DNA of 64,000 nt. Source: Camelus ferus. Taxonomy: Eukaryota. A program made the translations under genes and the position numbers. The stretch's first letter is position 1, and each line of letters opens with the position of its first letter. The stretch is from NCBI RefSeq assembly GCF_009834535.1, contig NC_045696.1, positions 5,830,001 through 5,894,000 of the forward strand, written 5' to 3'. Positions 1 through 64,000 of this stretch are shown in pieces. The notes under the pieces are model-generated. The model made no database searches and was not told the origin of the DNA. It saw only the letters and a program-made list of their open reading frames with translations.

Positions 1-510
1 TTTGTAAACTGATATGCAGTCATTTTCTGGTGGAGTATGCGGTCTGGCTTCATACTCTCTTATTTTGCACTTCCAGTAAGTTTTAGCACGGTATTTTCTA
101 TCAAGTCTATGGACATAGTTGTTATGAACCACTGTTTTAAGACGCCAGGCCTGCTGGTCATTGTGGACACCACCAGGAGGGCTCAGATTCATGTGACGTC
201 AAGGTGGGAGTGCTGCGTCAGTGGAGCAATGAAACCAAACTGTCAACGGGCTGTTTCATCTTTTATGGCAGAATTGCCTGGCAGCCAGTCAGTTGTGCGC
301 TGCGAAGGCCTTGGGGAAGTGGTGCAGCAGAGCCGTCTGCGGGAAACACGCTGGCGGTGAAGGTGCTGGAAGGTTCCGCTCGTGTCAGCGGTGCTCGGGG
401 CCTGGGCGCTCCGGGAACACGTGGGCTTGTTCCGAGTCTCCTAAATCATCTGTCCTGTAGAGTTTAAGTTAGCTTTCAGTGTTCAGAAACATTCTTTAAA
501 GGGAAAATTT

Positions 511-1522
511 TTTTTTTTTATTGATTTATAATCATTTTACAATGTTGTGTCAAATTCCAGTGTTCAGCACAATTTTTCAGTTATTCATGGACATACACAT
601 ACTCATTGTCACATTTTTTTCTCTGTGAGTTATCATAACATTTTGTGTATATTTCCCTGTGCTATACAGTGTAGTCTATTCTACAATTTTGAAATCCCAG
701 TCTATCCCTTCCCACCCTCCACCCCCCTGGTAACCACAAGTCTGTATTCTCTGTCTGTGAGTCTATTTCTGTCCTTTATTTACGCTTTGTTTTTGTTTGT
801 TTGTTTTTGTTTTTGTTTTTTAGATTCCACATATGAGCGATCTCATATGGTATTTTTCTTTCTCTTTCTGGCTTACTTCACTTAGAATGACATTCTCCAG
901 GAGCATCCATGTTGCTGCAAATGGCATTATGTTGTCGGTTTTTATGGCTGAGTAGTATTCCATTGTATAAATATACCACATCTTCTTTATCCAGTCACCT
1001 GTTGATGGACATTTAGGCTGTTTCCATGTTTTGGCTATTGTAAATAGTGCTGCTATGAGCATTGGGGTGCAGGTGTCATCCTGAAGTAGATTTCCTTCTG
1101 GATACAAGCCCAGGAGTGGGATTCCTGGGTCATATGGTAAGTCTATTCCTAGTCTTTTGAAGAATCTCCACACTGTTTTCCATAGTGGCTGCACCAAACT
1201 GCATTCCCACCAGCAGTGTAGGAGGGTTCCCCTTTCTCCACAGCCTCTCCAGCATTTGTCATTTGTGGATTTTTGAATGACGGCCATCTGACTGGTGTGA
1301 GGTGATACCTCATTGTAGTTTTGATTTGCGTTTCTCTGATAATTAGTGATATTGAGCATTTTTTCATATGCTTTTTGATCATTTGTATGTCTTCCTTGGA
1401 GAATTGCTTGTTTAGGTCTTCTGCCCATTTTTGGATTGGGTTGTTTATTTTTTTCTTATTGAGTCGTATGAGCTGCTTATATATTCTGGAGATCAAGCCT
1501 TTGTCGGTTTCACTTGCAAAAA
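511..1522 (-). mobile_element. 5'-truncated young L1 (ORF2 C-terminus, 3'UTR, polyA), antisense in the last PSMG1 intron
   Basis: ORFs 1149-1496 and 820-1428 encode the L1 ORF2 end (RYHLTPVR...HCWWEC...KKMWYIYTMEYYSAIK), joined by one frameshift near 1287. Perfect 16-bp TSD tttaaagggaaaattt at 495-510 and 1523-1538. Confidence 0.95.
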
Positions 1523-2258
1523 TTTAAAGGGAAAATTTAAATAACTTTCTTTAACGTTTCCATTTCTTGCTCTGAACATGATGATTTGCGGGCGGGGTTG
1601 GAAGAGTGCTGTTTTCCTAGTGACCAAGTACCGTCCTCCTGGGTCACTGCGTAGTTTCTGTCCATTGAAAGTGTTGTTTGGGTAACCATGGGGAGTTCTC
1701 TCAAGTGCCCGCTGTGTGGACCCACAGTGTCTCGTGGGCCACAGCCTGGAGGTGGCGCAGGTGGCCGTGGCGCCAGCCAGGGTCGGGGGGAGCAGCGGCC
1801 AAGGTTAACCCGAGGAGAGGCTCCCGGGAAGGTGGCCGTTCAGCTACACTTGGCAGATGGGGGCTCCTAGTGGGTAGGGCTGTGCAGAGGGAGGCAACGT
1901 GAGCACGAAGTGGGCACGTTCCGGGCGCCTGGGGAGAGCGGCGTGAGTGTGGGTGGGAGTGGGGTGCAGAGGGAAGTGAGCTCACGTGGGAGGGGTGCGC
2001 CGAGTGGCGCGTCATGTCCCTCTAAGGCCCTCAGACCCCTGGGGAGGCCCTGGGGTCACACCTGTTCCGGCAGCGCTTGGACCAGGGGTCGGCTCGCTTG
2101 GATGTTGTGCCTTTTGAGCGTGGAGCTGAGAGGCCGGCTGGCTCCGCTGGCTGCACTTCTTTGCTTATGTCTCGATAGCGTAGGGACTGGCCTGTGTGCA
2201 TTGCTTCTAACTGAGTTCCCAACCTCAATATTTCAACAGCTTTTTTCTCTCCTTCCAG

Positions 2259-2333
2259 AATATTCCCCAGAGCACAGAGATACTGAAGAAATTGATGACG
2301 ACAAATGAGATTCAGAGTAACATTTACACATGA
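2259..2333 (+). CDS. PSMG1: Terminal coding exon of proteasome assembly chaperone 1 (PAC1/DSCR2)
   Basis: Polypyrimidine tract plus acceptor (ttttttctctccttccAG, AG at 2257-2258), then a phase-0 frame NIPQSTEILKKLMTTNEIQSNIYT-TGA that matches the human PSMG1 C-terminus as I recall it. Branch-point-like TTCTAAC at 2205-2211. Upstream exons lie outside the window, so 1-2258 is the last intron. Confidence 0.95.
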   Translation, partial: NIPQSTEILKKLMTTNEIQSNIYT

Positions 2334-2443
2334 TTCTGAAGATTGTTTTGTAGTGTATCACCCATCCATTCGTTTAAGGGGAGCAGCGTGCAGTGTTTTG
2401 TAGGTTACTTTTTTCAGGGAAGTATTTTGAGGGAGTGAAAAAC

Positions 2444-2449
2444 AATAAA
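2444..2449 (+). terminator. PSMG1: PSMG1 polyadenylation signal AATAAA
   Basis: AATAAA ~110 nt after the stop codon, followed by a U/GU-rich downstream element (ttgtagttttagttccttttttatggtggt). Confidence 0.75.
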
Positions 2450-2527
2450 CTTACCTTAAATTCCTTGTAGTTTTAGTTCCTTTTTTATGGTGGTACTGTT
2501 CACAACTGAAATAAGCCATTTTTTTAT

Positions 2528-2541
2528 CCACTAGGTGGGAG
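2528..2541 (+). promoter_or_regulatory. Possible CTCF site just 3' of PSMG1
   Basis: CCACTAGGTGGGAG differs from the CTCF core CCASYAGRKGGCRS at one position; motif evidence only. Confidence 0.3.
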
Positions 2542-2687
2542 TATTGTTTTGTTTGAATATTTTAAGGTAATATAGTTAAATTGCTAAAAAGCTACAGATA
2601 CCAACAGGTTTATTAATATGTCAAAATATATACTTGAGTGCAAAAATTCTGTATGGTTTGTGAAAGTTGATGATCTATGGGTGATTC

Positions 2688-2908
2688 TTTTTTTTTAATC
2701 TTTATTTTAATTGAAGTATAGTCAGTTTACAGTTCTGTGTCAATTTCTGATGCACTGCATAATGTTTCAGTCATACATACACATACATTTATTCCTTTTC
2801 ATATTCTTTTTCAGCAAGTTACTACAAGATATTGAATACAGTTCCCTGTGCTATATAGTAGAAAATTCTTGTTAATCTGCTTTATATATTGTAGTTAGTA
2901 TGTGCAAA
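2688..2908 (-). mobile_element. L1 3'UTR/polyA fragment running into the assembly gap
   Basis: PolyT then aattgaagtatagtcagtttac..., the same 3' end as other L1 copies in the window. Confidence 0.85.
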
Positions 2909-3008
2909 NNNNNNNNNNNNNNNNNNNNNNNNNNNNNNNNNNNNNNNNNNNNNNNNNNNNNNNNNNNNNNNNNNNNNNNNNNNNNNNNNNNNNNNNNNNN
3001 NNNNNNNN
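2909..3008. other. Assembly gap (100 N)
   Basis: Exactly 100 N, typical of an unknown-size scaffold gap. Confidence 0.99.
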
Positions 3009-3279
3009 CTTTCATTTTGGCAGATTGGCTGACTGGGGTTCATGAAGAAATGTCCACATGTGTTCAACTTCCCCGGCAAGACTGGTGGCCCCTGAAGGCC
3101 TCTCAGAGGGCAACTTTTGAGTGTGGTATTGATGGCAGGAGGTCTAGGGGGCCTCACAAGCCCCCTCAAATCCAGAGCTGGCATCAAAGCCAGGGGTGAA
3201 CTGCTTTTGGGGGAGGGTGGTCTTCTCATGCCTTCAGAACTGGGCAAGGGCCTTGGGTCCGAGCTCCTCCACCCCAGAG

Positions 3280-3799
3280 TGACTCACTAAACTGCCCTGA
3301 GTGCCTTCTTTGAAACGGAGACGGTGGTGACCCTTGATGTTACTGTGGCCCCCCCTTTGTAACTGCTCCTTCCCTGTCCCGCTGGTGATGTGGTGAGTGG
3401 CAGGACCCGGAGGCCGCTGCCGGGAGCTGCACAACCTCAGCTTCTTTCTTCTCCCGGATCACCTGGGGAGCCCCAGGAGCCCTCCCCAGGACCCACGGAA
3501 TCCCCGCTGCCTGCCTGGTGACTGCGCAGGAGAGCCGGACCCGCCTGAGTCACGAGGCTGCTTTCTCCCCGGCACTGAGTCATTCTTAACAAGGCCTTCT
3601 GACGGGCAAATGGCTGTCATGACCCAAGATTCATCTAAGCCTGCAGGTACAGCCTGGGGGAGGGGGGAAGCACACAGGCTGAGGGAGGGAGGATCCTGCA
3701 GAGGAATCATGGGTTAGGATCCTGACTGCCTGAGGGCCAGGCCCACGTGGATATGCGAGTCAGGGGACAAGAGACAGCAGAGAGGTCGCTGGTGAGTCA
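3280..3799. promoter_or_regulatory. AP-1 motif cluster (candidate enhancer)
   Basis: Perfect TGASTCA at 3280, 3546, 3576 and 3793, plus E-box CACGTG at 3744. Confidence 0.45.
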
Positions 3800-3843
3800 G
3801 GGCATTTCAGCACCAGTAAGAGTAACTCCTGGGACCCTGAGCT

Positions 3844-4778
3844 TTTTTTTTCTTTTTAATTGAAGTGTAGTTCATTTACAATGTTAGTTTCTGGTGTACA
3901 GCAAACTGGTTCAGTTATATACATGTAACTGCAGTTATATATACATATATTCTTTTTCAGATTCTTTTCCATTATAGGCTGTTACAAGATATTGAATATA
4001 GCTCCCTGTGCTATAGCGTGAATCCTTGCCATTTATCTGTTTTATATATAGTGATGTATATCTGTTAATCCCAAACTCCTAATTTATCCCTCTCTCCCTG
4101 CTTTTCCCTTTGGTAACCGTGTTTGTTTTCTATGTCTATGAGTCTATTTCTGGTTTGTAAATAAGTTTGTATCTTTTTTTTCTGGATTCCCCATGTAAGT
4201 GTTATGATGTTTGTCTTTGACTTCCTTTACTTCATGTTATAATCTCCAGGTCCATCTCTGTTGCTACAAATGGCATCATTGCATTCTTTTTTATGGCTGA
4301 GTAATATTCACACACACATATATATTTTATATATATATACACACACCACATATTCTTTATCCATTCGTCAGTGGACATTTAGGATGCTTGCATGTCTTGG
4401 ATATTGTAAACAGTGCTGCTATGAACACTGGAGTGCATGTATCTTTTTGAATTAGAGTTCTCTCCAGATATATGCCCAAGAGTGGGGTTGCTGGATCATG
4501 TGGTAACTCTATTTTTAGTTTTTTAAGGAACCTCCATACTATTCTCCATAGTGGCTGCACCAATTTTCATTCCCACCAACAGTGTAGGAGGGTTCCTTTT
4601 CCTCCATACCCTCTCCAGCATCGATTATTTGTAGACTTCTTAATGATGGCCATTCTGACAAGCGTGAGATGGTACCTCATTGTAGTTTTGATTTGCATTT
4701 CTCTAATAATTAGCAGTATTGCGCATCTTTTCATGTGCCTGTTGGCCATCTGGATGTCTTTGGAGAAATGTCTATTTA
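3844..4778 (-). mobile_element. 5'-truncated L1 (ORF2 end plus 3'UTR)
   Basis: ORFs 4357-4563 and 4567-4851 are L1 ORF2-like. 14-bp TSD tgggaccctgagct at 3830-3843 and 4779-4792. Confidence 0.93.
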
Positions 4779-5349
4779 TGGGACCCTGAGCTATGAATCT
4801 CTTTAAAAGATGATCATTATAAACCTGACCATCTTCATAAAGCCCTAACAACCAGCTGACAAATGTTCAATCATATTAACCACTTTTTAACTTCAAAATC
4901 TCTTCCAGCATTAGTTCAGATTTTCTCCTTGAGTCCTGTTTTATTTCCCTGTCATATGTTATAGTTTTTGCCACTATCTGGTTTTCTATGCAGCAGCATA
5001 ATCCTCTCTGGTGTCCCTTTTTTATGTATGATATGATGTGGTAGAAGAACCATGGGCTTGGAGCCAGGACACCTGGTCTGAGTCCCCTGAAGCTTTAGGA
5101 CCAGAGGGGAACCCTCCCATCTCTCCACCTGACCCTGCTGTCTCCTTCGGGAGGGAGGGGTGATAATCCGACCTTCTTCAAGGGTGTGGAGCCTAAGATA
5201 AAATCAGTGTGCATGAGATTAAAACAAAACCCATCATGTATTCTGCAAAGCACACATTATCTTAGTAGTTCCCTCATCATTTCTGGATCACCATGAACTC
5301 AAGTGGTTTCCAGCCGCTCATGCTTATAAACAGTGCTGTAGCTTAAAAT

Positions 5350-5665
5350 TTTAAAAATTTATTATTAATTAATAGACCTTTTTAGAGCAGTTTTAGGTTT
5401 ATGGAAAAATGAGTCAAAAGTGCAGAGTTCCCAGAAACCCCTTCCCACTCCCTCCCACAGCTCCTCCTGTTATTAGCATGTGTCCAAGTGCTGTATTTGT
5501 TACAATCAATGAGCCACTATGGATACATTATTATTAACTAAAGACCTCATTTACATTAGGGGTCACTCTTTGTGTTGTACTTCGTATGGCTTTTGACAAA
5601 TGCATAATGACATGTATTCACCATTTCAGAATCATGCAGAATAGTTTCACTGCCCTAGAAATCCA
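5350..5665 (-). mobile_element. Old L1M (L1MC/MD-like) 3'UTR
   Basis: tttagagcagttttaggttt...agagttccca...gaatagtttcactgccctagaaatc motifs; a related copy lies at ~19977-20270. Confidence 0.7.
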
Positions 5666-5959
5666 CTGCTGTGGCATTTTTGCACAATGTCTCTGCAGTT
5701 CATTTGGTTATTCAGTGACTTCACTGGAGTCCTAGCAAGGGGTATGACTACCTTTGTAATTTTCATCACACCTGGCCACTTTGCTAAACATCCAGGTTAC
5801 ATTTGTAGCACCTTGAAAATATAGAAATGTGTCTGTTCCCGTATGACTCCATAATACTGGATTTAATTATTGTTCCTAGCTGGAGATTAAAGACTTTATT
5901 TTAGAATAACTTTTTATCATCAAAGCAATGAATGCTTATTCAGAATCCCAACCATCCCT

Positions 5960-6115
5960 GTATTTATTCATTGAACACCAGTTTATTAAGTGCCTGCTGG
6001 GTTAGGACCCCTTCTGGCTCTGGGGCTACATAATAGAACCAGATGGCCATGGGTCATTGTCTCCAAGGAGTTCACATTTGGGCAGGCAGGACAGATGATA
6101 AGTAAGCAATTTTAA
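5960..6115 (-). mobile_element. L2 3' remnant
   Basis: tatttattcattgaacaccagtttattaagtgcctgc...ctccaaggagttcacatt resembles the L2 3' end. Confidence 0.55.
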
Positions 6116-8360
6116 GATATGGCAGTTAGTGAGAAGTGCCCAGGGGTAAGGGGTGAAGGGGTAGACCTGTGGTTTGCCACCTGAGTACTAGTTAGGAACC
6201 CCCCTCCACCCGCCAACCCAAACCATGGACTTTCAGATACATCTGGGAACCCATCTGGGATAGGCTGACTCAAAACACAGGGCTGAGGGCGTGAAAGCTT
6301 GCAGGCAGCTCTGGGTACATCCAGCACTGAGTCTCTCCAGGTGGACAAGTGCGAGAGCGGAAGTGGCTTTGGTTTTGGACAGGTTGGCAGAGAAGTCCTC
6401 TCCTGTGAGGTGCACTTGCTCAGGGAAGCTGGGTTGGGGGAGCGCTGGGACACAGGGAACAGCACTGCGGGCAGGGGAGCACCTAGCAGAGCTCTGAGGC
6501 AAGCAGGGCATTCTGGTTCCCACCCTGAGTGTTGGACTCCTGAGACCTCTTCACTGTCATGGACATGGAATTGCTTAGGGACCAGCCTGGAAACAGGGAG
6601 AAAAGGAAAAAAGGAAGAAACCCACAGAGCTTCCTCCCACAATCAGAGCCTTAGGAGAGCCCCTTCCCCACTCCCGGAGGGCTCCCTGTCCACCCTGATG
6701 AGCGCCCTGGGGTGGCAGCTGGTTGAGTTCAGGCCACTGGTGGGAAGAAGAAATGGTCAACTCCCCTTCGGTTGGGTGAGCCTCTGAATTCTGGCCTTTT
6801 TTCCTGGTCGCCTACCTGCCGCCGTTTACTTTCCAGAGTGCTCATGAATTCTGTCCAGGTTTTATAGCTGCGCTTAGTGGGAGAGACAGGACTGAAATGG
6901 GCAGGTGTTACTTTTGTCTCTGTTTTACAGATGAGAAATGGTACTGAACGGAACATGTCTGGGACATTCACAGGGCTTAAGAGGGGGCCTGCTGGACCTG
7001 AGCCAGGGCTGGACCTCTTGACTCGCTGGCCCCCACCCCCATCACCCCCTGCCCACCTGCTCCACCCTAGTTTATTTCAACAGGCTCCTGCTGTCAGACA
7101 CGTAGGCTGGTTCTGTTTTTAATATGATGAAATATGATAGAATTCCATACCCGCAAGTCTTTGAGCACATGTCTGTTTCTGGAAGTGGACTTGTTGAGTC
7201 TAAGAGCGTGAATACCTTTAAGACTTCAGTTAAAAAATGAGCACGTGTTAGGAAGTGTTCAGCAGGATGTCTGTGCTGTCCTCAGATGTCCTTGGTGACC
7301 TGCCCCTTGGGGTGAGGGGGTGAACGGCTGGGGATTGACTTGACCACACTGGACCCTGGGTGGGGAGCACTCCAGCCTAGGGTCCACAGTCTAGCGAGAC
7401 CCTGCAGGGGAGGGGTGTACCCGCCTTGCTTTGGGCGTGGCTTTTGCACCTGGAGCCCCTGCTGGGGCGGGGTGCCCCCAAAGCCCTGGGCTATCGGCTC
7501 CCAGCCACCCTGCACGTAGCTGGTTCAAAAGTCGTTGTCCTAATTTGACCCCTTTGTGCATCACCCCTAACTTATTAAGCCCCACATCTGCATAAATTTC
7601 CTTTTAGTATTGAAAGGTCATTGCTATATTTGTCTTCTCCCCAAATGAGACAAGAACCTTCTCACTTCCCTGTGGTCTCGCTCTGGCCTTCCCACCCCTG
7701 CCCCCGACATCTGTTCACACAGTTGTATCTGGAGTTTATTCCCACATCAGTCTGCATAGTGGGCACTGCTGGTGCCCCCCAAGGGCCCTTCAGAGGGCTG
7801 AGAGCTGCCTGCTAACAGCTCCCAGGCCCCCATGGTCTGCCTCGCCCTGGACAGCCTTTGGCCAGTTACTGACCACCGGTGAGCTGGTCAGAGCTGGACT
7901 CCAGCCGCTCCCTGCATTTCCAGCCCAGTCCTGCCTCCCTTGCTCCCCTGAGCCCTGCAACCCCTTCACGAGAGCCTCTGCCAGGCTCTGCTGCTGGGAA
8001 CTTGGCCTGAGGCACGAGGAACATAATATTTCGGACTCACGGCTAATTTTGACCACACTTTTTTCTTTTGCTGAATTTTACACTGATCCTCACTTATTCT
8101 ATCCTCCTGCCTTCTTCTGGTTTTTTTTTCTTCCTGCCAGAGTAAATGCCTCAAAGATTTTCTCAAATAGGCCCCTGTGGAATAAGTTCTTTGAAATCAT
8201 GTGTGTATGAGAATAACGTCACTTCCTCTGTAAGTTACTTAGTTTTTCGTCACAAAGCTCACTATTTTAGGTTAAAATGCTTTTCCTTCAGAATATTCAA
8301 GCGGTTCCCCGCTGTCCCTCTGACAGCCCCGGTGAGAGTTTGGTTTTGTTCCGTGGTAGG

Positions 8361-8810
8361 TGCTGTGGCTGAGTCGTGTGCTCTAGAAAGGCACGCTGAG
8401 GCGCCGGCCCCTGGCTCCTGTGCGTGGGCCCGTGTTTGGAAGAAGTGTTGTTGCAGATGCAACTAGCTAAGAGGCGGCCAGACTGGAGTGAGGTGGGCCC
8501 GAGTCCAGTATGACTGGTGTCCCTGTAGGACGAGGAGAGGAGACATGGACACACCGGGACTCGCTGTGTGATGACGGAGGCAGAGATGGGGTGGGGCCTC
8601 CCCAGCCAGGGACCCCCAAGGATGGCCAGCAACCCCCGGAAGCTGGCGGAGAGGCCCAGGACACAGTGGCCCCCTAGAGCCTTCTGGGGGAGCCTGGCCC
8701 TGCTCTGCTGTTGGCCTTGGACTTCTAGAACTATGAGAGGAGACACTTCAGTTGTCGGAAGACAGCCAGGTGGTGCCGCTTCACGCAGGCGGCCCGGGTA
8801 AACCAACACA
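8361..8810 (+). mobile_element. MaLR solo LTR (MLT1C/D-like)
   Basis: tgtggctg start, tatgactggtgtccctgtagga, gacggaggcagagatggg, gccagcaacccccggaagctgg, gacttctagaactatgagag, and an ...aaccaacaca end. Confidence 0.8.
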
Positions 8811-10627
8811 GTGGGTAATCCACATTTTCCTTTTGGGAGATTTGAAATTTCACTTTCTTCCAACCCTTATCTTCTAAGTATTACTATCAGCAGGGTGATA
8901 CTGTCTCCCTGGGGGTTGGAGAAAAGGCCTAATGGAGGTGGTTGGGGTGAATTTTAGGAAGACAGAAACTTCTAGTGTGCACAGGGCTCACCAGCCTCGC
9001 CTCCCACTCTCAGCCCCGCTCTCACTTCCTTCTGGGTGCTTCTCTTTGGTGGGAAGCCAGCTGCAAACAACTGCCCTCGGAATGCTCGGCTGGTCAGAGC
9101 TGCAGGGAATGCCCCCGGTGGGCGCGAGGCCACCCACCGAGGAAGGGGGTACGGGTGGGCAGAGATGCTCGGGTCCGGGCTCCAAGGTTGGGCATGCAAA
9201 GCGGTTGTTTTGCTCTGCACTCGCTGTCTTGCGGCGGGGGGTCCTGAGTACCCCAAATTCCCTGCACGGCTCCTGGTCCTCAGCTGAGCAGTGCCAGTCG
9301 GGGGGCGGGGATCTGGGAGGGGTCTGCTCTGATGGTTTCTGGAGGAGAGAAGGAGCCACAAGTCGAAGGTGCCTTCCCAGCCCCTACGTGGGACCCCCGG
9401 GACTTGATGGCTTCTCCTATCTGCCCTTCACCCCACCCTCCAACACCCACCCGGGGCCCACCTCCTATTTTTTCAGCGTTGAAGAGGCCCTTAGACCCAC
9501 CACGTTCTTTTATCAGCTGCTTAATCTCAGTGGGTTGTTCTGAGGAGGCACCTGGCGGCCCCCCCAGTTCTCCACTTCGTGTGGCCATCACAAAGCTCTT
9601 TGAACAAATCAAGAATTTCACTCCCAGCCTCCTGTGTTCTGAGATGTGCTCAGATTCTTGCCTGGATTTCTCTTCTGTTTACTCTGATGCTGATGGGGGA
9701 GGAGGGGGAAACGGGGGGCCCACATCTTACCAGAGGCTGCGTGGGGGCAGGGAGGGGCAGGGAAGTCCCTCCCAACAGCGGCGGCTGGGGACTGCTGCGG
9801 ATTCAAGGAGAACCAGCGTTCAAGGCCCCAGGAAGGAGCTGGGGCCACTGTTGGGATTTTGCACAGGAAAAGCCAAGAGCAGCGGGCCAAGAGAGGACGT
9901 GCCTTTGAGGACCCCCGGGGGTGTGAGCCGCAGGTGGCGTGGCGAGGCCCTGGGGCAAGTGGCTGGGGTTTTACATCAGCACCTGTTTCCTCCCAGATTA
10001 GCAGGAAATGGTGAGCACTGTCGGGATGGAGAGGACCCGGGGCCTCATCCGTCGGGGAGAAGCCTCCTTGCTGGAGAGGCCGAGCTGTGGCTGCCCTCCC
10101 CGCGCTGAGGGACCGCCCTTGCTCTGGGCGGCCCTGGGCTGTCGGAAGGGAGCCTAGACTTTGGACAGAACAGCCCGTGGTCCAGGAATCTGGAAGATTC
10201 TGACTCTCTCTGGGACGGTGTGGTCAACTGAAATTTGCAGACCATCCTCAGACCTCATTCATGCCAAATGAGCACCGCAAGATTTTTGGATGGTGCCAGT
10301 CAGGCACTTGGCTCTGTGGGGTGTGGGTGTCAGGGTGGGAGGGATGGTGTCCATGCACGTGCACCAACGACTTCTCCCTGCAGATCACCCGGGAGGCAGC
10401 CAGGGTCTCGGGGCGTGACCTGCGTGGCCAGCTTCCCACACCTCACCCTGTCCCTGCTCGGTCTGGGGGCCCTGTCTGTCCAATGTGTGTGTGTTGAGGA
10501 CGTGTTTTGTGGCAAGTCAGGGGCTGGGCACCTGCTGGGGGTCACGGAGGTAGAAGAGACTCAGCTTGTGCCCATTTTTGACTTATTATCCAGATAGTAT
10601 TTTAGGGAGTCCCATCTGTCTACCAGT

Positions 10628-11145
10628 GAGTGTCAGGGTTCTCCAGAGAAACAGAACAAATAGAATGTGCATATTTCTCTCTCTCTCTATGTATATATAA
10701 TATAATATATAATATAATGGTTTATATATATATATAGAGAGAGAACAGATACTTATAGCACAGATTCCTATGATTCATGAATTTTATATATATATATATG
10801 TGTATATCCAACTATCTATTCTTCTTAAAATCTAAAAATCTAAAATCTGCAGGGCAGAACAGCAGTCTGGAGACACAGGGAGGAGATGATATTGCAGCTT
10901 GAGTCCAGAGGTAGCCTAGAGGCAGAATTCTCTCTTCCTCAAGTAACCTCAGCCTCTTCTCTTAAGGCCTTCGACTGCTTGGACGAGGCCCACCCACATT
11001 ATGGAGGGAAATCGACTTTACTCCAAGGCTACTGATTTAAATGTGAATCACACCTGAAAAAATACCTTCACAGCCACACCTGTGTTTGACCAAACTTGGT
11101 TTTACTGTAGCCCAACCAAGTTGACACATGAGATTAACCATCCTA
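10628..11145 (-). mobile_element. ERVL solo LTR (MLT2-like) with internal (TA)n
   Basis: cagggttctccagagaaacagaac...aggcccacccacattatggaggg...caagttgacacatgagattaaccatc. Confidence 0.85.
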
Positions 11146-13009
11146 ACAAGTAACCATTAAAAAGGTTGAATGCAACCAAGGCATGACTGGGCTGGGGGGG
11201 CGTGGGGGCGTGAGGTCTCAGTTTCCCTGGGGACTGGGAAGAGCCACTTGGAAGAGGGGTGACACTTGGAGGAGGGTCTCAGGAGGCCTGACAGGCCTCC
11301 ATGCTTCATTCCCAACCCTTGCCTTTGGCTGGGCCACCGAGGGGCCGGGGATGGGGAGACCCTGAGGCTTGCTTTGTGGGCGAGGGGCCCGCCGGTTCAC
11401 GTGCAGCTGTGCTGTGCTCAGAGGGGCCACAGGGGTCCCCTTGCTGGGCTCTTGAGACTTGAGGGCTGAGATGCCAGGACCCTGAGCCCTGGTCAAGCTC
11501 TTTGCAGAAGCATCGAGGCCCACCGTAGGGATACCCAGAGTGCACCCTGGCTGCAGACGTAGTCAGGGTAAGACTGGTGGAAAGCTGCCCTCTCCCCCAG
11601 AGCCCGGCCATTTTCTGCCAGCTCTCCTGCCTTCCCAGGGGCTGGAAGGCCAAACTCTTAGGGGGGAGGGGGAGGGGAAGGGGCAACAACTGGACTGATG
11701 GACAGCACATTAGCCTGCGTGGCGGCCTCATTTCTGTTCCAGCATCTTCCCCAGCAAGTCACCAGGGGGACCATCTCCAGATGCCCAAATCCAGAAAGAT
11801 GGAAAACCTTGTTTAGGGGCAAAGTGTGGTGCCGGTGTTCCCCCCCAGGAGCCGGTTGTGGGTTCGCACATGTGTGCAGAGAAAACATTCTGGTTTTCTG
11901 TGTTGGTTCTCACTGTGTTATTTGGAGTCTGTCCAATGCCTTCCCAGTGAAGTTTCATTTTCCACTCATCCCCCCACGTTGTCCAAAAGGGCCAGAACTT
12001 CCCAAGCTGTAGGGTAACGTGTTTGTCGTCTTTGAGAGGATAAGACACTCGCTAAGCACTTAGCCCTTGAGTGGAGACGCTACGTCACAGCACGAGTGGC
12101 AGCAGGGCCGGGCCCGCCGGGAGGCACGGCCCTGGCTGGGGGCTGTCTGTGTCGCCAGAGGCAAGCTCGGCTGCCAGCGCTCACTGGCCAGGAGTCAGCT
12201 CCCCCGAGGGATGTCTGCGCGGGGCGGGGAGGGAGGACCACACAGCTAAGCTGGCCTGGTATGTCCTGAGTTCAGGGTCAACTGAGAGGAGCATCCAGTA
12301 TCCGCATGACTAGCCCACCTAGGGGCGTCTTCCACCCCCTGAAACGTCTTCAGGTCTGTGATGAGGGGGATGGATGGGGGGATTGCAGCTTACATCTACA
12401 AAGTGACAATTATTCGTGAGAAAGACCCCAGTGGCAGGAGCCTGCGGTCTTACGGTCTGTGCCCTGGGTTAAGTGCGGGCCTTGGGATGCAAGTGGCTGG
12501 ATGGGCAGTGGGTGGACCAATGCAGAGAGAGAGGAATCTCTACCATGTTCTGGAGCCTTCTTGAATCTGTGACCACCCGTAACAACCCCCGGAGAAGAAA
12601 TCCTTGTTCTCCTCAGAATTATGTTCTGTGATCTCTGAATGAGCAATATTTTCATTTTTGGTGGATTGTGGCTCAACATCTGGAAGGTTTACCTGGACTC
12701 CTCCCCGGGAGTGGGACAACCTTGCTCGGGCCCCCCGGGGTGGGCTCGTCCTGCGGCCGCGGTGGGCGGCGGGGCCCCAGCAGCTGCTCGGATTACTGAC
12801 GCTGTTTCCCACTGAGGTTGTTGGAACAGGTAAATGATGACATTTCCAGGAGAACAGCCTACGAAGGAGTACAGAATGCATTCCTGTATCCAGTTCGCAC
12901 CCCCAATCCAGGGTGCTGGGGCTCCGGGAAGGGCACCCACTTCAGCTTCTTTAACCAGTGCTCACCTTTCAATGTGGCCATTCTAACATCATTCTGAGAA
13001 ACAACCCTC

Positions 13010-13170
13010 GAATGAGGACAGCTGGCTCTGGGTCCTGCTTCTGCCGTGAAGGATCTCGGAGAAGTTACGTGACCTCCCTGAGCCTCAGTCTCCTCTTCTA
13101 TGAAGGAGCAGCGAATCCCTGAATCGTGATGCCATTGGGAGAATTAGACAAGAGAATGTGTGTGACCTAA
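13010..13170 (+). mobile_element. MIR SINE remnant
   Basis: agttacgtgacctccctgagcctcagtctcctcttctatgaa resembles the MIR core. Confidence 0.6.
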
Positions 13171-13767
13171 GAGAAATGGATGGAAATGTTACAAGAGGTT
13201 ATGATGATGATGGTCTAATCTCCTGATATTATAACTTTAATATTTTTTAGAAAGCTTTTCCTTCTGTGAACAGAAATCTGCCCCGTGTGTCTCACACTCG
13301 GTAGATCTAGCTTGCATCTTTGGAACAAAAGAAAGCCACTCCTACCTCCTCTTCCAAGTCACCACCCTCTTAAAGATCTTGGATTTGGCAAGTGCTTTCT
13401 GTGGGTCCATCTCTTGCATCCCACGTTAGACATACTCGGTTCTTTTCCACCGTCCCCCAAACCATATGGTTTCAGTGCCTGCCACCACCTTAGTTTCATT
13501 GCCTGGACACTCTTGGATCCTACAACTGTCTTAAAAAGTTATGTCCAGAAGCGGAGCGAATATTCCAAATTGATGTAGCATAAAAAGAGGGCTCGATCCA
13601 ACTGTGTTTTTGCAGCCCTTTATTGTGTTTTCTCCCTCTTGTTAAAGCAGAGACCTTTTCTATGGTCCACCTTTTCTGCTGGAACTTTACCAATGCCTCG
13701 TAAAGTTGGCTGCATAGATTGGATGAGTAATATATGTCATGGACAATAATAATAATTCTCTTCAAGA

Positions 13768-13963
13768 GTGTGGTGAGCCGAAGCTGGCTTTTACCCTCTT
13801 CTGAGAACCAATTGTTAAATAATCAGAAATTTGAGGGATCTGGTTGTTAAACTGTTGCTGCCTTGGAACAGCCACGGTGGGAGCATTTACACCATGGAAA
13901 CTGGCAAAGGCTACAAGCCGCGATTTTGACTTTCCTCTCAAAGAGATGGTTTACCAGCAGCAC
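13768..13963. mobile_element. hAT DNA transposon (MER63-like)
   Basis: gagaaccaattgttaaat...ggttgttaaac...gggagcatttacaccatggaaactggcaaa...ttaccagca. Confidence 0.6.
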
Positions 13964-15277
13964 ACAGATGAGAAAAACCTGTCACTCATTCCTGGAGAAA
14001 AATGAGGAAGACACAGAGGATAACATTTTTTTTTTGCTTTCTGGAATATATGTATTTTTCTCAATAAAGAATAAAAGCCACTCTGGGTTAAAGGTGGGCA
14101 ACTGACAATAATCATAATATTCTGAGGCGCATGTGTAATTGAAACGTAACCTCCCTCCACCCGCACGAAGGCTTTGGTTCAGCCAGGAAATTTTGCTGAG
14201 AGAATGTAAGGCTGCAGACACTCGGGCTGTGACCCCGCAGGTCTTCCTGTCATCATTTTAGACACTTCTTTACTTTAAAGAAACTGGGCTGAGAATGAAA
14301 TTCAGCTAATGTTCAAGTTTAGTTTTCTGAAAATAACTTGCCACTTGGGAAGGTGGTAAAGAGTGTTGATCTCAGCTGCTTGGCTGAACTTCCTCGTAAA
14401 GTTTTAACTTCACCAAGCCCAAGTCTAGGCACAGTGTTTCTTAAGGGCTAATTCATTCTGTGGGTGTTCCTTAGGTTCTGGAATTTCAGGGTTCCAGCCC
14501 TAAATTACTCTTTTAGGGAGAACCAGCCTCTCTTGAGAGGCCTCACGCGGCGGAGCTTGGCTGATATGCAAAACATTGAAAGACTTAATTTTTTTCTTTT
14601 CAAAATAGATTCAACTTCAGTAAACCTTAAGCCAAGCCTCTCGCAGATGGCAGACAGCTTAATTGCTGCGGTTAAACTCGCCTGACATTTTTTGGGAAAA
14701 CTTTGGGTGTTAGAATAATCCATCGGACCTGGAGGAAATAGCTTCCAACCCACACAGAGACCGGCATGTGGACCAGCCTCTCAGTGTGGTGGCTGAAGCT
14801 TTGTCCCAGGATGTTCTATTTTTCTCCCTGCCCTTTTCAGGCTTGCTTGAATGGCTTGCAAGTCCAGTGTGTATCGTTTGGGCAGCAAATCAATAGAGAC
14901 CCAAGATGAAGTGACTCAGCATCGCTGTTTCTGCCTGCGCCCCATCTGTGCTCCGGGAGCATCTGAGAGGGGGGATGACAAGGTCAGTTGACTCTATTCA
15001 TGTATTAGCTTCATTTATTTATTGACTTATTTTTAAAAATTTGCAGGCACCGTGTGCCTCTAGGTAGCTCACATCATGGGTACCTGATGGCATGAGCTGT
15101 GAATTGCAAGAGACATCACTTCTTTCTGGAGTGCCACCCATATGGCGGGCACGTCCGAGGCTCTATTCTCTTGGAAAATTCATTTTCTGCCTCTGTCAAT
15201 AAGGGGTATCTTCTAAGTGAAAGATTTCTGCTTCAACTAGAATTTATGATTTGGGGACTCAGAAAATATTCAGCATG

Positions 15278-15483
15278 GGTGTTCGAGATTTGCAAATACT
15301 ATTACATATAAAAATAGATAAAAAACCAAATTTCTTCTGTAGAGCACAGGGAACTATACTCAATATCTTGTGGTAACCTATAATGAAAAAGAATATGAAA
15401 ACAAATTCATGTATGAACGTGTATGACTGAAACATGCTGTACACCAGACACTGACACATTGTATACTTCAATGAAAACAAAAA
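15278..15483 (+). mobile_element. Short L1 3' tail
   Basis: gagatttgcaaatact...agcacagggaactatactcaatatcttgtggtaacctataatgaaaaagaatatg...cttcaatgaaaacaaaaa. Confidence 0.85.
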
Positions 15484-16634
15484 GGTGATTGCACCCAAGA
15501 TTCCTGCCATCTTAATGGCAAAGTCAAAGACAAAACCCAGAGGAAAATGTCCTTGTTTCCTTTAAAAACCAAGGGCTGTGGAGTTTGATTACATTTTTAT
15601 AAACCGTGTTTATAAACACTTGCAAACACCCCAGAGCACGAACAGTCAACCCATGTTTGTACTATAAATGGATTTGTTTTAACCGGTTCTCTTATGTGTG
15701 TCACTGTGCAGATGGATGACAGTTCTTGGCTTTGACCCCAGCTTCTCAGAATCAAATGTGCACAGTCACTGGGCAGCTGCAGATGTCCTGTGTCACCTCG
15801 GACACATGGCGGGAAGAAAGAATCCAGGGTTGGGGTGGCGCCTGGTGGGCACAGTGGGACCTGGCCCTGAGCCCAGAGGAGGAGCTGAGGAGGGAAACAG
15901 GCGATTTAAGTGGTGGTCATTGGACATTTGACCGGATTTGTTCACAGAGTGGGCAGGACACCCTCGAGAACCCCCAGGCAAGGGCCCAAGGGTGGGCTGT
16001 CATTAGCAGGGTAGGATGGGCTCTGAGAAAGCGTGTGGCCCAAGCTGGTGTCCAGAGTTGGTGGGAGCGATTAGCAGTGTTTGTCCAACTCATGGTCCTC
16101 ATCAGAGCAGTTTGGAAGATGAACACCCCTGCCCTCAGATCACTAGAGGGGGTTGTTCATGTGGATCACAGGCAGTGATCCACATCCAAGGGCTCTGAGA
16201 AAGACGTGACTGAAACCATATTACATCCACTCACGTGCTGTAGACAGGGCTGGCTTTGTAATTGTGCTCAATTTGGAGATGGAAACGTCGAGGCTCAGAG
16301 AGCCCACTGGATCGCCCAGCTGGCACCTCAGTGCATCTCAGCTCAGGAGACAGACCACGGGACATCCTCACTTTATCTTCCTCTTTTCCTCATTGCCCAT
16401 TCTGGGGTGCCTCCATCAAGGCTGCTGTTTAACCAGTTGTCATTTGTTTCATTAAATACATTCAAGTGTTTTTCTCTCACAAGAGCCATCCCTGCTTGGA
16501 CACGTTCCTCTCACAAAATACCTTGGTGGTTGCTGGTGATCTGCTTGCCTTCCCTTTACCTTCACCAAGAAAATCAAAGATTGAAGTCCCTTTGCAGAAG
16601 AGAAACTTTCCATTTATAAGCTTAAAAGGGTTCA

Positions 16635-16960
16635 TTGTCATTAGGAAGTTTCGGGCTGCCGGCTAAGGAGAATCCTAGTGAAAAAGGCTTAAATACCAAA
16701 AAACTACGTAGTAAAGCCCAGAGGCAGCACTTCTGGATTCAGTGGCTCAACGATGACATTCAGGACGAGGACCCCTTCCCTCTTTGAGTTGTGTCCTCCT
16801 TCACCTTGTTCTCTTCTGGTCAAAAGATGGCTGCTGCTGCTGCTGCTCCAGCCATCACCTCAACACACAGACCATTTAGAAGCAGCCCCATTTCCCCTCA
16901 CATGACTTTCTTTATCAAAGAGGAAAAAGTTTTCTAGATACCTCTGCTGTTCCCCAGGTT
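16635..16960. mobile_element. Ancient ERVL LTR remnant (LTR33-like)
   Basis: cagtggctcaacgatgacattcagg...caaaagatggctgctgc...ccagccatcacct. Confidence 0.45.
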
Positions 16961-19123
16961 TCTTCCAGCTCACTCACATGCTCAGTCAGGCCACACCCCC
17001 TCACTGGGGTGCTTGGTCCCCTGCACGCTGTACTGGGCAGGGGGCTCTTCCCTCAGTCTCATCTAGGTTCCCATCTCTGTGGCCCCTTCTTCTTTTGTCT
17101 CCTTTCCTGAGCTGAGGATTGGAGTTCTCCTTGAGGTTTGCAGCCATCCCTCCTCTGTGCCTGGGGTTTTCTGGGCCTCCCAGGTATCTTTCTGGGTTCT
17201 TCAAGGCTCTGGACCCAACCACAGAGGTGTGGGCCACAGGGGTCCGTTTGCACTTCCTCCTGCTCTCTCTTCTCCTGTCTCTGACTCCCTGGGTCACATG
17301 ACACAGGAGCTGGGTTTCTGACATTTTCAATTTCATGTTCTTCTCTTAACAGTAGCTTGGTCACCATAAGGGAAGGGGGATCCTCCCTTCCCCAGGAAGC
17401 ATCTCGAAGATCTGACCGCTCTCCGCTTTGAACGTAGAAAATCCTCCTTCTCAATAGGAACAGACTTTCAAGGGACAGTCCTGCTGAGATGCAAATAAGC
17501 CACTTGGCAGTCAGAGCTGAGTTACTGAGTAAAGTAATTTGTGTAGAGCACGGAGGCGAGTTTCTGGCACATCCGGAGCCCTCACGGGAAGTAGCTGCTG
17601 ACGTGATGATGATTATGAGTGAGAACCCCTGGGCTTCAGTGTCACAGTCAGTCCTGCCCTGAGGTCCAGACGAGAAGGGCCTCACCTTGGCTTCCTCGTG
17701 GGGCCAGGAGTCTGTGGGCCGAGCCTGGCCCCCACTTCTAGACCGTGCTCCCGGTGCTAGGGGCTCTGGAATTCCCTCCCTGGTGGTCCCAAGACTGCTT
17801 CTGCCCGGGGTTGCCCTCCCCAGGGTGAGCCTGTGGCAGACCCAGCGGGCGGCTGCAGATTGGCTGTTTGTGGGATGAGTGATGGACATGCAAATGAGCT
17901 GCACATCACAGTGCGGGAGGTTTCTCAGGGGGTGGACAGAACCGGGTGAGGGGAGAGCGAGAGAACGGACGGGGGTGGCTGTGGGCCAGTGGAGGGGCCA
18001 GCTCCTCCCACGCCACCCGATTCCAGAACTCCTGGGACTGTGAGTCATCTTAATTCATCTCGGGTTTTCCAGGCTGTTCCAAGGTATATTTATCAAGGTG
18101 GACGGCTAGGGCACAGCTTGGCACTTTGTCCACTTGACTGCTCACTTGTAAATGTTTAAGTGTGTGGTTTGCAGGTCTCCATTGTTATTCACCTCCAGGA
18201 CCCCCAGCCGTGTAAGGGTGGGCCTGATGGTAATGGTGTCCCTAAGCTGCCATTATTGAGGTGCCTTAACCATTGACAGAGCTGTCTCAGTTTACACTAT
18301 CTTCTCCAATTGCTCTTATTTAACTTTTAAAACGACCGCCGACGGGGGTGTTGCTGGGATCCCCACTTGACAGGGTTGAACGCTCTGAAGCTAACACATC
18401 ACGTAATCCCACCTTGTGGTTTACGTTTCTTTCCTAGAAGAAAAATGATCGAGGCTTTGCACACATGGGGCCAGTGTACACCCAGCGCTGGGAGTTCCTC
18501 CGTGCGGCAGACCGTCCTCGCTGGTCCTAAGGAACAGAGTGGCTTTGTTTCTTTGATAGATATGCTCTCGCAGCTGCCATCCTTCACGTGCCTCCTAATG
18601 GCCTTTGGAAATGTCACCTCCTAACAAGGACAGGACGCTTGGCAAGAAAACCTCTGCAGAGATGCTTGTTCTCAGAGCTGCTCCAGTTCTGCCAAAGGCG
18701 GAAAATTACAGGACGTGGTTCCCGCTCTCCAACTGGTGAGGAGAACGGAGGAGGAAATGCAGAACAAGAGAGTATGTGTTTTTAAAAAATGTACTTCTCA
18801 ACAATTTTAATTAAAAAAATTAATAGGAAATGTATTCACACGGCTCAAAATTAATAAACCACAGAAGGTTCTTCCCTCAACACGAACCCTCCACCTACCC
18901 ACTTTTCTTTGCTGTTGACAATCAGTCTTACTCATTTCTTCCAGAGATATTTTACGTATATAGATTTTATACATATTATATATACATGTAAATATATGTA
19001 TGTATATTTTATGTATATGTAAGTCAATAATATACGTGTACACTTATATATAATATACAAACACATTTCTTCTCCCTTTTACACAAGTGGTAATACACTT
19101 AAAAAATAGACTTTAGACTTTTT

Positions 19124-19398
19124 TTTTATTGAGTTATAGTCAGTTTACAATGTTGTGTCAATTTCTGGTGTACAACACAATTTTTCAGTCATACATGAAT
19201 ATACATATATTCATTTTCATGTTCTTTTTCACTGTGAGCTACTACAAGATCTTGGCTATATTTCCTTGTGCTATACAGTATAAACTTGTTTATCTATTCT
19301 ATATATACCTGTCAGTATCTATAAATCTCAAACTCTCAGTCTGTCCCTTCTCATCTGCCTCTCCCCTGGCAACCACAAGTCTGTATTCTATGTCTGTG
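19124..19398 (-). mobile_element. Young L1 3' tail nested at the polyA end of another L1
   Basis: TSD agactttagacttttt at 19108-19123 and 19399-19414. Confidence 0.85.
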
Positions 19399-19409
19399 AG
19401 ACTTTAGAC

Positions 19410-19966
19410 TTTTTAATTGAAGTTTAGTTGGTTTCCAATGTTGTGATAGTTTCAGGTGTATAGCAAAGTGATTTGGTTTATATATATATATATTTCAGAT
19501 TCTTTTCCTTTATAGGTTATGACAAGATATTGAATATAGTTCCCTGTGCTATACCGTAGGGCCTTGTTGTTTATCTATTTTATATATAGTAGTTTGCATC
19601 TGTTAATCCTAAACTCCTGATTTATCCCTCCCCCTCTTTCCCTTTTGGTAACCATAAATTTGTTTTCTATGTCTGTGTCAGTTTCTGTTTTGTAAATAAG
19701 TTCATTTGTATCATATAAATGATATCATATGATATTTGTCTGACTTATTTCAATTATTATGATAATCTCCAAATCCAACTATGTTGCTGCAAATGACATT
19801 ATTTCATTCTTTTTTATGGCTGAGTAATATTCCACACACACACCACATCTCCTTCATCCATTCATTGGTCAATGGGCATTTAGGTTGCTTCCACGTCTTG
19901 GCTCTTGCAAATAGCGCTGCTATGATCATTGGGGTGCATGTATCTTTTCCAATTAGAGTTTTCATC
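19410..19966 (-). mobile_element. L1 3' fragment
   Basis: aattgaagtttagttggtttccaatg...ggggtgcatgtatcttttccaattagagttt; aaaaatagac repeated at 19102-19111 and 19967-19976. Confidence 0.85.
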
Positions 19967-19976
19967 AAAAATAGAC

Positions 19977-20270
19977 AGTTTTTAAGGTAGTTTCCAGTTC
20001 ACAACAAAACTGAATGAAGGTACAAAGGTTTCCCATGTACTCTCCGTCCCCACACACCTACAGCCTCTCCCGTTATCAACATCCCCCACCAGAGCGGTAC
20101 ATCTGTTACAACTGCTGACCCGACGTTGACTCATCATCACGCGGAGCCCCTGGTTTACATGGGGCTCACCCTTGGTGCTGTATGTTCTATGGGTTTAGAA
20201 AAATGTTTGACACGTATCCATCATGACAGCATCATACCAAATAGTTTCACTGCCTTAAACATCCTCTGAG
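19977..20270 (-). mobile_element. Old L1M 3'UTR
   Basis: acaacaaaactgaatgaaggtacaaaggtttcccatg...aatagtttcactgccttaaacatcctctg. Confidence 0.7.
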
Positions 20271-20308
20271 AGCACATATTTTAATACTTAACCATGTGGG
20301 GGGTCTGC

Positions 20309-20627
20309 AGCACAGGCTGGAAAACTTCCTCTGTGAAGGGCCGGATGGTGAGCACGGGCCACACCGTCTCGGCCCCAGCTCCCCAGTCCTGCTGTTGTTG
20401 CAGGAAAGCCGCCCCAGACAGCACGTGAGCGAGCGGGCGTGTGCTTCAGCGAACCTTCATTACGGACGCTGTAGTTTGAATTTCATATACTTTCAGCCTG
20501 CCATGAAATATCATGTTTCTTTGGGTTTTTCCCCATTCCTTTAAAAAGATAACGCCTAAGCTTGCTGGCTGTGCAGAGACGAGTGGCGGGCTGGGTTTGA
20601 CTTGAGGCCTGTGGTTGCTGACCCCCT
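20309..20627. mobile_element. MER58B-like hAT-Charlie MITE
   Basis: aaacttcctctgtgaagggccggatggtg...gggctgggtttgacttgaggcctgtggttgctgacccc. Confidence 0.7.
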
Positions 20628-22246
20628 AGTTGAGAGCAGTTTCTCTTAAATTGCTTAGTAGAGCAAAATTTCTTCGTGGGCGGTCAGCAGGCATGCAGAA
20701 GGGTAAGTCTGGGAACCGCCATAGGCTCTGTGTGTCCTTCTTAGAGAGTTGTGGTGCACGTGAGCATCACAAAGGCTCTGAGCAGTCCTGCAGCAACATG
20801 ACCTCGGCAACACTTTCCTGCTGTTTAGTTGGAGCAGCATTTCCCAACTTGGTCATGAGAACCTTCCTCCTCCTCCTCCTTCAGCACAGAATAGGTATGA
20901 ACTTGCTGTAGAACTGCTATTTTGAAGAACCCAGATTGAGAAATGTTGGCCCAGAGGTCCCGAGCTGTAGAGAGCAGAGTTTGGAAGTGGTGGGAGGAGC
21001 CCAAGGAGGGATTTTGGAGAAGTTGGGATTTATATCAACTTTCTTGAGTTCAGCTTCGGATGGAGGGATTCTTTAGGGGAAAAGCTAAAACCCACTGTGC
21101 ACAGTAGACTCTTCATTCCCCTTCCCCCAAGCCTGGTCCTCCCCTCTCAGTCGACAGACCTGCACTCATCCAGCTGCTTGGACCAAAACAGGACTTGTTT
21201 GTGACCTCCCTCCTTTCTTTTACTCCGCATCCAATTTATCAGCAGATTTTCAACTCTACCTTCAAAACACGTGATGAATCCAACCTCTCTCACCACCTCC
21301 ACTCCGGCCCAGCTGCCCCACAATAGTTAGCACCCTATTCCTCAAATATTCCTAGACCAACAGTCTCCAGAGTCGGGAGGACAGGAAGCCATTCAATCTT
21401 TCATTCATATTTTCTCATTTCCTTTCCTTCTGTCTATTTAATAATGTGCACATTGTCCATTTTCAAATGTACCTAATATGTCACTACACAGAACATGTTT
21501 ATCATTTATAAATAATGTGTGTGTGTGTCTATGTATGCGGAGGGAGGAGTGGAGAACTGGGGCTACTTTGAGGTGCCATCTCTCACACACACAGAACGAA
21601 ACCCAGCTCCGCTGAGAACAGCTAGAGATGAAGACAATAGGAAAAGTATTTGAAGGCATTGAGAGTTAACAGAACAGTGAAGAATTTTCAGGCCAAGATC
21701 TGGGAGAGGAATAAAATACAGAAAGGTGAGCCAGCATTTGTGATCACTTTCCCCCAGGTGTCATTTTTCCAGAAGGAGAAAGAAACTGAGAGGGTAAGAA
21801 GCCAACAGAGCTGTTGATAGACAATGCGGAGAGAAGAACAAACATTGGGGTTCAGGGCCTGCAAGGAACTGGAGGCCCTGGACACCCCCCAGCCCCCAGG
21901 ATATTTGGTTTGGGAAAACTGCACAGGACTATAGTCTAGAAGTAAGGGGGTGGCAGAAATTCACTTCAAGGAATGAAGCCCAGCTTTGCATTGTTTCTGT
22001 CCCAGACTGGACGAAGGAGATCAGGCTCTGCTGGTGCTCACAGCTGTCTCTCGTAAGGAGATGCAGTCTCCCTCTGGACCAAGGAAGTGCCCCCCAAGAT
22101 CTCTATGTTTTTCATACACAGTGTCTGGCATTCCATCAAAACTACCTGTGCATAAAGAGACAAAACAATGATATTAAAAAGAGAGAGAATAAAGAGGTAA
22201 AGAGAACATATCGACAGGGAATCCAAAATAGTGGATTTAAACTTCA

Positions 22247-22478
22247 TGATTTGCAGACACAAACTACTATATATAAAATAGATACATAGCAGGTGTCTTC
22301 TGTATAGCACAAGGAACTATATTTAATATCTTATAGTAACCTATAATGAAAAAGGATATGAAAACAAATATATGTCTGTACATGTATGACTGAAACATCA
22401 TGCTGTGCACCAGAAACTGACATATTGTAAACTGACTAGACTTCAATAAAAAAAACACCCCCCCAACCAAACAAAAAA
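22247..22478 (+). mobile_element. Short L1 3' tail, apparently within an older L1 ORF1-like remnant extending to ~22920
   Basis: gatttgcagacacaaactactatatataaaatagat...gacttcaataaaaaaa; the downstream A-rich flank (attagatgcagctgaggagaaaattagtg) resembles decayed L1 ORF1. Confidence 0.8.
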
Positions 22479-23051
22479 GTAACTATGCTTAACATAGTCA
22501 TGGAAATAAATACAAATTGAGGATTTGGGTAGACGACTGGAAACTATAAAGGAGAATCAGAAGAAAATCTTGGAAATGAAAAATACAATTAAAGTTAAGG
22601 TCCTAAGGGTTCATACCCAGATTAGATGCAGCTGAGGAGAAAATTAGTGTACTGGAACAAGAGAAGTATCTAGAAGGAAGCTCAGAGGGAAGAAGCAGGA
22701 AAGAGCCAGAGATATTAGGATGCAGAGAAAGGTCTGACATGCACATATCCAAAGCCCCAGAAGGACAGAAGGGAGAAAATGAGGCGGAAGTTATATTGGA
22801 AGAGAGAATGACAGAAGAAATTCTAAAACAGATATCAAACCACATATTCCAGAAGGACTGTGAGCCCTAAGCAAGATAAATATGAAGAAAGCTGCATCTA
22901 AGCGCATCACAGTAAAACAGCTGGCTGCCAAGGACAAAAGGAAACCTCAAAAGAATCAAATCCGAATTCCCTACCACAATGACTACATGATCTGTTCAAC
23001 TTCATCTCTTACCACCCTCCACCTTGTTTATGCCATGCCAGCTGTTTATTG

Positions 23052-23922
23052 CCCAGTTTTATTGGGCTATAATTGACATACAGCATTATATTAGTCCAAG
23101 GTGTACAAATGTAATAATCTGCTGTATGTACATATTGCTAAGTGATCCCCACAATAAGTTTAGTTAACATCCATCACCTCACGTAGTTACACGTTTCTTT
23201 TCCTTGGGATGGTAACTTTTAAGATCTACTTTCTTAGAAACTTTCAAATATACAAGACAGTATTGATAACTATGGTCACCACGCTATACATTACACCCCC
23301 AGGACTTATTTACCTTATAACTGGAAATTTGTGCCTTTTGACCCCCCCATTTCACCCACCCTGTACTGCTGGCAACCACCAATCTATTCTATCTATGAGT
23401 TTTTTTTAGATTCTGTGTATAAGTGAGATCATACAGTATTTGTCTCTCTGTCTGAATTATTTCATTTAGCATTAATGCCCTCAAGGACCGCCCATCCATG
23501 ATGTCACAAATGGCAAGAGTTCCTTCTTTTTTATGGATGAATAATATTCCATTATATACCTGTATCTCTCTTTTTTTCTCTATCTATCTAAAATCACATT
23601 TTATCCACTCATCCATCAGTGGACACTCAGGTTGTTTCCATGTCTTGGCTACTGTAAATACTGCTGCACTGAACACTGGATGCAGATATGTTTTTGAGAT
23701 AGTGATTTAATTTCCTTTGAATAAATTCCCAGGAGTGGAGTTGCTAGATCATATGGTAGTTCTATTTTTAAGTTTTTGAGAAACGTCCATCCTGTTTTCC
23801 ACAGTGGCTGTACCAATTTATAGTCCCAGCAATAGTCACAAACTTCCCCTCTTCTCCACATCCTCACTAGCCCTTGTCCTCTTTTGTCTTTTTGATGGCA
23901 GCCATTCCAACAGAGGTGAAGT
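23052..23922 (-). mobile_element. L1 (L1MA9-like) 3' fragment
   Basis: ORF 23649-23867 ([28 protein letters not shown]) is ORF2-like and is followed by a typical 3'UTR. Confidence 0.85.
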
Positions 23923-23924
23923 CA

Positions 23925-24345
23925 CTCCAGCCTTCTTGATTTGCGGTTCCTTGAACACAGCAGGCTTGTTCCTACGTCAGGACTTCTGTTCCCTCTCCCT
24001 AGGAAGTTTTCCCCAGATGTTTGCTTGGTTCCTCCCCTCACCTCAGTCAGGTCTTTGCTCAAACATCACCTCCTAAGAGAGGCTTTCTTTGATTCCCTAG
24101 GAATCCCTTGGCCCCACGGTTCTCTGTTCACTTCCATGGTGTTATTTCTCTTCACCCCCCGATGTGTTACTACATGCGGTGTGTATTTATGTGTTATTTG
24201 GTCCCTGTCACTAGAATGGCAGCCCTATGAGGGCAGGACCCTGTCTTGTTCACTCCTGCATTGAATACACTTAGCACTTGGAACAGTGCCTGGCCCAGAA
24301 TTCGCCTCAATAAACATTGTTGGGTGCACGAATGAATGAATCAGT
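23925..24345 (+). mobile_element. L2 3' end
   Basis: tcaggtctttgctcaaacatcacctcct...gagggcaggaccctgtcttgttcact...cagtgcctggccca...tcaataaacattgttg...gaatgaatgaat. Confidence 0.8.
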
Positions 24346-27300
24346 GAGCAAAGGCTTGGCACTTGCTGGGTGCTGTAGGCATGTGGGATAGTCCTCAGTC
24401 CTCTGGGACAGGAGCACCCTGATGAAGTCATTAGGGCACGCTTCCCACGGTGGGGGGTGACCCCTTCATCGGGCGGGGTCGCTCCCCAGGTTGCCAAGGA
24501 AAATGGTTCTTTACAGGCGGCAGTAGACTGTTGCTCCCCCCTCTATAAAGGTGAAACAGTGAAACAAAATTCTCAGCGCCTTCTGGGGAAGCCAGGCTCC
24601 TTTTTAGAAAGCCAACATTGGCTCCAGCGGGGATGACGTGTTTCGTGATTTTTAAGTCTAACTTGGAGACTTTACAACAACCAATTAATCTTTTTCAAAA
24701 GACCCTATTAATGCAGCTGAGCCTTTTCTCTGAGATAATTGAGATGAAGCTTGAAAGAGATTTAAAGAGATTAAAAAAATCTTTTTTTAACAAACCCCTT
24801 TTATTTATTGAACAGCTAAAGGCAAAACCATCTGTTGCCATAGTGATTGCTTTTGGGGGCAAAATGGTAACCACACCGACAGAGTAAATGCGGCGTAAAA
24901 GGCCCACCAAGGTCCTGCGACGTGGCTCCTTCTCTCTCCGTCCTTTGTGGCTGCCCTTGGGTAACCGAGGAGTAAATGACTCCGAGTGTTTGCTGGTGTC
25001 GTTGGATAAGTTCGGAGCTTGGGCCGCGCTCAGGGTTCATGGCACTAATAACGGAACTGTTAGATGTGAGTTTCCTGGAGACAGCGACGGGAGCCTCGGG
25101 TGCTGAGGACACATTTCCTCTCGGGATGACTTTTGACCCTGTCCTCTTCCTAGGGGTCACTGACACTATTGTTGTGCTGGGTCAGTTTACACTGCGAATA
25201 ATTAAGCAGGGCTTGCTGCCGGAAAACCCAAAGCCAATTTGGGGCTGACATGTACCGTGCTGGCCCCAGTCATGACTCCGGCACCCCCCATGTAGGAGGA
25301 GTTCCCAGAGTTCTGAGACCTACCCTGGGAACAGTAATGTGGGGACGTGATCACACGGCTCTAGAACAGCGCTTTCTAGCATCTGCACGCCAAATTGTGA
25401 TCTGAAAATTAGAGGCCGTGCTCTGCTGCGTGCTGGCCCCTCTCTGCCTCTCCCTACAAAGCTCTCTGCAGCCATGCAGTTGAACTGAAGCCCCAGGCTG
25501 TCACTCTGCCTCTTTTGATCTTCCTTGCAGGTTTCAGACGGAGACAGGTTTGGTACCGAGGATCATTTTCACTTTGCAAATAGATGTGCAGGAAATCTGA
25601 TGGCAGCGTAATGTCAGAGACACTTTAATTCCTGAGCCCCAGCTTAGGTGAATGGGGAAAACCTCCAGACGGTTCTCTGTTAGACTTCCACCCCAGTCAT
25701 GCGGGGGCCGTTCCCTGAGCTGTTAGCACGGACACTGTAATTACGGGGAGAGACTGCCGGGTGTCACTGACAGCTCTGCTCCCAGGCGTAATGACCAGCT
25801 GGCCCCGGTGCGAGAGAGCTGACACTTCTGCTTCTGATGGAAACCAGATGCAAATGGGACCGTGTAATTGCAGGAAACCTTATTAACAGGACGGGGGCCC
25901 TGCCAAGGAGGGCACAACGATGGGGGAAGGCAGGCTTGGCTTTTGTTTTGTCTTTAAATGAAGAAGACTCTTTCGTCAGCACTTTGAAATGCTGACAATG
26001 GTCTGCAGTGGACTGTTCGAGAAATCACGCCAACAATTTTTGCATGTTTGACACTTTCTTACTTGGAAGTTGACGGGCTGGCAGAATAAGAGGGTACTTT
26101 TGCTTTCGGAATGAGTGTTTCGTGACTCTGTGACATGGGTCCTGGGTGGACTGGGACACCGTCGTGGGACATGGCATGTCTTACTGGACTGGAGGGTGTC
26201 CAGCCCACAGGCCGGCCCAGGTCACTTTGGCGAGAAAGGAAAACAGCATATTCATGTTTATTGCTTAAAATTAGAGCCTCATGAGTCTTGTTGGAGTCCC
26301 TGCAGAGTTTACTTCCACTTCCTTGCTCGACTGTTTTTCTCACTTCCTTAATATCTTAAAACCACAGGAAAAGGAACACATTGTTTCTTGCCAAAGGTTA
26401 TCTTCTGAAGAAGCACATTTGACTTTCCAAGGCACCAGGATTCCTGGCCTCGATGGAGAAATGCACTGATCTGGTGAACTTTTGAGATGAACGATCCAGG
26501 CAGAGAAAACATAGAGGGGCCCTGGGAGTCGGGACAGGCCTGGGCATAACAAGGCAGGAAGGCCACCGGGTGGGAGGGAGGGGCAGAGAGACCCTGAAAT
26601 CGGGACACACGCCAGCCGCCTTGATGTTTACCGTGATGGCGGCAGGTTGGGGAGGTGGGTCCTCTCTCTTCTCACTGCTCCAAAGACTGGCCCAACTGAC
26701 CCACGACAGTGGGGTTTCTTTGTGTTTTGGGGCGTGGTCACTTCAGGGCCCAAGTCTTGACCGGACTTTTAAGAATCCCTTTCATGGTCCAGGACCTCTG
26801 CGGGGAGGGTGGGAGCAGCCCCGTGGTAGGTACGCATGCTCCAGGGCTTCCGGGCTCCCACTGCCTGTCCTGTGCAGCCCCCATGGTCTCCCCAATTTAC
26901 TGGCCTCCCCTGTGTGACCCCCAACCCCCACGTTTCTGGTGCTCTGCCTAACTGGGTGCCTGGATGTGTGTTCTGGATGCTCCTGGTCTCTGCAGCTAGC
27001 TTTTCCTCGTCTGGAATACTCTCCTACCCTCCACGCCCAGCTGTGCCATCCTTGTTCCTCGGGCACAGTCCAAAGGTCAGTTCTGTGACCCTCTGTGTGG
27101 AAACTGCAGCTCAGTTCTCTGAGCCAGCCTGGCTGTCCCTGGTGGACGTCCGGGCGATGCCGAGCCATCCAGAGGCCAGCGAGGTTTTAGCCTCACCTTC
27201 ACCTCTTTGTACTTGGTGCAAACAAGCACAAACAACAGGTGTTTAATACATGTCAGCAGGAGGGACACATGGATTGTGTGTTGGGATCCTCCAGAGTTTT

Positions 27301-27476
27301 CAAGGAACTGAAAGAGAGTTCACCTTCAAAAAAGAGTATGTGAAGACTGTGCCCAGAAAGAAATACCTAGGAGGTTCAGCTGTCATGTCAGAAATAGGTG
27401 ACCCACATCCTGGCTGGAGACATGATGTTTTGTTCGAGAATTCTGAGTCAAAAGAAGACCAAGATTAAAGCCTTCA

Positions 27477-27648
27477 ATCCATCCATCCATCCACCCATCC
27501 ACCCACCCACCCATCCACCCACCCATTCACCCATCCATCCATCCACCCACCCACCCATCCACCCACCCATCCATCCATCCACCCACCCATCCATCCATCC
27601 ATCCATCAGAACATCCATCCATGTATCCATTTATCCATCCACCCATCC
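27477..27648. repeat. Compound (TCCA)n/(CCCA)n tetranucleotide microsatellite
   Basis: ~170 bp of mixed atcc/accc units seen directly. Confidence 0.95.
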
Positions 27649-29326
27649 CTTTATTTGTGTATTTCTTTCCCTTCACTTTTCCCAAATACTGATGAGAATA
27701 TGAAGACAAATAAGACAAGCTTCCAGGCTTGAGAAGCATCTAGATTTTTTTTCTCGGAGATTTTCGTGGCTATGTGATGATTATTAGAAGAGAATTCAAA
27801 ACAATATTTGAAAATGGGGACATGGATCCATGTACATTAGAGTACCTCTTGATGAAATGTTACACAGCCATAAAAAAGATGTTGGTTGCCATGGGCAGGC
27901 AATAATATGGAAGATAATGTAATATAATATTAAGTGGAAATGTGTATATAGCATTTGAAATAAATACATTCATTGGGATAAAGTCTGGAAGGAAGCAGAA
28001 GAAATGTGAGCAGCGGCTCGGGTGGTGGGATGTGGTGCCTCCTCCCCTTTATTCTGCTTCGGTGTGTTTCCCTTTCCCCCCTAGCCCATTCCCTCTGTGC
28101 TTCCCATTCTCACAGAGCAGAACGCTTCTGCAGGGATTCCTTCCATGCTCGCCTCACTTCCGTTTGACCACTTAAATCTCTAACAGTAGTTTGCTCCATG
28201 TAACAGGAAAGATACACTGTCTGTGATTAAAAAAAGAATGTGTATATATAAAATAAATACATAAAATATATTATAAATGCACACATATATACGTATAAAC
28301 ATGTATATAAATGTATACAAATATATGTATATTGTTTTAATTTTTCCCCCCAGATGTTTCTATTTTCAACCGAATTAAACCTGGGTGGGCTTTGCTGCTG
28401 GGCCATGCTGGACCCCCGACTGGGAGCCTGGATAAGAGCCCAAAGACTTCAAGTCAGTCACTTGAAAGCGAGCGTCACCTCGTCTGTGACCACACTGAAG
28501 AATTAGCTTTCAAGGGCCTTTCTTTGGGAGAAACTATTAAAAGGCCTGTTTATAAGCATGAATGGGAAGGCGCCTATTTCCACCGAGCGAATCACACTTT
28601 CCTCGGCTGATTTTAGCTCGTGGTGTTTATCTGGGCTTCAAATCTCTTGCAGTTTAATAGTCAATGTCACAGTTTCCCCGTGGTCACTTTTCACTGCGCG
28701 TCTCTGGAAACTCTCATTTTATCCGCTGCTGTTCCCTGGCTGGTGGTCCTGTGCACTCAGCCAGCTCCCCCGCTCCCCAGTTTCACTTCTGAAATTCATA
28801 CTGTCATGCGGCGGGACCCGTTTTTGTTGGCAGCCTCTGCACAGAGTAAGATTCTGAAGGATCTAGCATTCTCGAGGGCATGCGTATGTGGCTCCACTGC
28901 TTGGAAAAGACGGTGACTACTCTGGCACCCAAGGTCTGCAGTTACGTCTCTGCAGCCAGCTCAAACTTCAGGACCTGCAGACCTGGCCAGTAAGAGCTGA
29001 GGGCAGCTCTGCTGGGAGAGCAGGACCCTCCAACCACAAACTCACCTGTCTGGTGGGGGTGCTTTTGGGTCCCCCGCAGTGACCAGGCCTGGAGGCCCTC
29101 CTGCAGCCCCTCCTTGGGCTGGCTGGTGTTAATCGTCAGTGCTAGGCACACCTCGCCGTTACCGAGTCCTGACTCAGCCTGGAAAGAGCTGTCAGGGCCG
29201 TATATGAGTTACCTCCCTTAATCTGAGAAAACAGAGGGATCATCCGTGGTCATGCAGGAAGGTGCAGAGCCAGGCCTGCCCCATCTGCTGTGTCTTTCAA
29301 GACTTCACTCTTCACCCTTGTCCACT

Positions 29327-29843
29327 TGTTACCAAGTCCAAACTCATTCTCCTTGCCACACGACAGGCCAATAAATCGGGAGATGAGATGTTGGGGCAAA
29401 GAATAATGACTTTACTTGAAAAGCCCACAGACAAGAAAATGGGGGACTAATGTCCTGGAGAACCATCTTCCCCAAGTCAGAATTCAGGCTCCTTTTATAC
29501 TAGAAAAGGGGAGGGGTGTGGTTGGTTGTTGCAAACTTCTTGATGTCAGAATCCTTGGTTCTTGCAGCTGTCCATGTGGGTCAGGTCACGATGTCCCTGT
29601 AAATCCCCAAGAAGACATGCTGTTCTCTGTTCTGCAACTTCTTATCTCTATACGAATGGGGAAGTGTTCTACCCTTAAGGGCCAGAGCCTTGAGAATGGG
29701 CTCTCCTGTAGATTTCAGGCTCTAGGCCACATTCTGTCACAAAAGGTGCAGAACCAGCAGGACCCAGCACAGGAGACCGAGCCCAGGGTTGGAGCCAAGG
29801 GAACAGACCTCATATGGAGTCAGGTTTGTTCCTCCTTATGACA
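29327..29843 (-). mobile_element. ERV1-class solo LTR (LTR39/MER41-like appearance)
   Basis: TG...CA termini (tgttacc...atgaca). TATA-like GTATAAAAGG on the minus strand at 29491-29500. Shares the block gcctgaattct...agtcc with the LTR at ~49.5 kb. Confidence 0.8.
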
Positions 29844-30927
29844 CTCATGCATTCCTGCGTCTCGCTCAGCCACGCAGCATAAGGGACCCCTGGGCCCTCA
29901 GTTCCTACACTACTGGGTTTATATAGAGATAGGTGCCAAGAAAGAAAAGCCTACAGCAGAAACTCTGCCAGAGCAGCCCTGGTGGCCCTCGTGGAAAGCT
30001 CCCAGTGCTGGGACGAAGAAGAAGAGGGGACACGGGAGGAATGCAGGGGTGGACACACAACAGCCCCTGCCAGCAGGGAGGGCAGGCTGGGGAAACTTAG
30101 TTTAAAAATGCAATGACTTTGAAGCTCACGAGGACTCGGTGAAGGAGAATTAGAATTTGGCCTCAGTCTTCAAAAGGAAGGTCGCTGACACCAGGAGGAC
30201 CCTGTCAGGAGGGCTGTTTTGTGGGTCTGTGTGAAATGGTGCATCCACACCCCAGTAGGTAGCAGTTTATGGATCCCACCAAGTGAAGTTCTCTGTGACA
30301 TTACGTTCTCATCTGCCATCACTCTGGGCCTGTGTATCCAGCCCTCACCACACTCTGTCCCCCTGTCCTGGGCTAGGGGAGAAATCTGTGTTACTGTTTG
30401 CATTGGATGACATGGCATTTTTGGGGGGTAAATATGTTTTTGCTACTCTAGTTTTGAATTTTGTTGAGATGTTATATGAACAAATAGACCATTGAAGACA
30501 TCCTCTTCATGTGCACAATTCATTATTCATACCCAAAGCTTTCAGAAGGTTCAAAGTCCCAAAGAGGCAGAGAAGGCACAGAGGGTCACCGCTGAGCGGA
30601 GCTCTTTCAGAGCCCGCTGCTCGGTCTAACGTGGCCGTCGTGGAGCCGTGGGGCTTGATGGGTGGCCACCTCCCTGGACCCCGACCCTGCCATCGAAGCC
30701 ATGCATCGCCAAGTGCAAACATCCCTTTAGAGACCCACTCACATTCTGAGGACACTTTGGAAAAGAAAACAAAACAATGACAAGTCAGAGTTTCCCAAAT
30801 CTCCTAGCGGATGCGACGTGGCAAACAATGAAGCCAGCCTCTTATTCTTCACTGTTCATTTACTCAGACTAGAACTGACGTACTTCGAATACCCGGAAAA
30901 GGGGAACTCGTGTTCCTTGGTATCCCG

Positions 30928-30943
30928 GAAGAGGAAGTGAAAC
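30928..30943 (+). promoter_or_regulatory. PU.1:IRF composite element (EICE)
   Basis: GAAGAGGAAGTGAAAC contains a perfect GGAAnnGAAA, with additional ETS cores nearby. Confidence 0.45.
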
Positions 30944-32780
30944 AGACAAGCAAAACAATTCCATTCAAGAAAAAAAAAAAACAAAAAACCCCAAACTGCT
31001 TATAGAACTATGACTTGTGCCTTCAGTTACCTAGCCTTCTAAAATAAGAACAGTGCTCTGCACAGATGCTGAGAAGGCTTTTTAATAATGGCCCGAGGAA
31101 GTGAGGCGTCATCCTGGGCTCCGTGGGCGCAGGGCTTCCTGGGTCTTTGTGTTTGAAGATGATCCCCTGCCAAGCCGATTCTCCATCCAAAAGCCATGGC
31201 CCCTGGTTGGAAAACTGCCCACGGGCCACTGACCTTAAGAAGGAGCTGAGGAAGGCCCGCTAAGCGCCGTGCGCCTTGTCGGTGACTTCGGGTGGTGCTG
31301 TGGCTTTGCTTAGTCGGTTTAATTCAAGACAGGCAGCCTGTGGCTCTCAGCTCCTTCCAAAACGGGTCGCCCTTTCCATGGGGCTTCTCACCTGGACAGG
31401 TCCCCACCTCATCTGGGGAAACAGGACTTCCTGAGTGTATGCTGGCCAGTTTCTACACATGGGTTACGACATATGGGGGACGAGATGGGGACAAGGAGAG
31501 GTATCTCTTCTTCCTCCCTTGGTAACTAACTCGAGCTTTTTCTCAGGGTTGCTGGGAAGGGGCACTCCATCTGCTGTCACGGTGGCAGGTGAGCTGAGTG
31601 GAAGCTCGTGCGGCCGCACCTGTCGGCTGCTCCATCTCACTGAGGGGCGCAGACAGTGGGAATCTTTGCAAAAGACACTGTCGCATGGGGCCAATGCCCA
31701 GCCATCATCATGCTCTCAGTTACATGCAGGGCTCAGCCTGGGCCCACGAGCGCATGAATGTCCAGCCAGGCTGGTGGAGGAGACGTGAGGCAAAGTGGAT
31801 GGCGGGAAGGCAGAGGAGGTGGCCAGGAAGCCCACGGGCTCCTCGCCCCCCTCCTAGGCGAGCACTTCTCAACCACAGGTCGAATTCAAGGGTCCCAGAC
31901 TTGCTTGGGAATAAGCTGCACCCGCATTTCCTCCACCTCCAGCCTTGGATTGAATTTGGCATCTCCGTGCACGGCGGGGCCAGCGCCCCAGGTAACTTCC
32001 CATCGCATGACAGTTGCTGCAGAGATGCAGGGGTAGGGTTTGCCCCTCACTCCTTCCAGACGTCGGGCGGTGAGACTCACCGCTAGCTCTTGCTGACTGA
32101 TGAGTTCGCCGGGCACATCTGCTTGACACCAGAAACATCGAAACTGTTTGGCTCATGCTGTAAGTTTCAGCATCACCAGCTTCCTTTGTGGCCGTCTGTG
32201 TTTTATTTCACGTATTTGAGAACATTCTTCTGAGAAGGGTCCAGAGGCCCCCCAACACGGCCACGCACAGTAGGCACCTCCTTTTCCTTTTCAGAGGCCT
32301 TTTTCCTTTCTTTTGTCCTCAGCACCCAACGCTCCACTCTTCTCACGGAAACTCTGTGGGTGCTCCAGCTGAACTTGACCCCATGTTTCATGGGGAATTG
32401 GCACCAAGTTGGGGGGGTGGTGCTACCTTCCAGGCCAGGATGGCAGAGGCCCTGTGGTGGGAAGGGTCAGAGACTCGGTCAGCGTGGGGGCCAGGCGCCC
32501 GGGGAGCAGATGAAAAGTCTGGTCCTGGGCTTGGCTTTGCTTTGGTTTCCTCTCAAAGGCTGTGCTTGGCTCTCAGACCCTTCCGGTGTGGCTGGTCTTT
32601 TGACTGATGCTGGGTTTCTTAACCTCCACTGAGAGGTCCCTGGGGGACCCGGTGGTCAGGGAGATGAATAAAAGTTTTCTTTTTTTTCCCTTTAACTTTA
32701 AAGAGAGCTATTTTGTTATGAAAGTATTAATGTTTGTTCATTGTAGGAAAAAAAATGGTAAAACATCAACATTGCTTTCT

Positions 32781-32883
32781 TTTAAAATGTTTTTTCCCTC
32801 TTTTCCTTTTTAATTTTTTGGGAAGGTAATTATTAATTAATTAATTAATTACTTTAATGGAGGTGCTTGGGATTGAACGCAGG

Positions 32884-32914
<31 letters not shown>

Positions 32915-32934
32915 CTGAGCTGTCCCCTCTCCCC
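32781..32934 (-). mobile_element. Camelid tRNA-derived SINE (Vic-1-like)
   Basis: Minus strand reads gggg...agctcagtggtagagcgtgtgcttcgcatgcacgaggtcctgcgttcaatcccaagcacctccatt plus an AT-rich tail. 15-bp TSD tcaacattgctttct at 32766-32780 and 32935-32949. Confidence 0.88.
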
Positions 32935-33764
32935 TCAACATTGCTTTCTGCCACTCAGATGCTCTGCTAAGGATGTGGGGTCGATCTTTCCATCCTGGAA
33001 GGGACCCTGGTGTACATGCTGTTTGTAACCAGCTTTTATTGTCGCTTCGCAGTGTCTCATGAGCATCCTTGCACGTCAGAATGCTTTGCTCTCCAGTCCC
33101 TTCAATACGGCCTACGTTGTCAATGTGTGGAATTAATTTTTATCCCCAGTGTATTTGTTCAGCTTCCTGGTGTTCACACAGTGACGTTTTACTGTTATAA
33201 GTGATGCCCGTCTTGTGTCTATGAATCAGTATTCATTTAGCTCAGGAGAAAGTTTGTCTTTTGGGTCTCATTAATAAAGGAGGCTTTTGTTTCTTTCTGG
33301 CTATACTGTGTGACATAGAAATTACAATCAAAGCTGAACCTTCCAAGTCACCAGCTGGGGTAGCTGCCCATTTGGGAACAATGTCAGCCAAAACTCACGC
33401 AGTCTCTCTGTGGCCCAGGAACCAGCCAGATGTCAGGGGAGGTGCCCTCGCTGGCCCCGCCTGGGGCAGGGTGGAAGTGGGGAGGGGGCAGAGCCGGCCA
33501 GGGGGTGGTCAGCGTCCAAGGTGGGTGTCTGTGAGGGAGGAAAGGAAGGGAGAGTGTCGACTGAGCCATGAGTCAACTTCCTAGAAAGGTGGGGCGTGGG
33601 GAGTGTTGTGCTAAGTACAGGAAGTTCTAGAACCTAGGGGACCTGGCTTGGCTTTGTCTCTAATCAGCACCAGACCTTGGGTTTAACATGACCATTTGTG
33701 ACCTTTAGTTGAGCACCTACTTTTTCCTGAGTCTGGTCTGTTTTAAGGATCGAAATAGATACTT

Positions 33765-33866
33765 AAAAAAAAACTCCCCCCCTTACTGGAGGCAATGGGG
33801 ATTGAACCCAGGACCTCGTGTGCACCAAGCATGCACTCTACCAGGGCGCTGTACCCCTCAACCCCC
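33765..33866 (-). mobile_element. Camelid tRNA-derived SINE (Vic-1-like), diverged
   Basis: B-box ggttcaatccc on the minus strand; TSD aaatagaYactt at 33753-33764 and 33868-33879. Confidence 0.8.
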
Positions 33867-34279
33867 AAAATAGACACTTCTGGTAAAAGTGCTTAGGAGT
33901 CGCTTGTTTCTGTATAAAATGTGGAGAGTGCTGTTGGGATTAAAGGAAGCTAAGATCTAGTCCCTGCTGTAAGCAAACCTACCTTTCCTTAATAAACAGT
34001 GTCACCCTCCAAGTTGCCACTGGAAGAAGCCCCTTCTGAAGGCTTCCTTGCCCCCAAATACCTACCAAGGAGCCCTGTCACCTCCATTCTGACCTCAGGG
34101 TATCCCCTCTTTCACTCACCCTCAACCTGGGACCAAAGTCCCTGGAGACAGGCTGGGGGCCAAGGGTCTCAGGCTGACGCACCAGGACCTGCCAACCATC
34201 TGAACAAACCTGCTCTCCTCTGCCCTGAAAGGACCAGTGCCAGCCTCTGGAGTCTGGGCGGATGTGTGAGCTCTGGGCC

Positions 34280-34700
34280 TGTTTGGGGTTGCAGTGTGCC
34301 CCACAAAGACATACGCTGGAATCCTAACCCCCAGTAACGCAACAGTGACTTGACTTGGAGAGAGGGTCTTTACAGAGGTGATCGAGCTACAGTGAGGTCA
34401 TTAGGGTGGGCCCCGTTCCAACAGGACTGTGTCCTTATTAGAAGGGGAAATTTGGACACAGACAAGCACAGGGAGAGCGCATGTGAAGAGGGAGGCAGGC
34501 GGGGGCAATGCTTCTTAAAGCCAGCGGTGGCCAGCAAACCACCAGCAGGCGGTGGGAGACGCTTGGAACAGACCCTCCCTCATGGTCTTCAGCAGGAACC
34601 AACACAGCCCACGCCTTCATCTCAGACTTTCGGCCTCCAGTAAATTTCTGTTGTTTAAACCCCCTTGTCTGTGGGACTTTGCTGAGTAGCCAGGCCCTGA
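34280..34700 (+). mobile_element. MaLR solo LTR (MLT1B-like)
   Basis: atcctaacccccagta...gaggtcattagggtgggccc...gtgtccttattagaaggggaaatttggacacagac...taaatttctgttgtttaaac. Confidence 0.85.
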
Positions 34701-35413
34701 TCTGCACTGACCTCCTGGGAAACCCGACTGGCTCTGCGTTCTTGGCACTTCTGGTTTGCTTTCAGGCACCACTTGTTTGGGGCACCTAAAAACCAAAGAA
34801 AATCCCCCAACCAAAAACACCAACAAAAACCACAGAGGTGACAACTTGACTCCTTCTGGGTCCAGCTTCCACCACGGGAGGTGGCTGGCGAGAGGCTTCC
34901 TCCCCACTGGGTAAGGCTGCTCAGCTCAGCAAAAGCTGTGGGAAATTCAGCAAAGAAAGTCCCAGAACTGGCACTCTGTGTTTGTTGGGCTGACTAAGGA
35001 CCAGATCACGGGTGTCCACCATATGGACACAGCCAAGCTTTGCTTTTGAAAAGCCTTGAGTTTTGGCTCCCAACCCTGGCTGGGCATTAGAGTCACACAG
35101 GGGCTTCAAAAAATGGCCCACAAAAGAGCCTGCCATAGACCAACTCAGTCAGAATCTCCAGGGGGGCGGGACATCAGCATTTTACAGAAGGATTCTAGCA
35201 CACGTTTGGGCTTGGAGGCCACCGGTCCAGGGCGCTGTGGGCTGAGAGTTCTAGATCCAGCCAACGACCCTGCCTCCCCCACCTTCCCCGCCTCCCCCGC
35301 CTCCCCGAGCCTCTCCAGGCTTCAGCTCCGCTCACACAGGAGCCGGTGAGCACCAGCCCTGACCCGCCAGCCGTTCTCAGTCACCGCAGCACCTGACAGT
35401 CGTCCGCTGGAGT

Positions 35414-35837
35414 CCTGTGTGGGGCTGTCTCAAGTAACCAAGCACCACAGACTGGGTGCTCAGAACAACAGAGATGTGGCCTCTTACGGTTTGGGAGGCC
35501 AAAGTCAAGGTGTTGGCAGGGCTGGTTCCTCCTGGAGGCTCTGAGGGGCCCCCTAGCTCCTGGTGGTTCCCACAATCCTTGCTTTCCTTGGCTTGTGGAC
35601 ACATCACTCCAGTCTCTGCCTCCGTCTTCACATGGCCGTCCCCCTGTGCCTCTGTGTCTTTTCTGTCTGTCATATGGACACTAGTCATTGGAGTGATGTC
35701 CCGCCCTAATCCAGGGTGACCTCGTCTAGAGCTTGACCTTAATTACATCTGCAGTGACCCTCATTCCCAGTCAGGTCACATTCTGAGGTTCGGGGGGGGC
35801 ATATCTTCCATTGGGGAACACTGCTCAGCCCACAACA
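35414..35837 (-). mobile_element. MaLR solo LTR (MLT1C-like)
   Basis: aagtcaaggtgttggcagggctggttcctcctggaggctctgaggg...cttaattacatctgcagtgaccct...ctcagcccacaaca. Confidence 0.85.
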
Positions 35838-36065
35838 CCGGGACGGTTAGGAGAACCCTCACGTGCAGGCTCACCCCAAGTCGTGTTCACAGGCTTGGGA
35901 CCAGGACACTGGCCTGGGAGTCCAGCCTTGGTTGTAAAACCCAAAGGAGCCTTGTGCTTCCAGTTGCCTTTTATACTGAGAAATGGAAACTGAGGCGGGC
36001 TCAGTGGGGACCCATCCGGTGGAGGGGTCAGTGCAATTTCTAATCTTGTAGGGTCCTTAGTTGCG

Positions 36066-36105
36066 GTGTGTGTGTGTGTGTGCGCGCGCGCATGTGCGCA
36101 CATGT
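36066..36105. repeat. (TG)n(CG)n alternating purine-pyrimidine tract
   Basis: 40 bp of uninterrupted RY alternation, including a CG run and the palindrome catgtgcgcacatg. Confidence 0.9.
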
Positions 36106-38361
36106 CTGTTTTCCGTGAATGAAACGCAGTGACAGGGCAGTTCTGAGGCCCTCGCTCTGGCTTCAGCCGTCTTGTGTTATTTCTGGCCTCCCCACACCTG
36201 GGCAGCCCTGGCTTTGGCGGGGCGGTGTTTGCTGTCCCTGGGCAGTGCCGGCCGCTTTGTAATCCGAATCTCTGGTGCTCACGCGAAGGTCGGGAACAAA
36301 GCTTTTCTTCAGTCCTCGACGTATTAATGGTTTTCTTATAAGAAGCCATGCAGTCGATTTCTTTGGGTTTGACAGCTGGGTTTCCAATGGAGGGCTTTCA
36401 ATCCACAAAAGGGTCATTCAGTGCCCCCTTTGGTCTTAATTAATTGCAGACCCTCTGGGCGACGGGCCCTGCGGGCCTGGGAGCCCAGTCTGGTTTCCAT
36501 TCTGCCCGAGGGCTCCATGTCGGAGCTCCGTTGGCACCAGACCCCCCGGTGGCTCTGTGCCTGCCGCCCCAGCTCAGACCCCAGCTGGCTCCTTGTGGGG
36601 CGGGATCAGAACAAAGCCTCTGGCGTCAGCTTGGGGATCAGTTTCCGCGACTGGCGGCCTCAGGCTTTCAGTCCTGGACCTGATTCACTTCTGGGGAGAG
36701 GGGATGAGAAGGTGGCCAAGGCCCAGCAGGGAGAGGGCTGGCTCGCGTGATCCGCACTCTGCCTGTCCCACCCAGAGCACAGACCTTGGGACCTGCGTGG
36801 GTTCCAACTCCAGCTTGGCCATGCCAAGCTGTAGGGCTGGGAGCAATTTCTTAACTTCTCTGTGCCTTCCTTGACCTCCTGAACGTGGTTCTGACAAGGG
36901 GTGACTGCATGTGACCCTCAGCTCCGGTGCCCAGTAAAGGCTCACTGTCATCGCTGTGGCCTTATTGAAGCCATGACTCTGAGAATGGACGCATTTGAGG
37001 GCACAGTTTGGTCTTCAAAGTTTATTTAAGGGACACGCCATTCTTTACTCGTGGTCTGGAAAGGCATGAAAGGGCTCTGATGGAGCCCTGCCAGGATTCC
37101 GCTCATTTCTCCTTCTCCCGGCCCTGCAGCTTTCTTCTCCAGACGCCTTTCCAGTGCCCAAAGCTCTTCTTTGGAATTCCTTTCCAATTCTTGATCCCCA
37201 AACTCAAATGCCTCTCAGAGCAAGACACCCACCTGGGCTGGCGCAGGAAGGGGAGACACTGGGTGTGCGAAACCAGACCCTCCCAGAGTGGGCCAGGTCC
37301 CCGCAGGTTCCTAGTTATATTAATAGTATTAGTAGGTGGTGAGACTGGGACTTGAACCCAAGTCTGTCCACGCCCAAGCCCTTCCTCCTTCATAAACAGG
37401 TGCGCAGGGCCGGTGCGCAGGGCCTGTGCCCAGTCCCTGGGAGCTGGGTTGATGAGAGGCATGATTTTCAGGGAGTGGTGCTGCCTTCCTGTCTTTGTAA
37501 AGGCCCCGAAGCGCACCCCCAGGCCTCAGGACAAATGCCCAGGTGACCCAGAACCCTCCTAAGGGCGTGTGTGTAAAGCTGGAGATGCTCGTGCAACAAG
37601 AGGGACGGAAGTTCTCTCGCTTGTCATGACCACGCTTTCACTGCCACCGGCAGGTCCGCACTGAACGCCTTGTTGGTGACTTGGGTGCCGAGCAGTTTGA
37701 GGGAAGGAAGACAAAGCAGTAACTGAAGATCAGGCCTGCTCTTGCAGACTGGCACGTTCAGTGGGGAGAGAAAACAGGAGTTCAAGAGTCACGAAAGTGC
37801 CAAACGCTGAGGGCAGCCGTGTCTCCCTGGGTGGAGAGTGGGGAGGTCAGTGCAGGCTGGAAAGACTCAGAAAAGATTCACGGATGCAGGGAGCCTGAGC
37901 AGGGCTTCAAAGGGGAGGGATGGGTGGGTGGTGGCAAATGCTGGAAGGCCCGGTGTGTCACGTGATTCCCAGGGGCGCAGTGGGATTGCAGCAGAAACGC
38001 AAAGTCCAAGTCAACTCACTGGGGATCAGGAAGGGCTCACGATTTCGCTCGGAGCGCTCCCTAGGCCTGGCCACGCCTGCGCCTAGGGGAGTCTGGCGGG
38101 TATTTGTTCTGCGCTTCAAACTAGTAGAGACAGCACGCTCCACGCTGGACTTTGCACTCCTCGGACTCTGAATTAAAACGCATAAGGCTCTGGTCAGGTT
38201 TTGGTGTAGCTTTGGTGCAAGATGGACCAATCCAGAGCCTTCGGGAGGCTGGCACCACAGTGGGCTAGTATCTTCCCCCGCCACAGCAGCCTTCCATGTC
38301 CCCAGGGTGCAGGGAGGAGCAGACGGCTCCCTGTGGAACAGCCAAGTCTGGCACTCTCCTA

Positions 38362-38522
38362 CAGTTCTCACACTTCAGCTCATCAGAATTACCTGGAGGG
38401 CAGGGCTCCACCCCCAGCATTTCTGATTCAGCATTTCTGGGCGGTGCCTGAGAATCTGCAGGTCTAACAAGCTCCCAGGGGATGCCGATGCCCTTGCTGG
38501 GGACCACACTTTGAGACCCACT
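38362..38522. mobile_element. MER5A-like hAT MITE
   Basis: catcagaattacctggaggg...ttctgattcagca...tgagaatctgca...ggggaccacactttgagacccact. Confidence 0.8.
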
Positions 38523-39707
38523 CATCTAAGATGGGAACTGAGGAGGAACCGCTCAGTGATCCTGGCCCCTCAGCTTCAGCTGCTGTAGACTGTTCCTGGC
38601 TAGGAGGCTCAGCAAGCCTGTTTGCAGCATTTTGGATCCTTACCTCCAATCTCCCAGGAAAGCAGAGATGTTATCCAAAGGCTAACGATATGCAGATGCT
38701 TATGCAAATATGTGCTCCTGGATCCTCTCTCATCTTTTCAGTGCAAGGCTTATGCAACCTGCTGCACTGAGTCACGCCCCCACCCCCTCCCCTACTTCTC
38801 TACGTAGGAGATTGACGGATGCTAAACATGAGAGCTTGCAAAACTGTGCAGTTGAAACAAGACCTGGTTTCGTAAGCAAAATGTTCCAGCTCCACCCCAT
38901 GCAATCCTGTGACTAGTACTTTGGGGAGATTCCCCCAGGGAAATCCCTAAGAGCAGAGGGAGATTTAAGAGGTCAGAAGGTAGGGGAAGTCAGGAAAGGG
39001 CAGTTTTTGCTGCTTCGAGGCTCTTTTGGGGCAATCGAGACTGTGGAACATAGAGGAAGGGTATTCCAGACTCACAAGGGTAATCAGACTTTAGAAAGTT
39101 GAAGCCTGCGCTGGCTGGTTCTCTCTCCTATGCAGAATCCAGGGGTGAGGGTGGAGTGAGAGCTCGGGACAGGGAGCAGGGCCCCCTCCCCCACATGAGT
39201 GGAGTCCCTCAGTTTCTGCATCTGTCAAATGGGAAGAAAGTCTCCCTCACAGGGAGATCTGAGAGGATGCGTAGTGCTTGAAGCTGGCTCCTGGGGAGTT
39301 AACCATCAGCAGACTGCCGGCCAGGCCCTGCCCAGAAACAGCGCTGGGAGCGCCTCCCCCCACCCCCAACATTTGGTGTCAGATTTTAAGGGAGAGCTCA
39401 CCTGGAGAAGGCCGAGGACTCTCAGGGCACTGGTGGGTCAGGAAACCGGACCTTCTGACCTTTGCAGTGTATTTTTATAGCTATCCTGGTGGAAGTGGGC
39501 GGCTGGGGGGTGGCCTCCCTTGTTATTTTTATCCGTGCTGTTTCTCCTCACCTGGCTTTCACGGCATCCTCAACAAGGGCACCCAAAGGGAAGAGAGGGA
39601 GATAGCGCTGTGCTTTGAGAAACCAAGGGACTCCCAGGAAGTTCAGATCTAGGCTCAGCAGAGGCAGGTGTGCTGGAGGCAGGGCTTCCGGGCACCCCCG
39701 CACAGAA

Positions 39708-39828
39708 GTACTCTCTCTATAGCGCCAGCAGTAAATTTCTATCTCCTATACTTTAGAAGAGTGTGTAAATGTTTTGTTTAACGGTTTTAAAATAGTTGAA
39801 ATGTGGTGTTTTCTGGGCTAGCTCTAGT
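39708..39828 (-). pseudogene. MT-RNR2: 16S mt-rRNA 5' fragment (within the NUMT)
   Basis: actagagctagccc...aaagtataggagatagaaat...ggcgctatagagagagtac. Confidence 0.9.
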
Positions 39829-39894
39829 TCAAAACGTTCATTTCTATGAAATCTCCTGAGTGTAAATTAGGTACTTTTTTTAAGCTACGTTTTG
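39829..39894 (-). pseudogene. MT-TV: mt-tRNA-Val (TAC) pseudogene (within the NUMT)
   Basis: CAAAACG TA GCTT AAAAA AAGT A CCTAA TTTACAC TCAGG AGAT TTCAT AGAA ATGAA CGTTTTG A. Acceptor and T stems pair; the anticodon stem has an A-C mismatch. Confidence 0.9.
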
Positions 39895-40572
39895 CTCATC
39901 CAAGCACACTTTCCAGTATGCTTACCTTGTTACGACTTGTCTCTTCTCATACGTTTTGCACTTGTTTATATTTTCTTGCAGGCTCGTTGGACTTGAAGAG
40001 GGTGACGGGCGGTGTGTGCGTGCTTCATGGCCTAGTTCAATCAAGCACTCTATTCTTGATTTACTACTAAATCCTCCTTGGGCCCTCAGTTTCATAGGGG
40101 CTTTCGTAAGGATTTTGAGATTTTCTTAGGACAAGAAAATGTAGCCCATTTCTTCCCATCCCATTGGTTACACCTTGACCGTAACGTTTTTATGTTTGAA
40201 TAGTTAAGCTTACTTTTGGTCCCTATAGGGGTTTATAGAGATGGAGATGGCGGTATATAGACTGAATTAGCAAGGGTTGGTGAGGTTGATTGGGGTTTAT
40301 CGATTATAGAACAGGCTCCTCTAGGGGGTATGAAGCACCGCCAAGTCCTTTGAGTTTTAAGCTGTTGCTAGTAGTACTCTGGCGAGTGATTTTGTTATTA
40401 TAATCACTTAGGTTTAAGGCTAAGCATAGTGGGGTATCTAATCCCAGTTTGGGTCTTAGCTGTCGTGTAGTAGATCGTATTAGGGTCACTTTCGTAGTTT
40501 ATTTTTACGTTGGTCATAGCTTTTTACATCTTGACCAAGACTTAACTCTATTTACTAGTTACTCATTAACAC
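39895..40572 (-). pseudogene. MT-RNR1: 12S mt-rRNA pseudogene fragment (within the NUMT)
   Basis: Conserved 12S helices ending ...ggaaagtgtgcttggatgag; the 5' part is missing. Confidence 0.95.
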
Positions 40573-41109
40573 ACGGTGCAGGCGGGTGTGCAGCACTCCC
40601 GCGTGGAGGGCCGCCAGGACCAGGGCCAGGACCAGGGCCGGCGCTTAAGGTCCGCAGGCTGAACTTCAAGGACTTGCTCAGCCGCTGGCACATAGATTGA
40701 GTGATGCTGGGCAAGATGCAAATGCTTTGCTCTGAGCTTCAATTTCTTTATTTAAAAAATGACAAAATATCCAACTTGCCAGCCTTTCAGTTGCGGGGGT
40801 CTAGTGCCAAGGTTCTCATACTGTGTGTAAACTGTTAGGTGAGAGCAAGACATCTTACAACCAGCCGTCTCTGCTCTGCAGAAGAGCTTTGAGTTGGTTT
40901 AGTTTTTATAAAGTGTGAAGGTGGTGACGACTCTGATGGATGTCTGAGGAGCAGCCGTTTCCCGCCGCCTTCCCTGAAGCGTGAGCTGCTCACTTGCTCC
41001 CCCGTGGCGGGGTCGGGGGCAGCCTCGGTTAGGGGCCCCCTGGGTGTGCCCCTGGCTCTGTGAGCGGGTCCTGCTTAGGGTGGGGGTTCTTCCCTCTCCA
41101 GATGCCATG

Positions 41110-41565
41110 ACCTCTTTGATGATGCCTGTGGACCCCTTGTTAGGATAACGTTTTTAAATGCATAAAATAAAACACTCTGGATTGCAAAGAAAATCAACTA
41201 GTATATCGATACACAGTTACTATAATTAAAAAATTTGTGCTCTCATTTTTAACGTATTTTGTAATAAGACCTACCAGCCGTTCTGATAACCACTCTTATT
41301 TCAAAGTAGTGATGGCCAATCAATGCTATTCTGAGATTTCTGGAACAAATGTAACGTTACATCAAAGTATCTGTGATTTCTAATCCATGGCCAAGTCCTA
41401 GGTTCAGTCTGTGCTGTTTGTTGTGTTCATTCACAATGGAAGTAAATGCTAATTTTCAGTTGGAGGTTAGGAAAAATATAAATGTCATTATTTTCCTAAG
41501 CAACTTCAAAGACCCCCTCGAGTTCTGTCCTTAGGGGTCTTGCGGACCCCTGATTAGGAGCCCTT
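41110..41565. mobile_element. hAT-Charlie-type DNA transposon remnant
   Basis: AT-rich body bounded by ctgtggacccctt...tttttaaatgcataaaataaaa and ...ggggtcttgcggacccctgattaggagccct. Confidence 0.55.
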
Positions 41566-42744
41566 GAATTAGAGCTTATTCATCGGGAATGTCTACCCGG
41601 CTTCCTGCAACTGCTGTGCATTTACCCCCTCCCTCCCTCCCTCTGTCCCTTCCTTCTCCACTGAATTCCCAGCTTGATACACAATAGCCCTTGATAAATA
41701 TTTCTGGAAGGAATGAATTCCTTCAATTATAGGCATGAGGTGAGCTTCTGTTAGGAGCCAAGTGCTTTGTAAGCTGTTGATAAAAAAATAGCTCCACCAA
41801 GCTCTGTGCCCTCATCACGAGGGACCTCCAAGTCGTGGACAGGCCAGCGGCGGCACCTGCCCGGGTTCTGTCACCTTGGATATTTGGCTGATTGGTGACA
41901 AGAAATTTTTTTTACAAACCCACATGCCTTGGGATCTCTACATAAGTGTTGTAAAGTAAGAATTCTTTTCTGCGGGCTGATATTTTAGAGGATTTGTTGC
42001 AGTTTATACACCCCACCTCCCTGCCATCTCCTTGCCACCTGCCAGGTGCTGTCAGCTGGTGCTGAAAGCTAGAAATGTCAATATTCTAATCTTTGCTTCC
42101 TGAGAATATGAATACTGGGTTCATGAAAATGCAAATCTTTCTTGGGTACAAGCTTCGCTTATCACTCGTGCCTGTGGGACTGGGAAAGATGTAAAGCCAC
42201 TTACAGTTGTTAGAGCCCTTTTCCACATTGTTCAATTGCTTGTGGAATTTAATGGTTGAATTTAGACTTAATTTCATGCACTCGTCTCTTCAGGAAATAC
42301 ATGAACATCTCATCTCATTGCTCTCCATACATAAAATACTGGTTGATTGGCTCTGCCTTCTGTTCCTGCTGCCCTGTCCACCGTCCCCAGGTAGCATGAT
42401 GGGGTCAGGACATTGAATCACAGGCTATTCCTCTCACTGGCTCCAAGAGTTCCTGAAGGATGCATGAAATGGAGGCTGCCCGTCCTTCCTGACTGTAACC
42501 AAGAAAAGTTTAAGAAAATATACATACATACATATACACCTGTGTGTGTGTGTTTGTGTGTTTGTGTGTGTAATCCAAACATTACTTACCCTTAACATAC
42601 ACACGTGTGCTGAAATTTTCGGTTCTAGTCTAAGTGCTTAAGCCTGTGTTCACATACATATACAGCTTGTGCGTGTAGACACACGTACACGTGCTGAAAC
42701 GGTGTGTATCCTGACATATTCCATTCTATTCCATCCTTTTTTTT

Positions 42745-42804
42745 AAAAATTGAAGTATAGTCAGTTTCCAATGCTGTGTTAGTTTCAGGTGTACAACATA
42801 GTGA

Positions 42805-42844
<40 letters not shown>

Positions 42845-42911
42845 TATTCCTTTTCATATTCTTTTTCATTATAGGCTATTATAAAGTATTGAATAGAGGT
42901 CCCTGCACTAT
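42745..42911 (-). mobile_element. Short L1 3' tail with expanded (TA)n
   Basis: aattgaagtatagtcagtttccaatg...gtgattca(ta)n...ttcttttcattatagg. Confidence 0.85.
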
Positions 42912-44268
42912 CCATGTTATCGCTATTCCATTCTTGCTTCATTTTTGTCAGTTGCTGGCTGTGACCATCTCAGCTGATTTCATGGCTTACGGCGGGGTGG
43001 AGATCCCGTGCAGACTTCTGCTGGAGAACAGCATCTTGCAGGCGTGGGACGGGTGAGGCGAGGCCTGCGATGCAGCCAAGGGATTCCTGGGGTGGGGTGA
43101 GGTGGGCCTGCTTCTAGTGACTTCTGCATTTGGGCCACTCTCTTTTTCTCCTGGCCTTGACCTCTGTCTGCCTGTGTTCCCATCACACTGATATTTCTCT
43201 TTTAACCTCAGGCTGTCAGCCTGATCCCTGATGGCTGCTGGGTCTCCATGGGGTCCCCCCACCCCGGCCTGCGCTGACTCTCTTTAGCCTCTCATGAGAG
43301 GCCAGAGGGGAAAGGCCTTTAACTGACTGTTAGCTCCTGGCCTCTCGGCCCCTGCAGATGGTGTGGCTCATCCAGGCCACCCTGTGAAGCCGCTACGATC
43401 ACCACCCAGTTTTACAGACCCGGAAACTGCCTCCTCCAGCTCGCTGACGTGCCCCGTGTCCAAGTCCTGCAGCAGGTAGGGGAAAGGGCAACCTCTCCAG
43501 CCCAGGCTTGCCTGGCCCCGAGGCCTACGGTTTTCATCTCTGTCCTGTCCAGACTCTTTGCCTTTTTTGGAGACTGCGGTTTAAGGGAAGGGCTCTGATG
43601 AGGTCTTCAGAGGGAAGATGTGCCCTTCTTCATGGGAAGCAGCTCTTAGGAGTCAGTCTTCAACGTTGCCCGAGTTAGGGAACTTTCCAGGAAGTCATCA
43701 GGTGTGAAATTGATTTTGCTTTTAAAGACACCAGGACTGATAAAGGCTGTAGCCGGTGTTCCTTTGTTTGCTGGCTATTTCCTTGTTTCCTTGCTGTTCT
43801 CTTTGTGTTTGTATGTGGTGGGGCTGCCTGGTTGGAAGCAGGTGGCGAATCGTGCTGGTGAGCTTTAGGCATTTCTGACGCAGCACAGCACTGTCCAGCC
43901 ACGGGGCAGGCTGCTGTGGGCGGGTCCTGAGCTTCCTGTGACTGGAAGTATCCAAGCCAGATTGCCCAAGAAAACCTGCAATGCAAGACGTGAGACACCC
44001 AAGATGTAGCATGGTGCCTGTGTACAGTAAGGGCTCGATAAATGTGTGTCTGATGAACGAGTTCTGAGCTTGGATGCCCCTTCCAGCCCTGATAAATCTC
44101 AGACAGGGTCAGTGGTGGAAAGGACACTGAGGGATCAGTCCATCAATTCATCAACTTTTTATCTCCAAACCAGCCCAGCCAGAGGGTGGCCCAACTTTCC
44201 TCAAACTCAACTCAGCTGCTCATGTCAGGGACACATCCCAGGACTGCACAAGTTTCAGAATCAGGGAG

Positions 44269-45031
44269 GTTTTTTTTTTTTAATTGAAGTGTAGTCAGTT
44301 TACAATGTTGTGTCAGTTTCTGGTGTACAGCACAATGTTTCAGTCATGCATATACATACGTATATTCATTTTCATATTCTTTTTCGTTATAAGGTTACTA
44401 CAAGATATTGGATATAGTTCCCTGTGCTGTACAGAAGAAACTTGTTGTTTATCTATTTTATATATAGTAGTTAGTATCTGCAAATCTCGAATTCCCAATT
44501 TATCCCTTCCTACCCCCTTTCCCCCGGGTAACCATAACTTTGTTTTCTATGTCTGTGAGTCTGTTTCTGTTTTGTAAGTAAGTTCATTTGTCTCTCTCTG
44601 TCTTTTAGATTCTACATATAAATGATCTCATAGGGCATTTTTCTTTCTCTTTCTGGCTTACCTCACTTAGAACTAACAATCTCCAAGTCCATCCATGTTG
44701 TTGCAAATGGCAGTATTCTATTCTTTTTTATGGTTGAATAGTATTCCACCGTGTAAATATATATATATCTCACATCTTCTTTATCCAGTTATCTGTCAAT
44801 GGACATTTAGGTTGTTTCCATGTCTTGGCTATTGTAAATAGTGCTGCTGTGAACACTGGAGTGCATGTGTCTTTTCAAATTTGAGTTCCCTCCAGATTTA
44901 TGCCCAGAAGTGGGATTCTTGGATCATATGGTAAGTCTATTTTTAGTTTTTTGAGGAATCTCTGTATTGTTTTCTATAAGGGCTACACCAAACTTCCTTC
45001 CCACCAGCAGTGTAGAAGGGTTCCCTTTTCT
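44269..45031 (-). mobile_element. 5'-truncated L1
   Basis: ORF2-end remnant ([15 protein letters not shown]). 12-bp TSD agaatcagggag at 44257-44268 and 45032-45043. Confidence 0.93.
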
Positions 45032-45274
45032 AGAATCAGGGAGTTCTTAAGGTGCTGCCTCAAGTCCCTTCTGCCACGAGCCAAGTCCACTTCCTGTGTC
45101 ATCCTCACTGGCCCTGGAAATGTAAGTGCGCCTGGACCCAAATACGTATGGAATGTGCGTTCTGACTTATCCTGTCCTACCATATCCTAGCTTGTCCTGT
45201 CCTGTCCTGGCTGGAGCTCCGTTCTTTATAGAATGAAGCACTTGGAAGAGACCACATCCTTTTGAGCTGGTCCT

Positions 45275-45470
45275 AGAGCTGAGGTTGGTAAACTACAGCC
45301 TGCTTTTGTGCATCACGTCTTCCTGGAGCACAGAACACGTTTTGCGTGTTGTCCGGGATCGCTTCACGCTACACAGAGCTGAGTAGTTGCAACAGAGACC
45401 ACCAGACCCACAAAACCTAAACGATTTACTTCTCTGGCCCTTGTAGGAAAAGTCTGCCGACCTTTGATCT
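45275..45470. mobile_element. MER58A-like MITE
   Basis: gaggttggtaaactacagcc...agagctgagtagttgcaacagagacc...tctggccctt...aaaagtctgccgacc. Confidence 0.75.
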
Positions 45471-45619
45471 GTAGTAAAAAGATTCGAGATAAAAGTTGAA
45501 AATATGAGCAGAGATTACACAGAACCCCTTGAAATGGGAGGTCTCAGCAAGGTCTGCCGTACAATCAACATGATGGGGGTGCACAGAAATTCCAGTCCCA
45601 TGGGGTGCAATTCAGTACC

Positions 45620-46115
45620 TACCCAAAGAACTGAAAGCAAGTCAACAGATACTTGTACGCGAATGAGCACGGCCGCTTTGTTCACAAGAGCCGAAAGGTG
45701 GAAATCACTCAAACGTCCATCAACACAAAAATGTGGGCAATCCATACGATAGGGTATTATTCAGCCATAGCAAAGGGTGAAGTACTGACACAAGCTACAA
45801 CACGAATGAGCCTCGAAAACATTATGAGTCAAAGGAGGCCACTATAAAAAGTCATATATTGTACACTGCCGTTTACTGGAAATGTCCAGAAAAGGTCAAT
45901 CTAAAGAGACAGAGATAATTACTGCTTTCCAGGCTCTGTGGGGAAGGGGAGAGGGAGTGACTGCTTAAGGACTGTGGGGCTTTGTTTTTGGGGGCGATGA
46001 AAATGCTCTGAAAGTAGATAGACGTGAAGGCTGCATACGTGGTGGATGTAAAAAGGGCCACTGAATTGTTCGCTTTCAAATGGATAACTTGTTATTGTGG
46101 GAATCTCATCTCAAC
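45620..46115 (+). mobile_element. Old L1MB-like 3' fragment
   Basis: tacccaaagaactgaaagca...tattattcagccat...ggggcgatgaaaatgctctgaa...ccactgaattgttcgcttt. Confidence 0.8.
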
Positions 46116-46999
46116 TGCTAGACGGTCCCTACATCCCAGAGGGCACCTGCAGCCCCACGCCCTCGGCGCGGCAGCCGCCCCACGCCCATGCGGGGCCTGT
46201 GCGTGAGCATCTAGGATGGTCCTGAGTCCCTTTCGATGCAACGCCGTGCACGCTGTTTCCTCGGGGCAGCGCTCTGTTCAGGAGATGAGCAGAGTCTCGT
46301 TACCCCGCTTCAGAATGCCTCCGTCAGGCGGGCCCCGTCAGCTGCCAATTAATCTCCCCATTCCAGCCTCCACCGAGCTCACCGTCTCCTGCACAAGCAA
46401 GGGTTGCTAAACAGTTTCCACAATGCATCCGTGGGAGAGGTACATGCATCTCTGGGAGATGTGATGAAAACGTTTGGGGTAGCCTGCTTACCTGACTTTA
46501 GGTACACCTGTCCTCAGGACCAGCTGTGTAATTTGTGGGGCCCGTGGAAAAGAAAAATACAGGGCCCCTTGCTCAAAAATTATTAAGACCTTCATTGTGG
46601 TGACCACTGCTCTGAACCAAACACAGGCCCTTCTGAAAGCGGGTCCTGGGTGGCTGGCCCTGTCTGTTCTGAACAGTCTAGGATGAGTATTCTCTTTGCA
46701 GGTGGAATAACTCGGTCATGGACATGCACTGAGATGGGCTCTGTATCCTGAACTACAACATAGGTATTAGATAAATGACACAACAGAAAGAGTTCACCTA
46801 CACAGAAAATGGGAGAGTTGAGTTGCATACCGGGGCACTTAAGTTTCTGCGATTTATTTTGCGAGCATCAGAGATCTGATGCTAAACAATGAGCCCCATC
46901 TTCTGGCCCAGCTCTGTGGAAATTCTCCCAGCCCTCCTTGTGGCATCAAATACATGTCTTTTCCAGGGAATCTGAAATATTCCAAGGATGCTCCCTACC

Positions 47000-47184
47000 C
47001 AGGCTGGCCAGATAAAATACAGGATGCCCATCAAAGTTGAATTTCAGAAAAACAACCAATAAATTTTTTTAGCTGAAGCATGTCCCAAATATTGCCTGGG
47101 ACATACTTATTCTAAAAAATTATTTATCTGGAGTTCAAATGTACCTGGGCATGCTGTATTTTTTTTTATTAAATTGACAACTCT
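47000..47184. mobile_element. MER53 palindromic hAT MITE
   Basis: gccagataaaatacaggatgccca...atgtcccaaatattgcctgggacatacttat...ctgggcatgctgtatttt forms a long inverted repeat. Confidence 0.85.
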
Positions 47185-47321
47185 GTATCTAATGCCTTCT
47201 GAAGACACAGGGCCTATAAGGGGCAGCTGCCAAACCACCGTGTGGGTCTGGGGCCCACGCTGGGCTGGCATGTCTGAGTGATGGAAAGTAAACCCAGAGT
47301 GGGAACTATTGGCTTCTGGTC

Positions 47322-47691
47322 TGTATTAGTTTCCTAGAGCCTTTTGTAACAAAGTACCCAAAACTTGGTGGCTTAGAACAACAGACATTTTTTCTGTTAC
47401 AGTTCCGGAGGGAAGAAGTCTGAAGTCAAGGTGTTGGCAGAGCTGAGCTCCCTCTGAAGGTGCCGGGGAAGGACCTGTCCCAGCTTCTGGTGGCCCCAGA
47501 CAGCCCTTGGCTGGTGGCAGTGTAACTCGAATTTAACGTGCTGTTCTTCCTTCCTCTCCTCACGCAGCTCTCCCTCTGTGTGTGTCTGTGTCCAAACCCC
47601 CCCTTTTTGTAAGGACACCCGTCATACTGGATCAGGGCTTCCCATCATGACCTAATTTTAACGTGATTATCTCTGTGAAGACCCTGTCTCC
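47322..47691 (-). mobile_element. MaLR LTR (MLT1) interrupted by an L1, resuming at ~48584
   Basis: tgtattagtttcctagagc...aagtctgaagtcaaggtgttggcag...taaggacacccgtcatactggatcaggg; continues as aaataaggtcat after the L1. Confidence 0.85.
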
Positions 47692-47698
47692 TGTCCCG

Positions 47699-48571
47699 AT
47701 GGCCAACAGACACTTGAGAAGATGCTCAATATCACTAATTATCAGAGAAATGCAAATCAAAACTGCCAGTCAGAATGGCCGTCATTAAAAAGTCCACAAA
47801 TGATTAAGGCTGGAGAGGGTGTGGAGAAAAGGGAACCCTCCTGCACTGCTGCTGGGAATGTAAATTGGTGCAGCCATTATGGAGGACAGTATAGAGGTTC
47901 CTTAAAAAACTGAAAATAGACTTACCCTATGATCCAGCAATCCCACTCCCAGGCATACATCCAGAGAAAACTCTAATTCAAAAAGATACATGCACCCGAG
48001 TGTTCACAGCAGCACTATTTACAATAACCAAGACATGGAAACAACCTAAATGTCCATTGACTGAAGACTGGATAAAGAAGATATATATATGATACTACTC
48101 AGCCATAAAAAAGAATAAAGTAATGCCATTTGCAGCAACATGGATTGACCCGGAGATCGTCATTCTAAGTGAAGTAAGTCAGACAGAGAAAGAAAAATAC
48201 CATATGATATAATTTATATGTAGAATCTTAAAAAAAAGATACAAATGAACTTATTTACAAAATAGAAACAGACTCACAGACATTAGAGAACAAACTTATG
48301 GTTACTGGGGGGTAAGGAGGTGGGAAGGGTTAAATTGGGAGTTTGGGATTTGCAGATACTAACTACTATATATAAAATAGATAAACAATAAGTTTCTTCT
48401 GTACAGCACAGAGAACTATATTCAATATCTTGTAGTAACCTATAACGAAAAAGAATTTAAAAAGGAATCTATGTATGTGTATGGATGACTGAAACATTAT
48501 GCTGTACACCAGAAATTGACATAACATTGTAAACTCACTATACGTCAATAGAAGAGAATGCAAATTAAAAA
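47699..48571 (+). mobile_element. 5'-truncated L1 inserted in the MLT1 LTR
   Basis: ORF2 end, 3'UTR and A tail. Imperfect TSD aagaccctgtctcc (47678-47691) and aagaccgtctcc (48572-48583). Confidence 0.9.
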
Positions 48572-49055
48572 AAGACCGTCTCCAAATAAGGTCATCATCT
48601 GAGTGACACTGGGTGTCTTATTCTGTTTGGGCTGCTATAACAGAACCCCATTGACTAGGTGGCTTGCAAACAACAGAAATTTATCTCTCACTGTCTGGAG
48701 GCTGGGAAGTCCAAGATCAAGGCGCTGGCATATACTGCGTCTGGCTCCTGGCATGGAGAGGGCCAGGGCTGCCTGCGGGGAGGAGAGGGTGTGTGTGCTT
48801 AGCACTCCAGCGGTCATGTGGACATGTGGAAGTTTTCAAAAGGAATGGGGAACACGCACGCTTACTTCTGCAAAGTAAACATTTCTGGAAATGGTTGCTT
48901 CATGGAAGCAGCCCACACATCTAGCACAGAATGTTACACAAGCTTTGGAAGTCATGGGTGGAAATTGTTTGCAAAGTCTTTTGGAACCTCCTAACAAATG
49001 TTTGCTTCAGTCTTGAAGGCTAAAACAAACAACGCCTCTGTTTCAAAAATGTCAG

Positions 49056-49228
49056 CTATATACCAAATAGATAAGCAACAAGGAGAAGCTCTATAGCACG
49101 GGAATTAAACCCATTACCTTGTAATAACCTATAATGGAGTACAGTCAACAAAAATATCGAATCACTACGCTGCACACCTGAAGCTAACACAATACTGTAA
49201 ATCTATGATACTTCAATTCAAAAAAAGT
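49056..49228 (+). mobile_element. Short L1 3' tail
   Basis: ctatataccaaatagataagcaacaagga...gtaataacctataatgga...cttcaattcaaaaaaa. Confidence 0.8.
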
Positions 49229-49598
49229 TGGCTAAGGAGATGTTTTGTTCACTTTTAGCTGAAAATGTAATAGAGAAGCACCTTTGTATTCTACTGCGGG
49301 TTAATCACTTAAAGAGACATTGCCTAAAAGCTCAAGTTACACATAATGGCTGGTCTCTGGGAACCTGGCCTCCCAGGCAATGAGCCTTAAGCTAACATAC
49401 CTTTGTTTAGCTCACAGGAAACCTCGTGAGCAAGCCCACCTGTGAAGGGTTGCAGGAAGGAAGACATTAACACATCCCCTTACACATCCGGCTGGAACTA
49501 GGACTCCACCCCCACCTCCCAGTATAAAAGAAGCCTGAATTCTAACTGGGGTAAGAAGTTTCTTTGGGACACTAGTCCACCATCTTCTCCAGCTGCTG
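49229..49598 (+). mobile_element. ERV1-class LTR fragment related to 29327-29843, 3'-truncated (5' boundary uncertain)
   Basis: agtataaaagaagcctgaattctaactggggtaag...gacactagtccaccatcttct matches the reverse complement of ~29435-29500. Confidence 0.7.
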
Positions 49599-52500
49599 TT
49601 TGCTGTTAGCCCTGGGGTGAGGGTAGGGGGTGGGGGGAGCCGTGCTGGCATGTTTGTGGTCTGGGTCACGGGAAACTGGCTCCTTGCTCCTGTGTGAGTG
49701 AAGTCAGGGAGGTGGGTCAGTGTCTAAGCTTTTCTCCTGCTTTCCTGAAGAATGATGCTCTTTGCAGCTCAGACTTCAGGTTAGTCTTTCTCCCTTACCT
49801 GGGTAAGTTTAGATTCCCATATGCGGGCTCCCTATAAGTTGCAATTCTCTCTTGTGAAATCTGTTTGACAGTTGGTTCAAGCGCTGTGACTGTGGCTCGT
49901 TCCCTTGTTGATCTGGGGGTAGAGGTGGTCGCAGCAGATGTGCTGTGGCTGGGAAACGAAGCCTGGCGGGGAGATACCAAAACTCCTGTTGGGGACGGCG
50001 GAGTGTGTCAACGGGGACTCCTGGATGTCGGAGTGGAACCAGTGGGCCAGTGTGGGCTGTGGGCGCTGTTGCATCCCGGAGCCCTTGCTCAGGAGAGCCA
50101 GCCGCCGAGGTGAGCGGGTTTGGAGCCTCGCTCATGGGCAAGTCACTCAGCCTCTTGGCGTCTCTATTTTCCCATCCGTGAGACAGAATTTACATTCTTA
50201 GCGGGTCTCTCCTGAGACTGGAGAAAACATTTGAGAGCCGCCCGGGAGAGAAGGCACGGAGCGCAGGCGCGGAGCAGCGCACCCCTACCGATGGGATCCG
50301 GAGACGCCAGGATGTGATCTCCAAGCAGGAAATCCAAGAAATTCCCAAGTTAAGATTTCACCAGAGAGGTCAAATCATCCTCGGGCAGTATAGAGAAAAA
50401 AGAGGCAGACAAAATTAAACAAAACCAGGAAGAAATCCAAGAGATCACGGAGAAAAAATGTCCAGCCAGATCCTCCCAGGGTGTACGTGACTCCGTAGGA
50501 GCTGATTCTCCCTCGGAGCGTGTTGCCGCCTGCAGGCTCCCCGGAAGACGCTACCACAGCCGCCAGCAAACTTGTCCACTCCTACGGGGACTTTCGAGGC
50601 TGCTGGGTAACCTAAGCCTTGCTCCGATCTCTGTCAGCATCCCTTTAATATGATTTGAAAGAAAGATTCCTAGGAAGCCACTGGCACACCAGTTCCTTCT
50701 GCACAAACTCTCCACCAGGAGTCAAGTCCCTGCTGTGGGAGGTGGCTCGGGGCGCTGTCTCTGTGGACACTGCTGCCGGCGGAAATCCCGCCAGGTGCGT
50801 TCCACCCACGGTGCAGGGTCCGAAAGTCTGAGTCCCAGTGGAGAAGGGCGTCAGGAGAGTGTGTGGGTCCTCTGCATCATATCTTTCTCCAAATCGGAAA
50901 AGGTAAAATGCCCAAGTCATCTCTGGACAGACATTTCTAGAACAATGATTGCCTAATAATAATTAACCAGTCTCTGTTCCTTTGGGGACATCTAGATTGT
51001 CAAATCTGTGAAATGACTGGGCTTTTTGCATTCCTCTGGTAACACTGAAGTCAAATTCTGGAAGCAGAAGTAAATCCTCCATCCCACGATATGGAGCCTT
51101 ATTTTAAAAACCAAATGAGACAGTCACCAACTCATGCCAGGTGTGGGTTCTAAGTGCCCAGATGCACGATGGGGTGGCACTAGCCCTTCCCCAGTGTTCC
51201 CCAGCCAAACCACTGAAGACTCAAGAGTATTACTTCAAAAGGCTCATAGTTCCCTACTCTTGAAAATTAAAAAAAATATGTTTTCCCTGATTATCCAAGT
51301 TATTCGTGCCCATTGCAGACAGCTGGAAATGAGAGTGTAGAGGAAGGGATGGAATTTACCATGATGCTCCCACCAGCCAAGGTAGCCGCTGTGAACATTT
51401 TGATACAGAACATGTTGATATGAACAGCTTGGATCTTACGGTATCGACTTTTTTTCCTTTCCTTTTCTACTTAATATTGTGTATAATGTTTAGTGACATT
51501 TTTCCATGTCACTGAAAATTATTTGTAAGCATGGTTTTAAAGCTTTTCATTATGAAAATTTAAAAACAGACCAAATCAGAGAGCAGTTTATCATGAACTG
51601 GAAACACTGACAATTATCAGAAAGTGGCCACTCTTGTTTTTTCTAACGCCTCTAATCCCTCACTCCCACCCCAAATTACTGTGAAATGCTTCCTAAGAAT
51701 CACATAATTTCACCTCTAACAGTTTCAGTATGCAACTGAAAGGTAAGGAAAAGTCAGAGAACTTAAAAACAAGTAATACCAATAAAACCACAATCCCATT
51801 ATCCTGTCTAAAAACAAATGACAAATTTTTAACATCACCAAATATCCAGTCAAGGCTTACACGTCCCTGAGTGTCTTGTGAATTTTATTTTTGACCATTT
51901 GTTTATTTGAATTGGGATCCAAACAAGACTGATTCATTTAGATTGTTCCATAAATCTCTCTCTTATTATTAAATTATTCTTACAATTTGCTTGTTGAAGA
52001 AGCCAACACATTCGCCCAGTAATTTCCTAGAGTCTGATATTGCTGATGGAATCCAGGTGACTTTGTCTAACATGTTTCTCTAGCCTTTCTTTTTCCTACC
52101 TGTTAGTAGTTATTGGCATCTTCCAGCAGGTCTGCAGGCGGTAACACACTCCGAGGGAGAATCAGCATCTTGATAAGGGACCAAGAGGGCAGCGTGGCAA
52201 CAAGTGATTCCAACTGCTGATCATCCTGCAGGTGACTCCTCCTGTGAGGACACAGTCACCACTTAACCCTGTGGCTCTTGCTAGGAGAGGCTGCAAACGT
52301 GGGTGCACAAAGGAGAGAGTGGAGGCAACATTCAAGAAAATTGAAAGTGAGGATGAGGGGCTCGTGTGTGTGTGTGTGTACGTGTACGTGTAAAATACCT
52401 GGATAGCTGCCTTACCTCTATGTTGGAATTTGTTGGTTGAGATATAATTAGTTTGGTGCTTAAATTTTGCATGTTTTCTATTATTGACGAAGCATAACGT

Positions 52501-52795
52501 AGATTAGTTGTAATCAAGCTTCTGTGTTTGTATCGTGACGGGGGAGGAACACTGAGCTGCCTTAGGTCTCAGCTCCACCACCGACGAGCACTGTGACCCT
52601 GGGAGGCCCCCTTGAGCCTCTCAAACCTCAGTTTCTTCATCCATGAAATGGGGCAGCAACCCTCCCTGCCCTCACAGTACTGTTGGAACTGGGCAAGTAG
52701 AGGATATTTGAGAAATGCTTTGTGAATTTGCAAAGTGCAGTTCCTGTAAGAGACAGATCTGCAGGGGCTGTGACTTTCCCCCTCAGTATCTTTTT

Positions 52796-52895
52796 TTTTT
52801 TAATTGAAGTATAGTCAGTTTACAATATTGTGTCAATTTCTGGTGTACAGCATCATGTCAGTCATACATGTACAGACACATACTCATTTTCATAT
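52796..52895 (-). mobile_element. Very short (~100 bp) L1 tail
   Basis: 14-bp TSD ctcagtatcttttt at 52782-52795 and 52896-52909. Confidence 0.9.
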
Positions 52896-53149
52896 CTCAG
52901 TATCTTTTTAAGTGCTGAGCACTGAGCTACCCATTAATATGTGCTCAATAAGCCTTGGCCACATTAGTCTTTAAAATTTTAAAAAATGAAACATTTTTAA
53001 TAATTTTTCTTGCTTATGATCTACTTTATTTAATAATAGTGTAGCCATTCTGGTTTTAATGTTTGTTATTGTTAGCTATATATATCCTGGTATATTTCTA
53101 TTCTCTTACTTTCAAACATTCTATTTTCTCATAGCCATGTTCGTTTTTA

Positions 53150-54590
53150 CTTTTTTAAAAGTGTACAGTTCAGTGGCATTAGGTGTATTCAATTCAGTGT
53201 GCAACCATCACCACCATTCATGTCCAGAACTTTTCCACCTCCCCGGATTGAAACACATTAAATGCTAACTCCTCATTGTCCTCTCCCCCAGCCCCCGGCA
53301 ACCGCAACCACCATCCTACGTTCTTTATGGATTTGATACTCTGGGACCTTATGTCAGTGGACTCACACAATACTTGTTCTTGTGTGATGGCTTACTTCAC
53401 TTAGTATAATATTTTTAAGGTAATACTGAAATCCTAATTTATTAAGTTTTCCAATCCATGGACCCAGGATGTCTTTCCATTTATTGATGTCTTCTTTAAT
53501 TTCCTTCAGCAACATTTTGTAGTTAAATTTTTTTTTAATTGAACTACAGTTGATTTACAATGTGTTACTTTCAGGTGTTCAGCAAAGTGATTCAGTTAGA
53601 CACGTATATATGTACATATATATCTTTATATTCAGTTATATATATATAGTCTTTTTCAGATTCTTTCCATTATAGTTTATTATAAGGTATTGAATGTAGT
53701 TCCCTGTGCTGTACAGTAGGTCCTTGTTGTTTGCCTATTTTATATATAGTAGTGTGTATCAGTGAATCCCAAACTCCTAATTTATCCCTAGACCCCTTTC
53801 CCCTTTGGTAACTGTAAGACTGCTTTCTATGTCTGTGAGTCTGTTTCTGTTTTGTAAATAAGTTCACTTGTATCATTTTTTTTTAAGATTCCACATGTAA
53901 ATGATATCATATGATATCTGTCTTTCTCTGCCTGACTTACTTCACTTGTATGATCATCTCTAGGTCCATTCATGTTGCTGCAATTGGCAATATTTCATTC
54001 TTTTTTATGGCTGAGTATTATTTCATTATATATATGTAATATATTATATATATTTATATATGTACCATGTCTTCTTTATCCAGTCATCTGTTGATGGACA
54101 TTTAGGTTGCTTCCATGTCTTGGCTATTATAAATAGTGCTGCTATGAACATTGGGGTGCATGTATCCTTTCAAATTAGAGTTTTTGTCTTTCCTGGATAT
54201 ATGCCCAGCAGTGGACTTGCTGGATCATATGATAACTCTATTTTCACTTTTTAATGAACCTCCATACTGTTCTCCATAGTGGTGGCAACATTTTGTAGTT
54301 TTAGGTGTACAAGTATTTCATCTCTACGGTTAAGTTTATCCCTAAATATTTTATTCTTTTTGATGCTATTTTAAGTGAAATTGTTCATTTCCTTTCTAGA
54401 CTGTTCATTGTTAGTGTATGGAAATGCACCTGATTTTTGTGTGATAATTTTGTAGCCAGCAATTTTTCTGAATTCATTTATTCATTGTAATAGTTTCTTT
54501 TTGGTGGAATTTTTAGGGCTTACTATATATGTGATCATGTCATCTTCAAACAGTGACAATGTCACTTTTCTCTTTTTGATTTAGATGTAT
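53150..54590 (-). mobile_element. Older L1 fragments (3'UTR plus ORF2 segment) hosting a younger L1
   Basis: aaagtgtacagttcagtggcattaggt... 3'UTR, and ORF2-type ttaagtttatccctaaatattttattctttttgatgctatt. Confidence 0.75.
53525..54284 (-). mobile_element. Younger L1 nested in the older L1
   Basis: Perfect 16-bp TSD gcaacattttgtagtt at 53509-53524 and 54285-54300. Confidence 0.92.
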
Positions 54591-55279
54591 TTATTGACCA
54601 CATTAAATCTTTACTGAACTCTTTCTAGAGCTGTTCTGTAAATAGCTACAGGTCCGAAAAAAGAGGAAGTGGAAACTGGACTAAAAACCGTGCATTTGTC
54701 TGTCTCTTCTCATTCATAAAAGGGTGTCTTGGTTCAGACAGTTTTGACTTAGGGGCCTGGTTTAAATAAACACTAAAGCAGCTCAAAGCCTTTATTTGGG
54801 ACTGAGAAGCTTTGCCATGTGTTCACTGAAGCTTCCAGAAAGGACACTATCTGGTCAATAAAGAATGTGCCAGGGAATGCTCTGTTGCAGGAATCGCCCA
54901 AATGAAGTTCAGGGACACTGAATTCTCAGTGTCCAGGAGGATGGTTGAGTGAGCAGCCTCTCCTTTGTTGATAATCTGAACCTCCTTCTGAACCAAGCAT
55001 CATTTTTCCACAAGCAAGTTTGGTTATATATAAGTTATATAATCTTAAAACATACATAACTTGCTAAAAATGACAGCAATTATAATACATAAATCTGGGA
55101 CATTTCTCTGTATTAGAAGGGGCTGCAAGATTTGAGGAGAGAAGATTAAATGTGATAGTAGATGGTGACTGTGTCCTGGTATTTCTCTCCACACAACTGT
55201 GTTGCTTGTCCATATCTGAAAATGTGTGTGTGTGACAGTTCTGAGATCCATATCCAGGAGAAGTCTGAATTAGCCACCA

Positions 55280-55640
55280 CAGGCTAGCCCTGTAACAAAC
55301 AACCCAACTACTCTAGTAGCTTAGGACAATAGAGCTTACTCCGTCCTCGCGTCCTCACGTAAAGCCCAGCGCAGCTGGGAATTCGGTGGGGAGGGAGTCT
55401 GCTTCACAGCGACACTCAGGAGCCCAGGCTCCCCTGTCTTACGGCCGTGCTGTTCTGCAAGGCCTTGGCATCCTCTCCACTCGCTGATGTGGATGTGGGA
55501 AGAGGGTGTATGGAGGACTTCACAGAAGATCTTTTTGGGGTCACACCAGAAAGTGGCCTATGTTCCTTCTGCCCGTGTTCCACTGGCCAGAACTGTCGCA
55601 TGTTCACCCCTCTGCAAAGGGGACCGGGACGCTGGTCCAG
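55280..55640 (-). mobile_element. Ancient MaLR LTR (MLT1K-like)
   Basis: gctagccctgtaacaaacaaccc...gacactcaggagcccaggct...cagaactgtcgcatg. Confidence 0.5.
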
Positions 55641-55934
55641 CTGTGTGTCTAGGAGGCAGAGGAGCCCATGTGGACATAAGGCATTCTCTGTCACCTTGGG
55701 CGTCTTGCAAATTGGTAAACCAAACCATGTGGCGTGGGAAAATAATGTTTTTATCGAATCAGGAGGTAGTAAGTTTGTAACTGCTACATTTCTTTGGGAT
55801 TCAGTTGCTTCTTGACTCAGTGAGATTTTAAAATTAATATCTTGTTAATACAGTTTTTCTAAGTGTTTGGTCTGGCTCTGTAGGCCAAATTTAAATTTTC
55901 TGTGTAAAGGTCTTAAGATGTATGCTTTTTTTCC

Positions 55935-56315
55935 TTCCAGTTTTATGGAGATATGATTGACTTCAGTACTGTGTAAGTTTAAGCTGTGTAGTGTAGTGAT
56001 TTGAACTCCATAAATCATGGAACGATCGCCACAGTAGGTTTAGTGAATATCCATCATCTTATAATAAAGAAATGGAAAAAATTTTTATTCCTTGTGATGA
56101 GAGCTCTTAGGATTTACTCTCTTAACAGCTTTTATACACAAGACACAGCAGTGTTAATTATATTAGTGATATTGTACACTACACCCCTACTACTTACTTA
56201 TCTTACAGCTGGGAGTTTGTACCTCCTGACTACCTTCATCTTACCTCACCCCCTCCAACCCCTGCCACTGGGAGCCACAAATCTGATCTAATTTTCTGTG
56301 AGTTTGTTTGTTTGC
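55935..56315 (-). mobile_element. L1 (L1MA9-like) 3'UTR
   Basis: ccagttttatggagatatgattgac...ttccttgtgatgagagctcttaggatttactctcttaaca. Confidence 0.8.
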
Positions 56316-56799
56316 TTATATATTGTCAAGAACTGCAAAGAGTCCTAGGTTTTATGCTACTTGCAAACTCACAAGTCAGCCTGCCTAGTTCACAGCGAAT
56401 GACACGAGACTCCCGGGTCACAGATGGTACTTATCTTGTTCGCTGCTGTTTACCCAGTGCCTAACGTATACTGCGCGGCACACAGAAGCCTCAAGTAGTG
56501 TTTAGGAAGGAATGAATAAGTAAATATTCATTTATTATGGACTTGTTAGTATTCAAAGTCAATGAATATTTACTTACGTAAATGAATAATTGCAAAACAA
56601 ACGAATGAGGAAATACGATGTTCTCTGATCAAACCCCTTTCTTGCGCTTTGTCTGCTGCCTCAGTCAAGGACGCTTCTCAGTTGCTAAAATCAAACCCCG
56701 AGGGCCACTCTCCTCGCTGCCTACCAGAACGGAAGCTATCACACCAGGAAGACACCTGCCAGCCAAAAATGTTCCTCCTTGTGCCAGCTCACGCAGGCT

Positions 56800-57012
56800 A
56801 GATTCTGCCGTCACTGGCCTCGAAGGCGGAGGCCGGAGCCATGGAATGCGGGCAGCCTGGGAGAAAGCTGGGGGAAGCAGACGCCCCAGGGCTTCCAGAA
56901 GGAGCCAGCCCTGCTGAGACCTCAGTCTGGGTGCTGCCCTTTCCAGGTTTCTGACCCCCAGAATCGTAATATCATAAATCTGTATTGTTTTAAACCACTG
57001 TGTTTGTGATGA
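56800..57012 (+). mobile_element. MaLR LTR 3' part (MLT1D-like)
   Basis: ggagccatggaatgcgggcagcct...ttctgacccccagaatcgtaatatcataaatctgtattgttttaaaccact. Confidence 0.75.
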
Positions 57013-57282
57013 CTGAGAGTCTTCCATGAGTACCTAAGGGCATGGGGACTGGTGGGGAAGGGAGAGGTTAACGTTAGCACACAGGTGCCCTGCCGCTCGG
57101 TAAAACCAAGCCCCTCCCCTGCTGCTGGGAGAAAAGGGCTTTTCTTTCCTTTACCGCGTACCTGTGACTTCCCAGGCTGTCTCGCCTCAGCAGGTTGGGA
57201 TCTCACTGTCTTGCACGAGGTCCATTTCCCAGGCTGTGCTCTGGCTGCTGAGATAGTAGCTTTTTCTTTCTTCATGCTCTTT

Positions 57283-57630
57283 TTTTTTTTGGTATATATA
57301 TATATATACACACACATCTTTTTGTTGAAGGATAGTCAGTTTACAATGTTGTGTCCATTTCTGGTGCACAGCACAATGCTTCAGTCATACATGAATATAC
57401 ATATATTCATTTTCATATTCTTTTTCACCATAAGTTACTACAAGATACTGAAGAGAGTTCCCTGTGCTGTATAGAATGAACTTGTTGTTTATCTATTTTA
57501 TATATAGTAGTTAGTATCTGCAAATCTTGAACTCCCAATTTATCCCTTCCCACCTCCTTTCCCCTCAGTAACCATGAGTTTGTTTTCTATGTCTGTGAGT
57601 CTGTTTCTGTTTTGTAAAGAAGTTCGTTTG
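57283..57630 (-). mobile_element. L1 3' tail
   Basis: gttgaaggatagtcagtttacaatgttgtgtc...; degenerate TSD beginning tctttcttca at 57265 and 57631. Confidence 0.85.
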
Positions 57631-57710
57631 TCTTTCTTCACATTCTTTTAAATACTCTTTTCTTCCCCTAATTGCTTTTCTCTTGTGGTTTTTCAGTGGA
57701 ACTTGGAATT

Positions 57711-57852
57711 AAAAAAATTTTTTTTTAATTTTTTTGGGGGGAGGTAATTAGGTTTTTATTTATTTATCTTTCAATGGAGGTACTGGGGACTGAACCCAGG
57801 ACCTTGCACATGCTTGGCACGCACTTTACCACTGAGCTATACCCTCACCCCA
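57711..57852 (-). mobile_element. Camelid tRNA-derived SINE (Vic-1-like)
   Basis: Minus strand reads ggggtgagggtatagctcagtggtaaagtgcgtgccaagcatgtgcaaggtcctgggttcagtccccagtacctccatt. TSD aacttggaatt at 57700-57710 and 57853-57863. Confidence 0.9.
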
Positions 57853-58966
57853 AACTTGGAATTTAATAAAGGGGAAAAAATGACAGACGACACTTTAAAA
57901 GTTGAATGTTCTAAATTTCTAAAAGGAGGATATCGAAAGGGGAAAATGTTCAAGTAGAGTCTCAAAGGGAGGAAAGAAACCAGCGAAAACAAAATTTAAA
58001 ACAGGATCGCACAACAGGAGTTAACGGATGGGTCTTGCAGGGAATAAAAAAAGAGGAAGTCCCCAAACGAGTGTATAACCTCCCGGTGACTCGTCTCCCA
58101 GAGAGGGGCGGATGGATGGAGACCCAGGATAAAGGAAGGCTGAGTATTTCCCACAAAGGTTAGAAATGCCTCCAGAAGGACGCACGAACAGGATGGTTTG
58201 ATGTTCCTGCTCCGATCTTCGTCTCCTCCTAGATGTCTTCTCTCAAAACACTATCACATTAGGAAGAGCGCATGGCTCTCGAAATTAGGTGCTTCCTTTC
58301 CCACACGTCCCGAGCGGCAGCTCCGGTAATTGAGATTGCAGAGTCTTGGAGCACAGGCCACATTTTCTCCCACAGCATGGCCTCGCGATACCTCTTCACC
58401 TGACTCCAAAGATGTGCGTGGTCCTTCTGGTTGAAAGAGATGGGGTTTGACATCTCATGCGTGTATATGTCTGTGAAAAATGCAGGAGGCTTTCTTTTCA
58501 CACCCAGCGTTCTGGAGCTTGTGTGTGCTTGTTGAGTGACTTTGTGGACTATTACTCAGTAGTTGTCCTCTCTAACCTTGTTTGAAGTTAGGAAATGTCT
58601 CTTGATATTGATAATCAGCCTGTGCCTTTGAGCTGACAAATGGTCTCAATACAAAGACCTTTCCAAACACTTGCAGGTAGACCGACTCCCTGGTGCTTCT
58701 CGCCACTCATTAGAGCTTTTATTTGCAGCTGTTTTTCTGTCACTTATCAGTCGAGTTAATGATGCTTTATTAATTTGTTAAAGCTTTGTATTTGCTGTCA
58801 TATATAATCATAACATTGTCATAAAAGCCAATAATTTGTAGGTGATGGCAGATGGTAGGGTCCGGATGGGTGCCAGAGAGAGAAGTGAATTTATAGATCA
58901 TATCACAGTATTTTTGTCTTCAAAGTTCCTTTCAAAGAAAAATTCCTTTCTTTTTCTCTGGCAAAA

Positions 58967-58999
<33 letters not shown>

Positions 59000-60534
59000 G
59001 TGTGTTTGTCTTGAGGACATGAAACTTTGAAATAATTTTCCTCCAGGAAGTCCCTCTGGTGCCAACTTTCCATGACAACTGCTGAAAACATGCTGAGATG
59101 TTTTACAAAACAAAACAAATAACCAAAACCCAATAATAGTAATAAAATTACTGGAAGCAAGGGTAGAGATCAGCCAAGGAATTAAAAAGTTTCTGAGTAG
59201 CAGAGCAGTCATTTCTGCCACTGCAATTCCAGTCATGTTGGAAATTGTCTTTGTTTTGAATCCCTTTGATGAGAAATCTCTCTGGGTCGCTTGCAACGCC
59301 TCTGGTATGAGTGTCTTGGAAAAACAAGTCTAATTTCTAGTTTCCTTTGGGGAAGGGGAAGATGAAATGTTTTTTCCTTTTCTTGAGCAGCGTGTGATTT
59401 AGCCAGATTCCCCCTGTGAAGCTTCAGATGCCATCAGTGTGATAAATGGCCACATGGCTCTGCAAATAATTTGAAATCCTGGGGAAATTCTCTGGAGTTG
59501 GACTGGAAGTTGGGGGCTGTACCACCTCCTAGGAGAGAAGGTATTTGAGATGAATGGGATTTGTATATTTCATGCCAGATGCCCACCTAGAAAGGGCAGA
59601 CCAACAGGGATGTTGACCATCTCACAATGGGCATATTGACCAATCTCTCTGCCCTTGGAGGTGGCTGAACTCTCCTTCTAAGAGCTGCCTGTGGCGAATG
59701 TGGCACTGCCCCATGCCTAGGACTTCAGAAAATTGGCAGACAGCTGCTTCAATGATGTCTGGGAAACATCCAAATGATGGTTTCCCCTGGGGCTCTTGTT
59801 CTGATTTGAAATTACTGGAGTTATTTACTAATCTGGGAAGCAGGCACCTTCCAGTGGGTGGAAACGGCATCTGACTGGCTCTTTGAATACTGGCTACTGT
59901 TGCTGTGGACTGGTGCTTTTTTGTGGGAGGCCAGCCTCCTCGTGGGGTCTCTGGCTGCCAAGGCACAGCCAGTTTTAGGGCCTGGGGTCCCCACTCCAGA
60001 GACTTGGGTATCCGATGGCGGCAGTGGAAGAAGGAATTTGTCCCTTTCCCCCTTGACACTCCAGGGGCTGACCTTTGCTTTGAGGAGTGAATACATGGGG
60101 CCCCCTTATCAGAGCCTTGAGCATCACAAAACAGGCACATGTTCTAGTTCCCGCATCAGATTTCCAAGAGTCTCAAGGTCTTCGAAAGAGACCCTCTGTT
60201 TCTGTGGAGTCTGTCCCCTGGAACTTTACTGAGGGACGACGAGTCAGTAAAGACTGACTCAGCAGTTTAACCGTATTTGCACATATTTTAAGGACTCTAG
60301 GAATGGCCTCCAGTCTGAGGCTCTGCCTCCATGGTCTTCTCCATGAAGTGCTTGGCTCTTCTTGGGCAGCCTCCTCCTAACAAAGGCCAGGGCTGGGGAG
60401 ATCTTCGTGGGCAGCCTTTGAAACTCCATGACTGTTGCTAACCCCCTAGGTGCGAGGAGTTCGGGAACCAAAGGGCACGCCTGCACTCCCGCGGAGGCAC
60501 GAGGAAAAGTACCTTCTTGCTGATGATCCTATAG

Positions 60535-60745
60535 CAGCGATCAGCAAACTTTTTCTGTAAAGGGCCAAGTAACAGGCATTTTAAGCTTTGCTGGTCATCT
60601 GGATAATTACTCAACTCTGCCATTGAAGCAGGAGAGCAGTTGTGGGTGATCCTTAAATAAGTGGTCACAGCTGTGCTCCGACAAATCGTCATTTGAAAAA
60701 TAGGCAGGGAGCCAGATGTGCCCCTGGGCCACAGTTTGCTGATTT
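60535..60745. mobile_element. MER58A-like MITE
   Basis: tcagcaaactttttctgtaaagggcca...tactcaactctgccattg...gggccacagtttgctga. Confidence 0.8.
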
Positions 60746-61069
60746 CAGCTCCTAGTAACTTTCTCTTCCCGCTAAAAAAAAGAAAGACAAGTCATTCATT
60801 GGTTTCTCACTGTCTCAGTTTATTGACTATAACAGCTTGATTACATCTCACTCAAATAAAAACCGAGAAGAGGAAGGCAGGAAGTGCTGGTGGAATGTGG
60901 GGGAGGGACATCTGATCCACCTCGAATGGGGGCTAAGGTTGGGGGAAAAGATTTGGGTGGTGGAGAGGGTCTCAGGTGAGCTTCTCAGGTGTAGCGGTGC
61001 TGAGATGGGTTTTGAGGATGAAGTAGGAGTTTCAGGAGGTACTGCCGTGGAGGTACTTTGTAGATAAGG

Positions 61070-61388
61070 TGTTGATTTAACATCAATAATCGGTTGACTT
61101 TGAGGAGATGATATTATCCTCGAAATTGTGGGTGGGCCTCGTGCAGTCAGTTCCTAAGCCATAGAGCACATGTCTTCCGTGAGGAGGGAGAAATTCCACC
61201 TGTGGACCGAGGCTCCAGTTCCTGCCCCAGAGTCTCCAGCCTGCCCTGCAGACGTCAGACTTGCCCAGCCAGCCCCCACAATGACATATGCCAGTTCCTT
61301 GCAATCAATTAATCTGTCTGTCTACACACACACAGACACACACACACACACTGCTGGTCTGTTTCTTTAGTAGAACCCTGATTGACAC
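61070..61388 (+). mobile_element. ERVL LTR fragment (MLT2-like)
   Basis: tgtgggtgggcctcgtgcagtcagtt...cagacttgcccagccagcccccacaat...ctggtctgtttctttagtagaaccctga. Confidence 0.8.
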
Positions 61389-62712
61389 GGATGGTAAGAG
61401 CAAAACTGAGGTGTAATTTTGATGCCAAGTTTAATGAACAAAGTGAAAGTTTAATGGTGTGTTTTCCACTGTGAATGCAGAAAAACAAATCTGTCTTGAG
61501 TGGAAAAGGTCGATATATTTTTGGTTCTTTCACTTTCGTCCCAGGGGTCATTAAGAGACACCAAGGCCTCTGTTAACCCAGAAATGTGATGATGGCTCCC
61601 CCACCCCTAGCCCGCTTTGGCCAGAACAAGCCTTGGAGGAGATGTTCAGTCATGATTCCCGGGTATGAATCAAGACACTTGAAGGCATCATGGGCACTTG
61701 CCTAAAGCCAGCTCTGCAGGTGAGATTACCCCGCGTCATGCACACCCCAGCAGGGCTTTGTGGGAAAATCCAGTGGTGTATTTAGGCATTATTCACTCTT
61801 GCTAATGAATAAGTCATCTTGTGTAGACAACAGAGCTGGTCTGGGAAAGTGACTCCAAGGGGCTCAGAAGAAAGTTATGAGCCATGTCGAGTCTGAGCCT
61901 TAAAGTAAATCACCCAGTTGGCGTCCAGGCTAAATACCAGGCTGGGGTACGGCGCAGGCTACTGGGCCGGGTCTGTTCACAGAGAGTGGCTGTGTCGAGC
62001 TGCCCCAGTGCCAGCTCGTGGCTACACAGCCCAACAAGTGTTTCTCTCAGTTCTTACAGACAGAACCCTCTGTGCAATCTGGCCGATGGCTTGTGGACCA
62101 GAAGGGGACTTCTGGGAACTGAGGTGGCAGTGGGCAGGGAGGGGGACCAGTCTAGCTGTAGAGCCCAGAGAGCCCAAAGGGCACAGCTGCCGTGGCCCAG
62201 GGGGCCTGGACAGAGAAGAAAGGCCTTGTAGTGCCCACCATTTTGGAAAGTTTCTACACCTTAAATTGGAGGAAACATTAGAGACCTGGGGCGGGAGCTT
62301 GCTTACGGGAAGAAGGAACATTGGTGAGTTTCAGTTGCTGTTTCAAAATTTAGAGCACCGAATTTAAAGCAGAACAGGAGGTTAGGCCAGATAATTGAAC
62401 CCCAGCCAAGAAGCTGGAGCCAGGGAGGGCCGTGTCAACTCTGGGAGGTCAACAATGGTGCCACTGTCAGCACGAGCTACCAGAGGCAGGCCTGGTGGTC
62501 CCTCCTTGGCAGCCCCACCTAGTGTTTAAGGCCAAGGGTTGGAGGAGGATGTGATTTCATGCTGAGAGGAAAGAAGGGGATGAAGAGGATAAGATCTCTC
62601 CAGAAAAGATCAACCCGAAAGTGCCAAGGATTATGGAGCCCCAGACTGTGTTCCAGTGGCTAAACCTCTGACTCAGACTCCCAGATTCAGCAAATAAAAA
62701 TGCAGGATGCCC

Positions 62713-63940
62713 GGAAAAATGGTGCTAGGACAGCTGAATATCCACACACTGAAGTATGAAGTTGGAGTCCTTCTTTATGTCATATACGAAACTTGATCAT
62801 AGACCTAAATGTAAGCGCTAAATCCATAAAACTCTTGCAAGAAAACAAAGGGTAAATCTTTGTGACCTCGGGTCAGGCAATGCCTTCTTAGATACGATAC
62901 CAAAAGTGTAAGCAACAAAAGACAAAATAGGTAATTAGACTTCATCAAAATGTTAAAGGTTTGTATTTCAAAGGATACAGTCAAGACAGTGGACAACTCA
63001 CAGAATGGGAGAAAGTATTTTCTGGTATTCAGAATACATAGGGGACTCTTAAACTCAGTACTAAAAAGATAAACAACCCAAATGAAAAATAGGCAAAGAA
63101 TCTGAATGGATATATCTTCAAAGAAGATACACAAATGTCCAGGAAGCATATGAAAAGATGCTTGTTAACTGTTAGGGAAATGCAAATCCAAACCACAGTG
63201 AGACAGCACTTCATATCCACCAAGATGGCTCTAATTAAAAACCCCAGAAACTAATGAGTAGTAGAGATGTGGGACAATTGGAACCCTGTGTATTGCTGGT
63301 GGGAACATAAAAGAAAAGCTTAGCTGCAATGGAAAATGGTTTGGCAATTTCTCAAACTGTTACACATATAGTTACCATGTGACCCAGTAATTCCACTCCT
63401 AGGTACAAACCCAAGAGAAATAAAAATTTATATGCACACAAAAACGGATACACAAATGTTCCCTGCAGCTCTATTCACAATTGCTCAAAAGTAGAAACAG
63501 CTCAATGTCTTTCAGCTTATACTTGGATAAGTAAAATGTATTATATTCCTACAATGGAATATTACTTGGCAGTAAAAAAGAACGAGGTATTGACACGTAT
63601 TACAACATGGATGAAACTTGAAGAAAATTATGCTAAGTGGAGTATGCCAGTTCTAAAAGACCTCATTGTAAGATTCCATTTATACAAAATGTCCAGAATA
63701 GGCAAATTTGTAGAGATAGAAAGTAGACTAGTGGGTGTCAGGGGCTGGGGAAAGGGGCTGGGTGTGGGGGATGGAGAGTGACCACTAATGGGTTTGGGGT
63801 TTCTCTTTGGGGTGATAAAAATGTCCTAAAATTGATTGTGGTGATGGTTGCACAACTCTGTGAATATTCAAAAAAATCATTGAATTATACTCTAAACGGG
63901 TGAATTGTATGGTATATAAATTATACCTCATTAAAACTGT
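62713..63940 (+). mobile_element. Old L1 (L1MB-like) inserted into a MER53 (pieces at ~62680-62712 and 63941-64000)
   Basis: ORF 63536-63781 (YYIPTMEYYLAVKKNE) is an ORF2 end. Imperfect 18-bp TSD taaaaatRcagRatgccc at 62695-62712 and 63941-63958. Confidence 0.85.
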
Positions 63941-64000
63941 TAAAAATACAGAATGCCCAGTTAGATTTGAATTTCAGATAAATCATGATTAATTTTTAGT

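Follow-up and report, generated by a model that had tools for sequence, protein, structure and literature searches.

An 865-bp mitochondrial insertion with 12S, tRNA-Val and 16S sequence between PSMG1 and ETS2 in the genome of Camelus ferus

The genome assembly of Camelus ferus contains, in the DNA between PSMG1 and ETS2, a fragment of mitochondrial sequence that is very probably a real nuclear insertion (NUMT), a non-functional pseudogene and ordinary of its kind. It comprises an incomplete 12S rRNA gene, a complete tRNA-Val gene and the beginning of the 16S rRNA gene, and it is presumably without function and fixed in the species. The insert lies within a 64,000-nt stretch of contig NC_045696.1 (C1 in the following; assembly GCF_009834535.1, positions 5,830,001 to 5,894,000), which we refer to as the window; positions given without a contig name count from its first letter, and positions marked 'mt' refer to the mitogenome of the same assembly. 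The coordinates of the insert, its parts, its lesions and its neighbours are collected in Table 1.

The extent of the insert follows from a blastn comparison of the window with the assembly's own mitochondrial contig, C2043. This returned a single long match to the reverse complement of mt 363-1221, which has 33 mismatches and 2 gap openings along its 865 columns (95.491% identity), and a search of the whole genome recovered the same place; the mitochondrial source segment measures 859 bp. C2043 represents a complete mitogenome of mammalian type, 16,680 bp in length, whose 22 tRNA genes follow the mammalian order; tRNA-Phe occupies positions 1-68, 12S 69-1034 and tRNA-Val 1035-1100, with 16S starting at 1101. 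The cytochrome b that it encodes is letter-for-letter that of a Camelus ferus record, and its 16S length of 1563 is the one that PMC5577142 gives for Camelus, in agreement with the camelid origin that had been proposed for the insert in a preliminary description of the window.

That description had also placed a 12S/tRNA-Val/16S segment in native gene order at 39708..40572; blastn reproduces these coordinates exactly, and Rfam and ARAGORN agree on the content and on an order colinear with the mitogenome. Rfam finds a small subunit (SSU) rRNA match of 176.6 bits (E 4.1e-53) in the window, next to the tRNA, and ARAGORN calls tRNA-Val(tac) in the insert in its mammalian-mitochondrial mode and no tRNA there in its default mode. 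Of 12S, the insert lacks the 5' 294 nt. In the window, the SSU match runs on to 40647, where the full-length model is forced into the nuclear flank; when the insert is searched alone, the match ends at 40572. An apparent second mitochondrial piece at 52363-52392 is in fact simple sequence, a GT/ACGTGT microsatellite that resembles the control-region repeat (CACGTA)n at mt 16340-16381 with 90-93% identity over 29-30 nt.

Table 1. Coordinates of the mitochondrial insert, its parts, lesions and junctions, and of the neighbouring genes
Feature	Position	Mitogenome position	Strand	Basis or remark
Whole NUMT	39708..40572 (C1:5869708-5870572)	363-1221	-	blastn and own-genome search
First 121 nt of 16S rRNA	39708..39828	1101-1221	-	Alignment to C2043, where 16S begins after tRNA-Val at mt 1101
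tRNA-Val(tac) pseudogene, complete, 66 nt	39829..39894	1035-1100	-	Rfam tRNA, 38.0 bits; ARAGORN -mtmam
12S rRNA pseudogene fragment, 3' 672 nt of the 966-nt gene plus 6 inserted nt	39895..40572	363-1034	-	Rfam SSU; borders from tRNA positions
T>C change, A-T to A.C mismatch in the tRNA-Val anticodon stem	39858	1071	-	Alignment, Rfam, ARAGORN
1-nt insertion in the conserved GTTAGGTCAAGG 12S motif	40181	between 748 and 749	-	In the insert only, of 6 aligned copies
Complex 12S lesion, 5 inserted nt and two changed bases	40235..40241	693-695	-	In the insert only, of 6 aligned copies
Left junction, nuclear DNA / 16S end of insert	39707..39708		.	Blunt, 0 nt microhomology
Right junction, 12S end of insert / nuclear DNA	40572..40573		.	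Blunt, 0 nt microhomology
PAC1-family (PSMG1) exons	C1:5821200-5828971		+	End about 1 kb before the window
Split Ets domain (ETS2-like exons)	C1:6072708-6073785		-	Right of the window
Single-exon ERG-like Ets domain	C1:6453706		+	Beyond the ETS2-like exons
Two IRK genes	C1:6522108 and C1:7004191		.	Beyond the ERG-like Ets exon

The placement between PSMG1 and ETS2, likewise part of the preliminary description, is borne out by PAC1-family exons on one side and a split Ets domain on the other. The insert lies downstream of PSMG1 at a distance of about 41 kb, and its distance from ETS2 is about 202 kb. The neighbour order PSMG1, ETS2, ERG, KCNJ15, KCNJ6 is what we take to be that of human chromosome 21.

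At both ends of the insert, similarity to mtDNA ends abruptly, and the first flanking base is already unlike the mitochondrial continuation. The G+C content is 0.345-0.455 inside the insert, 0.555-0.585 in the left flank and 0.535 in the right flank. A comparison of both flanks revealed no direct repeat adjoining the junctions and no target-site duplication; the longest word common to the two flanks has 7 nt and lies away from the junctions. The sharp junctions, the GC-rich flanks and the lack of an obvious target-site duplication, all of which had been remarked on before, are therefore visible in the sequence comparison itself. We also considered a diverged target-site duplication, of which the collinear words GCAGG, GGTGTGC and TGGAGG in the flanks might be remnants. 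The best local alignment of the 60-nt flanks spans 12 columns and is not adjacent to the junctions, and we rejected this candidate because 63 of 1000 shuffles reached the same score; such words are expected by chance in G+C-rich DNA. With neither long homology nor a transposon-type target-site duplication, the junctions have the form expected of end joining.

The surrounding DNA is nuclear and, next to the insert, single-copy. The left 408 nt of flank have only self-matches in the genome, and in the right flank the listed matches all begin at its position 531 or later, which makes the adjoining approximately 530 nt appear single-copy as well. In the assembly, the insert is thus embedded within a chromosome-sized contig, between non-mitochondrial single-copy flanks. 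About 0.5 kb to its right, at 41103-41533, lies an old dispersed repeat with dozens of matches of 65-89% identity genome-wide. The sole run of N in the window (100 N, 2909-3008) is presumably a scaffold gap and is found about 2 kb past the end of PSMG1.

The insert is one of many nuclear matches to this part of the mitogenome. In the own-genome search, the segment yielded 25 matches, namely the insert, the mitogenome contig C2043 and 23 other nuclear matches. Two of the latter are parts of much larger copies, which share with the insert both the 12S/tRNA-Val/16S stretch and the mitochondrial origin. The first is a 7.07-kb nuclear stretch on C3 (C3:44105426-44112498) that corresponds to mt 1-7072 with 99.774% identity, the 7073 columns containing 15 mismatches and a single gap. 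Its start at mt 1 might be taken for an artefact; the 7 preceding bases, however, agree with the last bases of the circular mitogenome as well, so that the true start is merely hidden by linearisation. There is no N run around this copy within the 26 kb examined, and the stretch represents a NUMT of very recent origin or else mitochondrial sequence that the scaffold places wrongly. The second, on C4 (C4:17501561-17510052 and beyond), is an old near-whole-mitogenome NUMT, 80-90% identical, which is colinear backwards from mt 4728 as far as mt 12511 at least, passing through position 1 and the control region and thereby crossing the circular origin. Compared with these two, the insert is short and has private indels, and in the tree described below it is of intermediate age, the C3 copy being far younger and the C4 copy far older.

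We aligned the insert with the living mtDNA (C2043) and with the nuclear copies on C3, C4, C37 and C32. In this six-way alignment, the insert and the living mtDNA differ in 34 substitution columns (29 transitions and 5 transversions) and 6 gap columns, which corresponds to a gap-free identity of 96.04% and a distance of 34/859 = 0.0396. The substitutions are distributed over all three genes, with 26 in 672 nt of 12S, 3 in 66 nt of tRNA-Val and 5 in 121 nt of 16S.

Three lesions deserve separate mention. At 40235-40241, the insert has CCATCTCCATCTCTATAAACC in place of the CCATCTCCAGCAAACC that is found in the mtDNA and in the C3 and C4 copies; C37 and C32 vary near this site and share ...CAGCAAAC/GC, without the insertion. 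An altered 12S motif had been noticed at about 40235-40250, where it was read as a local duplication. It is real, and a tandem duplication of CCATCT with further changes thereafter is one possible history of the lesion among others. The second lesion, at 40181, was overlooked in the preliminary description. It falls inside the conserved GTTAGGTCAAGGTG motif and is an insertion relative to the Rfam SSU consensus, and the motifs struck by the two 12S insertions are unchanged in the other five aligned copies. The third is the A-C mismatch in the tRNA-Val anticodon stem, which had been pointed out before and which we locate at 39858. Among the close copies, it is confined to the insert: the site is T in the mtDNA and in the C3 and C4 copies, and C in the two oldest copies, C37 and C32, so that the direction of the T>C change rests on C4.

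These lesions are reflected unequally in the model scores. Over the SSU model range 627-1533, the insert scores 179.3 bits vs 205.2 bits for the living mtDNA. By contrast, and against expectation, the tRNA model assigns an identical score of 38.0 bits to the insert and to the living tRNA-Val. In the T arm, at 39845-39847 (mt 1082 and 1084), the insert and the C4 copy have A/A, which yields a perfect 5-bp stem, where the living mitogenome has G at both positions and hence a G.U pair. The tRNA scores are equal because the anticodon-stem mismatch of the insert is offset by its perfect T arm, and with the score unchanged, the tRNA lesion alone is no pseudogene marker. As judged from the aligned copies, the T-arm change appears to belong to the living tRNA and not to the pseudogene. 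Overall, the insert is distinct from the living mtDNA and bears signs of relaxed constraint, that is, substitutions, two private insertions and a lower SSU score.

A maximum likelihood tree of the aligned copies has the topology (C37,C32),(C4,(insert,(mtDNA,C3))), with support values of 97-100/95-100 at all three inner forks. The insert is therefore the sister of the living mtDNA together with the C3 copy, and of the 23 other nuclear matches, 22 are older than it. Its distance from the living mtDNA is about that between the mtDNAs of one- and two-humped camels, and its characterization as fairly recent is well founded in this respect. In the tree, the branch of the insert measures 0.023 and that of mtDNA plus C3 0.018.

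To polarise the 40 columns in which the insert and the living mtDNA differ, we used the C4 copy as the single outgroup, which is 14% away. Thirteen substitutions were assigned to the living mtDNA lineage, 14 substitutions and 6 gap columns to the insert, and 7 columns were ambiguous, 4 of them because the C4 copy lacks the first 19 columns. At the 13 sites, which include both T-arm sites of tRNA-Val, the insert agrees with the older C4 copy and the living mtDNA differs. All 14 substitutions assigned to the insert are transitions, six of them T>C on the light strand, a pattern of change that looks more mitochondrial than nuclear. The polarisation is noisy, given its distant sole outgroup and given that several of the states it scores as derived in the insert recur in C37 and C32.

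These results bear on the earlier suggestion that the insert is a fossil of an ancestral mitogenome. The suggestion is only half right: the 13 ancestral states it has kept speak in favor of this view, but its own branch is about as long as the mitochondrial branch, although an ordinary nuclear rate would have given it the shorter one. The branch pattern is compatible with two readings. Neutral nuclear change at this G+C-rich locus may proceed about as slowly as that of mitochondrial rRNA, or the sequence may have spent a period as a collateral mitochondrial lineage before the insertion. According to the second reading, which we consider rather unlikely, the insert is a real NUMT whose source was not a direct ancestor of the living mtDNA but a collateral lineage, for instance of a one-humped or extinct Camelus that contributed through old hybridisation, and the insertion would be more recent than the divergence suggests. 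The branch of the insert, which is not shorter than that of the mtDNA, and the exclusively transitional changes assigned to it speak for this reading, and the distance of 0.0396 is close to the 0.035 that figures in an extract of PMC5577142 imply for a segment of this kind when the mtDNAs of dromedary and wild camel are compared. Yet the two indel events and the changes in conserved motifs need time outside a working mitochondrion; the counts are small, and a Tajima-type comparison of 14 vs 13 is compatible with many rate ratios, the more so as the outgroup is distant and the polarisation noisy. Moreover, 12S evolves slowly, and neutral change in G+C-rich nuclear DNA could be as fast.

An approximate age can be derived from published camel divergences. 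According to the extract of PMC5577142, dromedary and wild camel show a net divergence of 0.038 in 12S, 0.027 in tRNAs and 0.023 in 16S, and their split is dated to 5.3 [2.9-7.7] Mya; the wild-domestic split is put at 1.1 [0.58-1.8] Mya and that between Camelini and Lamini at 15.8 [9.2-23.2] Mya. Weighted by the composition of our segment, these figures lead to the expected dromedary-wild distance of 0.035 mentioned above; the published values also put the 12S rate at about 0.33-0.36% per Myr. If f denotes the rate of the insert relative to the mitochondrial rate, the age of the node is 2 x 5.3 x (0.0396/0.035)/(1+f), which amounts to 9.2 Myr for f = 0.3 and to 6.0 Myr for f = 1, and the mitochondrial branch alone gives about 5.5 Myr (0.018/0.0033 per Myr). 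From this we infer that the lineages of the insert and of the living mtDNA split roughly 5.5-9 Myr ago, with a range of 3-13 Myr when the calibration interval is included. The split would thus be far older than that between wild and domestic camels, near or before the divergence of the one-humped from the two-humped camels, and younger than the separation from llama and alpaca.

Could the insert instead be an assembly chimera or contamination, in which mitochondrial reads of this or another animal were misjoined into the scaffold? The C3 stretch, with its 99.774% identity to the mitogenome, demonstrates that very mtDNA-like sequence does sit in the chromosomes of this assembly. Nevertheless, we find such an origin highly improbable. 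The preliminary description had already argued against contamination, and its position is upheld by an identity to the own mitogenome of 95.5% (96.0% without gaps), which is not near 100%, and by three copy-specific lesions. An insert diverged by 4% from the assembly's mitogenome is not accounted for by reads of the same animal, and its two insertions in invariant 12S motifs are unlikely to be tolerated by a working mitochondrion of any species. Furthermore, there is no gap nearby, the sole N run being 36 kb away.

Sequencing runs also speak, indirectly and weakly, against a chimera. We determined the share of 31-mers of the interval 38700-41600 that is present in each of 18 runs, which carry one species label and come from 5 studies, on the basis of 304 sampled words that were the same in every run. 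Of the 2871 words of this interval, 600 are specific to the insert or its junctions, which sets a computed ceiling of 0.791 for a genome without the insert. This ceiling is exceeded in 16 of the 18 runs, with shares of 0.83-0.86, a narrow margin for 304 sampled words. The remaining two runs, X13 and X14, have a share of 0.79, equal to the ceiling, and do not speak for or against its presence in them; their value could stem from an empty allele, from a population that is more diverged or from thin assembly.

Lastly, the notion that the insert is a secondary copy, produced by duplication of an older NUMT locus and not by fresh mitochondrial transfer, can draw on the 23 further places in the nuclear genome that match this segment but is scarcely credible, as no nuclear copy is closer to the insert (C3 95.93% and C4 85.9% gap-free identity) than the mitogenome is and the adjoining flanks are without a second copy in the genome.

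We therefore return to an ordinary NUMT captured from mtDNA as the preferred explanation, for which the following course of events may be proposed. A linear mtDNA fragment of 859 bp, reaching from inside 12S through tRNA-Val to the start of 16S, would have been captured at a chromosomal double-strand break in the single-copy DNA between PSMG1 and ETS2 in the ancestry of this Camelus. Its two ends would have been joined bluntly, as by end joining without homology. Subsequently, the insert would have drifted without selection and acquired the two 12S insertion lesions, the change that disrupts the tRNA-Val stem and roughly a dozen transitions more, and the living mtDNA would meanwhile have changed by a similar amount.

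Capture of NUMTs at natural double-strand breaks, by end joining that is either blunt or assisted by microhomology, has been described in primates (PMC2567098, extract). Like the lineage-specific NUMTs of human and chimpanzee described there, the insert is a single, colinear, decaying and non-coding mtDNA fragment in unique intergenic DNA, and its blunt junctions without transposon-type duplication lie within the range of repair outcomes that the extract covers. Whereas the primate junctions were scored against pre-insertion sites for deletions, filler bases and cohesive-end duplications, the camel insert is known from the occupied site alone; we see no difference of kind in this. A camel example comes from a dromedary assembly, in which a NUMT was validated by the depth of its flanks and by PacBio reads that span it (PMC13603154). 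Both that NUMT and the present insert were told apart from redundant mitochondrial sequence by means of an independently assembled mitogenome; the dromedary NUMT, for which the extract of the article gives no coordinates, was validated with spanning reads, whereas the insert is known from assembly sequence. In the literature we searched, we found no catalogue of camel NUMTs, and the extract of PMC5703718, a study of NUMTs in mammalian genomes, mentions neither camels nor alpaca. A 39-base pattern conserved in the insert, the mtDNA and the C4 copy, used to look for other camelid mitogenomes, had 0 matches in collections of metagenome, genome and viral contigs.

NUMTs are abundant in mammals, and one more of them matters little beyond bookkeeping. 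Two practical aspects nevertheless follow from its sequence and position. The 12S and 16S regions are commonly used in species identification and in ancient-DNA work, and an insert that is 96% identical to the living camel 12S/16S could be co-amplified with them and be mistaken for a divergent haplotype. Were it typed as present or absent throughout Camelus and in New World camelids, it would moreover provide one clean insertion marker for the camel tree. Should its source have been a collateral mitochondrial lineage, the insert would record an old hybridisation or an extinct maternal line of Camelus.
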